Shown: in pieces, positions 1 through 64,000 of the stretch
How positions within the stretch are numbered: the first letter of the stretch is position 1
How the letters are laid out: each line of letters opens with the position of its first letter
NCBI GenBank assembly: GCA_013239625.1
Contig: MU055083.1
Span: forward strand, 1,423,819 to 1,487,818
Length of the DNA: 64,000 nt
Source: Lama guanicoe
Lineage: Eukaryota
Reading direction: 5' to 3'
The notes under the pieces: generated by a model
Database searches by the model: none
Told to the model about the DNA's origin: nothing
What the model saw: only the letters and a program-made list of their open reading frames with translations
Made by a program: the position numbers and the translations under genes

Positions 1-422
1 TGACTTTTAGTGATGACTTCCTTCATAGACTCATTTCCCAGTGGTGCTTATAGATGGTGATTGCCATCTGTAGGGGAGAGGGCATCACCAGCAAAACTCC
101 ACATCTTCTTGGATTCAAAGGCAGGTATGATCTTTCCTGTCTTACCTATGCCAAAGACTGGTCTGGATCTTCCTCTGCATCCAGTTCTGCCTGGAGATTG
201 TCAACCCCAGGGCAACACTTGGTTGGGTTGTTGACCATCTGAAGAGGTTTTTTTCTGAAGTCCTCAGCTAGTGGACCCCCCTCCATCTTTTCTTACCAGT
301 TCCCAGTCTCCGGGATCTTACTCTTGCATTGATAAAATTCTCTGGGATTGATAAAATTCTGACCTTACTTGGAATTTGGCCTTCAATGCTTCTCTGTCCT
401 ATAGTCTTGAAATTGTATTCTT

Positions 423-596
423 TTATTTTTAAATTTTCTTTTTATTGAGGTGTAGTCAGTTTGCAATGTTGTGTCAATTTCTGGTGTACAGCCCAAAGCT
501 TCAGTCATACATGAATATACACATATTCATTTTCACATTCTTTTTCACCGTAAGCTACTACAATGTATTGAATATATTTCCCTGTGCTATACAGTA
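423..596 (-). mobile_element. 5'-truncated L1 3' end with target-site duplication
   Basis: T-rich tail followed by typical L1 3'UTR (tttctggtgtacag...cctgtgctatacagta). TSD ttgaaattgtattctt (407-422) / ttgaagttgcattctt (597-612). Confidence 0.85.
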
Positions 597-857
597 TTGA
601 AGTTGCATTCTTATTTTCTCCCTCCAGAGTAACTTTGTTAAGGCTTCTCACTTGACTTAGATCTGGTTTAGGCCAAAGAAGTCCTTCAAGACCAGATTCT
701 TGGACTGTTGGTCCTTCCTTAAGGGAGCATCAGCTTGTCCTCTACAAGGAGTCTTTGCCAACACCTCCTTCCCCAGGTACTCTTTCTTCCTCCTCCTAAG
801 CATATCTGGCAGGGAAGGCTTTGCTTCTTCCCTGAAATGAAAACCAGTTAAGATACC

Positions 858-1400
858 ATATCAGTTATTTGTTGTCACAGTGATGTTGTGTAAAAATCAA
901 CACCAAAGCTCAGTGGCTTAAAAGAATACATTTATAATTAAATAAATTAGTTAACTAATTAATTGCTGTTCATGAATCTAAGGCTTACCAGATGGTTCTT
1001 GTGATCTCAGCTGGGCTCACTTGTATTCTTCAGTCAGCTGCAGGTCTGCTAGGTGACTCTTCTGATCTTGGTTAAACATTTTCATATGTTTGAGATTGGC
1101 AGGCTGTAGGCTAGTACAGGAAGCCTGGGCTGGGAAGACTGGACTTTTTAAAATCATCTTCCAGCAGGCTAACCCAATCAGGTTGTGAGGCTATCACCAT
1201 TACATGTCGATAACAGAGAAACAAGTAAGGAAGTAGAAACATTCAAATGTGTGTGTGTGTGTTTAAACATTCTTCTTTCCTATTTGCCAAAGCAAACCAC
1301 ATAGCCAAGACCAGAGTCAGAGGGGGAGGACACTGTGAAGTTACAGGGCAAAAGATGGACATGGGGAGGCCACTGACTGACCATTAATGAAATCAACCCA
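858..1400 (-). mobile_element. MaLR LTR (old MLT1-type)
   Basis: ctcagtggcttaaaa, gctgggctcact...agtcagctg and gccaaagcaaaccacatagccaag motifs. Confidence 0.7.
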
Positions 1401-1439
1401 ACAATAAGCTAAACTTTCTCTTCTACTGAACAGTTGCTG

Positions 1440-1700
1440 AAATCCCAGCTGGAGCAACAGGAAAGCAATCACTTGGTGTCATGAGGGAATGCAGTTCTTG
1501 GCAGAAACACAGTGCTGAAGCAGAGAGGAGCAATCAAGAAACACCCTGCTCACTCTCTGTCCCTGAACTCCAGTCTCCTACTGGTGCCTCTCAATGGCCA
1601 AACCCAACCTGAAGCCAGCCAGTCAAAGAGCCCAGAAGACACGAGCCATAGAGGTCAGCTTCCAGGGGCACAGAGCGGGGCAGAGTGTGGATGTGGGTGT
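1440..1700 (-). mobile_element. Old MLT1-type LTR fragment
   Basis: tggccaaacccaacctgaagccag...gaggtcagcttccaggggcacagagc motif. Confidence 0.55.
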
Positions 1701-1854
1701 GTATGTCAAGCAGGTCATTCTAACTTTAGCTGTGCCATGGGAAAGAACTGAAAAACCTGCCTCATAATCCCAAGGTCAAGAACTTTTGAGATGGGCTAGT
1801 TCCAAACTTAGCCATGCTCAACATCCTCCTTCCTTCCCTCATTTCCTCCCTCCC

Positions 1855-2240
1855 TACGTTGGTTAGGTTCTCTGAGATGTAGATGCTAAGATGGTTTAGA
1901 TTTATGAGGAGAGACTGTGGTGAGGAAACAAAAGGGGAGGAGCCCAAAGGAGATTGGGAGAGCCACTGGACCACGATGCGAGTCTGACATCTGTGAAGGA
2001 GAGAGGAAGAAAGTTTGGATAGGTAGAGCCTTAGACTACACTGCAGTTCTAAACAGTTTCAGCCAGGTCAATGGGGAATCCTTGAGCCAAAGATCACATC
2101 AAAGGTCCCACATTCTGCAGGAACTGTGGCCTTAGTACCCTAGCTGTGACTATGCTTTGGCTGAGAGCAGCGGTGGGATACATGGTCTTGGTGCACATGC
2201 AGTGATGCACTCAGAGCTTGTAGCTGGAGCCATCAGTGAA
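1855..2240 (-). mobile_element. ERVL LTR (LTR16-like)
   Basis: ggaccacgatgcgagtctgacatctgtgaaggagagagg...ccttagactacactgcagttct resembles the LTR16 family. Confidence 0.55.
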
Positions 2241-4662
2241 TTATGTACTTGGTAGGAGGAGATCTGGGAGGCACATGTCACAGCTTCTTCCCTCTTTTCN
2301 NNNNNNNNNNNNNNNNNNNNNNNNNNNNNNNNNNNNNNNNNNNNNNNNNNNNNNNNNNNNNNNNNNNNNNNNNNNNNNNNNNNNNNNNNNNNNNNNNNNN
2401 NNNNNNNNNNNNNNNNNNNNNNNNNNNNNNNNNNNNNNNNNNNNNNNTGTTAACATTTTTAAAGTGTTGTTTAAGTTCCAGGCTTGGTGCCAGGTATTGG
2501 TGATATACAATGAATATGACAGACATGATGTCTACCCTTATGCTGCTTCATTATTCATTCTCTTTTAGAATTTTTGGGTAGAGTTCTATGAACTTAACTG
2601 AAAGCATTCTTGAGTGGAGGGAGGGAGACTTACCTAGCTCTATGCCCTCTCTCCCCACTTCCTTACCCCACAGAGCCTAGTCAGTTGCCTAGTATATCAT
2701 TAAGATGACCATATTTACTAAATCCAAAACCAGACCACTTTTATTTGTGCATTTATTTATAGAAAAAGTCATAAACAAGTGTGAAATTTCAATCGTATTT
2801 CTTATATAGTTTTAATGAATCTCCTTTCAAAAATTATGAAATTCCAATTCATGAAATTGGACTGATCCCAGGAAATCCAGGGTCTATGTGAACTATGGCA
2901 AGTAGGCTGACTTAATCAGACTTGTTTGTGTGAAAAACCAGAGATTCATTCCAATTATTCATAAGTTCGTCATAAGGTTACACGTGTGTGGGGACTCAGG
3001 GAAAGCTATTCAGTTGGCCTCAGGAAGATCAAGAACTCCAGCAGAATCTGGGCCACCCAGAGCCTGGAAGTGGAATTGTAAAGTCATTTGGAATCCTGGG
3101 TGGTTCCAAGAATGTTGGCCTCCGGAGTGTGTGGACCGTGACTGCGGTGTTCCATCGTTCTCATGACTCACCTCTTCTTCATGGCTGTTTTCCTCTTCCT
3201 GCTGCCTGATTTCCGCAACTTCTGTCTTTTATATTTTCTTGATTTCCTGGTTTCTGACTCTCATAACCTTCACCTTGTTCATGATGCGTCTGGTTTATTT
3301 TTGTTTTATGATCTTTTGTCTTCTGCTGCTAAATATTTTATTTTCCTGGTATTTTTCAGTTCAAATTTTAGAGGGAAAATATCTGGTTGTCCCAAGTCTT
3401 CTTTCATGACCATCCAGGGTAGATGGTGCCGGATCAGGAACCTTGGTTTAGGAGGCCAGTTTGTTTAGTGGTCCAGTCAACTGGGAGGGCTGGATGGGTT
3501 TTGTAGATGACTCCACATATGCTGCCTAAGGCTTCCTTTTCTCCTGGGGTAACTGGCCTGCCAGTTTCCCTTAGGAGAGAATCAGGATTTCATTGATGAA
3601 GGTATAACATTTTAAGTCTTACTTTGGTTCTGTAACACAGTCATGGTGAATGAAATAATGTTATTGCACACCTGCCATATCCCAGCCATTTTCGTACAAG
3701 TTCTTCCTATTCCTGAGACTGATGGAGGAGAGGCAGACATAAGGCTTATCAAATCTACCCTCTACGCATTCATTATTTCATGAAATAATGACAATGACCT
3801 CATGAGGTGGGCCCTGTCCACATTTTACAGATGTGCTTCTCTGTGTCCTTTCTTTAGCTCAGAATCCCAGTGACCCTGTGCTGTTGGCTCCCTCTTCGTG
3901 TTGGGTCGGCCCTCTACCACATCTACCTGGGTGGGGCAGGGGGTGGGGGGGATAATTTTGGATGAGAGGTGGCTGTCGGAAGACCTGAGTTCAAGCCTTG
4001 GCTCTACTACTAATGAGGCAGGTGACTTTGGGTCTGTGACAAATGAGAAGGATATTTAAGCTTCTTTCAGTCTCAGTGGGCCATGTCCCAAAGCAAGCCT
4101 GGGTCCTTTCCTTTTTCTCCCTCCCACTTCGGAGAGCTAAATGACTTTGACTCAGGATCCCAAATCTCTGAAGACTTAATCCTTTACAGTAGATCAAGGC
4201 TCATTCACAGCCTTGATCTGATAGGAGCCACCAGGAGCAAGTGTTTGGGAAATTGGAGGATGCTAGGCTGCAACCCACAAGGGCTTGAATTTTGATTAAA
4301 TGCTCCTTTCCATCTGATTTGGGGCCTTTTATGTGGGAGGAATGTGAAATATAACTGAGTGGGAGAGAATAATTCTCCATAGTCCGAATTCATTTTCTCC
4401 AGCTCTTTCCCAGGACCATGCTTTGGATTCACCAAAGACCCAGGGTCACACATATCATCCCAGCCTACCTGGAGTCCCAGTCCCAACGGGGAGTCCATGA
4501 CCCTCACTTTCGTTCATTAAGTATGGAGTGCCGCCATGTGGTTCTGGGTGCTAGGTTTACAATCATGAGCAGAACAGATGTGCTCTCTTCTTGCCATCGC
4601 TCACAAGCTGGAAGGAAGGAAAGATCGCCAATCAACAGATGATAAGTATGTGATTCTAATTT

Positions 4663-4931
4663 TTTAAAAATTATTTTTTATTGTGGTAACCTTGGTTTAT
4701 AACACTATGTAAGTTTCATGGATACGACATTATATTGCTACTCTGTATACACTACAGCATGCTCAACACCCAAAATTCAGTTTCCATCATCATACATTTG
4801 ATCTCCTTTACTCATTTCGCCTGCCCCCTACTTTCCCCCTCTGGTAACCACTCCTCTGTTCTCTGTATCTACATGTTTGTTTTGGTTTGGTTTATTTGGG
4901 GATTTGTTTGTTTTTTATGTTCCACATATGA
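4663..4931 (-). mobile_element. 5'-truncated L1 3' end (L1MA-like) with TSD
   Basis: ccctctggtaaccactcctctgttctctgtatcta...ttccacatatgagtga. TSD gtgattctaattt (4650-4662) / gtgattctaactt (4932-4944). Confidence 0.85.
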
Positions 4932-7403
4932 GTGATTCTAACTTCTCAGGCAACTCTTCTTTAGAAATCTCTTGGGGAGTTAATCAAATGGGGCCAGCGT
5001 TTGTTTGTTTTTTTTTTTAAAAAAGAAAAACTGCCTCTTAGTGTTACGTATTACAGCTAAGATCTCATTCTGAAGAACTCCTCCCCACACCCAATGAGTT
5101 TTTCCTCGTCAAATTCGGTTCTAGTGAGACCTGGTAAATCTCAGCCCCATCTTAGAAGCTGATGCTAAGGACGCAGCTGATACGCTTTGATAATCTGCCG
5201 AGAAGCAGCGGGATATAGTTTAATTTTCTTGGTTCTGTAGTCTGCCAGGCTTGTGTCTAGATTCCCACTTCTCCACTGATGGCTGTCTTTCCACTGGGCA
5301 AGTTATTTAACCTCTTTCAGCATATACGTACCATTTACCAAATAGTTAGGATTATTGCATAGCCTTACGTGAGACCGCGAGTTAAAATACTTGGCGCACG
5401 GTAGCGTTCCTTAGATATCAGTCTTCAGTCCTTTCTGTAAGTGTGAACCAGTAAGTGGCAGGATGGATTCAGAACCAAACAAACAGTGCATGAAGGAAAC
5501 TGTTACACAGATGGGTTTGAACTAAGTCCATTTTTCCACTCAATTATTAGACAATTTTTGGACTTACTCTAATTATTCATTGAATACTTAATTAAGGGCT
5601 TACCATGCGCCAGCGCTGCTAGGTGTGCTAGAATATAGGGGTGTAGTGGTAGGCAAGACAAACATAGTCCTTGCTCCTTTGGAGCTGTTTTTAAATTTTT
5701 TCTTTGNNNNNNNNNNNNNNNNNNNNNNNNNNNNNNNNNNNNNNNNNNNNNNNNNNNNNNNNNNNNNNNNNNNNNNNNNNNNNNNNNNNNNNNNNNNNNN
5801 NNNNNNNNNNNNNNNNNNNNNNNNNNNNNNNNNNNNNNNNNNNNNNNNNNNNNNNNNNNNNNNNNNNNNNNNNNNNNNNNNNNNNNNNNNNNNNNNNNNN
5901 NTGTCTGTTTCTCTCTCCTTTCTTTCTTTTTCTTCCCCCCACCAGTGGGCTTTTCGTGTGGGATCATGCTTTAGTGAGCACGATTAAGATGATGTTTGAA
6001 ATTGTACGGAAAGTGGTGAGCAGAGTGATGGCAACAGAATGAGAAGGCGGTTTTTCTTTCTCTCCCCTTTTCTCCTGCATGATGAAGAGCCCATACCTAG
6101 AATACCACTGCTAGACAGAGTGACTGTTGCACAGAGAGGATCGAGGGAGAGTATTTGTCGTGTAGGAACATTAATCACAACCATGTGGGCCAACAGTCTG
6201 TCATGGCAATAATCCTGTTATTTACGTAGCTCTTTACAGCAGAGGGATGTACCATCCTGGAAGATGACATGTATCACTTTCTGCAGGGATGCAGGCCAGT
6301 GACTGTTTACAAGTCTGTATATTCTATGGCAGCTCTAAACAACTGGTAACTGAGGTGATGACGGGGCAGAGGCTTTGCATAAATAGAAAAGCAAATGTAT
6401 ATTTGTCGGCATTGCTCTCTTCCCCTTTGTTTTATCCTCTTTCCAAAAATAAAGTGCATTGTTCCTGGGGAGTGGAATCTGAAGTGGCAGCTGTCTGCCT
6501 GGCTGACTCCTTCCCGAAGAGCAGAGCCCAGGGAGGTAGCTAGGGTTAACGTGAGTTTGTTCTGTTCTCTACCAACACCGGGATTCGAGCTGCCAGAATA
6601 GCTGCATCTGCAGGGTGTGTCAGACTGAGTCCCACATGCCCACTGCTCACACGTTTGCAAGTGACACATGAGCCTTGTGGGTGCCTACGTCTGTGGGTTC
6701 CACACAAGCGTTGCTCATTGGAAAGCTTGTCTCAAATTGTGCCATTTATAAGGAATCGCATAGCACTATGCCTATCCTCTCTCTCAGCAGTCAAATGTGG
6801 GCTGAAAAATCACCTCGCTCAGTCCAAGTCAACAACAGTTCAAATGTGGGTTTGTTTTGATTGTGCTGCTTTTCGTGAGCTTGTTAACCTCTGGGACCTG
6901 CCATGCTTAGGAAGGTAGATATGGACGTTGTACTATGCTGGAGGGCTGGCTTTAAGAAAAACGTAGAATTCACTGGATGACAGCTTAGGGTTGCTGACTT
7001 AAGGTTGTTTTCCTAGGAATGGGAACACTATATTCAGGAAAATTCAGGTACATAGTCAAAGTTTTCTGGAATTGTCTTAAATTGACATCCCACTATACTA
7101 CAAACATTGCTTAAGCCCTTTGTCTGGTTGGTCCACCGAGATATCTATGTAAAATGATTTATCCGCTCTGCAAGTGGTTGTTTCAGTATTTTATATTAGC
7201 GGGGATATGATGGAGGCATCCACATATACATGTGATTCCAGGAGCATCAATCTTTGGTGCTGGGAGAAAAGTTCCCAAGAGACGGTATTACCACTTGGGA
7301 GACACCTTTCTCAGTCAGATTTTGCAACAGGCACTAACTAAACATGCTGGATGTTGTGGAGAGTGGCAGAACATCCGTCCATCCCATTTAAAAAACTGAC
7401 CAT

Positions 7404-7478
7404 CTTAAACCTGCATCATTTTGCTGTACACCTGAAACTAATATTGTAAATCAACGACATGTCAATAAAAATTTTTTT
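7404..7478 (+). mobile_element. Very short L1 3' end with TSD
   Basis: ttgctgtacacctgaaactaatattgtaaatcaac...aataaaa. TSD aaaaaactgaccat (7390-7403) / aaaaaatcgaccat (7479-7492). Confidence 0.8.
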
Positions 7479-7554
7479 AAAAAATCGACCATTTACTAGG
7501 TGTTGGGGTAAATGGGAATAAGATATATCTCTACCATTAAGAAAAAAAAGAGTA

Positions 7555-7978
7555 TTTCTTGGGTTGAACGGCACACAAGTTATATACAGTACATGTCCTC
7601 TTGCCCAGAACCTGTGAACATGACCTTATTTGTGGAAAGGGTCTTTGCAGGTATAATTTAGTTAAGAAGCTCAAGATGAGCTCATCCTGGATTATCTGGG
7701 TAGGCCCTAAATCCAATGACAAATGTCCTTAGAAGAGACATCCAGGGAAGAGAAAAAGGCCTTATGGAGATGGAGGCAGAGATGCGAATAATGCAGCCAT
7801 AAGCCCAGGAGTGAGTGGGCCACCTGGAGCTGGAAAAGATGGGGGAGGAGTCTCCTCTGGAGCCTTGGGAGGGAGCCCGACACTACAGACCCCTTGATTT
7901 TGGAAAGAACACATGTCTATTGTTTTCAACCACCAAGTTTGTGGTAGTTTGTTATGTCAGGCCTAGGAAGCCAATACA
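7555..7978 (+). mobile_element. MLT1B/C-like solo LTR
   Basis: gaacctgtgaacatgaccttattt...gggtctttgcag...ggccctaaatccaatgac; ends gtggtagtttgttatg...aggaagccaataca. Confidence 0.85.
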
Positions 7979-8054
7979 GGGCATAAGCTAGGAATTTTAT
8001 TCTATTCTGCTTCATACTTGGAAGCTCTTTCTGAGCTGTCTGAGGCCTTTATAA

Positions 8055-8270
8055 TTCATTCATTCCCACCCTCCACAAACACACAATGTGGGGCCTCTGT
8101 GTGCCGGGCACTGTTCTTGGTGCTGAGGCATCAGGGATGTAGGACTCTGCGTGGTCCTCCACGTGGTCATTCTGGGAGCACACAGATGCAAGTAAGGCAG
8201 TAAGAAGCCAACAGAGGGGGGAGGACCCTTAGAGCTGCGCGCCGTGGGAGCACACAGCAGAGCTGGGCGT
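8055..8270 (+). mobile_element. L2 3'-end fragment (antisense orientation of the L2 consensus)
   Basis: ttcattcattc...tgtgtgccgggcactgttcttggtgctgag is the L2 terminal signature. Confidence 0.6.
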
Positions 8271-9249
8271 CTGTGTTTGAACAGGAAGATGAACCATTCA
8301 CCAAAACCATGCCATGTGCCCTAAGCTATGGATGTGCTGAAAACTGGGGGAAGTCTGCTGCCATGGAAAGCGCTTCTGCGGGGTGAGTTACGGTTTCTCC
8401 ACCCTAATCTTAGGCTCATGTAAGAAAAAGGAAGACTGTGGCTCGTAATTTACAGGGGCTCTCGGGGAAGCAAACAAAAGGGTCCTTTCTTGAGTAGCTG
8501 GTGTGTGTGGAGTTTATATGCAGACTTCCCTCTGACGTCCCCACCCCTGGTTTGGAACCTTTCTGAGCTGGAGATGGTCAGCTTTGGTGGCGGATGGCTG
8601 AGGAGAACAGGGTGGGGCTAGGGAGGGGGGAGTTCTGCCGGGGAAAGACGTCCCCATCAACAGCTGGGCCTGAGCGAGACATGGAGTGAAATTTCCCAAA
8701 CACAGTCACCCGCTTATTCCTTTAACCAAAGGCTGATTTACCCTTGTGAGAGGAACAAGATGGTTCTGTGCTCGGGGTCAAGATGGAACGCTACTCACAG
8801 GAAGGCATAAAACCAGCAGCAGCTGATTAGACATAATGGAGGACCAAGACGCAGACCTTGACTCTGAGGGGCATGAAGGCCAGGTGTGTTCAGTCCCCAA
8901 TGTGAGCTGCTAGGGACCGTTAGAAAGGAAGGTCAGTGAGGGCCGGCTTAGTCAGGAAAGGCCTTCTGGGACATGGAAAGGCCCTGCGAGGTGGGTGTTG
9001 AGATTAGCATGCCACAATGTCTACCATCAAAAAGGATTGTAACCTAGGGGAGCAGGCAAACTTATCTTAGCAGGCAAAACATCAAATTCTGGTTAAAACA
9101 AGTCTTGGGAGACAAAAAAAAAAGATATAATTTTTTAAAAGTAGAAAATAGAATTTGTGGCCAGACTGTAGAAGCCTTGAGTACCAGCTAAAGTGTTTGT
9201 GAGCCTAAAGGTGATGAGGAACCATTGCTTCTCCTTTTTCTTTTTCTTT

Positions 9250-9755
9250 TAAGGCTATAAAATCTATTTTTCATCCTTAAAAGTAATAATGCTCACAACA
9301 GGAAGTAGAAGGATTACAAAAAGGAAGAAAAGTAAATCACCTATAATCTCCCCTGAAAGAAATGATTACCGTCAGTATTTTTCTTGCATGTAATTTTAAA
9401 AATAGTTGTAGAAATCACACATATACTGTTTTATATCCTGCTTTTTAATCTTACATTATAACACAAACATTTCCTGATGATATTTCAGTCCTTCAGGAGC
9501 ATGGCTTTTAATGCCCACATCCAGGAGATGTACATTAATTTACTTAATCTTTCCCCTATGGTTGAATATTTGATTTACTAGCTTGTTTCATTATTGTAAA
9601 TCATGCTGGGATGAGCTTCTTTGTGTAATAATCTTCTTCCATATTTATGATTATTTCCTTTGGCTAGATCCCTAGATGGGGAAATCGCTGAATCAAAGGA
9701 CACGAACTTCTTTAAGGTTCTTTGAACATTCTGCCAAATTGCTTCCTTGGGGGTT
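9250..9755 (-). mobile_element. Old L1 (L1ME-like) fragment
   Basis: tactgttttatatcctgcttttt...atttccttt...gctgaatcaaagg...tgccaaattgcttcc. Confidence 0.7.
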
Positions 9756-9969
9756 GTTGAGCTTTGGAAGTACATGATGAAAGATGAGTCTCATAGCTGA
9801 GGACAGGCAGAGCCAGGCCAGAGAGAAAGAGCATTCCAAACATTCTAGCAGAAAGAGACATTCCGGAGTCACCGAAGCTGCAGCCCTGGTGATATGCTGT
9901 CCTGATATGAAAGCGTTGCTGGTGGCCTTGCCATTTTTAGAAAGCCAGTTTTGAATTCTTCCCTACAAG

Positions 9970-11375
9970 GATGGTACTGCTCCAGACACACTGACCCTCT
10001 TTTTTGTTGTTGTTTTGCTAGAACACACCAAGCTCACTTCTACCACAGGGCCTTTGCATTTGCTGTGCTCCTTTACTGAGTATGTTTTTCCCTCAGAGCT
10101 TGTCATAACTGGTGCCTTCTCATCATTAATTTCTCAGTTCAAATGTCAAATGCTCAGAGAGGCCATCTCTGATAAGCCAAACTTCCTCTGCTTCCAGCCA
10201 CTTCGGTCAAGACTTTATTTATGGCGTTTATTATTTCTGCCCAGTGTCAATGTTCAGTAGCTATTTGTGGAATTACTGAATGAAGTCAATCACTCATTCA
10301 TTTAATCTACAAGTATTTGCCAAGCACCACTTTAAAGTATTCCCATTGCTCTTAACATAAAGACCAGAATATTGAACATAGCCCATAGAAGGGTTTCCAG
10401 AACTGGTTTCCCCCGCAATGTCTCCTGCCTTATCTTCACCCACATCTTGCCTTAGTCTCTGCACTTGAGCCATACTCGCCTTCTTTATGTATTTGAATGT
10501 GCCATGCTTCTTACTGTCACAGGACCTTTGCACATGCTGTTTCCTCTGCCTAAAACATACTACTTGTCTTTACCTCATCAACCCCTCCTTATCCATCAGG
10601 TCTCAGGTCAATGGCACTTTCTTGGAAAGCTTTCCTGACCCTTCATACTAGGCCGGGTTCTTTGATTGCACACTCCCTATGGGTGCTAGTCTCCAAATAT
10701 GGCCTCCAAAGAACCATACCTTCTAGTATTCATGTGTTTTGTTGTTCTCGCTCTTTGAATCTACTCTGGCCCTGTGACTCATTTGTTGACCATTGGAATG
10801 TGGCAGGAGTAACACTGTGTAGTCTCTGAGGCTGGGTCATAAGGAGCCTTGCTTCTTCCACCTGGACCTCTTGGAATATTTGCCCTCGGGATACCCCTCC
10901 CTCTCGGAATCCAGCTGCCATGCTGTGAGAAGCCCAGGCCTCACGGAGAGGCTATAGATTGGTGCTGTAGTCAAAGTTCCCAGCTAAGGCCCAGCTGAAA
11001 GCCAGCAGCAGCTGACAGGTGAAAATGCCATCTTGGATGTTTGGCTCAGTTGAGCCTTCCTGTGCCTCCACGTCCAGCTGCCATCTGACTATAGCTATGT
11101 TATAGAACCCAAGTCAGAACCACCTAGCGAGCCCAGTCAGTCCACAGAACCATGAGAGGCAAAAGTAAGTGTTTGTGTTAAGCTATCAAGTTTTGGGGAT
11201 GTTTGTCACGTGGTAATGGATAACTGAAACACACAGCATTGTATTTCCTACAGCATACAATTCCTCTCTTTCATTGTACTCATCACAGCTGTGGCTGCCA
11301 GTTGCTCCCCTGATTATTAACTACTGACCTCTTCCTTCATAGTCTATAAACTTTATGAGGGCAAGGACCATGTTG
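9970..11375. mobile_element. L2 fragments, interrupted by an MLT1 LTR at 10683-11231
   Basis: cagggcctttgcatttgctg, ggacctttgcacatgctgtttcctctgcct and ctataaactttatgagggcaaggaccatgt. Confidence 0.7.
10683..11231 (+). mobile_element. MLT1G/H-like solo LTR
   Basis: ccaaatatggcctcca...ccagctgccatgctgtgagaagccca; ends gtttgtcacgtggtaatggataactgaaaca. Confidence 0.8.
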
Positions 11376-11429
11376 ATCATGCTTTTTTTGTTTGTTTGTT
11401 TGTCTGTTTCATCTTATTGGCTCATCGTT

Positions 11430-11912
11430 TGTAGTCGACAGTTGTCACTCCATGGCCACCAAGCAATGTTTGGGGAACCTGCTGCGGTGTGAGTTTCAGC
11501 AGAGGCGGGTTTTACCTCCCAGTGAGCAAACTGGAAAGTCAGTGCTTTCTGTATCTCATGGCATGTGCCCTGAGCTCAGCTAATTGGATCCTCTGCCTTG
11601 GGTCTTTGAATCTGGAGCTGGTAATGCAGAGAAGCAGGATGGGCTTAGGATTCATGCTGGTGGCCCTGGTAGTAGCATCTGTTGTCCAGTGGTGGCAGCT
11701 GGACACCCTAACCGACTCTTCTGCGGTACAACTCAGGCTGTGCTTCGGCTGCACAGCTTCTCTTCATTCTAGCCCATCCATTTCACAAGTTGGTTCTCCA
11801 GACTTGCTGGTGATCCTCTGGGCTACTCAATGTCCCTCTAGAAATTTCATTTCTGTAGAAGTTAGCTAGAGTTGCTTTTTGTTGTGTACAACCAAGGATG
11901 CTGACTAGTTAC
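11430..11912 (+). mobile_element. Old MaLR/ERVL-type LTR
   Basis: Ends gttagctagagttgctttttgttgtgtacaaccaaggatgctgactagttac, a typical old MLT1/ERVL terminus. Confidence 0.5.
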
Positions 11913-12261
11913 TTAGTACCTAGGAGGTAACGAAGGCAAGAAAGGAATGAATGAGTGTGTGCCAGGGACTCAGGTGGATTGCAGCGACCCCAGGATAAAT
12001 AAATCTATAACTCAGAGGGGTTTATATTTTCCGAAGTTAAACATAAGCAAATATTAGAGGTTCATGCTACAATGGTGATAGGCACAAAATTATGGGAACC
12101 AACTATATCTATAAGTGGGGGAGGGCACCCCCTTGACTTACGTCAGTGACTGTAATTAGATGAACAGTAGAGTTTTATCGATGGGTTGAATAGATGAATA
12201 AAGGAATGTAATGTTGAAGTAATGTATACCCCAAATCTTGTCTATTTTAAAATTTTAACAC

Positions 12262-12700
12262 TTTGATTTCTGTATTGCAAATATCAGAAAACTCCAGCCA
12301 AACTGGCTTAAGTAAGAAGGCAGCTGATTGACTCATAGAAAAGGTCAGGGCGTTATAATAAAAGGTTCAGGTGTTATTATCAATACCGTCTCCTCTGATC
12401 TTATCTGCACTGACTTCATTCTTAGGTTCTCTTGACACGGTGGTTCTGAGACATTCAAGGCTTTCCTGTCTCAGGTTCCTCAGAGGAAACAAACACACTA
12501 TTTCAAGAAACTAATTCCAGTGGTTCAAGCATAACCCCTTGGGTTTTGCGTTGATTGGACAAGATTGGTCCAGCATGGCTAATAGATCCTTCTCTGAATC
12601 AATCACAGCTGGGGGCAGGAATCTGTATGATGTTTGCATTGGCCAGACCTAGTTCATGGTCCTATCCCTGGAATTGGGGTAGAGGTCAGTCCTGCTACAA
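12262..12700 (-). mobile_element. MLT1K/L-like LTR
   Basis: gttgc-like start, caaactggcttaag, tgattggacaagattggtc, ctgaatcaatcac. Confidence 0.6.
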
Positions 12701-12714
12701 CTCCTCGTGGTTAG

Positions 12715-12948
12715 GACCAGGACACTTGGATAGAGATGGCTTGGATTTGTATATTTTACTTCTGCCACTTAAGTGAGAACTATGCATTTGTCTCTATCTT
12801 AGCCAACACATCTCTGAAATGGGGATAATAATAGTATCTACATCATGGAGTTGGTATAAGATTGAATGACATGTATGCAGAAGGTTTGGACCAGTCCTTG
12901 GCACATGATGAGAGCTTCATGCACGTTCGTGGAGATTCTTAGCTATTA
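12715..12948 (+). mobile_element. MIR SINE
   Basis: Core catctctgaaatggggataataatagtatctacatcatggagttggtataagattgaatga. Confidence 0.75.
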
Positions 12949-14489
12949 TTGGAGGGACCAAGAAGGGGGAAGGGTTGGCTCCCAAAGGAAATTCAGGAAA
13001 TCGTTACCAGAAAAGGGTATGAATGAATGCTCAAAAGGCAAAAGTAACCAAAGTCCACTACACTTCCTCCCTGAGTCCTAACCAACAAACCACTGGAGGT
13101 GAGACGCCAATAAGCTCTTGGAAGACGTCAGCTGGGATTCACAGCTGCTTCTGATTGTCAGTCATGTCCCCCTAGGAGAAGTTCCAAAGCACAGTCGTGC
13201 CCAACTGCTCAACTCTCGAGCAGGGCTCAATGTCTCCCTGGCCATCAGTCCTCATTTTTCCATGCTTCACCTTTGGGGCAGTCTTAGAAAATCCATGCCC
13301 TGGCCAGGCCGGGTGCATATTCAACCATTTCAAAATGTTGGAAGAGGAAGTCTGCTGGCTTCATGTGTAATTTAGCTGCGAGAACTGGAACAGCTTGCAT
13401 TTTGGTATGTTCCTCATTTTGCAAATGAATGTTATTTTCATAATGGACGATAATGGCGCCCTCAGAGTTATCCTGGTCCGTCATATTAATGTGGATGGTG
13501 GCGCTTTAATAAGACTTGACTTTTGACTCCTCAGGCGTGCATCGTGATTGCTTGGCTGTTCACACACCGAATTGTCAGCCGTTATTCCTCTTGTGAATTG
13601 ATATTTATTTCTTATTTCACCACTTCCACGGGATGACTTAGAACATGAATAATACATTGATGAGCCCAAAGATACATCAGTAGCTTGAAGTGACAAAGGA
13701 CTGGTTTTTAAGTCCTGATGAAATTCTGGTTGAGGAAGTATAGTGTCTGTATTGTCTAACTTTGAGATCTCTGTGTCCCCAGCATTCTACACATCTCTCT
13801 GGAGACAGACTAGAGAGATGGTCCCGATTTCCAATTTTTCCCAGTTCAATTTGTTTCAGGATGGGGGTGTTCACACCATAAAATGACTGGATAAGAAGGA
13901 TATTCACAGGCAAGAATTCCTGGAGAGCACTTCTGGCAGAGAAGTGGTTTTGAGCTAAGTTCTTGGAAAGAAAACATAAACCCTTTAAAATTTCTTATAG
14001 GAGAGCTGGAAAATCTGCAGACCCCTCTGCACTGAGTCCAACCCAACTGCCCAGGGACACTTAGAGGGTGGCTGTGATGACCTATCGCTGTACAGGGACA
14101 CACTCTTGCCTCTGCCCAAAACACAAGACTCAGGGTTTCCTTTGATCCCTTTGTGCAGCATTCCATGGGTTCTAGGTCCACTTCTAGAAAGTAACCGTTA
14201 ACCTCCCTGTCTCCCACTACCCAGTCCTCCCTTCTCTCACTCTCAGGGGGTCATGCTACCCCAAGTGCCTTTGGAAATGACACATCCCACTATCTCCTGC
14301 CTGTCCTGCTGCCTCCCGCCTCAGCCTCATCTTCCCCCAGGGCAGCCACTTACTTTATATATTCTGAGGCAGATCCAATATCAGATGTTACGTGGCTTTG
14401 TTGCAGTTTGGTTTGGAATATGTGGATCACACAGATCTCCCTTCATCAACCCTGTAACGGAACAGCCCTCAGTTGTGGCCCCGTGGGAG

Positions 14490-14720
14490 AGTAGACAGAG
14501 CCTGGTCGGTGCACTCAGCGAGACTTGGGTTCCCATCTCAGCTTGCCTAGCTCACTGGCTGTGCAACTCGGGGCAAGTTACTTCACTTCTCTGAGCCTCT
14601 GTGTCCCCCTCTGTAAAGTGGGCGCAATCACATAGACTCCAGAGGGCCTCTTATGAAAATTAAGAGATCATGTCACTAGCACACTAAGCACACTGTCTGG
14701 CACACAGCTGGCTCTCAGGA
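14490..14720 (+). mobile_element. MIR SINE
   Basis: ggcaagttacttcacttctctgagcctctgt...ctgtaaagtggg. Confidence 0.75.
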
Positions 14721-15931
14721 AGTGGTTTCCCTTGTTAGTTTAGAAAGCGTTCTGGCAGACACGAGGTCTCGTCGGTGGAGGACAGGGGTGCCTATTCTTT
14801 CCCTCCTTCTCGAAGCTCCCCTAGACAACTCTCTCCTGTCTCATCTTTTCCTTCTTTCTTCCTCAGCCTCTCGTCTCCTCCACCTTTTTCAGTCCCACCC
14901 ACAACTCCGAGAGGGATGGAAGAAGATGGAGTTGTTTATTTGGAGACTAAATTCAACACTGACCCTCAGAAAAAAGGAAAAAAAAAACCCCCAAAACCCA
15001 AGCCCTGCAGTACACTCTTATTCCCACATAAGCGCCACATTTAAACAAAGCCTTTCGGCCCGAACTGAAAATTACCGTCCCGCTGGGAGGCGTAAACCAG
15101 AGGGGCTGCCTGTGTGAAAGAGGGACGGGCAGCAGCTGGCAGGGCTGTGTCTGTGGGAAGGAGAAGCCGAGCCCCTTGCTTCATGCATTGATTTTACTTG
15201 GAAAATTGCACTCCCCTTTTCCTTCCACAGACAGGGAAACAATAGCAATCTGTTAAAATGGTGGAGGGCAGGGACGCAACAACTATTACAGCTTGAGACC
15301 CATAAGAGCCCCATTCAGCTGCCCGCTCGAGAGGGAGTTCTGTTGAGGCTTCAGATGATACAGTCTGAGAACGGTATGTAGATACGATTGCAGAAAATTC
15401 CCCCAAGCCCCCAAGCTGAAAAAGCCAAACCAAAACCCAAACAACAGTAGAGCTGAGGAATTTCCCTTTGCCTGGGTAATAATGTTGACACTGATCAAAG
15501 CAGACATTTACTGAGTACTTACTATGTGCTAAGCACAGAGATAAGGGGAGGCTGTCACAGCCGTGAATTCATTTAATCCTTCTGACCAGCCTNNNNNNNN
15601 NNNNNNNNNNNNNNNNNNNNNNNNNNNNNNNNNNNNNNNNNNNNNNNNNNNNNNNNNNNNNNNNNNNNNNNNNNNNNNNNNNNNNNNNNNNNNNNNNNNN
15701 NNNNNNNNNNNNNNNNNNNNNNNNNNNNNNNNNNNNNNNNNNNNNNNNNNNNNNGTACACCCCCACCCCCACACATGCATAACCTCCCCTGCTGTCTGTG
15801 GCCCCCACCTGAGTGGGTAGGCACTATCTGTCTTCCCATTTTCACAGATGAGGAAACTCAGTAACTCACCTAAAGTCACACGGTTGGTGCTTTGTGTCTC
15901 CTCATTCTGGCTCCCACGCCCACACTCTTTC

Positions 15932-16064
15932 TGTTGTTGTTGTTGTTTTGTTTTGTTGGGGGGGAGGTAATTAGGGTTGTTTGTTTAATGGAGGTACTGG
16001 GGATTGAACCCAGGACCTTGTGCCTGCTAAGCACGCGTTCTACCGCTGACTTATTACCCTGCCC
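15932..16064 (-). mobile_element. Camelid tRNA-derived SINE (Vic-1-like)
   Basis: Minus strand GGGCAGGGTAATAAGTCAGCGGTAGAACGCGTGCTTAGCAGGCACAAGGTCCTGGGTTCAATCCCCAGTACCTCCATTAAAC...CCTAATTACCTCCCCCCC has A/B boxes and an A-rich tail. Confidence 0.85.
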
Positions 16065-19000
16065 ACAGATTGTCCTCTCTTTGCATCATGTCCTGGGGTC
16101 TTTCAGATACTTCATGCCTTCTTTCTGACTTTGTAAGGGGCGCTGCCTGGAGGAGGTGCTCAGCTGATGCTGAGAATTTGATTTGTTGGTGGGGCATGTG
16201 TGTGCCTGTGTGTACGCGCACGAGTGTGTGTGTGTGTGTGTGCACGGGTGGACATGGGTGTGGTTTCCATGCCAGCCCCCATTTTGTGGGGCTAGAGGAT
16301 GTTTGCTGAAGTTAGTCAGAGTGGCTGGGACTCGGGGCTCTTGGGTTCTCTTCCTATGATTCATGCGCATCCTGGAGAAATCTGCGAAGCTCTTTAACTG
16401 CAGTGAAAGCTAGTATTCAAAAAAAGAGGATGACTTCGTTCTTCATTCCCTTTTGTACATTTTTCCACTAGCACACAGGCTCCTTCAGGAAATTCTGGAT
16501 CTTTAACCATCTTTAGAACAAGTCATTTTATTAGTAGTACTTCTTTCAACTATTTTTTTTTTCAGAAGCCATCTACTAACTGGGCATTTGTTCACAACAT
16601 TTCATTCATTCTTTCACTCATTGTTTTGACGGTCACTCTGCCCCTACTGTGTGCCAGGCACTGGCCTGCACTACGGAGATGGAACACATCTTTACCTCTG
16701 AGGCACTCCTGCAGCTGGGAGACCGACAAGGGCGTGGGAGTTGAGATTTGGTAAAGAAGCGTGGGGGATGGGGGAGGGGGAAGAACAGGGGGTTAGGGAG
16801 GATGTCCAGAGGTGGGTGCACTCTCTGAATGAGAGCTCACAAGGCGCCAGGAGTCATGCTCAGCACGCTGCAGACATTATCTCATCCACTCCTCACCCAT
16901 CTATGAGGTAAGTGCCATTATCCCTGTGTTTGTGTACCTCGGATGAATTACTTCACTTCTCCAAGTCTCAGTTTCCTCATCTGTAGAATGGGGTCTGTAA
17001 AACCGCAGAGAGCCATGGTAGGAATGGCATGTTTAACATGATGCACAGGTACTCAGCAGCATGCTGAGCTGGAGTTACCAGGTGGCTCACCTCCTACTGT
17101 TATTCTTACAATGAGATGGGATCTGGGGAGGATGAGTGATTTGCCAAGTTCCCGTAGAGAGTGTCAGAAGTGGGATTTAGATCCTCGTCTCCTAAGTACA
17201 AGCCACGCCACCGTGTGTGTCTGCTTAGGAGTCCAGGATGGGTTTGGGGAGTTTTTCCTGGATGGACAGATGTATTACTGAAAGATTTTCAATGGGGGGT
17301 GGCCACCTCAGACTTCCTCCTCTGTAACCCCACTCGTAGTAGCTACACTAGCCACCTGGTCATCCTCTACAGTGGACACGGTCACCATGTCCTCAGTTTC
17401 TAAACGTGGCATCTCTTGTTCTAAAGTCTCCACTTCCTTTGGAATTATCAGGGAATTATCTGGAACAGAAACCATGAAGTCGATTGAGGACCAAGGATTC
17501 TCACCGTGGAACTCCGGGCTGGCAAATAACAAAGAGAAGTCATTCCAATAGGAGGAGTCGGGGTGGGAACGAAAAGAAAAGAGGCAAAAAGAAAAATAAA
17601 AGCAATCCATCTCTGGCTCAGCGCTGCTAAGTGAAATAATTTTTTATCCTCTGTACAGAGTCACCGGCCAGTGTGACTTGGAGCCACCTCCTGGGGCAGT
17701 TGTAAGGAACCCTGATAAAGATTTATGTGGTTTGTTTTCTTTCTCCAAGCCTTTGAAGATCAACAGAGGAGGTAATGTTTATGGTTGGTGGGTTAGCCCT
17801 ACAGCTCTCCTGGGTCTCCTTTGGCGACCCCCGGGCTGGTTCTCAAGGCAGGAGGCAGCAGACCACGGCTGCCCCATCTGGGGAACTGGCTGTCTAAAGG
17901 CCAGGGTTGGAGAGAATTTCAGACCCAATAGTTCTGGAGGCTTTGCTTACCACAACGGCGTCATCACAGCAGAACGCCCCCACCATCTTCGGAACGGAAC
18001 CAATTCATCCCACAGGGGAATGGACTCTAGAAATTCAGCGTCAAGAGGAAGGAAGAGGTGGGGGTGATGCTTGTAAGACTGGGTTAAACAAGACACGAAT
18101 AGACTTGGCTCTGAAGTTGCTGATTCTGGTCAGGTGAAGGCAGAACTGTCCAGAGTTCTTCAGTATGTGGGACATTATAGGAAGACACATATATATTTTA
18201 AAAAAATAATGAATGAATCTCTGCTTTATTTTTTTAAACGCTAATATTTTCCTGGCACGGCTGGTTAGGATTACTTGTCTGGGTGTCCTGAAGTCCATTT
18301 CAGGACCCAGCTGAACGCTGTGGACAGCTGGAGGAAAGTGGACACCTTGGAGATCCGAAATATTTGGTATGCCTTTCCGACCTCGTTAAAAAAATGAACC
18401 CGTTTGTTTTTTTTTCACATGTTCCTCCACATCCGAGGATAGCTACTGAAAGAACATTGGAAAAACATGTCTTTTGGGGTTATGTTGGGGAGGAAAGTAC
18501 TTCAGTTCTTTGCCTCATGCAGGAAACTCTGTAGACTTATCCTGTTCAGGAACCCAGGAACCAAGCAGTGTGTTCTTCTCTGAGTAACACTGGGATTCAT
18601 TTGAAGAGATGTTTATCCATGTCTTGATTCATTGATCCATTCTTTCGGTCAACAAACTCAGTGAATTTACAAACCATCTGTAAGATCTCAGCTGACCCAT
18701 GACAGTCTTATTAAGGGTGGTCATTTCCCACTTTCTATGGATGAAGAATCCAAGGCACAGGGAGGCTGAACCACTGGACCACACAGCATTTCTGACTCTT
18801 TTCGTTTTTCCCGGGTTGTCTTCCCCAGAATCTATGATGGGACGATCCCAAATGTGGAAGTCAGATAGACCTGAGTTCAAATCCTGTGTCTTCGATTTAC
18901 TTCAGGTGAGTTCAGGCCTCAGTTTGTTCATCTGTAGGATGGAGATCAAAGTAACAATAAAACCCTTGCCTGGGTACAACCCCCGCGACAAGCAAAAATG

Positions 19001-21057
19001 AAGGCAGACCAAGGTGTTCAGACCATCACAAACAGGTTCTCCATATGTAGTATGAATACGGGTATTACTAGATCAAAGCTAGGATCCTTTGCTCTGATCC
19101 CAGGGCCTGAAAGCAGTGCTTTAAGTTCACAGAGGAGCCTAAATGGCCTTTTCTGAGGTGTAGATCCTGCCTTGGGCGCCGTGTTCTCTGCTGGGCAGAG
19201 GTGGTCCTGAGAGCAGTCAGCTTCAGTTTCTCCAGCAGGAGGTAGAAATATTTAACATAACAAGGTGACCTCACCAGATGCTATCATCCATAAACAGCCG
19301 TTTATTCAAGTCGAGCAGGCCCCACATGCCACAGGTAAGCTGGGGAAAGAGGGATTGAATTGTTCGGCTCTGCAGGAGTGGAGGTCGAACAGAAAAGCAA
19401 CACAACCCTTACTCATAACTTCCAATAGCCTCAAGAGTGTGTGTGTGTGTGTTTAAAGCAGGTTAAACAGGTTTTCCACAGAAAGGTGTAGAACAGACCC
19501 AAAGCAGGACAATGATGAGATTTTCTTTTTCATAGGATCATCTTCCTCCTGCCTGTCCCCAAACTCTCTCCTCATCCCAACCCACCCTGCCCCACAACCC
19601 CACCTCGCCGCACCCATCACTCCTCCCGCTGCCTATCCCTAGAGACACGTGAGAAGGCACAAATTAGGCTGATTTAACTGCATAAAGGCACTCTCTTCCC
19701 AAATGAGCAAAAATATTCCCACTTAAAAATGTATATAAAATGTTTATGAAATGAGGGGGGAGATTCCAAAGTTATTGTGGGAGCTGGCACGAGGCAGTGC
19801 CAAACGTATGTTAGAGCACCTCTGATGGTTTTCTTTGCAATTGCCGTTTAAAATATGTAGACACGTTCCTGCTCCCTCCCTGGAAGGCCCCCCACGCCCC
19901 TCCCCCAGGCCCAGCTGCACACGCACACAAGAGCCCACATATATATGCACCCTCGCTCCGACCCAGGAATCCGGCAAAACACGGGGCTGTTCTTTATAGG
20001 CGGGAGCTTGTTGTTTTAGCCTGTTGTTTTCATTTCAGTGCACCTGCACCCCTTGCCTAAGCCCCCCGCCTCACTGCCCTTGCCTTGGCCAACAACACAG
20101 GGATGTGTGTTTCTGAATAAGCCACACATTATTCAATTCGGTTTCCTTAGGAATTTGGTAGGAAAACTCTGGATCCCGGTGAATTGGGCTTAATTGGATC
20201 CTTCAGGTCCAGAGCATGTTTCACCTGCTTTGGGCTGGTTCTCTGGGACTCCTCGGTCCCCACTGACCCTCTCTCCTGCTCCTTCCCCCCAGGAGCTGCA
20301 TGCATGATGGGGCCGAGGTCTCTATCCGAGCAGGAGCAGAGCAGTGAGCTGGGTATGTGGGTGGTAAGGACTGCCCGAGATATTCCAGGGAACTGAAGGG
20401 TGGGTGGAGAGGGTGGGCTCCAGTCTCTAGGCTGATGCAGCGCTATTCCATGTATTTGACGTCCAACTGCTACAGAATCCTATTTGCAAATGCTAAGTAA
20501 CCTAGTTAATATGGTACAAATTATCAGTAGTGGCAGGGGGAATGTTGACTGTGGCAACTTGGGCTTTGAAGGGATTACTCTGCTCTTGGTGCAATCCAGG
20601 GCCAATAATGTCTTAAATCCAATTTCCATTTGATGAGTCTCTAAGTCATGGCAGAGGTGGCACTGCGAAAACAAAGCAATGGCATCTTTCTGGTGGGGAC
20701 AAGCCAATTTGGATCCAATTAAGGCCAGAGTTGCCTTGCCATAGTATGAAGGTGACCTTACTTTCTTAGCCAGAGAGAGAGGAGTGAAGGTCAGGAAGTC
20801 AATGGTGGCTGGTTGGAATATGTAGGATAAAGATGAAAAATGAAGAGTTTGGGTTCTATACTCATCCTCAGGCACCCAGTGTCGAAATCACCTTTACAGT
20901 GTCCCTGAGAGGTGATGGTTCTCCTGGTTGAACACAGGGGACTCACGGCTTCCACTAGGTGGTCCCATTCACTACACTGTTAGACAACTGTGAACATTGG
21001 AATTTCTTTTTTCTGTTGAAATTAAATCAGTCTCCTTTCCGGATCTATTTGGTTGTT

Positions 21058-21619
21058 ATCTATTAGTTATCTATTATTGTGTAACAAATTACTCCAAAAT
21101 TTAGCTACTTAAAGACAACAAACGTTTATTATCTCACAGAGTTTCTGAGGGTCAAGAATTTGGGAGCAGTTCAGCTGTGTGGTTCTGGTTCAGAGTATTT
21201 CATAAGGTTGCAGCCAGGACTGCATCTAGACTGCATCTGAGTTTTGACTGGGGGTTGGAAGGTCTGCTTGCAGGATGGCTTACTCCCATGGCTGTTGGCA
21301 GAAGGCCCCGTTCACTGCTGGCTGTTGGCAGAAGGCCTCAATTCCTCACCATAGATCTCTCCATAGGGCTGCTTGAGCATCCTCGTGGCATGGCATCTGG
21401 CTTCCCCCAGAGCACGTGATATGAGAGAGAGCAGGGCAGAATCCACAATGCCTTTTATGACCTTGTCTTGGAAGTCACACATGGTGACCATCTATCACAT
21501 TGTATTGGTTAGGAGGGAGTCACTAAGATCAGCCCATATTCAAGGTGAGGGAAATTAGGCTCCACCTTTTGAAGGAAAGAGTATAGAAGAACTTGTGGAT
21601 ATAATTTTAAACTACTACA
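21058..21619 (-). mobile_element. MLT1F-like solo LTR
   Basis: tattagttatctattattgtgtaacaaattactccaaaatttagc...ggctgttggcagaaggcc...aaactactaca. Confidence 0.85.
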
Positions 21620-21639
21620 GTCGTAATTCTCCTAAATGA

Positions 21640-22590
21640 TACTATAGAAAATAAGTCGATTCAATTATTATAGTAGCCCTCCAGGAATTTGATTGCCCCT
21701 CTCAGCTGTTAACACCTCTGGCTGAACAGCCTCATTTCTTTAGACTATTACATGCACGACCTGGTATATATCCCCCTACTGTTCCTGAAGCTGAAACAAG
21801 TTACCTTGAATTGGGCAGAATACTCAAAATATGAATACAGAAGACTAGGTAATTGTTAGAGCTCGTTAACCTATGCTTAGTACAGTACCTGACACCTAGT
21901 AGGCAGTCAGTTAACTTTTCCTATTGAAAGAATGAACAAATGAATGACAAGATGGGTGGACTTATTTCTATTAAAATACCTGGAAAGTGTATTAGTTTAT
22001 TGGGGGGGGGTGGTATTTTAAAGCAGATTTTACACTCTTGTTTAATTCAAGTTCATTAAATAGAATGCCCAAAATGCCTAAATCAACTTTTTTTTTTTTA
22101 ACACTCCTTTACCCCAGCTACAATTCTCCCATCCTGTTTTTGGATCTTTTAACCTAAATATGGAACTTTAACCCCTACTAAATGACATCTGCTGATTAAG
22201 ATCGTTCTGAATCACAGGGCTATCATCCATTATCAGCTGTCTCGCCTAGACTTATGTGGTCCAAAAATGTAACCTAGGAGTTGTACTTACAAGTCATTGA
22301 TTAAATATTGCTTCTTCAGGCTACCAAGTTATTTCATCTGTGCACATTTGCTCTGCCACCGGGGCTCCAGATTTCCTGTCTCTCCTTCTCACTGGGCTCT
22401 GCATGCAATCAGCACTCCAAAAATGGCAAACCACCCATAACTAACTTGTCCTAACTGCTCTTAAATCCAAGCCATCCTCCACAGATGTGGTGTTCTCTCT
22501 CTCGGTAAAGACCTTTAGAAAGGGAGATTCCACTGCCTCCCACAGCCACCCATCTCCAGAGTTCACCATCTGGCGTTTAGGGAGAAAAGA
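21640..22590. mobile_element. Ancient CR1/L3 fragments with a small L2 piece (~21860-21945)
   Basis: caagtcattgattaaatattg and ggagattccactgcctccc...ccagagt resemble CR1/L3. Confidence 0.5.
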
Positions 22591-23519
22591 GTGGGGAGAA
22601 TGATGTATTGGCAGAATAATTGGGGTGGAAAGGATTTATTCTTGGCCTTTTCAAAGTCTTTTTTGGGTATGAGTGGGTGGAGGGAGATGTGGGGGTGGGG
22701 AAGATGGGTCTCAACTAAAGTCTTAACATCCAGCAGAGGCGGCCATTTTGAAAGCCCACGTAAGAAGCGAAGAGTGGAGGTATTCCACACAGATGTCGGT
22801 ATCTGGGGCCAATTAAGAGAGTGCATGTGGATGAACTCAAAGATGCAAGGGCAGGGATCTGAGTTTTCCTTTGTTCAAATCAGACTCTGCAAAATTCTAG
22901 TTTTAGTTTATTTTTTATCTTGTTCTGCTTTGTTATTGTTTCAAATTACAGAAATAATATGTGCTCTTTTTATCAAGTCTGATCATTTAGAAGTGTGCAA
23001 AAATGTTTATAATTTCCCTATAATTTGTTCAACAGTTCGTCTATTCACGGGCACTCAGGTTGTTTCTAGTTAGTTTTGCTACAGCCAGCAAAGCTGAAAT
23101 AAGCATCTGTGTATATATCCTTATCTATTGGTGCTTTTATCTCTATTGGCCAGATTTTGCAAGGTAGGATTTTGGTTTTACTTGGCAGCATGTTTTACTT
23201 TTATGCTGGTTTATGGTATAACAAACGATGTACTGTCCCCTCTCCCTTAAACCTCTCTGGGCCATGATTCTCTTTTGTTTATGCAGTAGTTGACTTCTCA
23301 AGGTGGCAATGTGGCTGAAGGAAATGCATCTCCTCACTGTTTGGGGTGGGGGTGTAGAGTGGGCTTATTTACATGGACCCAGGTTTGAAGTTGGTCTGTG
23401 TGTGTTGGTGAGTGTGTGTGTGTGTGTGTGTGTTGTGTTTTGAATGACTAAGCTGAAATGCAAGGAATAAGTATATCTAAATATCACTTCATGTTAAATA
23501 AAATAAATGGATTGCAATA

Positions 23520-23690
23520 GTGAGGTGTGGTATAGAAGAGAGACAATAGGATTTAAAGTCAGAAGACCTCGGTCTGGATTCCTCTGCTTACTGGCTAGTC
23601 TCTCTGAGTTGATATCTTCGTAAGGAAAATGGGTATCATCACAGTGACCACCTTACAGGTTGTGAGAATTAAAAGAGATCACATGGTAGG
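23520..23690 (+). mobile_element. MIR SINE
   Basis: agtcagaagacctcggt...aaaatgggtatc...ggttgtgagaattaaaagagat. Confidence 0.65.
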
Positions 23691-24204
23691 TCATACAGCC
23701 CTCCACATGTGATTTAAATGCATTTAATGCAATCAAAACATTTCAGAGGAAGACGCTTTTCTCTTTAACAAAAAACAAACCAACACATAAAGTCAGAACA
23801 GGGGTCTAAGACCTTATGCTGGAGGGAGTCTTCCAGAAACTCAGCAGGGCAAATCCCACTGGTACCCAAACACTGGAGAGGGGCTGGCTGGGTGGAATGG
23901 AAGATATCAGAGGCTTACAATCAATCGTGTGTTTCAAAACAAGCATACACAAAAGGCTGCTTGAGCATTTTCTGCATTAGAGGACCCAGCTTTCTCCTGG
24001 CTGACCAGTATTACTTTCTTTGGGAGAACTATCTGGTTTTGGTATTGGGTGCAAAGATTCATTCTTGTAGATTGAAGCTGTTGGTGGCTGTCTTATGCTG
24101 AGGAGCCGGGGGACACTTCTCAGTGTTTGCTTCTTCCGTTAAGGCAACCAACTCAATGATGTGTCCGGAACTGTTTGGGTTTTAAACCTGGAAGTCCACT
24201 GTCC

Positions 24205-24335
24205 TCAATCCTAGGCACGTTAGATAGCCTTGCTCATTCTCTTGGAGCATGTGCTCTGGGTGAAACCGGGTGCCATGCCAGGAGGACACTCAAGCAGCCC
24301 TACGGAGAGATGTACCTGGTAAAGAACTGAAGACT
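24205..24335 (+). mobile_element. MLT1E/F-like internal LTR fragment
   Basis: gccatgccaggaggacactcaagcagccctacggagag...gaactga. Confidence 0.6.
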
Positions 24336-24345
24336 CCTACATCTT

Positions 24346-24460
24346 TTTAAAAAAAATGTATTTATTTAATTTATTTATTTTCATGGAGATACAGGGGATT
24401 GAACCTAGGACTCTGTACACGCTAAGCATGTGCTCTATCACTGAAATATTTCCCTCCCCC
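24346..24460 (-). mobile_element. Camelid tRNA-derived SINE (Vic-1-like) with perfect 16-bp TSD
   Basis: ggggattgaacctaggac...ctaagcatgtgctctatcactga...ccctccccc. TSD aagactcctacatctt at 24330-24345 and 24461-24476. Confidence 0.9.
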
Positions 24461-24972
24461 AAGACTCCTACATCTTGATCTTCATTCCTAAATGGCTGAA
24501 ACTGTTTAAAGAAAAGAAAATATGTCTTGATCACAAAAGTTGCCCTCCATCCCTCACTCCCTGGGAGTTGTTCTTGGTTCCTTAAGGCTGAGATTCTCAA
24601 ACTTTGCTTTTATGGATTATTGATGTTCTGTGCATGGGAACCAGGGGGTGTTCCATTAAAACTGAATCATAGCTGCTTTTCTTAATTATCAGAAAAGAAA
24701 AAATTAGGATAGCAGTAGAGTTTTGTCAATATTTAGGCCTCACTCAGGTATGACTTAGCAGTTACCTCTTATCACTTGCCTACAACTATATGATTTTAAA
24801 ATACACAATGAAATTTTACTTTAAATTAAAATGTCACGTATGGATAACATGGTATGCCAAAGAGAGCTATTACTTCCAAAGGGCGGGCTTCATGATATAA
24901 AATTTGGGGCCATTTTTAAAGGATTTTCTTGAGGGAATGTTATATAAGGACCCTTCAGAAAGTTATAGAAAA

Positions 24973-25098
24973 GGGGATCATATGTCCCAATTTCCAGGGA
25001 CAGTCCCTGATAAGCCAGGGTCCCAGAGTGTCCAGTTAGTGTCCATTCTCATTATCAAAGGTGTTCTAGTTTGGATGATAAATTATGTTTTCATCCTA
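24973..25098. mobile_element. hAT-Blackjack MITE (MER94-like)
   Basis: Degenerate TIRs aggggatcatatgtccc / ggatgataaattatgttttcatccta and internal gggacagtccc. Confidence 0.55.
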
Positions 25099-26169
25099 TT
25101 TATGGGGGAGAGGTCTTCCAGAATCCTGGTAGGAGGGGATTTTCTGTTGTTTTTGGCTAACATTTGCTAGGTACCTGCCAGGCATCGATCACATTTTATG
25201 CATTTTCTCATTTAACCCTTGTGATCATCAGTAGGTGCCATTACAGATAAAGAACTCAGGTCCCAGAAGGAGTAAATAATTTGCCCACATTTCAAAAGCT
25301 ACTGAGTGGCAGAGTCAGGACTGGAATCCATGCCTGGGAAACTCCAGAGCATGTAAACTTTGCTGGTACCTACTTGTTCTTCAATCTCTGTGTGTTAGTA
25401 AGTGGTCTGAAATGTTGGACTGAAGGCCCCGCTGCCTGAAATCCTCAAGAATTCCCAGGAAGCAGATGTAACCTCAAGTGGCCAGCGGGGCTTCCATCTG
25501 GGAGAGCCGTGTTCCTGGGGTGGGGAAAAATGAGATGTCTGTACTTATCAGAGTATTCCAGATGACCCCGAGGGACACCCTGTCCAGTTCTCATTAGTAG
25601 AGCTGCCTGTTTACAGGCATGCCGAGATTTTTATTTTTTCCCCAAATTAAAGTATAACGAATTCGCTAAGACTTCATCCCACGTAGCCCTGCCAGTTGGG
25701 TGTTTTGGGGGCAGAGAAAATGAAGAAGTGGGAATCCAGCGGCCTGCCCTAGGGTGAGAAGAGGAGAGAGCAATCTGTGTGCGTCCTCACAGCCGGCAGC
25801 TTTCCCTCGGCTGTGGCCTGTGCTGGGACTGTGGGCCAAAGGAGCCTTGGGATTGCTTTAGACCTGCCTCTGTGCCTTGAGCTGTCCGNNNNNNNNNNNN
25901 NNNNNNNNNNNNNNNNNNNNNNNNNNNNNNNNNNNNNNNNNNNNNNNNNNNNNNNNNNNNNNNNNNNNNNNNNNNNNNNNNNNNNNNNNNNNNNNNNNNN
26001 NNNNNNNNNNNNNNNNNNNNNNNNNNNNGCTTTTCTCTTTTTCAAACTACCAGGGCTCTTTCATTGATTTGACCTCCCAAAGTGAGGCAGACCAGGGCTC
26101 CTCAGTGGGCTACCCGGGGCTCCGAGCTGGCAGAAAGCCAACCCTTGAATCCTGAGATTTACCTCCAGA

Positions 26170-26275
26170 TGTGTGTGCCTCTGTGCTTGTGTGTTTGTGT
26201 TGTGTGTGTGTGTGTGTGTGTGGTGGGAGGGGAATCTGAGCATGTTGGTGTGTTTCTGTGTGTTTTTGTGTCTCT
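26170..26275 (+). repeat. Imperfect (TG)n microsatellite region
   Basis: Read directly; pure tract at ~26201-26222. Shorter (TG)n tracts occur at ~1248, ~16225, ~19437, ~23413 and ~63195. Confidence 0.85.
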
Positions 26276-26499
26276 GTGACTTTTCTCTCCACATGAAGAA
26301 AATGTATGGGGTGGGACGTTGAGGGGAGGAGGGGCTGGGAGGGAAAAGCAAGGGTGGCTCAGGTCCAGAAACCCCCCTTCTCCCTCTGCCAACAGTCCTT
26401 CCCTAGTTGTCTTTTCAGGTGGGGCTTCGTATCCCTCCTCGGGGTCACTTTGGTCTGTTTCTGGATAGGAATGAGCGACTCCTACAGGGAGACCATGTG

Positions 26500-26685
26500 G
26501 TATAGCTGGCACGGGTCTCCTTGAATTCTAAGCTCAGCTCTGCTACTCTCTGACTGTGTGATTTCCCATCCTTTGAGCCTCAGTCTCCCTCTCTGTAAAA
26601 TGTGGATAAGAATACTACCAACTTTCACAGGACGTACAAAGTGGAAGATTCAATGGCATTCAGAAGGTGGCCGGTAATGTTAGCT
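26500..26685 (+). mobile_element. MIR SINE
   Basis: gagcctcagtctccctctctgtaaaatgtggataagaatac. Confidence 0.7.
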
Positions 26686-29600
26686 CAGTTCCTGCCTACC
26701 TAGCCTTTCCCAGGAGCAAGCCCTAAAAGCAGCCCTGGGGCTTGACCCCTGACCCCAGTGAAGAGGCCCCCAGCTGGGAAGGAGGGGCTGTGTTCTTCCT
26801 GAAAGAGTGGGAGGGGGCAGAGGGTGTGGACCTCTCTCTCCCACCCGGAATCNNNNNNNNNNNNNNNNNNNNNNNNNNNNNNNNNNNNNNNNNNNNNNNN
26901 NNNNNNNNNNNNNNNNNNNNNNNNNNNNNNNNNNNNNNNNNNNNNNNNNNNNNNNNNNNNNNNNNNNNNNNNNNNNNNNNNNNNGAAAATATAACTATGG
27001 GGAGGAAAACATTTCACTATCAGGCCTCCGGGGACCCGAGGAAATGTACTGAATGTTTGTCAGAGAACGATGCTGTCCTGACTTCACAGACTTTGCTGAG
27101 GACGGTGGGTGAACAATGGCTGGCACCTGGCTCCAGCCAAGCCAAATGGCCCATGCAAGGGCCAAACTGGTGCTCAAGTTGCCCCAGACTTGGAAGAACC
27201 GGATATGTGTCTAACATTGTGCCTCAGAGCAGGCCCCCCGAGTGGTATGACAACCATCCCACGTGGAGGAGGCCTGCGCTCTGTCCCATGCCAATCCCTC
27301 CACTTGCCTTCTGCCCCAGAGGAGATGCCCGCTGCGGGCTTGCTGTCTGGCAAAGGGCCTGCTTGCTTCACTCCTGGATTCTGGGAAATGGCTAATGGAG
27401 TACATTCCACACTTAATAATAGTGCCCCCTGGAGTTGTGCAATGCTTTGACCCTTTCCAGGACACTCCAGGGAAGGAATTGTCCGCTAGTGATTGGGCAG
27501 GATCAGAGAGAACAGCTGGTGAGTAATGCTGATGCCAAGTCAGGATGCCAGGGAAGGTCCAAGGGATATTCCAGACCCCATCCGCCGGAGCCTGGACAGC
27601 CAAGGACTGGGGAACTGAAATAGATGGAACTGTATTCTGAGAGAGCCTGGGGTCAGAGTGAGGCAGAAGAAGGAATTTTTTTCCAGGGGGTGGGGTGGGG
27701 AGATGCATGGATTTGTCAGTTACTTTCCTTCTCCACGCTCCTCTGGCCACAACAGACTCAGTGCCACCTCCTGTGTCTCTCTTCCACCACCTGCCCTCCC
27801 CAACAAGAGCAACTGCTGCACAAAACCCACAACAGAACAGAAATGCTCTGAGAGGAGTCCCTACTCATCCCTGATGTGTCCTCAACGTGAGTATCTTTAG
27901 ATTCGTGAAATTTCAAGGCTGAAAAAGATCTGCACATTTGGTAGATGTCTTCGTCTGTAAGTTCAGAGAGGAAAAGCGTCTGGCGTGTCGTCACAGAGCG
28001 CCTGACTCGGAGCTAGAACAAGGGCCTCCTAGGAAAGGGTCTAGGTGCTTTTCTGGCTGATTTAGTTTCGTCTGCGATCATCACCTGTATGTGTACAATG
28101 TCCCTTGCACGTCTGTCGAGGGCCGGTGTCTGTTCTAGGGAGAGAGCTTCCCGTGGCCAATTCGAGCACTGTTTCTCCTTTCTCCTAGGGCCTGAGTCAA
28201 GGCACGTGGCATACTGGACAGTCAGGAGTCCTGGGCCCGAGATTTCATTTTACCAAGCCTCAAGCTTCTTGTTTGTTACACGGAGATAAAAGCTCTTGCT
28301 CTGATCACCTCATGGGGTGGTTTGTCAAATTCAGATAGGATGGTGTTCATGCAAGTGTTTTATAAACATATAGGAGATTGCAGTTATCAAAGGCTTGATG
28401 GGGAAAATGGTATGCGCAGAGCGGCCTTATTGGGCACTGGGACAAGATTTCTGCAGGTTTTTTGGGTGCTCAGAGGGTGAAGCTGGGACAGGTGATCTGC
28501 CTGTCAGTCTCCATGGTGCCTGATCACTGGACATGACACTGGACACTCAGATCTAACTGGAGCTGTCTGAAGCACACATCTTCCCTTAGGTCCTTTGTTT
28601 CCTTCAGGGGGCTCAGCCAAAAGCACTGTGGTGGTGGAACTTTTCAGGAAGTCCTAAAGAAGTACATTCAAGGCACTCTCAGGAGACAGACTGAGCCATT
28701 ATAGCCTCAGGCAGGCAGACGCATGAAAAGGCCCTCAAGTTGGTTTCTTTGTGGAGAAATTAAGCAAATTATGAGAATTACCCTGATTTTGAGTGATCTC
28801 CTCATCCATTTATCACCCATGGAACAGGTATTTGTGCCAGGAGCTGTGTTGGGGAGATGCTGATGGAAAATCAGGCAGTTGCTTTTGACGCAGAGCATCT
28901 GATCCAGTCTCGTGTACACCTGGTACACAACTTTCTTTAGTCTGGATCTAATATCAGTCCCTTCTGTGGCAAAATAACAGTGCAGTGATTGACAGAACAA
29001 GGATTATTATTATTACTACTATTAGTAGCAGTAGTATTGACAGAACGAGAACATTATGCAAAGGTGAGCACGCTGTATGCTACTTGAAGAGGAAGTGCTT
29101 TTTCACAGCCAAGGAATCATTGCAAAGATCTAACTGACTTGACAGACAGTATTAGGCAAGAGACACTTCCTTCTGAGTGTTTTTCCCCCGCCTGACAGTC
29201 ACTGTCCATCAATAAGAAACTCCTGGGTGTAAGCTTGCCTAATTTTCCTAACATGATTTTTTTAAATTGTTATGGAGAAGAAGGAATTATTTCCGCTTGG
29301 CAGATAGAAATACTGGATATTGCTTGGCATACCTTATCAAAAGGGCAATGAAGGCACACTTCTTACTTAGCAGCTTGAATTTGAAAGGCCTGCTCTTACT
29401 CCATACCCCATTCTGTCCCTCCCCCAACACCTCCCCAGGAGTGTTCATAGAAGAAAGGGGATATTAAAGACCAATGTCATCTGTTTGGTTTGAAAAAGAA
29501 GGTAAGCTTTTATTTAAAGACAGAATAAGGTGAAGAAGATAATGGTTTGCTTAGAAAGATGACAATTTACATAGGGAAAGCAGCACATTTGGTCAGGACG

Positions 29601-30237
29601 ACAAAACAGTCTTCTGAGGCTGTTAGGAAAGCTGACTACAAACACACCAATAAAGAGTTGAGTGTGTGTGTGTGTATTGAAAAGAATTCTGTAAAACAGC
29701 ATAAGACAAATATATGGTCCAAAGCAGACTATTTCCTGCTCTTGGAATTCAGAAGAACCTTTGTACAAGTTCCTGGGATTGAAGTCATCTCTTTGTAGTG
29801 TTCTCAAACACAGAGGAGATCTCAGATCTCAACCAGAAGCAGGAGGGGTAAAAGAAGAATTTTGTGGGTGAGGAGGTAAAAGGATAGAGAAATAGAGATA
29901 GGACAGCACATGCAGAATTGCATTGAAGACATTCAAACGTGCACGCGGTGGAGGAGGGGTAAGATTAGGATGTCCAAGTCCCTGGGTGCAGTTTGGTGAG
30001 AATATTTGCTGTGGTAGCCTGCTGCCATATTTTCAGTACTTGGCATCAGCCAACTTTGCAAGAGAAGTAACTCAAATGCTATCGATCAATCAAGGGCCAG
30101 AATTTTTTGATAGTTGTTAAAAAGATGCCCTCAATTATAACTCTTTTCAAAGTTTTAGTGAGAAGATTTTAAAAGCTCAGGCTGAAAAATGATGGTCTTC
30201 ATTGAGACTTAGAAAAAGGATCAGGTAAGCCAAGTAC

Positions 30238-30258
30238 TGACAATTCTATTAGTTTATT
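30238..30258 (-). terminator. Candidate polyadenylation signal AATAAA (30258-30253) with CA cleavage site at ~30239-30238
   Basis: The + strand reads tttatt at 30253-30258. On the minus strand a CA follows ~14 nt downstream, then a U-rich tract (ctttttct). An alternative ATTAAA lies at 30406-30401. Confidence 0.55.
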
Positions 30259-33200
30259 GTTGAATTGACATTTCTCTGCACTGAAGACAAGGGCTTAGAA
30301 ATTGTCCTTTAAACAATGAAAGATCTTGGATCTTTTGGATTCTTCACCCTTGAACTAGATTTCAATGACATCAAGTTAGATATAAAGTATATTAGTTCTA
30401 TTTAATGCTTATGAAACAGAGTCATTCCCTCTGATAGTTAAGATTTCTTCTGCTGACAATTTTTTCTTTCAAATACAATTAGGCAGGTAGGAAATTATCA
30501 AAAATACTTGCCATTAGAAAAATTATCTTATTTCTTGTTAACCCCTGACCTCTTATAAATTGGTAGGCTCAAGAGGCATGCATTTTACCAGTCTTGTTTT
30601 AGATTGAAGGTACTGGCCGTTTACAATATCCATTTAAAATGTTCAAATAGTTTGCAAAAGTACATACTACAAAATAGTATCGTTTCAAGATTGGAGGTCA
30701 CATTTAACATACCATACGTGATTCTTCTGTACATTTACAGAGGTTTAAAGCACACAAAATTGTGCAGATAACGTACCGAAGTCTAAACTTACATACACTC
30801 AGTTGCATACATAGCAACAAGAAACAATAAATTCTGAACAAAATAACAACCAATAATCAGCCGAATTACTATGTACACATTAGGCAGGAAGCAATTAAAC
30901 ACTGCCTAATAGAATGTCACTTAAATTACTTTTTCTATAATAAATCTGTACTCCCCCCCGCCCCCAGCCCCACACTTCTTTCCATTGCAAACATTAAAGT
31001 GATGCTGTGACCACATACACAGGAATCCCCAAACATCAGCTTTATCTCGGGGCAAGAAGGGGTACAGCAACTCAGAGTGACTTAATACAACAATTTGCCA
31101 GACTTGGTTTTTATAAATCAGCTGCTGGCTGGTGGTTACTGTGAAAGCATGTTCAGACTTTCATGCCATGGACTGAAGGAAGAGGAGCAAAGAGCATTAA
31201 CTAATAGCTTCTTAACATTTGCCACTAAGTGGCTTCTTCTAAAATTAAAAAAAAAAAGTATATATCTGGAGAGGAACGATCCTAGGATAATAATGAAAAC
31301 AACAAATCTACTTCCTTTATCCGAACAGAATATCGTCACAATCTACCTGACAGTTTAAGTAAAACCAACTGTCCTTTTGAATAACCATTTTACAAATTCA
31401 TTACTAATGGAAATAGAAGAAATAATTTAAAAAACCCCAAATATAACTACTGTGTGCAGATGTGGTGGAAAAACCAGAGANNNNNNNNNNNNNNNNNNNN
31501 NNNNNNNNNNNNNNNNNNNNNNNNNNNNNNNNNNNNNNNNNNNNNNNNNNNNNNNNNNNNNNNNNNNNNNNNNNNNNNNNNNNNNNNNNNNNNNNNNNNN
31601 NNNNNNNNNNNNNNNNNNNNGTTTTAGAGACACTACCCTTGTTGTTTGTAAGGCCGCATTAAAGTTTCGCTTAACAGTCATAAGCCGTGGGTTTGAACAT
31701 CTTAGGAGAGGTGACCAGCAAAGAAACAAGTTTTTTCCTTGTTCGCCCTACTACCTGTGACGAGGTATCATTGCTTTCCAAATAGCTCCTTTAAAAATTT
31801 GCTTAAAGGTATGACCAGGGAAAAAAAAAAGTTCAGATTTGCTTAATTGAATCATCTGGAAAAATATTTAGACTTTACAAAGTGACAATGCAGCACTTTC
31901 AATTCTCTGAGAGTGCTCTCTTGTTAATCTGACTACCCCTTCTAATTGGTATGTTATAGTTTAATACACAAATATACCAAGAGATGGACTCTCTGCTGTA
32001 GCTCAGTACTTGCAAATTTGAGATAGCCATAGAAGGATAGTATCATCTTTCCAAAAAGGATCAGTTTTAAGGAGCCAGTGAATTCTGTGTGCCGTTGACA
32101 TAACCAGGGAACTGAAATGCACTGCAAACCCCCTAACAGCTTGAGCTGATAGTTCTCCAAGAGAAAGTCAGTACATCTCGGGTGGAGCATGAAGAACGAG
32201 AAGAGCCCAAGGAGTTGGGGTTTTCTGGTATTGCCTACTTGTCTGAAATTGTTGTCTTGGAGGGAAGAGCTCAACATTCACCAGGGCGCACATTCATGTG
32301 GCAGGATAACAATGATCGAGGGGCCAGTCCTCTTTTCCACTCGTCTGGCATGATCTCCTGGCAAGGATAGGGTAGGTGTTTGCCAGGTGGCTCCTGGACA
32401 AGGTCTTTTTAGGGGAGGACAACAAGGCTTCAGTCAGTGCTTTTCATAAAGTGCTTTGGGATCCTTCAGGAATGGGGGCTGGAGGAATATTATTACTGAC
32501 TGGCTTCAACTTTCAAACCAAATGGAACTATTTTCCCCAGTGAGTTATTGCTTTGAACATTAATGAATGTTCTTAAAATGGAATGGGTCTTGTCTTTAAG
32601 TTACTGCTTCTTAAAACACCCACTCCCAGGAGTGAATGTTTTTGATTACTGTCTCCCAGGTACCCTCACCAAGGAAGAGGATGTCATAGCCTTGTAAATG
32701 GTTGACAAGCACATACATTGGTGACCTGCATTTTCCAGGCTATCCTCTTTTATGAAAAGAGAAAAATCAAATATGTCCAGCCCAACATGTACTATGTTGG
32801 CCTGGTGAACGAGACAGGCTCCTGCCTCTTCTAAGACATTGATGGGAAGCTGTATGATGATGATGGCTACACTCATGTCAGACTGTGAGCTCCCTGTGGC
32901 CCAGGAATGTTTCATACTTGATTCTTTGTTCTGTGTGGGACTTAGAATAGAGACACATATGGGAGGATCTCTGTCAGTGATTTTTGAGGGTTTCACAAAT
33001 GACAAAGGCTGGACAGTACACGTGAGACTTAAGCATGTTAGAAACATGGTGGAAAAGAAGACCTGAAACAGGCTCCCAGGCTGGACTTAAAAAGAATGAA
33101 AGACAAAAGTCCATCATATCCAAAACAAAGCCAAACCAATAAGACAAAGCAAAACAAACAAATGGACAAGAATCCTCAGACTTTGTAAAGTCTATATAAT

Positions 33201-34109
33201 GAGAAGACTGGACAAATGAATAAAGGAATGTGAATTAGAGAACACAAGTTATCTCTCAGAAGAATGTCTTAATTTAAAATAGGCTCACAAGAAGTTGCAA
33301 AGTGGAGGTATGGATGGAGGGAACCTCCTAGAACAGATAGCTAATTACTGATGATATAAAATCTACTTTTCTAAAAGGATATTGCTTGGAAAACGCATTT
33401 TTCAAACTGATTAAGTATGCTCATTGAAATCTAAGGTTCATTATTCATTTCATGGGCATACATCTCTTTTCCTCATAGAAGGTAAAAAAATTACCCAATG
33501 TCCCTAATATAAGTTAGAGGGTTTGAATTTAAGGCCATTTTACCTCATGAGTCATTATTTGGTCCAGTGTGCCAAAACATGCTGACCAAATGAGGGGCCA
33601 GAAAGGTGGGTCAGTCTGCTTTTGCTGTCTGTTGAATGCCTCCTGTCTAATTCACAGTCACAAACTTCCTTCCATGTCACGAGAAAGGTCCTGATCAGGG
33701 AATTGCTTGGTTTCTGAGTCCTTGACAATTCCAGCATCTCATCTCACAAACTCATTCAACGTATATAATCTGTCTTACAATTAGAAATAAGTAGAAACTG
33801 AGGGCAGATAACTCTGTGGCATTTTTGTTTTTAAATGGGAGTCATATGGTAAGCAATTTTAAATGACATTTCTCCCAAATTAGGCTTTTAGTTCATTATA
33901 ATCAATTAATTAGCTTAGCTACCCGTTATATGAAATCTGTATTTCCTAGCAACAAGGAGCTCTGTGATATGGGAAATCTGTTAGGTAAAAGTTGAGAAAA
34001 AGAGTTGAATTTGGCATTAGAAGCAGATAGATGATCTGTAAACTAGCCGAGTAGCCTACAGACAATGAAAAGTTGAGTATGTACCAATTCTCAATGGAAA
34101 CACTGTGAT

Positions 34110-34260
34110 CAAGGGAGTGGTTCTGGGTTCTGACCCTAACTCTGAGACTAAACTAGCTCCATGACTTTGAGTTAGTTGCTGAACCTCTCTGGGCCTTGAC
34201 TGCCTTACCTGTAAATGCAAGGACTTAGACTAATTTTATCGTCCCTTCTAGGTCTAATAC
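34110..34260 (+). mobile_element. MIR/MIR3 fragment within the predicted 3'UTR
   Basis: gaacctctctgggcctt...cctgtaaatgcaagg...cccttctaggtcta. Confidence 0.55.
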
Positions 34261-35949
34261 TCCATACACATAGAATTAACTCAGAACAGAAGAAAACTGC
34301 GTTTAAAAATCCTCCCAGGCCTGGAAAAGGAGCTGCAGTGATTCTGATCAAGATTCTTTGGGGGTGGCGGCAAGGGGGTTGGTGTTCATTGACAATAAAA
34401 TCTCTTAAAAAAATAAAGACTGAGCTCTGGGCTTTAGTTTTCTAATGACCATAGGCCATGGGCCAAATCTGTACCTTTCCACCAGGGTAATTATTTATGT
34501 TTAAATCAAATGTTTTAAAAATGGAAGGGATCGGAATAACATTGTGAACAGGGGACTTTGTATGAACTCCCATGAGGCGGAATGGTGGAACTGTGAGGAC
34601 AGGGGTAGGGCCATAAAGAGCAATATTTAACCAAAATGTCTGTGAAGCAGAAAAGGACCATTTAGAATATCAGTGAACTGAATGGGTCTTGGCTCCAGGA
34701 AAGGAGAGGGGGCTCGTGCCTTTTTTGAATATGCGGTGTGATTCCTCTTTGAGTTGGGTTTCTTGTTTGTGAGAAAGGCAGGTGGGAGGCAATGAGACCA
34801 TAGCAAGATTTTTCAGGTGTCTTTGAGCACAGCCTTGGAACCACTGGTAGGGCCTTCTAAGGAGGCCAGTGGGTCAGCTGATCTAGGGGCAAAACTGACT
34901 TTGGAAGGGTAGATTGAAAAGGGAAGGCAGCAACCCATGCTCTGGACAATGTCTCAGGTCCTGTGATGTGGGGGTGAGTAGTTGTGCTTATATCACTATA
35001 AAAACTCTGTCCCTGCCTGGCTATATTTGAAGGGCACTTTCTTGTTCTGTAACAAATCTATCACCTAAGAATCCAGAGCAGATCCATGATCATTTTCAGA
35101 GACACAACTCTTGTGGATTTACTTATTTTAGGATTGGAAAGGAAACACATTTTGGGGCATGTCTCTCTCCCTCCCCTTGTCTATAATCCAGGCTTTCACT
35201 TCACTCAGCCACCTCCTTGCACCCTGGAATAATATATGGCCCATTTTCATGCTTGAATGGGAGCTGAGTGAACAATCTTCGTAAGACAGAGCTAGAAGAG
35301 AAGCCTCCTCTACTTTTGTTTCTAGAGGTTTCCAGACAGCACTAATTGAAGGCCTGACCAAGTCCTATTTACTCAGATCAGTGCTGATGGATAAACTGGA
35401 TTTGGTGAGCTGCTGAGAACGCTGCTCTTTGGAATGACCTGGTTCAGCTGACAGGGAACCCAGGACAAGTCCACTTGACCCTGTTCCCTAGAGATGCAAC
35501 CTGGGCTGCTATCCCCCAAACTCTTCTAAAGGTTGGGAATGGAGGAAAAAATATCTTATTTCATCTTACTGTCATCTATGGAACTCCTCCCCATCAATCA
35601 TGAAATTCATGGAAAAGCCCTAAGTCAGGGGTCAGATTACACAGCCAGCTGCAGAACTGAGGGTGGCTCTTGGGGTTGCCCTACCTCAGTCACAGGTGCC
35701 ACCAACAGGGTGGCATGTTTGAACCCTTGCGTCCAGGACTCCATGTTGTCACAAAAGCCCTTCTAAGTACACCCTTTATAGGCTGAACTCGAAGTGACAC
35801 TGGCAACTCGCCTCCACTCCAACTCTGCTCCAAAAAAGAGGGCCCTGAACCGACAACCTTTGGGTTTTTAACATTCAAACCATTTGAAAATGGATGGGGA
35901 CACGGTAGGGGTAGGCTGGGAGCAGGGCGATGGAAAATGCAGGGACTTG

Positions 35950-36770
35950 CGGTGGACCGGTGGACAGTTGGTCGCGGGCCTCCCTAAAGCACGCTGCTGA
36001 GTATTTCTGACACCGGGGAGGAGGTCGGGCCATCTGGGCTCATCTCTGGGCCGCGGGGGCTGGGCAGGCCAGAGTGGCCTCTGGCCGGCGGGCTCAAGGC
36101 CGCCCAGGGCTTGGCATCCACCAGGGCCGCGGGGTAGGGCTCCACAGAGATGCGGCGCACCGCAGGCCCCGGGTCCTGGAGGCTGCCCTTCGGCTCCTCA
36201 GGGAGACTGGTGGCATGGGCCAGAGCCAAGCCCCGGGGCCCCTCGGAGGCAGGCCCCAGCTGCTCGGCCGCCCCCGGCTCCTGGGCCAGGCCGCAGGCCC
36301 GGGACAGGTGTTGCGTGTAAACGCCCTCAGACAGCGACAGCGAGTGCGCCTCGCCGCGCATGCGCAGCCAGCGGTGGTGTCGGCTGAAGCCGCCGTAGTG
36401 CGGGTGCTTGGCCGGCTTCCGCTTTCCCAGGAAGCCCAGCGGCGGCCGCGCGCCCGGCACCATCTTGGCGTGGTTCTTGGGCGGGAGGCCCGTGAGCGTC
36501 AGGCCGCGTAGGAGCTCGGCGCACGAGTGGTCGGCCTGTGGCGCCGGGATGCGACCCTGGGCGCCCTGGCCCGGCCCGGACGGAGGCTTCATGTCGTGCA
36601 CTTGCAGGACGTCGGGGGCGCTGCCGCTCAGGCCGCTTCGGGCCTGCTGGGCGATGTCGCGCGACGACAGGTAGACCAGGTCCAGGTCTCGAGGGCTCAG
36701 AGCGTCACTGGAGTCGTAGTCGCTGTCGGTGGGGAGGAAGACTTCCGAGCAGGCTTCTTCGTCTGAGCAC
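35950..36770. promoter_or_regulatory. Intragenic CpG island over the ANKFN1 terminal exon
   Basis: Very high G+C, with about 8 CpG per 60 nt at 36301-36420, against CpG-depleted flanks. Confidence 0.85.
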
Positions 36771-36780
36771 GGCTGTGAAT
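35984..36780 (-). CDS. ANKFN1: ANKFN1 terminal coding exon (long isoform C-terminus, (D)SQPCSDEEACSEVFLPT...SEILSSVL*)
   Basis: Translation matches the recalled C-terminal region of mammalian ANKFN1 (SDYDSSDALSPRDLDLVYLSS, GSAPDVLQVHD, GGFSRHHRWLR, SEILSS.L). Acceptor ...tctctggctttgcag|AT at 36781/36780, branch point CTAAC at 36805-36801, TAG stop at 35986-35984. Length 797 nt = 2 + 265 codons, fitting a phase-1 intron. Confidence 0.95.
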
Positions 36781-37234
36781 CTGCAAAGCCAGAGACTGAG
36801 GTTAGAAAACAGAGAAACCCGCAGCCAGGGCTCAAGTAGGAGCCTATGTTTGAACCCCCCTCCCCTCCCTCCCCTCTCCCCTCTGTGCCTAGAAGGGCTT
36901 GTGCGTCGTTTAATGGTCCGCTCTCGTTTCTTGAAATTCTAGTAATTTTTGAACACTTTTCCTTTTTGCATGGGCCCTGTGATTAAGTTGTGTAGTGGCT
37001 CCTGTTCTTAGCTTAGGAGAGGAAAGAGAGGAATTCTTGACAGTGCCAACCCTTGCAGTGGCAGAGGGGAAAATGGTCTCCTTTCCTCATCTGATTTTAT
37101 TATTCACTGTGCGTGTGTAGAGAGAAAACAAAACTGGATGTCATTCATTTTATTGGTACCCTGTTATTTCAGAGATGATTTTTGCATTTGATAAAGTAGT
37201 TGAAACTTAAAAGGGGGAAGAAGAGAAGGCACTT

Positions 37235-37428
37235 GGGTGGCCGTAGTCAGGGAGACCTGGTTTCAGATCCTAGTTGGCCTCCACATTGCTTTGTGGTCTT
37301 GGGAAAGTTACTTAACTTCTTTGAGTTTCAGTTTTATCTGCAAAATGGGGGTGATAATAGGATTTCTTTCTTAGGGTGACTAAAAAAATCAGTTGTGTGT
37401 ATGAGTACTTATCACTTTGTCAGGTGTT
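37235..37428 (+). mobile_element. MIR SINE
   Basis: cttgggaaagttacttaacttctttgagtttcagttttatctgcaaaatgggg. Confidence 0.75.
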
Positions 37429-37734
37429 TAAAAAGAAAAACATTGAAGACGAAGGGAAAAAACAAAACAGAAGTGGAATCAGAGGCAAAAGTCAGCCTCA
37501 GAGGTCATACTAGAATGATCATAAATGAGCCACAAGTTTAGTTCTGTAGATATTTGTTGTTTAATGCACTAGTTGTTTATATCTTTTTCCCAATCAGTTT
37601 GTGCATTTCTGTAGGGCAAAGACTGTCTTAAAATCCTTTGAATTTCACACAGAGCTCAGCCCTTAACAGGTACTTGGTAAATATGTGCTAATTTTGAAAA
37701 CATGCAAGAGCTCTTAATAAAAGAACAAGAAAGC

Positions 37735-38878
37735 TCTAATGTATAAATCTGAGGCAATCCCATTCAAAAATCTCCATAGGATTTTTAAATGGAATTTAGT
37801 AAATTGACTTTTAAATTTATCTGGAAAAAAAATTGTGAGAATAGCCAACCTTTTTTTTAAAGATACAATAGGGAGGAGCCTGATTTACAAGGTATCAAAA
37901 CATACCGTAGAGCTTTGGTAATTAAAAATTTGTAGTCTTGGTGTACAAATGGACAGATGGATCTGTAGAACAGAAATATGAAGTCCAGGAACAGTCTTAA
38001 TTCTGTGTGATAGTTGAACATATGGTAAAGGTAACATTTCAAAGTAGGGGAGTGAATAGATTATTCATTATATGGTGTTGGGACAATTGGTTATCTCTTT
38101 AGGAGAATAATTAGAGGAAGTCCTACCTTATCTCATATATAAAAAATAAATTGCATGCAGTTTAAATATAACAAGCAAGCATTCTAATGCTTCTACAAAC
38201 ATTAGAAGACAATATGTTTGTAATTTTGGGTCTGAAGGACTTTCTAAGCAAGGCAAAACCTCAGAAGTCAGAAAAGAAGTGATTGATAAATTTAACTACA
38301 TCAAAGTTTAATGCTTTGTAAAACAAATGATCCCATGAACAAAGTAAAAAGGTAAGTGATAGGTTGAAAGAAAATAGTAACAATATGTTCAACAAAAGAA
38401 TAATATCCTGGATATATAAAGATCTCCTGTAAATAAGAAGGCAATCCAAACAGACAAAAGATAACCAACACTTCAAAGAATAATTAATACAAATGGCCGA
38501 TAAGCATAATAAATATAGCCTAGATAGACTGTGATTACTAATTAGATAGCAGTTTGGAAAATGCAGACTGAAACAAAAGCAAGGCATTTTTTTTTGCCCA
38601 TCAGATTTACTGAAAATAAAAAGAGTGATAACCTCTTGTGTTGGTGATGTGTGGGAAATCAGGGAACCTCATATAATGCTGGTGGGAATATAAACTAGCA
38701 TGGCTCTTTGGATAGCAGCTTGGTAGAATATATTTAAAATGTGCATTTTATTTGTCTCAGCAGGTCCTTTTTTAGATATCCATGTTTGAGAAATTATCAC
38801 TATGTGTACATGGAGGCATTTACAAGTTGTGTGCTGCAGCATGATATATAATAGTGAAAAACTAGAAACAATCTAGTG
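37735..38878 (+). mobile_element. Old L1 (L1M) ORF2 3' region remnant; resumes at ~39787-39880
   Basis: gcaatcccattcaaaa...ggtgttgggacaattgg...gctggtgggaatataaactag...ctagaaaacaatc; heavily degenerate. Confidence 0.8.
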
Positions 38879-39317
38879 GCTGAGAGTACTGTGAAAGGCA
38901 GACTTAGAGACACAGAAGCTTTAAGGAAAGAAAAATAGTTCACTTGGCAAAGTTCTGCAAGGGAGTCCAAATTCAGGACTGGCTTGCTAATTAAAAAATA
39001 CAACAGGTATTTAAAGTAAAAACCCACAGGGTTGCAGTGTTATAGTTTGTCTGTTCATGGTGGAAAATTAGACATGATTATCATAAGAATATTGCAAACA
39101 TCAGAGGAAAAAGTTGTTTTCTTAGTGGGTCAATAATTTACACAACGGGATTAAGGTTTTTTTCTATTTTGGGAACTAGAACCAGATGTAATTTTTTTTC
39201 TTATTTGTTTATTTCAGGGTCAAGGTGTGAACTATTTCTTTTCCTTTTTTTCTTTTCCTGTCTCTAGAAGGTGACGTGTGCTTACTCACTGGTAGGGTAA
39301 GGTTTCAGTTTTCTCTC

Positions 39318-39786
39318 ACTGCTGGCTGCCACCCAATATCCATTATCCTTTTTTAGTTACAAAATCTTAAATTTTGTTTGAGACAGCACTCATGTAAAAG
39401 ACCACATTTTTCCAGCTTCCTTTGCAGCTAGGCATGGCCACATAACTAAGTTCTGTCCAGTGAGATAGAACTGATAGTATGATATGAAACTTTTGGAAGG
39501 CTGCATTAAGGGAGCAGCCTTAGCTGGGTGATAGGTCATTTTGTTTTCTTCTTTTCCTTCCAGCTGCCTGTAACAGGATGTGTTGGTGGGCTCATGAGAC
39601 AACCTTGGAAAAGGAAGCCATGTGCTAGGATGGTGAAGCTGGAAAACGGGGTGTGGTATCTGAAGACCATTGAGCCCCTGAATTGTCTGGGCTTCTTTCA
39701 CACTAAAGAGAAAGTATCTTGTGTTTATGACACTCTTATTTGGGTTTTCTTTAACATGAATCCAGACTTAATCCTAATTGATGCAA
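39318..39786 (+). mobile_element. MLT1J-like solo LTR
   Basis: ttccagcttcctttgcagctaggcatggccacataactaagttctgtccagtgaga; ends atcctaattgatgca. Confidence 0.75.
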
Positions 39787-40669
39787 ACCTAAATGTCCAT
39801 AATGAGGAGAACAGTTTAAAATTTGGGTACATCTGTACTATGGAATATTACCCATCACCTACAAAGAGTGAGATCAACCCACATGTTGTTCTTTAAATAA
39901 TGGTTGTCAGAAAGGACTGCCTTTTCTACTTTTTTTGGTTCTACTCATCTGTTCAAGGATTCCCTCAATCAAAACCTTCTTTAGGAAGCATTCCCCAACT
40001 GTACCAGAAGGGGTTGCGCACTTGTCTGCGCTTCTGAAATATGTTTTGCTCCTGTTAACCTTTGGCACTCAGCCAAAGGTTAGACTTGTGTTATTAGTTA
40101 TCTTTTTTAATGCAAATGTAGCATCCTGGTTCCCTGGTTAGACCAGAGCCCTCTCAGGGCAAAAACACTTAATTCAGTGATGAAGGCTCTGTTTTGCTTG
40201 AACTCCTGCTCTAACGGAAACACTGTGCTTGGTGGCTGACTGCATATAAAGTTGATAAGAAGTGATCTGTTTCCAGGGAGTTTACTGCTTTAGTGGAGGT
40301 AGAGGGCATGTATGCATCTATGAGGCTGTGGGAGAACATACATTTTGCAAGAGAAGTTTAGCAAATAAGATACAGGTTTATAGGAAAGAGGTAACATTTT
40401 ATTGGGACAGGGTTGATAAAATACTCTATCATCTCATTTGTTTTTTCTCTCCATTCATCCATCTCTATTTCTGTCTATATTAATTTATTTCCTCTTCCAC
40501 TTTCAAAAAGTGATTTGAGGCAGCTTTTTATAATAAATGTGCAAACACTGATGAGGAGATTAGAAACCAGAGACAAAGAGGAAACAGTACAAGTAGTCCT
40601 ATTTGACTATAATACGGGAACAGGAGTGGAATTTTGGGAAAATGAGGCTACAAAAGTAAGATGTCAGCA

Positions 40670-41055
40670 ATGTTACTCTTGGGAGTTTACCTGAGAAAAG
40701 CTAAGGCTTATTTTCATGCAAGAACTTGTATGTGAATGTTCATAGCAATTTTATTGGTATTAGCCCCACACTGGAAACTACCCAAATATCCTTCAGTGGA
40801 TGCATGGTTAAACATACTGTGATGCATCTGTACTGTGGAATACTGCTCATCAATACAAATAAAGAATTCCATTTATGTAACATTCATGAAATAATTATAG
40901 AGATGAAGGACAGATTAGTAGTAGCCAGGGGTAGAGATGGGGGATGGGTAAGACCTATAAAGGAGTAACAGAGGAAGTTTCATGGTAATGGTACAGTTGA
41001 GTATCTTGATTATAGTGGTGATTACCCAAGGCTACACATGTGACAAACTGTATAA
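40670..41055 (+). mobile_element. L1MC/MD-like 3' fragment
   Basis: gaatgttcatagcaattttatt...ctggaaactacccaaatatccttcagtgg...agattagtagtagccagggg. Confidence 0.75.
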
Positions 41056-42442
41056 CTGGCAAAATTAAAGGGAAAGTGGAGCCAGAGGAGGCGTAATTCC
41101 TTATGCCTCAATAAGGAATTTGTACCTAATTTTGTAGCCAATGGATAATTAGAAAATTTTGAAGAAGTAATTGACAAGATGAGAGCTGTGGTTTAGGGTA
41201 GTTATGTAGCAGGTAGGATGTAAGATGAACTGGATCAGGAGGACACAGACAGCAGGAAGGCCAGCTGGGAGGCTGTTGCCCAAGCTGCGTTTCCTATAAA
41301 TATTTACCTTTTTCAGATTGTGGTGCTGAGCAAGAGTGGTGGTTATGTGAAAGAAAGTAGAAATCCAGGAAAGTCATTCATTCAAAGATGTTTACTACAC
41401 ACCTATGGAAAGGCCCTGAGATGAATAATAGGTTTCAAGCCTTGGTGTCTAGAAGACAGGAGTAGCATTAAACCAAAGGAGTTAAATTGCAGCAGGGTTG
41501 GGAGTGGAAGAGATGGTAAATTTAATTTGGACAGGTTGAGCTTAAGGTGTTGGTCAAAACATCCTGGAGGAGTTAGAATGGGAACTTGGTAGGGTAGCAA
41601 AGTTGAGGGAAGATGTTTGCAGGCAGAGAAGAAGGAACCATTGGAGAGGGAACCATTAAAGATATGAATAGTAGGTTGACGGGTTTAACAAGGAGGGGTG
41701 ATCACTTGGGAGCTAGTGAAAAAGATGGAAGGGCTCCTGGTTAGGAAGAAGACAGGCATAGATTTTCAAGTTAAAAGGAAAGAACTGGATAAAGACCTGG
41801 GCTGAATGACTGATATTCTTAAAATAATTTTAGACAGTACTTTTTCCTATCTTTAGTGGGAAAAATAGGGAACTGCCAGTAACAGGGTCTCCAAACTATT
41901 GGTTGTTTTTGATGATGGCCGCGATAGGTGCCGTAGGGGTCATGAGGAAGAGGTTAACTGAAGATTTGAAATTGGATTGGGAATAAGATCCACGCAATTA
42001 ACTGATAATTGACTTCAATTGAACTTCCCTCTCTATCTGATCACTGTTGTCTCTCAGCTGTCCACATGAAGTATTCATTTGTGTCCACAACAGTAATAAC
42101 AGTACTTGATACTTAGTGCTAACTGTGGGCCAGCCATTATGCTGAGTGCTTTTGGTGCTTTGTCCTGTTTAATTCTTACAGTAGTTCCCATATTGCAGAT
42201 AAGAATACTGAAGCATAGATTTATTAAAATTTCCAGTTCATGTACCTGCTAAGTGACAGAATAGGAATCTACATGCAAATTTGTCTCCCTCCAAAAACCT
42301 GCTGTACTGCTATTTACCTTAGAATTCCCATGGTTTTCTGTGGAAGCTTCCTGAGGGCTGGGACCTGGTTCATCTGACCCACTTTGTGCAGTACCCACTC
42401 AGAGTTATACTAAGCTCTTAGTAAGAGAAACATATTAGGTCT

Positions 42443-42871
42443 TGTATTAGTTTCCCGTGGCTGCTGTAACAAATTACCATGTACTGAGCGGCTTAAAACA
42501 ACACATGTTTATTCTCTCACAACTTTGGAAACTGGAAGTCTGAGATCTAGGTGTCAGCAGGGCTGCACTCCCCCTGGAGGCTCCAGGGGAGAGTACTGTC
42601 TTGCCTCTTCCAGCCTCTAGTGGCAGCTGGCATTCGTTGGGCTGCATCACTCCAATCTCCGCTTTTGTCTTCACACGAACTCTGTTCTGTGTCTTATAAG
42701 GACACCTGTCATTGCGTTTAGGGCCCACCTGGATAATCCAGGATGATATCACCTCAAGATCCTTAATTAAGTCTGTCAAGACTCTTTTTTTTTCTAAATA
42801 AGGTCACATTCGTAGGTTCTGAGGGTAGGGCATGAACATATCTTTTTGGTGGCCACCATTTAACCCACTAG
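42443..42871 (-). mobile_element. MLT1B/C-like solo LTR
   Basis: tgtattagtttcccgtggctgctgtaacaaattacca...gggcccacctggataatccaggatga...atttaacccacta. Confidence 0.9.
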
Positions 42872-45800
42872 AAGTCTGATAGTAAAAATGATACAACTAG
42901 AAGCAACTGCTGAGGGGTTTGTGTCACCTTTTCCCTCTTTGCAGCCCATAGTCAGGTCAAACACTCAAGATCTGTTTGCACTTTGACCTCTCAACATCTG
43001 AATAGTGACCTTTTATTGGTTGCAGGGGACTAAGGCATATATGAAGGTATGCTTCAAAGGTCGGACATTTTTACATTTCAATGGAGCATCATATTTTAGG
43101 ACTCAGTCTCTCAGGAAGAGCCTGTGCTGGTTTCCCCAGGTGGAGTTAGCTGCTCATTTCTCTTGGCTCTTATAGCATTTTGTTTATGTTTTTGTTACTG
43201 CACTTATCAAGACTTACTAAAGGTTACTCATTTGTATTTTTATCTCCCTCATTAACTATGAACTCTAGAGGGTGTTCACTATGTCTTATTCATCTCTGTT
43301 TGGTAAATGTTGAAGAAGTCAGTCAGTGAAGGAATGGACTAAGGAAGGAGTCAAGTAAAGGGGCATGCAGATCTGCTGGACTTCCCAGATCATCTAATCT
43401 GAACATGGACATATGAACAGACCATAAGGCCTAGGCTGTGAATTAATTGTCACTGTATTATTAACTTCTTGTGCTGTACATACAAGGCTCTCAGTAAAGA
43501 ATGCTTGATCGAATTGAAAGTGAAATAAATATTGAAATTCGAGAGCTTAGAGAGTAGTGAGATTTGATTGCTTCTTAAAAGCCATGCTGAATACAGCCCC
43601 CCAAAATCTAATTTACTTAATCTGACATAGAAATTCCTGAAAACAGTCACCTAAATAATTTTGCTTTATATTTGGTGATACTTGACTTAAGAGTCAGCCC
43701 AGTTAGAGCAAAAAGAACAATTGTCTTAAAATTAGACAAACTGGACTGAAGTCCTGTCTTGCTCCTTACTGTATATATGATCTTGAGCAAATTACTTAGC
43801 CCCACTGAACCTTTTTTTTTTTTATCTGTAGCGTGTGGGTAATTATATTGCCTTTCTTCCATAGGTGCTAATGAGGATCAAATTAGTTTGTTACAGATAC
43901 TTTAAGTGCCTTACAAACAGAAGGTATTAATATTGTTGAAATCTTTTCCAGCTTCAACAGATAATAACTAGAAAACATACCAAGAGGTGACTCATTAAAA
44001 TAGAAACCAGTAATCAGAAAAACTTCAAGATTTTGCTGTGAGAATGGTCTTGATAATAAGGGAGAATAATAATTTCTTTATGGTGTCTTGTGTTGGTGAT
44101 GATCTAGTCCAGTACTGTATTCCCCATCCTAGATTTTAGCAGTCAATTTGTAAATGATACACATTCTTTACTATAGCTCCCAGGAGTAAGAGAGATAGGA
44201 GATAAATCAAGAGAAGAACTAGTTATAACTGTAGTAACCCAGGAAGGAGATGGAAAATGGCTTGAGTATGGAATGGTAAATATTATCTTGTAGGCTCATA
44301 GACCTACACTTTGGAAACACTGCTCTAGTGGGAATCTAAATATTTGACTTCCATGGTGGTTGTATTATTTATTATAGGACTTAGTGGAACCTATTGCTTA
44401 GAGTGGGATACCCCTCCCAGAACAAGCTGGGAAAATCTCCAGGATGCCAGCCGGGGCACTGAGGAGAGTTTCCAGGGACTTAGGCCACTGCCACTCCCTC
44501 CCTTCCTGGAAAAGAATGCGAAGTGCAGCTTCCACCCCCAGATCCAGGCCATATGCTCCATTAAGCATTGTAGGCGCCAGCATTTGCAGAACCTTGCGTT
44601 TCCCCTCTGGTTGACCCAGGAGCTGTTTGATGGAAGCTCTGCCCATAGTATTAGTGCTGGCTTAGGAAGCTTGGCTTTCTTGCCATCGTAATGGGTGTTG
44701 CAACTCCTGGGCTCTGTGGATCAGGCCAACAACAGCAGAGTAGAGTTGGTGTGGATTTTGAGGGTGTTGTGGGGAGATGACATTGCAGGAAAGAATAATT
44801 GATTTAAAACTGTTGCTTTTCTCTTAAAGGCAGGGGGCATGGCAGGATGGAAAGGAATAAGAAGTAGTATCTGCCCAAAAAATCCATCTTCACATTTTTA
44901 ATATATCACTGTCCAAATTGATACTTTCTGTGTGTGTGCTTCATTGACTCTATTTCCACTGTGTCTGAATAGAATTTAAATAATTTAGAAATAAAGAATT
45001 TTAATAAATCTCTCATCAGGCCTTGGGTAGAACCTCAGGGATTTGTTCACCGTCTAATTTCTCATCTTCAGATTCCTGTTGATTTTTTGTTATTTAGTTT
45101 ATGCCATAGTGTTCTTAATCTTTACATCATCTGGGAAGATTTACATTTGGAATATCGGGATAATCTTCACATGTATCTGAAGGAAACACCCTCCCCCCAG
45201 TTGCTTCACCCATGCGTCACTAGGAGAAATAGCAGTATAGGAAAAAAAAAATTGCTGCTGTGTGTAACCACTATACCCACAGAAAAGGAGTGGGAGAGAA
45301 AATACCCATGTGATGGAGCAATCATTCCACCCCCTGCCTAGAGCTGCCTTTTCTAGGAGCCAACTTTCCCCCTTGGGTCCTTGGGAGATGCTTAATTTTA
45401 ATTGACTCAGAGGACTTGACTTTGTGTTTGAAAACCACACAGAAATGGGAAGTAAGTTACGGAGTTCCACTGCCTTTCCACCCTGTCCCTCCAGCTACAC
45501 ACACATACACATATAGTAACAAATTCTAGGTACTCAACAGCCTTAAAACAGAATCTTGGGCTGGTACCAGAGTCTAGTTTTGTGATACATAGGCTTTGTG
45601 TTTCCTGCAGGCTTCTCAGAAGTTAAGTGAGCTCTAGTCACACAGAATGGAATTGCGTTGCAAACTTTGCCTGTGAGCAACCCAGTGGGGATGTTCCTCT
45701 AAATGGGATTTTTCCCTTTTCGTAAGTGGTTTCCAAACAATTAAAAATAGTTACACTAGTGGAGAGGGTAGATTGTGCAGGAGCAGATTTCATTGCTCTG

Positions 45801-46299
45801 AAGTGCTTTTGGTTTTGTGAGGGGATGTAATGCTGAATGTCTCTCCCAGTTCTCAACAGTTTTCCTGTCACTGGGTTCCATTTTTCATTTGCTGCCCTCC
45901 ACGTCTTTGTGTTTCACAGCCCATGGAATCTTGGCTTCAGTGAAATAAATGGACCCAGGAGAGAGCTATATTTTAAGAAACAGAATGATGATCACTCACA
46001 TTTTAAGTTAATAATAAAATCCGAGTGTAATTGGCCAGATCCTCCCAGCAGGCAGTGTGTGTAACTCGCCATCTGGCCAACGTGAGAGTCTGGCACTTAT
46101 GTGGCACAGGAGAGGCCACCCTCATACAGCCAATGAGGACCTACTTAAGATCATGTGGCCAAGGGAAGATTAAACACTGGGAAAGTTCTGTGAGCGGAGA
46201 GGGCAGACGAGGGCTGCAAAGGTAGAGGAAGAACTAAATTGTAGAATTATGTAAATTGTGGAACAACAGAGGGCTTATCTTTCCTACCTTTAAAAAACG

Positions 46300-47920
46300 C
46301 CCTTTCAGTCTTGTTCCTCTCCAGCTGCTGCCCTCCGTCCCTCTTCTCTTTCACAGCCAAGATTTTGAAAAGAGTGTATCCTTACTGTTCCCACTTCTTT
46401 ACCTTCCATTTATTCCCTGATCTACTTCTATTCAGTTTCTACCTCCTTTCCTTCACAAACTGCTGTCATTAAGATCATGGATGACTTCCTTGTTACAGAC
46501 AAAGACAAAACAAGACAATAGAAGCTTTTCGGTTTTATTTAACCTTTCACCATCATTTGTTTTGCTTTAATTTCTGTGACACTACTGTCTTGTTTTTATC
46601 TTCTTCCTCTGGTTGTTACGTCTTAGCCTATGAAGTCTCCTATTCTGTTCCACAGGGATCCTTCCATAGTCTCCTCTTGTACCGTACTTACTCTCTCTTG
46701 AGAACACCAGGCGTTTTCATAGCTACATCATTCATGTATCAACAGTTCTTAGGTCTGTACTGTTAGTCAAGTTCTCCTTCCTGAGCTTCGGACCCCATAC
46801 ATCCTGTTTTCTCCTGAATGTTTCTTTTTGCATGGCATGCCCCAAAGCTAACCTAAATTCAACATGCCCAGCTGCTCAAGCTTGTTTCTCCTCCTGTCTA
46901 ACGTCTTTTTGGTAAATGGCATCATAATATCCTGAGGTACTCAAGCCAGAAAACTTGGTATCTCCTTTGTTAATGGCTTCCTGATTGATATCCCTGTTTC
47001 CAGTATTGGTCTCTTCATGCAACAGGCAGATTTGATTTTAAAGAGTAATTCAGATCATATCAGTCCTTGCTTAAACGTTTCCAGTGGCTTTCCATCACAA
47101 GTAGAATAAAACGTCAACTTCTTACGATGCCCTGCCTGATCTGGCCCCTGCTTTTCTCTGTATCCAGTCTCTCACCACTAGCCTCTTTGTTTGCTCAGCT
47201 CCGGTGACTTTGGCCTTCCTTCCATCCCTCACCCACCTCAGGGCCTCCTGCTTGGAATATTCCAACTCCAGATCTTTGCATTACTTTTATGTGATTGGTT
47301 TAAATGTAATCTTCACAGGTAGATCTCTGCTAATCACCCTACTGAATTCAACATTCTCCCTGCCCACCCTGATTGCTCACTGGAATTTTCACTCTCTGAA
47401 ATTATCTCATTTGTTTACATTTTCACTGTTTGTCATTTTAGAATGTAAGCTCCATGGGAGCACAGACTTTGCTTTATCACTATATCCCTTTTACCTTGAA
47501 GAGTGCCAGGAACATAGTGAGTAACCAATAAATATTTTTTCTAATGAAACAACAAAAAAAAGGACTATGTCTCTAGATCCTGCGTTCAGCCAGATTGCTT
47601 GCAGTTCCCTGAACTACAGCATAGCTGTACATTGTGCTTCTTCTGCCTATAATGCTTCCCTCTTTCCTCTTTTTCAGCTCAGCTCCTTGACTTTGTTACC
47701 TCCTCCAAGAAGCTCTCTTTGATCTTGAGTTTCTGGTTAACACCGCCAATAGACGTTATAGCCCCCTATGCATATCACATATGCAGTTACGATGAAATTG
47801 TTTGTTAATATATCTGTCTCCCCTATTAGGTTAGCTCCTGTTAGGGATGGTATTTTATATGTATCCCCAGCCCACTGGGAATCTATTAAAAATCTACTTA
47901 AATAATTATTTTGTTGAATT
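46300..47920. mobile_element. L2 fragments
   Basis: ccagtggctttccatcac...agaataaaa, agaatgtaagctccatgggagcacagactt and ccaataaatatttt. Confidence 0.75.
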
Positions 47921-48084
47921 ATTTGTTAAATCATAGAATCCTTTGGTAATGTAAATTAGTGTCTCTCAAATTCTTCCACTTGCTAAGTTTTGATTTTTAG
48001 ACACTGAAGTTTTAAAACATAGAAGCATCACAAACTTACTTACAGAAAAGTCTCATGACCCCACTGAAGTTTTCAACAATAAGA

Positions 48085-48328
48085 ATAACGTTAAATATGA
48101 CACCTATAATTTATTGTCTATTTATATGCCATGAACTTCTGACACAGATCGTCTTATTCACAAATAACTTTCAAGGTGATATATATTATTTTTCTCATTT
48201 TACACGTGCATAAACTGAGACCCAGATGTAGTAATCTGTTCAAGTGCATGTAATTAGCAAAACAAAGCTGGAATTTGAATCCAGGTCTCTGATTTCTAAG
48301 CCCAGGCTCTTTCTGCTACACCATGCTG
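48085..48328 (-). mobile_element. MIR SINE
   Basis: cattttacac...aaactgagaccca...gctggaatttgaatccaggtctctgattt. Confidence 0.7.
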
Positions 48329-49168
48329 CCCCCTATGGGACAAGGTCACGTTTCAGAGCTGTTTATGAGAAATACCTGTCATCACTGTGAAGCTTTTTCT
48401 GATAAGCTATAGCATAAAGAAAGACGCTTTGAATACCATTGTTTTAATTGACCGAAAAATGGCACTAGTTTCAGCATGTCCTAGGCAAGAGCACTGTATT
48501 GCCTTTGACTAGTATGCTTTCTGTCTGCTCTCAAGCATAAAGGTACTTTGTAGAAGTTGTATCAACCCAGCCATGTTTTCTCGGTTAGCATTTGTCATGT
48601 CAACTCGGATTTATTTCCCAAGAGTGGAGGTGACTTATGAGGCGTCTCCTCTAGCTTGTTTGCAAGTTGTCTCCTGATTGTTGTATCCGCGATGAGACCA
48701 GACTGCTTACATGGCTGCAGGCTCAGGATTCTCGTTGTTCTAGGGTTTCTCTTCCCCCTTTCACCTGGGGATATTGGTGGCGTGTGGGTGGGAAATTTGC
48801 CCTTAATGCTTGCCCATGCAGCGACCTACTTCCTCCTTGCTCCTGTCAGCCCCTATTTATTAGAGGCTGGGTCTGTTCTCCTCTTTTACCTGGTTTTTGT
48901 CTGATTCCTTTTGTATCTTAGAAGCTTGGATTAGAACTGGACCTAATCTTCCCCACCCCTAAATGGAGGTGATCTCAGGTTATTGTCCTAGCTTCCTACT
49001 CCTCCACTGTTCTGACTTTGTTTACTCTATGCTTCTAGACTCTTACCACTGAGCAGTGTTTCCTACTGCTTGCTGGGATCAGTGACTCAACACAAAAGAA
49101 CCTTATCAGTGGAGACAGGACCAAGAATCTGGTGACTGAAATACAGAACTTTAGATCTTATTGCTTAC

Positions 49169-49382
49169 CGCTCATTGCCTTCCTTCTGTGCATCTCTGGG
49201 GATGGGGATGGGGATGGAAGACAGTCTATATGTGATGATGTGGAATTGATCTTCTTTAGGTTCTGCTCATCTGAGGGATCTATCAGCTTAGTGATGGATA
49301 AACCAGAAACTGGCTGTTTGTATCTTGCATAATGTAGAGCATCCATGATCCACCTCATTTCACGCCAGACTTCATCTATTTG
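49169..49382 (-). CDS. ANKFN1: ANKFN1 penultimate coding exon (QIDEVWREMRWIMDALHYARYKQPVSG...SPEMHRRKAMS+G)
   Basis: Acceptor ttttatttcaaag|CAA and donor AGCG|gtaagc. 214 nt = 71 codons + 1 nt; the final G joins AT of the next exon to give Asp. Peptide matches recalled ANKFN1. Confidence 0.95.
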
Positions 49383-49614
49383 CTTTGAAATAAAATGGTA
49401 AAAGACAATAAGTTATCAAACAGGTATTAAAAAAGTATGTTTCCCTGAGAGTCCAAGATGATGCATTTTCCAAGATAATGCATTTTCCACAGTGTTGGTT
49501 TTGAGCAAGAGTGAAATATTTTCAACATAGATTTGCTAAACCAGAAAATACCTCTTTTTTTTTATAATCTCTTGTGTCTTGCATAGTTTTACCTGAGAAG
49601 CTATTTCATTTAGT

Positions 49615-49848
49615 GAAATAGTGGAAGACCTGGATTCCAGCTAGAATCCACCACTTTTTGGTTCTGCAGCAACCTTTGGCAAGGCACTTGACCTCTTTGA
49701 GCCTTTGCCTTATTTATAAAATGTGGACAAAACAGTTCCCCTTTTATATCTCACAGAACTGCTGTGATGATTTGGTGAAGTGATAAATTTGAAAGTACTC
49801 TGTAAAACTGCAGGGTACATTTCTCACACATGTGAAGTATTATTAGTT
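49615..49848 (+). mobile_element. MIR SINE
   Basis: gacctggattccagc...ggcaaggcacttgacctctttgagcc...ataaaatg. Confidence 0.65.
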
Positions 49849-51420
49849 CTCAGCATACAGTGAAATATTCCTCTTTAGGATATTGTAGGGAAGACATATG
49901 ATAAAGTCTGAATTTCAGAACAGGTGAAGAAAGAAACGTAGTTTCAATTCTTCTATGTGAATTAGAAAAGCAAAACATTCCTGGAATATTTTACTAAGCA
50001 GAGATTCTTGGACCTATTTTAATAACTATATATTAAACTTTACTTTCTTACATGTAAAATAAGTGCTTCTAAAGTACGAAACAACTTGTTCTTCCTAAGT
50101 AATTTAAACATCCTTACATTTTTAGAGTAGCTCATCTTTGATTGTTACCATTTGATTTCTGGGTTACCAAAGTGATTTTAACAACATTTTCATTATAAAG
50201 TATAACAGTTGTTACTCAGACGCCTTTTAGTGTAAAAGTCATTCATATTTTTGTGTCCACCTCTGTAAATGACAGATATTCTCCCAAATCTTAATATACA
50301 TTGGCCACAAACTTTCTGGTTATTCTGACTCTCCCCAAGAAGGCTGTTAATGCATTTTTTTTCATGGGGGGTCCTGAAGCTTGTGAGAGGCTTTGCATCT
50401 AATTTCACTGGGTGCCTTGAGCCAGCCATTAACTTCTTCTGACCCATTTATTCAACTATAAAAAGAAAAGGTTGGACTAGATGATGCCTGAGGTTGCTTC
50501 CAGCTCTGACACTTCATGAGTTATTTTTGAAGAACATTTGGAAAATTGGTGCTACTTAATTTTCAGGTATAAGGTGTTCATTGTATGAGTACTACAAGGC
50601 TAGTCTCTCTGATGTAGAAGTTTTAAAGATAAGGGACTATCCGGTGTTCTATATTATTTGCAAAATTCCCTCTTAGAGCCTTAATATGTACTTAGAGAAT
50701 ACTCTTTAAAGAATATCCAGAAACCTAGCTCTCCCAACAAGCAGAGTTGAGTCTGAAACAGTGGCAGTCTGCAGTGTTCAGAGTGACAGGCAAGCTTGAG
50801 TGAACTGGTGACTGGCACTGCATGGCCAGTAGCCATTTCCCCTTGCTTTCTAGTTCTGTTCTGTCCTGGAGTGACAGAATTGGGTAGAGTATTCAGAGTT
50901 GATAATGAAAGCATGAAATTGAGCTTCAGGCTTTGTTAGGCAGTGAGTTGGGCAAGAGGTTCAGCAGTGGCAGGCCTGTGAGGAGGCTCTGAGCTTTGTA
51001 AAGGGAGAAATCTGATGTTCAGCGGATAAAGCTAAAGTGGGAATCCCAGATGAAACTTGGACAGATTTTCTTAGTGAGGTTGTTGCTCTCCTAGCTAGCT
51101 TTTATTAATCCTACCTCATGCAGCATATTCTTGTCTCAGAGTTTAAAGGCACTGCATGACAGTGGACAGCTCTTAAGGGTCCTGCCAAGGACAGGGACTG
51201 TGCTGTTGTACCTTGTTTACTCTTGGCTGTGCAAAAAATAATACTCAATAAGTGGTTATTCGGTGATTGCATGAATGAATGCCTAGTTACCTAATTCCTT
51301 AGATCTCTGCCCTGGAGCAGAGTGATGTGAGGATTAAGTAAAATGATGGAGATAGGTGTACCTTATAAAACTGTACATTGTTATAAAGTTTTCAGTTGTT
51401 ACAGTGAAAATCATGGTGGT

Positions 51421-51877
51421 TGTAGTGGGTGGAATGTGACCTTCCAAAAGATACGTCCGCGTCTTAATCCCTGGAACTTGTATTACCTTACGTGATAAAA
51501 GAGTAGCTATTGTATGGCAAAAGATATGATCAAGGATTCTGACAGGAGATGTTTATCCTGGATTATCGGGGGGGGGGAGCTAATTCCAGTGATGAAAGTG
51601 ATGTGAGAGTGAGGCAGAGATGTGACAGATGGAAAAGAGGGACCACAGAAGCAGAAATTGATGTGAGGGGTCCACAAGTCAAGGAATGCCAGCAGCCACC
51701 AGAAGCTGGAAGACGCAGAGAACCAGTTCTCCCCTAGGGCATCCAGAAGGAGTGTGGCTCTGTCGACACCTTGATTTTAGATTTCTGTCCTCCAGAACCG
51801 TGACAGAATACATTTCGATTGCGATAAGCCACCCAATTTGTGGTAATTTGTTACAGCAGCCACAGGAAACTAATACA
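51421..51877 (+). mobile_element. MLT1C/D-like solo LTR
   Basis: tgtagtgggtggaatg...caagtcaaggaatgccagcagccaccagaagctggaaga...gtggtaatttgttacagcagccacaggaaactaataca. Confidence 0.9.
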
Positions 51878-54800
51878 ATTATTAATAATAATCCATTTGT
51901 TCTCTTCAGATAAAGTTGTTTCAGCCTTATTGCTGTGGATGGACAGTGAGGTTTAGCATAGAAATTTTTAAAATTATGTGTAGAAACAATGTTTATTTTT
52001 AAATTTTTCTCTGTGATGATGTGAAGAGGTACTAACTGAAGAAAAGTAAAGAAAACAGGTACCGGGAAGCTTGTGGACTGAGTTTAACGGACTTAGCTAA
52101 GTAGCTCTAAAAGAAGTACAATTTTCACCCATTTTACTTTATACTGTTGATCTAAAAATAACTGACAACATAATCCCCCTGATTTTAAGGTCCAAATTCA
52201 GCTTCTAAAGACTTGCTGACACGTTTTTAAAAAAGAAAGACCATGAACTCACTAGGTCTGTTGGTTAAAAGTTCTGCATCCATTTCTCACCCTGCCCTTT
52301 AAAAACTTTGGTTTTCATCCCATAAATTACACCNNNNNNNNNNNNNNNNNNNNNNNNNNNNNNNNNNNNNNNNNNNNNNNNNNNNNNNNNNNNNNNNNNN
52401 NNNNNNNNNNNNNNNNNNNNNNNNNNNNNNNNNNNNNNNNNNNNNNNNNNNNNNNNNNNNNNNNNNNNNNNNNNNNNNNNNNNNNNNNNNNNNNNNNNNN
52501 NNNNNNNNNNNNNNNNNNNNNNNNNNNNNAGCTCAAAATATGCCAAGCGCCAAGTCTCTGCACTTTGACATTTTTGCTGCGTGTGTTGTCTGTAAAGGCT
52601 GTGTACCTTATCTATGATTTTTTTTACACCTCCCCTGGCCCAGCCCTTCTCCTTTCTGGCTGCACTCCTTGGCTTCTTTTCCTCACTGTATTTACATAGA
52701 CTCCCTTGCTTTTTACAATGTTTGGTTTGTGTAGTAACTTCAACACTGTCTTAGATCTGGAATCATACAAATGCTCTCCTGGCTGGCAGTTGCCTCTGCG
52801 GATTATGGTGTGTGGTGAGCTGAGCTGTGAATGCCAGTGTAGCCGTTCGGCTACAGCTGGTTCTCATTCTGAGTGAGAGAGATTGAGAAGCCCAACAGAG
52901 ATAAGGGGAGAGATGATACTGCATTAACTCTAGTCAGTGAAGTTACCCATGCTAGACAGAGGAAGGCAGTCCACTGAAGTCCAAGGAGATGGTCTGGTTT
53001 TACCTTGGCCAAGATGTGATTATTTGAACCCTTTGGGAATTGGCCTTTATCCGAGTCTACGTTTACGTGGCTGGCTGGAGAATATGTAGAGGGGGTTCTC
53101 GGATTACCTGCTTTGTAGACCAGAGTGGGCTAGAACTTTAAAGAATTCCTTGCCTGGCCTGCCCTTATCCGTCCTTTTTAATGGTGTGATGAAAGGGAAA
53201 GAAAAAAAGGCAGTGGAGCCCTAGGCTGGGTGAAAAAGAAAGGATAGAGGATAGTCCTCAGGGAGTGAAAATGGAGCCAGGAACTCTTGGAGGGGTTTGA
53301 CTCTGTGACAGACTAGAGAAAGTCAGCTTTCTTGTTGGATGAACATAGTGGATTCAGGGGCATCTTAAGTGGACTTAAATAGAAACTAAGACATGGCTAA
53401 AGAAGTGCTTCTCTAAAAGTATGTATGGTTGTTAAAGAAGTCATGAAATGTTAGAGCCAACTAGTCACTTAAGAAGTCATCTAGTCCAGTCTTTTCGTTT
53501 TATGTTTGAGGAAATTGAGGCCCCTGGATCAGATGAATTGACCGATATGCCACGGTTTATCAGTAGAAGATTTGGGACTAAAAATGTATGCTCATTGACT
53601 TCTGGTCATCATTCTTCTTAGTCTGCTCCACTATTCCTTACATTGGATTCAAAAGAAGCCGCTCTTTCATATCCTCCTCGTGCTTCATTCTTCCTTTTCC
53701 CACCCTCTCCCCCCATCGATGTTGCACTTTTACTGGAAATAAAATAAATGATGTAAATGTTTTGAATTTTTAAATACTGCACTTTCAGGTCAAGAGAGCA
53801 ATTAAGTTCTTGCAAGTTTTATTTTTTTTAGTCTAAAGGTCACCTAAAATATCTTATTTATAGGGTGAGAGAAATAGGCTAGGATATGTCTGCTCACACT
53901 TTGCAAGCATATCACAATATCTTCTCCCTAAGTACTTAATAGAACCCAAATTTTGCATATCATGTTTTGAAGCATTTTCCCTTCTTTTTAATGAATGAAT
54001 GAATAAATGAATGTATAATTTATTGCATACTTTTATGTGCAGGCACTTTCCTGAGTGCTTTCCCTGCACTACCTTGTTGAATTCTCTCAGTAATACTGGG
54101 AGCTAGTGCTATTATTATCATCCCTATTTTCCACATGAGGGTATTGAGAGTTAGAGAAACATATTTGCTCAAGGTTCACAGCATTTCCTCATCTTAAATC
54201 CTCATTGCCTGAGGAAGCTCATACAGTAGCTTCGTATCTGATTTCCCTGCCTCTAGTCTTCTCCTTAAATCCAGGAATGATAAGCAGGCTATTTAGTGGC
54301 CAGTGGGAATGAGTGCTTACTATAAACAACCAGTGTGGCCATACCAATGCATATGGGAGGAATATCCCTGCTGCTTAAATCTATCTAGACAGCTGTGAAA
54401 TTCTGTGACTGACCTTCTCCAAAATTTTGGGCAGGTCCCTATTGCCGGCAGAATCAACATGCAGATTTCTTACCATGGACTTTAGTAAAGTCCTCGTGTG
54501 ATCTGATCTCATTTCTACTTTCATTCTTACCTAATTTCTCACTACTGTCCTTTATTCAGTTTATGCCCCAACCAATCTTGACTACTCATCATTCCCCAGA
54601 TAACGATTTTTCTGCTCTCTGTGCCCTGTTGACACTCTGACTGCTTCCCAGTCTGTTTCCTCCTCACTGTGGACTAACCTCTCTCTCTGGGCCCAGCTCA
54701 GATGTTGGTTACATCCTCTATGGCAACTTTTTTTATACCCACAAACGTCAGTAAACTTTTACTTCGTGTGGACAGACAACTTTTTTTGTTGTTGTTACTT

Positions 54801-55011
54801 CTCATTTGGCACCTAATTCATTTTACAAATAGTAGTTACACACATTTCTTGCCTACCCTAATGGATTTTAAACTCTTTAAGGTCAGGGACCATGTGTAAT
54901 ACAACGCTGTATCTCCCTTACAGTGCCTGACACTTGAGTGTTCAACAAGTATTTATCAAATTGAACTGAATATATGTCATAGTAATATTTATGATGGGGC
55001 TATTGCTATTA

Positions 55012-55854
55012 CAGTAGTTCCCCCTTATCCATGGTTTCACTTTCTGCAGTGTTAGTAACCATCGGTCACTTGAGGTCTGAGACTATTAAATGGAAAATTC
55101 CAGAAATAAACAGTTCATGAGTTTTAAGTTGTCACCATTCTGAGTAGAAATTTCTGACGAAATTCTCCTGTTGTCCTGCCCCATCCCACCCAGGATATGA
55201 ATCATCTCTTTGTGTGAATCATCCCTTTGTCCAGTGTATCCCGCCCCTTAGTCACTTAGTAGCCATCTTGGTTATCAGACCCACTGTTGCGGATCGCAGT
55301 GCTTGTGTTCAGGTAACCCTTATTTTAGTTAATAATGGTCCCAAAGCACAAGAGTAGCGATGCTGGCAATTCGGTTATGTCAAAGAGANNNNNNNNNNNN
55401 NNNNNNNNNNNNNNNNNNNNNNNNNNNNNNNNNNNNNNNNNNNNNNNNNNNNNNNNNNNNNNNNNNNNNNNNNNNNNNNNNNNNNNNNNNNNNNNNNNNN
55501 NNNNNNNNNNNNNNNNNTTCCTGCTAGTTTTTGTTGTTGCACCTAAAATTTCAAAAGTTATGGCCCTAGTGCGTAAGTGCTTAGTTAAGATGGAAAAGGC
55601 ATTAAATCTGTACAATAAGATATTGTGAAAGAGAGAACATCAGCCTTAATTTTTATTACAGTATATTGTTATAACAGTTCTATTTTATTATTACTGTTAA
55701 TCTCTTACTGTGCCTAATTTATAAATTAAAATTTATCATAGGTATCTATGTATAAGAAAAAACAGTATATGTAGGGTTATGTGCTATCCATGGTTTCAGG
55801 CATCCACTGAGTGTTGGCACATACCCCCTGTGGGTGGGTAGGAGGGGACTACTC
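55012..55854 (+). mobile_element. MER44 (non-autonomous Tigger7 derivative) DNA transposon
   Basis: TIRs cagtagttcccccttatcc / gggactactc are flanked by TA. The internal remnant MVPKHKSSDAGNS...CLVKMEKALNLYNK resembles the Tigger transposase N-terminus. Confidence 0.85.
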
Positions 55855-56525
55855 TATATTCATTTTGTGATTGGGTCACCGTAGGCATAAAGATCATAAG
55901 ATTTGTCCAGGGGATTTAAAGACTAAGACCAGATCCACATTATCTTGATGACTAGTCGGTACCCCTTTCTCAAGACACTGAGATGTCACCATAAGGTTTT
56001 TCCAGAAAAGACTGTGGACTGGGAGCACATTTTTTAACCTCTGAGCTATACATCAAAAGTGTCAGCTCTGCTGGAACAAAGTCCAAAGAATGAGGAATCT
56101 TAGGTCCAACTGGATTTGGGTTACTGTAGGCTGATGGCTCATTCTCTTCTCTTTTTCTCTGGGATAGTGAATTAATTAATACAGTTTTCTTTCTCTTGGA
56201 ATTATCAATGGGTTACTGGGTAAAAATTATATTCTGATCAGTACCTCTTCTGGCAGTGATTTTTCTTTCCAGTATTGGAGACTACTGCTACCCACCACAG
56301 TGGCTGATGCAGCTTTTATTAACACTGTGATTTATCTGTAGCTTTTTTGTAAGCCTTTGTTTAAAAACTCACATTTCCCTGAGTCTACATTTTAACCAAA
56401 TCAACAGGCTGTTTGCACACTGTGGTCTTTAAATTAGCCCAGATTGCTGTTCTTTCTCATGCTTGGTTCTCATCCCCTCCACTCTGCCCCTTCTTCCTTT
56501 TACCTCTGAAGAAGCAAACTGTTAC

Positions 56526-56604
56526 CTGAATGAAATCTAAAACTTGCTGGTGTCTTTGTTTGGCAGCTGCAACTTCGCTGTCTGAGATTGCTTCCCTCAG
56601 GGAC
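56526..56604 (-). CDS. ANKFN1: ANKFN1 third-from-last coding exon, visible 3' part (SLREAISDSEVAAAKQRHQQVLDFIQ); 5' part and acceptor lie in the N gap 56605-56808
   Basis: Minus-strand translation matches recalled ANKFN1. Donor CAG|gtaac at 56526/56525 is phase 0, compatible with the next exon starting CAA. Missed by the ORF track. Confidence 0.92.
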
Positions 56605-56971
56605 NNNNNNNNNNNNNNNNNNNNNNNNNNNNNNNNNNNNNNNNNNNNNNNNNNNNNNNNNNNNNNNNNNNNNNNNNNNNNNNNNNNNNNNNNNNNNNNN
56701 NNNNNNNNNNNNNNNNNNNNNNNNNNNNNNNNNNNNNNNNNNNNNNNNNNNNNNNNNNNNNNNNNNNNNNNNNNNNNNNNNNNNNNNNNNNNNNNNNNNN
56801 NNNNNNNNAAATATTAGGCCATAAATAAATTATAAATGTGCTCTTAAGGGGCCAGTTGTCTGGCTTTAGTCAGACAGTATTCCCTTTTAAGGGTTACCAA
56901 GTCCTGGTAAAGTATGGGGAAGTGGGGTTCGCTCAAGCTGCAGTTTATGTTCAGCCCCTAAGGTTGTGCTG

Positions 56972-56975
<4 letters not shown>

Positions 56976-57007
<32 letters not shown>
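56976..57007 (+). repeat. (AC)16 perfect microsatellite
   Basis: Read directly; 32 bp uninterrupted. Confidence 0.95.
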
Positions 57008-57009
<2 letters not shown>

Positions 57010-58179
57010 CTGAAAAAATATGTTTGCTTGTCACTTTAAAGAAAAAAAAAGCCAACTAGCAACTTGAAACCTAGTTTTCATTGCCATGTCTGATTTCCAG
57101 TATGTATCTTGTATGTTCCTTTCCAAGGCCAGAAGTCCCAGAAGATACAAGACATGCTTTTCTCAGGGTGTATTTTGTCTTTTGTCTGGCTGGGAAACTT
57201 CCCTAAAGACCTAGTATGATAGGTGTGATCCTCCTGCCTCTCTGCTCCTCAGCTCCTCTGGAAGGATATGGGGCTGATGCTTGACAGATAGTTTTTGTCT
57301 TCAGCACACTTGGCCTTCCTCTCTTAAAAAACCGTGGGCCAGAGGCCAGAGGAAACAGCCTAACCTTCATCTCCATCATGGAGGAGGGAGAGAGGAGCGT
57401 GGGACTCAGCTTGGTGCAGGCAACATGAGGTGGTCAGATTTTTCTCTGACTGGCTCTGATCACATACCATAACTTCAGATTCCAGTAGGATGAGGAAGGC
57501 ATCTTAACTCAGACAAGTGTAGTACCTGTCTCTTCCAGGCCATTGATGAATTTGGAGACTCTCTCTCCAGGAACCTCACTTACTCTGTGTACCTCTGACC
57601 TGTACAGTGCATTTTATGCTTTGGAAACAGGTCTGTTATAACTCAGCAGATCTGTGGAAACATTTTTATTCTGGCTTATTTGGTGAGGAATTCTAGGAAG
57701 AATGTCTCATGCTGTTGATTCCTGAGACCCAGACCTAGCCATTTAGGGAAGCTAAGACCACACTACCTCATAATGGGGCATCTGGTCACTTTTGCACCTC
57801 AACGAGGAAGCCCTACTTCTCTGCGCATTGAAAGATTTTTGTGCACCCTAAAATTCGCCTGCTTCCTTGCTTGATTTCCTCTTAGGATGAAACTCAGGTG
57901 AGTGTAAGGATAACCTGCTCTGTTTGTATTTTGTCATATTTAAGCGGTAGAGAAGAACGGAGTGAGGGCTGCAGTGGCCCATCCTTATTTGAGCTCTGCA
58001 TCATTTCAAGGAGTTATTTCTGAATTCAGGTAGTTTCAGTCCTGGGGTTGATTTTCCTCTCTGGTGTCAGATCCTTCCTTCTCACTTCCTCTGCTCTAGC
58101 ACTTCCTAAATGGCAAACTATTAAGCTCTTCCCAAGTAATCTATTTTTCATGCTTTTCTCTGATTACAGACGTCTTTAG

Positions 58180-58705
58180 AGCTCCTTCTTGACTCAGGAT
58201 AAAATCCAAACATCGCTAGGAAGAAAACTTGTGATCCAGGATTTGAATATATCTTCAGTCATATCTTTTATCATGCAACAGCCCTCCACCCATGTTGCCC
58301 CTATGCTTGGGTCAGGCTGAACCTACTGAAGTCTTTTTGTACTTCCAAGCTAGTGAACATGGTGTTCCCTTCTCCTCCAGCACCCTTCTCTACCAATGCC
58401 TTCAGGTCAGCTTCTTCTGATACTTGAAAATTCAACTTAAATGTCTTGTTCTCAGTGAAATCTTCACTGACACCTCTTTCCCTCTAGGCAGAATTAATTT
58501 CTCTCCTTTGTGCTCCTAGACCACTTGTTTGTAAATGTATCAGGACTCTTACTCATCCTGCTTTACTGTAATAATGTGTTTACTTGATTGGCTTGGTATT
58601 AAGACTGTGATTTCTTTGAGGGCAAGAATCATGTCTTCAGTTAACTTTTATTTCCTCAAACCTGAAACATTATAGCTTTGCAGTTAATGTTTATTGACTG
58701 AATGA
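58180..58705. mobile_element. L2 fragment
   Basis: caggataaaatccaaac...agactgtgatttctttgagggcaagaatcatgtctt...ttgactgaatgaa. Confidence 0.7.
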
Positions 58706-60374
58706 ACAACAACAAACACCCTGATCTGAAGACGGCAGACCCTTCCTCCAAAGTCTCCTCTTTCCCTCTATTCTTTCTTTTCTCAAGGTGCTCTTGATTT
58801 TCCTGTTTCAAAAGGTGTACTTCAGGTCTGTGATATTTACTGGCAGTTCTACAGGAAAGAGTCACCATTACTTTGTAGTTTACTCTTGACCCTGGTAGCT
58901 CCCTGAATGTGTCTTTATGCCTTTCAAGGAGGGATTATATCCTGTTCACACTTGACAGATGTCCTCTCTTGGCTGGGGAGTGAACAGAGTGAAGTGCCTC
59001 ACAGTCTGCCTTTCCAAACCAAGTTGTTAAAAAAAAAATCAGCTTTTTTCCTTTTTTCTGAAATATGACTGGGAAGATAGTGAGAGGCACTGAAGAATTT
59101 CTTTAAAGGAAATACTATCAGTCCCGTCTGAATTCAAAAATGCCAGGGTGTCCACAGCTTTCTCTTGTTGTGTCTCCTTGTGGTAAGAGCCTTGGATCAG
59201 TGGGTGGTCTCCCAGCACCCACACCGCCCGTGCCACTCACCACAGTGAGCTGTGAGGACCTTTCAGTGACAGCGACAGGGCTGCACTTTCTTGCTCCAGT
59301 GGTTTTTATCCAGAGCCTTTAATGTTACTTTAACAAATGTTACTTTAACATAGTCTTTTGTGGTTTAGCAATGATACATTCGGTAGCCATCACTGAGGAG
59401 GGGAGGATAGACTGGAAGCTTCTAATTTTTTTCTAATGTGAATCACATGCATTTTATAGGCAAATGCTATAAGGATACAGAAATGCATTATCCGGACTGC
59501 ATGATTTGTTAGTAATTTACTAAGACTAATTTTCTGTGGTGTTCTCTTTCTCTCTCTCTCTCTTTTTCTGTATAAGATAATGAAGACTCAAATGCTGTCA
59601 GCACCAACACTAGAAGTCAGATTAGGAGTATGGTAGAGTAGAACTTACTCAGGCTTAGATATCAGACAGAACTGGGTTTGAACCATAGTTTTTTTTTTTT
59701 CCCGCAAGAATTTAAATTATTCATATCAACACTTTTTGATTTAAAGACCAATAAATGACATCTAGATAACAATATTTTACCTACTATAAAGCCCCCTTTA
59801 GCTCCAATGCCAAAGGAGAAATATTTTTTTAAATCATAGTTCTGCCACTTACTGCCTTTGCAATAATAAGCATATAACCTCAGGGAGCCTCAGTTTCCTC
59901 ATATCTAAGACAGGGATAGTGATGCCTACCCAGGATTCAACAATATAATATATATCAAGTGCCCAGCACAGCAGGTGGCACATATTAGATACAAAATAAA
60001 TTTCTGTCCACATCCCTACCCCATCCTCCTGGGGAATCATGATGCATTTAGTAGTTAGAGTATTAGAATGGGATTGAGACTGGAATGTTCTTCCTAAATA
60101 ACTCAATAAAGTCCTGATCAGTCTGGACCATGTGGCCTAGTTTGGAAGCTAAGGAATCAATAAGATTACCTCCTAGGGTCAGTTTAGTTCCATGATTCTT
60201 TGCCAAGGTGTCAGAAAGAACCTGGGTATGAGATACCGCTCTAAAGATTCCTGGTAGTGAATGAGTTGACAGTTGGAATTCAGGAATGGTATCCTAAATC
60301 ATGAAAAATGGGCATTAGGAATGAGGGTTGAGACTGTGCCATTTCTTGTAAGCCTGTGGCCTGGATTCCATTAG

Positions 60375-61310
60375 GCTCAATGCCTGGATATCCCACAGGC
60401 ACCTCTAACAAAACTCATCATTTGTCAAACTGAACTAACTCATCATCTCTCCCCTCCCCCAAACCTGTTCCTCCCCTCTTATTTCCTGTTTTGGTAGATG
60501 GCAACATTATCCATCTCAGAATCCTATTCAGACTCTCTGGCTCCTCCATCTTACTCTTCAGCCGCATTAAATCAATCACAAAGTCCTATTGATTTTAACT
60601 CCTAAATTCCTCTTGCCTCTGCCTTCTCTTGTGTACCCCTGCTGTGGCAGTCTCAGTTTGGGTTCTTATCACTGCCCACCTGGGCCAGTCTCTTTCTTAA
60701 CTGTCTCATTGCCTCTAGTCTCAGCCTCTTTTCTGCTCTTCTGAAATCCACAGAGTTGCTAAAACCTAGTAAGACTGTATTATTTCTTTTCTTAAAATCT
60801 TTTATGACTCCTCATTGCCTATAGGATAAAGTCTAACCTTTTTAGGATGGCATAGCCCTTTGTGATTTTGTACTTTTTTAATTTTTAGTTTCATCTCCTG
60901 TCACTCTTCCTGGGGTACCTTAAGCACCTGTCACAATGAGTACACAATTAAGAGTGTACTTAATTGGGCTGCGTTTTCTAAGCCTTTGTGCATGCTGCTC
61001 CTTCTGCTTAAAGTGATTTTCCTTTTCTACTCTGCCTTTTCTTTCTTTTTCTGAATGTTTACTTACCCTTCAAGGTCTAGCTCAAATATTGCCTCCTTAA
61101 GAAAGGATTAATTGTCTTTCCCCTGAAATTCAACAGCCTACCTCTTACAGCAGGGTTTTCATTGCATTGAGACTGTTGGTATAGATGTCTGTATTCTCCA
61201 CTGGATTCTAGGCTTCTGGTGGGGAGATTGTGTCCTGTTAATGTCTGCATGTGCAGCCCCAGCACAGTACTTGGCATACAGTGGAGACTCAGTAAGTGTT
61301 TGTTGAATGA
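60375..61310. mobile_element. L2 fragment
   Basis: ccccaaacctgttcctcc...cccagcacagtacttggcatacagtggagactcagtaagtgtttgttgaatga. Confidence 0.8.
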
Positions 61311-62903
61311 AGGATGCAGCCAAGCACTAAAGTGTGAAATGTATACCAGGCTTCAAACTGTTTTTTAAAAATTCCCCAGTTTCTTGGTCTTCCTAGTCCA
61401 GTCAATATGAATCATAGAGCCAAGGAAATCGATAAAAGAACTTTCCTTTTCATAGGCCTGCTTTCAATTGTGGCTGCCCACAGGGTTACGGCAGGGCGAC
61501 CTCCTCAGTGCAGGCTAGACAAATCCTTGAGGCCACATCACTGGACAGAGTTTCTAAGGGCTTTTCCTTTCATTTCTGGGAACAGCATAAATAGTGACCC
61601 TTGTCAGCCCCTAGGCACATTCTTTATTACTGCAGAGGAGTGCTAGCCTGCTTCTCTCCAAAGGGTAGGGTGTGTCAGCCCTCATGCTGTGGAGGGGGGA
61701 GTGGGTATGCAGTTGTACTACTTTGCTTCAGCTCAACCCTGCTCATAGAGGTCTTGCAGCATCCTTCTGTATGATGGCCTCTCTCTCCCCCACAAGTAAT
61801 CCAATGAAGGAATACCCTACGGCTTTGCCCCAGCCTAGTCTTTCCTCCGGAAGACAGAGGGCTAAGCTCCTCTGTCATTTTGTCCTTGCTAGATCTAGTA
61901 AGTGCTGGAATAGGCACAGATGCAGCTTTCCATAGCTGGTTAGCAGGTTAATTATGGTTCACTGAGGCCATTGGCAGGAACATGATCAGGGTGCCAAATC
62001 TCAAGTCCTTTGCCTGAGACAGGGAAGACTTATACAAGTCAAACTGAAATAGAGTGTAACATTTTATTCTGCTATAGTGTACATATTCCCATAATTTGCA
62101 TTTTTTCAAGTTTTGTTATTAAAATTTTGGAGTTCTGACTGAATTTCCAACAACATTCTCTTTCTCAGAAATGCTTAGTGTATCAGTTGAGCTTTTAGTG
62201 TGGACCTATCTGTGAAAGATCGAAGTCCCAACTTATAAAAAAAACAAGTGAAAATTGCTTAGCACTTTTCCTGGAGGGGCTTAGGCCCACTAGAGCAAGC
62301 TCTTAGATGAACTATTAATGCTTAGCAGGCTTATGTCTGACGGAGGAAATAACTCTGATAATCTGCCTCTTTGAAAGCTCTCATTGCTTGAGGACGAGAG
62401 AGAGTTTATCATGATTCTTACTAAGGCCCAGTAATATTTAAAAAATTGGTGCTAGTGGTGCTCGAGTACGTTAAGCGTAGTACTAGAGTGTATTAATTTC
62501 CCGCTACTGGCAACATATTCTTCTGAGCCCTAGAAAAGGCTAATAGAATTGTGTATGCCAGTGGAAACAAGCCTAACCAAGTGGTCTTTTCTGGAAACTT
62601 ACATGGTCTTCATTATTCAGCTAGATCACCAGTGGTACGGTAATGAGGGAGAACCAGGAGGGTAAGAAGTTATGTTTTACTCTAGGAAAAAAATATCTTA
62701 AAGTCAGGAACTATTGAGACCCAGGTTTTGATCTATGGCCTGGTTTTCATAGATGAAGGCCAGTTCCTAATGGCCTTACATTACTTTTGGTGTTAAGAAA
62801 AGGTAAGGCAGGTCAGAGATAGGCCCTGTTGGATTCTATTACTATGCTAACCACAATCCTACTTCTGTTAAGTTCCTAAAGTGTCTTTTTCTCTGTGTCT
62901 AGG

Positions 62904-63051
62904 CAGTACTACTTCGTGTGGTGTTAGAAATGCAGATTCTCCAGCCCCTTCCCAGACCTACTGACTCAGCATCTCTGGAGTGGGACTCCAAGAAACTATG
63001 TTAACAAGCTTTCTGAGTGTTTCTTATGCACACCAAAGTTTGAGTAACACT
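62904..63051. mobile_element. MER5A-like hAT-Charlie element
   Basis: gttagaaatgcagattctccagcccc...cagacctactgactcag...aaagtttgagtaacactg. Confidence 0.8.
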
Positions 63052-63284
63052 GTCCTTGGGCATTATATCCTAGAGTATGTTTTCTGTGGGTTTTTAGTAA
63101 GTGCCATGCCCAAAATGGTTTGTCATTGCCAAATGAATTTGGAAAATGCTGGGTTAAACAAAGTTAAGCTAACTAGCTAGTTATGCATATACGTGTGTAT
63201 GTGTGTATGTATGTGTGTGTGTGTTTAGGGGGACTACCAGATTGTGCAGAGCTTTTAACACATTACTCTACTACTCAGACTTCT

Positions 63285-63790
63285 CCACTGAATTTCCAGT
63301 ACACTTAAAGTAACATCCAAAGTCCTTATCATGATCTGGGAAGCCCTTCCAGGTCTGTCTCCCGCTGACCTTCTGATCTCACTTCCTGTCTTTGTTGTTC
63401 TTGCTTACCACACCCCACCTATGCTGATCTCTTAGCCAAGCACACTCTTGCTGTAAGGCCTTTGCAATCGCTGTTTTCATTGCATGGAAATCTCAGGTCT
63501 CTGCTCAAATATATCTTCTGTAGAGAGGCCTACCCAGGTCCTCCTATACAAAATTGCAGTCCCTGTCACTTCAGTCCCTTACCAAGATTCATTTTTCCCT
63601 CATAGCCCTCACTGCTGCCTGACATTTACAGTATTGTTTGTTGATTGGCTCACTGTTTCTCTCCCTCACTGGAGTGTAAGCTCCACAAGGAGTTTGTTCG
63701 TTGCTGATTCTTTAGTACCTGGAATAGTGCCTGGCACATAGTAGGTAACTTAATAAGTAGTTATTGATGAATTCATGAACAAATGAGTGA
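63285..63790. mobile_element. L2 fragment
   Basis: ggagtgtaagctccacaagg...aatagtgcctggcacatagtagg...ttgatgaa. Confidence 0.75.
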
Positions 63791-64000
63791 AGAGAGGAAA
63801 TTGTAGAACAGAGAGTGACAACAGTAGGATTAAGTGTGGCTGCCCCAAAAAAGTGTGTGAGCCTCCCAGAAAGTAGGATGGAGAGGACGCTTCCAGGGCT
63901 CGGTCCTCCAGGTTCTCGGGAGTCACGTACTGTTTTGACTGATAACCAGATTATTTATTGTTCCCAGGCAGGCCACTGAGGCATGAGGAAATGAATTTCA

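What the first reader, a model, noticed from the sequence alone, without database searches (positions are those of the whole stretch)
36000..36760. Terminal ANKFN1 exon looks reshaped by GC-biased gene conversion, including non-synonymous AT-to-GC changes
Seen: third codon positions are almost all G/C in the exon centre (e.g. CTG TCG TCG CGC GAC ATC GCC CAG CAG GCC; CGC GGC CTG ACG CTC ACG GGC CTC CCG CCC), while the two upstream exons use AT-rich codons (AAA CAA AGA, TTA GAT TTC ATT). From memory of the human protein, the differences here cluster and mostly go weak-to-strong: SSHDIAQQTL to SSRDIAQQAR, FLHSLTLTGFTP to LLRGLTLTGLPP, RIHSETQ to RMRGEAH, GIYTQHLSQ to GVYTQHLSR (H>R, T>A, F>L, S>G, T>P, I>V, Q>R). 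Inference: a localized recombination hotspot drove gBGC, created or strengthened a CpG island, and accelerated the tail of a clock-output/arousal-related protein in this lineage. This would mimic positive selection.
Basis: partly seen in the sequence, partly recalled or inferred. Interest (0 to 1): 0.7.

Follow-up and report, generated by a model that had tools for sequence, protein, structure and literature searches.

The report
GC-biased burst in camelid ANKFN1 tail
The last coding exon of the sleep/arousal gene ANKFN1 is very GC-rich in this camel-family animal and has gathered about a dozen amino-acid changes that the dromedary lacks, over half of them towards G/C and at otherwise fixed positions, which is likely a side effect of recombination (GC-biased gene conversion), a known process, rather than adaptation.

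Summary
The stretch is the last coding exon of ANKFN1 (minus strand, 36780-35984) in a camelid. The composition claim holds: GC3 is 227/265 against 440/823 upstream, and the exon is the window's only CpG island. The human comparison is the wrong yardstick: only 4 of the 15 quoted differences (11 of all 64) are private to this lineage. Against dromedary, with 56 other placental rows as outgroups, a real burst appears: 10 (strict) to 13 private changes against 2 in camel, and 1 against 4 upstream. Seven are A/T-to-G/C, at sites 77-100% conserved; four are G/C-to-A/T, all at inferred CpGs and at variable sites. That fits a gBGC episode overriding weak purifying selection in an unstructured tail. 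The GC-rich state looks old (all placentals are GARP-rich here), so the island was probably kept or strengthened, not created. PRDM9 looks intact. No orthologous DNA could be obtained, so the defining tests (synonymous and flanking substitutions, allele frequencies) and an independent check of the letters are missing; p-values are post hoc. Earlier scan notes report the same pattern at other loci of this genome (unchecked). A new example of a known process.

The parts
35984..36780 (-). Last coding exon of ANKFN1 long isoform (residues 884-1148 of dromedary P0001), phase-1 acceptor AG at 36782-36781, stop TAG 35986-35984; encodes a 265-aa tail with no Pfam family and no confident fold
35821..36860 (.). 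CpG island over the exon (GC 0.67, CpG o/e 0.76), reaching about 100-150 bp into the 3' UTR
36659..36661 (-). H41R (CGC), private W>S; H in 52 of 54 other placental rows with a residue
36563..36565 (-). D73G (GGC), private W>S; D in 50 of 51 rows
36506..36508 (-). H92R (CGC), private W>S; H in 55 of 56 rows
36344..36364 (-). Conserved R-[MVI]-H-S-E-[TS]-Q motif read here as RMRGEAH: H142R and T145A private W>S; S143G and Q146H shared with dromedary
36053..36055 (-). S243R (CGC), private, W>S if the dromedary serine is the older camelid state (inferred)
35990..35992 (-). M264V (GTG), private W>S; M in 55 of 56 rows
36080..36550 (-). Span holding the four private S>W changes V78I (36548-50), A108V (36458-60), A191T (36209-11), G234R (36080-82); each would be a CpG transition given the window's neighbouring bases; also E82Q (S>S), R205G (direction unknown), T100P and Y212S (branch ambiguous)
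49169..49382 (-). Penultimate coding exon (control): GC3 0.45, one difference from dromedary, on the camel side
56526..56603 (-). Readable part of the preceding exon (control): GC3 0.42, no difference from dromedary

Best explanation
This is the GC- and CpG-rich last exon of ANKFN1, and it carries 10-13 amino-acid changes private to this camelid lineage, most likely because a recombination hotspot on the exon drove GC-biased gene conversion after the split from Old World camels. Shown: the composition, the excess of private changes in this exon only, and that the seven A/T-to-G/C changes sit on nearly fixed residues while the four reverse changes sit on variable ones. Inferred: mismatch repair in meiotic heteroduplex favoured G/C alleles and fixed mildly harmful changes in a weakly constrained, unstructured tail. 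Also inferred: CpG decay went on alongside or after the episode, the exon was already GC-rich in early placentals, and the bias may have begun on the camelid stem (S93G, S143G, E171A are W>S and shared with dromedary).
For: Differences from dromedary: 17/265 in this exon against 6/823 upstream. Branch length of this lineage is 0.0545 in the exon and 0.0013 upstream; dromedary is 0.0087 and 0.0058; tree-wide ratio 3.7. Private changes by a fixed rule are 10 against 2 (p=0.039), and 1 against 4 upstream; exon:upstream is 10:1 against 228:214 in the 37 other lineages (p=0.012); W>S:S>W is 6:2 against 51:98 (p=0.027). By inspection with nearer outgroups: 13 against 2 (p=0.007), 7 W>S against 0 in camel (p=0.016). 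W>S sites are 77-100% conserved and S>W sites 51-74%, with no overlap (p=0.006). Under assumed neutral mutation rates only 12-30% of such changes should be W>S (7 of 11: p=0.0001-0.02), and no non-CpG S>W change occurs. GC3 is 18-19/20 in most central blocks and 14/20 at both ends. NCG codons are 33/86 against 11/185 upstream. GARP share 0.396 is the highest of the 59 full rows. Single locus in the genome.
Against: No orthologous DNA, so synonymous and non-coding substitutions, the defining signature, are untested. The exon was picked because it looked odd, so the p-values are post hoc and mostly 0.01-0.04. With dromedary's upstream length as yardstick, 10 changes against 5.7 expected gives p=0.063. 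Aye-aye shows the same 6:2 count, though on a long branch with 8 upstream changes. Four S>W changes are also in excess over camel's two, so part of the acceleration is not GC-ward. Direction was read from amino-acid pairs, and CpG context assumes the neighbouring bases were as in the window. High GC fades within 100-200 bp of the exon, and CpG in the intron flank is ordinary (5 in 250 bp, reached by 38 of 231 background windows). The window's letters were not confirmed in a second individual (searches found no copy). Six of the seven W>S changes are A>G on the sense strand, an asymmetry gBGC does not predict (p=0.04-0.14).
Confidence: 0.6

Rival explanations
1. Relaxed purifying selection on the tail (or on the long isoform) in this lineage lets ordinary mutations fix.
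For: The tail has no Pfam family and no confident fold (mean pLDDT 50.7). It evolves 3.7 times faster than the rest in all mammals. S>W changes are also up (4 against 2).
Against: Relaxation in a 71% GC exon should give mostly S>W changes (expected W>S share 0.12-0.30 under assumed rates); 7 of 11 are W>S and non-CpG S>W is 0. The frame, stop and length are intact and 125 of 265 sites are at least 95% conserved across the other placentals.
Confidence: 0.15
2. Chance: a fast, old GC-rich exon with ordinary branch-to-branch scatter, singled out after the fact.
For: Small counts; p=0.063 on the most cautious yardstick; 1 of 37 other lineages reaches the same 6:2 count.
Against: Three partly independent features agree: rate, direction and conservation of the hit sites. 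The lineage has 7 odd residues at sites at least 93% conserved, a count reached only by the long pika, pangolin and kangaroo-rat branches.
Confidence: 0.1
3. Consensus errors or rare alleles of the sequenced animal in a GC-rich, poorly covered exon.
Against: No frameshift or stop. The changes are mostly transitions. Upstream exons show 1 private change in 772 codons. The same direction of change is seen in residues shared with dromedary.
Confidence: 0.08
4. Positive selection on the ANKFN1 tail (sleep/arousal or vestibular adaptation).
For: Changes hit conserved residues. mWAKE/ANKFN1 restrains arousal in mice (PMC10567910, abstract), and nulls have vestibular and circadian defects (PMC4488434, passages).
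Against: Selection on protein has no reason to prefer W>S codons. Three changes are the same H>R (CAC>CGC) step at unrelated places. The functionally tested parts of the protein in PMC4488434 are the ANK, FN3 and domain 2 regions; the passages seen say nothing on this tail.
Confidence: 0.07

Closest known systems
Accelerated exons with W>S-biased substitution clusters (Berglund, Pollard, Webster 2009, PMC2631073; abstract and section 25 read)
   Same: One exon accelerated on one branch, excess W>S replacement changes, mimics positive selection.
   Different: There the bias is shown on DNA, extends into flanks and is tied to male recombination maps; here only amino-acid evidence exists, on a branch of about 16 My (PMC12127551 passage).
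[quoted passage not shown] 2025, PMC12290510, abstract and sections 6 and 21 read; bioRxiv 10.64898/2026.10.02.756222, abstract only)
   Same: Non-synonymous W>S burst in a single exon with S>W changes also raised (there 6.9-fold and 2.7-fold). They count 29,845 episodes in about 70,000 rodent exons, so the kind is common.
   Different: Episodes are defined by synonymous W>S clustering, untested here; camelids are not among the taxa named; the signal here may span two branches (stem plus terminal).
PRDM9-independent hotspots at hypomethylated CpG islands (Joseph et al. 2024, PMC11161765; abstract, section 8 and supplement searches)
   Same: The site is a CpG island, PRDM9 looks intact, and coexistence of both hotspot kinds is reported as the rule.
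   Different: Germline methylation is unknown here, and four inferred CpG-decay changes argue against full hypomethylation. No camelid was found in that paper's text or its four supplementary files.

Membership tests
ANKFN1 (mWAKE/Nmf9) last coding exon | Orthology: best named hits, exon order, single locus | tested here: met
   94% to dromedary ANKFN1; 18 matches in order on one contig; one DNA match in the genome
Lineage-specific gBGC episode | Acceleration confined to one exon on this branch | tested here: met
   Protein level only: 10-13 against 2 in the exon, 1 against 4 upstream
Lineage-specific gBGC episode | W>S excess among non-synonymous changes | tested here: met
   6:2 against 51:98 (p=0.027, post hoc); 7:4 by inspection
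Lineage-specific gBGC episode | W>S changes fixed at constrained sites | tested here: met
   Site conservation 0.77-1.00 against 0.51-0.74
Lineage-specific gBGC episode | Excess of synonymous W>S substitutions on the branch (the detection criterion of Riffis et al.) | not testable with these tools
   No orthologous DNA was obtained (metagenome scans 13 and 35 empty; no reads laid)
Lineage-specific gBGC episode | Bias extends into flanking non-coding DNA | tested here: inconclusive
   Composition only: first 100 bp of 3' UTR GC 0.62 (reached by 2 of 595 background windows), intron flank CpG ordinary
Lineage-specific gBGC episode | Raised local recombination; derived G/C alleles skewed to high frequency | not testable with these tools
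   No map or population data
PRDM9-independent CpG-island hotspot | CpG island at the site | tested here: met
   1040 bp, GC 0.67, o/e 0.76
PRDM9-independent CpG-island hotspot | Germline hypomethylation | not testable with these tools
   Indirect only: C before G kept in 32/42 codon junctions against 12/79 upstream, but four inferred CpG-decay changes
PRDM9-independent CpG-island hotspot | Activity stable over successive branches | tested here: inconclusive
   Three W>S residues shared with dromedary, stem ratio 5.1 near the tree mean 3.7; dromedary terminal branch quiet
Canid-like PRDM9 loss | PRDM9 pseudogenised | tested here: not met
   KRAB-like exon (motif recalled), SSXRD, two PR/SET exons and a zinc-finger exon have open frames at G000:C9322; not every exon or splice site was checked

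The most novel reading that the evidence does not exclude
The exon is an old intragenic CpG island that has served camelids as a long-lived, PRDM9-independent recombination hotspot from the stem branch on, eroding a motif kept from turtles to humans (HSETQ to RGEAH). Together with the many similar loci noted in this genome, camelids (not found in the 52-mammal survey's text or supplements) would be among the mammals with the strongest default-hotspot use despite an intact PRDM9, with a measurable load on conserved proteins.
Probability: 0.15. Interest if true: 0.55.

Novelty: new member of a known kind. Interest (0 to 1): 0.27.

Why it matters
If true, it is one more clear case where a branch-site test would call a neural gene 'positively selected' in llamas/alpacas for a non-adaptive reason, a caution for high-altitude or behaviour scans. 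It also gives a natural test of which residues in the uncharacterised ANKFN1 tail can be lost. The process is well known and counted in the thousands of exons in other mammals, so the single locus adds little; a genome-wide camelid survey would add more.

Tried and rejected
Orthologous DNA: two scans of metagenome contigs gave 402 and 77 pattern matches and no confirmed relative. A run search listed 24 runs, 9 at share 0.75 and 6 at 1.00 for the penultimate exon, but no reads were laid, so those rows say nothing about this exon. Independent copy of the window's residues: exact look-up of the 202-aa piece was negative, and searches of near and shorter proteins gave no hit above 94% and 84-93%. 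Human as comparator: rejected, 11 of 64 differences private. Paralogue or retrocopy: rejected, single locus. PRDM9 loss: rejected. Structure: the model is low-confidence (pLDDT 50.7, pTM 0.11), so no fold search was run. Literature: 'ANKFN1' with 'biased gene conversion' 0 papers; ANKFN1 with CpG island and methylation 5 papers, none on this exon by title or abstract start; PRDM9 with camel and alpaca 2 unrelated papers; searches listed nothing on ANKFN1 evolution in camelids. ANKFN1 occurs once in the supplements of PMC12127551, in the ortholog list, and not in those of PMC7331169. Rows dropped: pig lacks the upstream part and was left out of branch lengths; residues 1-72, 204, 269-275, 370 and 757-786 were not compared for the own genome; Eschrichtius P0160 did not align and was not used.

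Full report
What it is. The minus strand holds an open frame whose last 265 codons match the C-terminus of ANKFN1, best hit dromedary at 94%. The exon starts at 36780 after a phase-1 acceptor and ends at TAG 35986-35984. The gene is a single locus: 18 matches in order on one contig, one DNA match for the exon. The animal is a camelid that differs from dromedary. I infer a South American camelid from the depth of the split (dromedary alone has 4 private changes upstream); earlier scan notes say the same, unchecked. The tail has no Pfam family and no confident fold. [quoted passage not shown]

Composition. GC3 is 227/265 against 440/823 in upstream codons and 43/97 in the two upstream exons in the window. 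Four-fold sites are 142/166 against 168/346. NCG codons are 33/86 against 11/185, and C is kept before G at 32/42 codon junctions against 12/79. A 1040-bp CpG island covers the exon, the only one in the window's N-free 500-bp windows. GC3 is 18-19/20 in most central blocks and 14/20 at both ends. The signal leaks about 100 bp into the 3' UTR (GC 0.62, 6 CpG) but little into the intron.

Whose changes. Of 64 human/window differences only 11 are private to this lineage; 17 are shared with camel or older; in 36 the window's residue is at least as common as the human one among non-simian placentals. Of the 15 differences in the quoted peptides, 4 are private, 1 ambiguous, 3 camelid, 3 older, 4 human-side. 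Dromedary is the right comparator: 17/265 differences here and 6/823 upstream. An unnamed camel-like transcript protein (P0211) agrees with dromedary at all sites but one.

Rate. On a fixed species tree of 59 mammals the branch is 0.0545 long for the exon and 0.0013 for residues 73-883; dromedary is 0.0087 and 0.0058; the tree-wide ratio is 3.7. A fixed rule on living species gives 10 private changes against 2 (p=0.039) and 1 against 4 upstream; 10:1 against 228:214 in the 37 other lineages gives p=0.012. Nearer outgroups add V78I, E82Q and S243R, making 13 against 2 (p=0.007), with T100P and Y212S unassigned. Expected counts are 3.5 (mean of both branches) or 5.7 (camel's upstream length); for 10 changes p=0.003 or 0.063, for 13 p=7e-5 or 0.006.

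Direction. Seven private changes are W>S (H41R, D73G, H92R, H142R, T145A, S243R, M264V), four S>W (V78I, A108V, A191T, G234R), one S>S and one unknown. Each S>W change would be a CpG transition given the window's neighbouring bases. Other lineages lose GC in this exon (51 W>S, 98 S>W; upstream 89 and 71), so the strict 6:2 stands out (p=0.027). The W>S changes fall on sites 77-100% conserved and the S>W changes on sites 51-74% conserved (p=0.006). That is what a fixation bias competing with purifying selection gives (Berglund 2009, section 25). With assumed mammalian mutation rates (my own values, not from a call), neutral relaxation predicts a W>S share of 0.12-0.30. All these tests are post hoc. 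Aye-aye also reaches 6:2, on a long branch.

Age of the GC-rich state. GARP share in this exon is 0.29-0.40 in all placental rows, 0.22-0.23 in two marsupials and 0.18-0.20 upstream; this lineage is highest of the full rows at 0.396, camel 0.370. With the S>W excess elsewhere, this suggests the exon was already GC/CpG-rich in early placentals. It is a protein-level proxy only. Residues shared with dromedary include three W>S (S93G, S143G, E171A) and several GC-neutral changes; the stem ratio is 5.1. The motif R-[MVI]-H-S-E-[TS]-Q dominates the 244 fetched proteins with the anchor and reads RMRGEAH here; one other row (colugo P0220) has G and A too.

Hotspot type. PRDM9 in this genome has open KRAB-like, SSXRD, PR/SET and zinc-finger exons, so a canid-like loss is not the cause. 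A passing PRDM9 hotspot and a default CpG-island hotspot both remain open. Joseph et al. report that both kinds coexist in most mammals (section 8); no camelid was found in their text or four supplementary files.

What is missing. No orthologous DNA was obtained (empty; no reads laid), so synonymous and flanking substitutions, allele frequencies and a second-individual check of the letters are untested (negative). bioRxiv supplements are closed; those of 10.64898/2026.10.02.756222 might list ANKFN1 episodes in whales, rodents or primates.

Comparison and verdict. It works like a lineage-specific gBGC episode (0.6). Three features of that kind were met at protein level, the defining synonymous test could not be run, and the flank test was inconclusive. 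Such episodes number 29,845 in one rodent study. I found no paper on ANKFN1 and gBGC. Earlier scan notes describe the same pattern at STK32A, EPC1, NR5A2, PPARGC1B and CCNY in this genome (unchecked), none at this locus. New member of a known kind; interest 0.27.

Noticed in passing
window 36797-36781 (-): A second AG 15 nt upstream of the main acceptor would add VSGFA in frame; bat and mustelid gene models (P0005, P0004, P0154, P0156, P0157) carry this insert, so a tandem alternative acceptor may be conserved.
   Followed up: partly
window 36344-36364 (-): The RxHSETQ block resembles a basophilic kinase site (R-x-x-S; motif recalled, untested); camelids and bovids lost the serine independently and this lineage also lost the next threonine.
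   Followed up: partly
window 35987-35998 (-): The C-terminus SS[MT]L is kept across vertebrates and looks like a class I PDZ-binding end (recalled, untested); here it reads SSVL, as in Rice's whale P0129.
   Followed up: no
window 35990-36661 (-): Six of seven private W>S changes are A>G on the sense strand and none is clearly T>C (104 against 83 opportunities; p=0.04-0.14); may reflect transcription-linked mutation asymmetry or chance.
   Followed up: partly
G000:C9322, L015:4776-5783 (-): PRDM9 zinc-finger exon is open with one isolated and five tandem fingers plus a cut sixth; a short array, possibly collapsed in assembly.
   Followed up: partly
L014:3400-7450: Fragmented endogenous-retrovirus-like stretch (gag-, pol- and env-like pieces in separate frames, by eye) about 7 kb downstream of PRDM9; observed only.
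   Followed up: no
window about 30500-35983 (-): The 3' UTR is probably about 5 kb: a camel-like transcript contig of 6075 bases holds about 1 kb of coding sequence; end not mapped.
   Followed up: no
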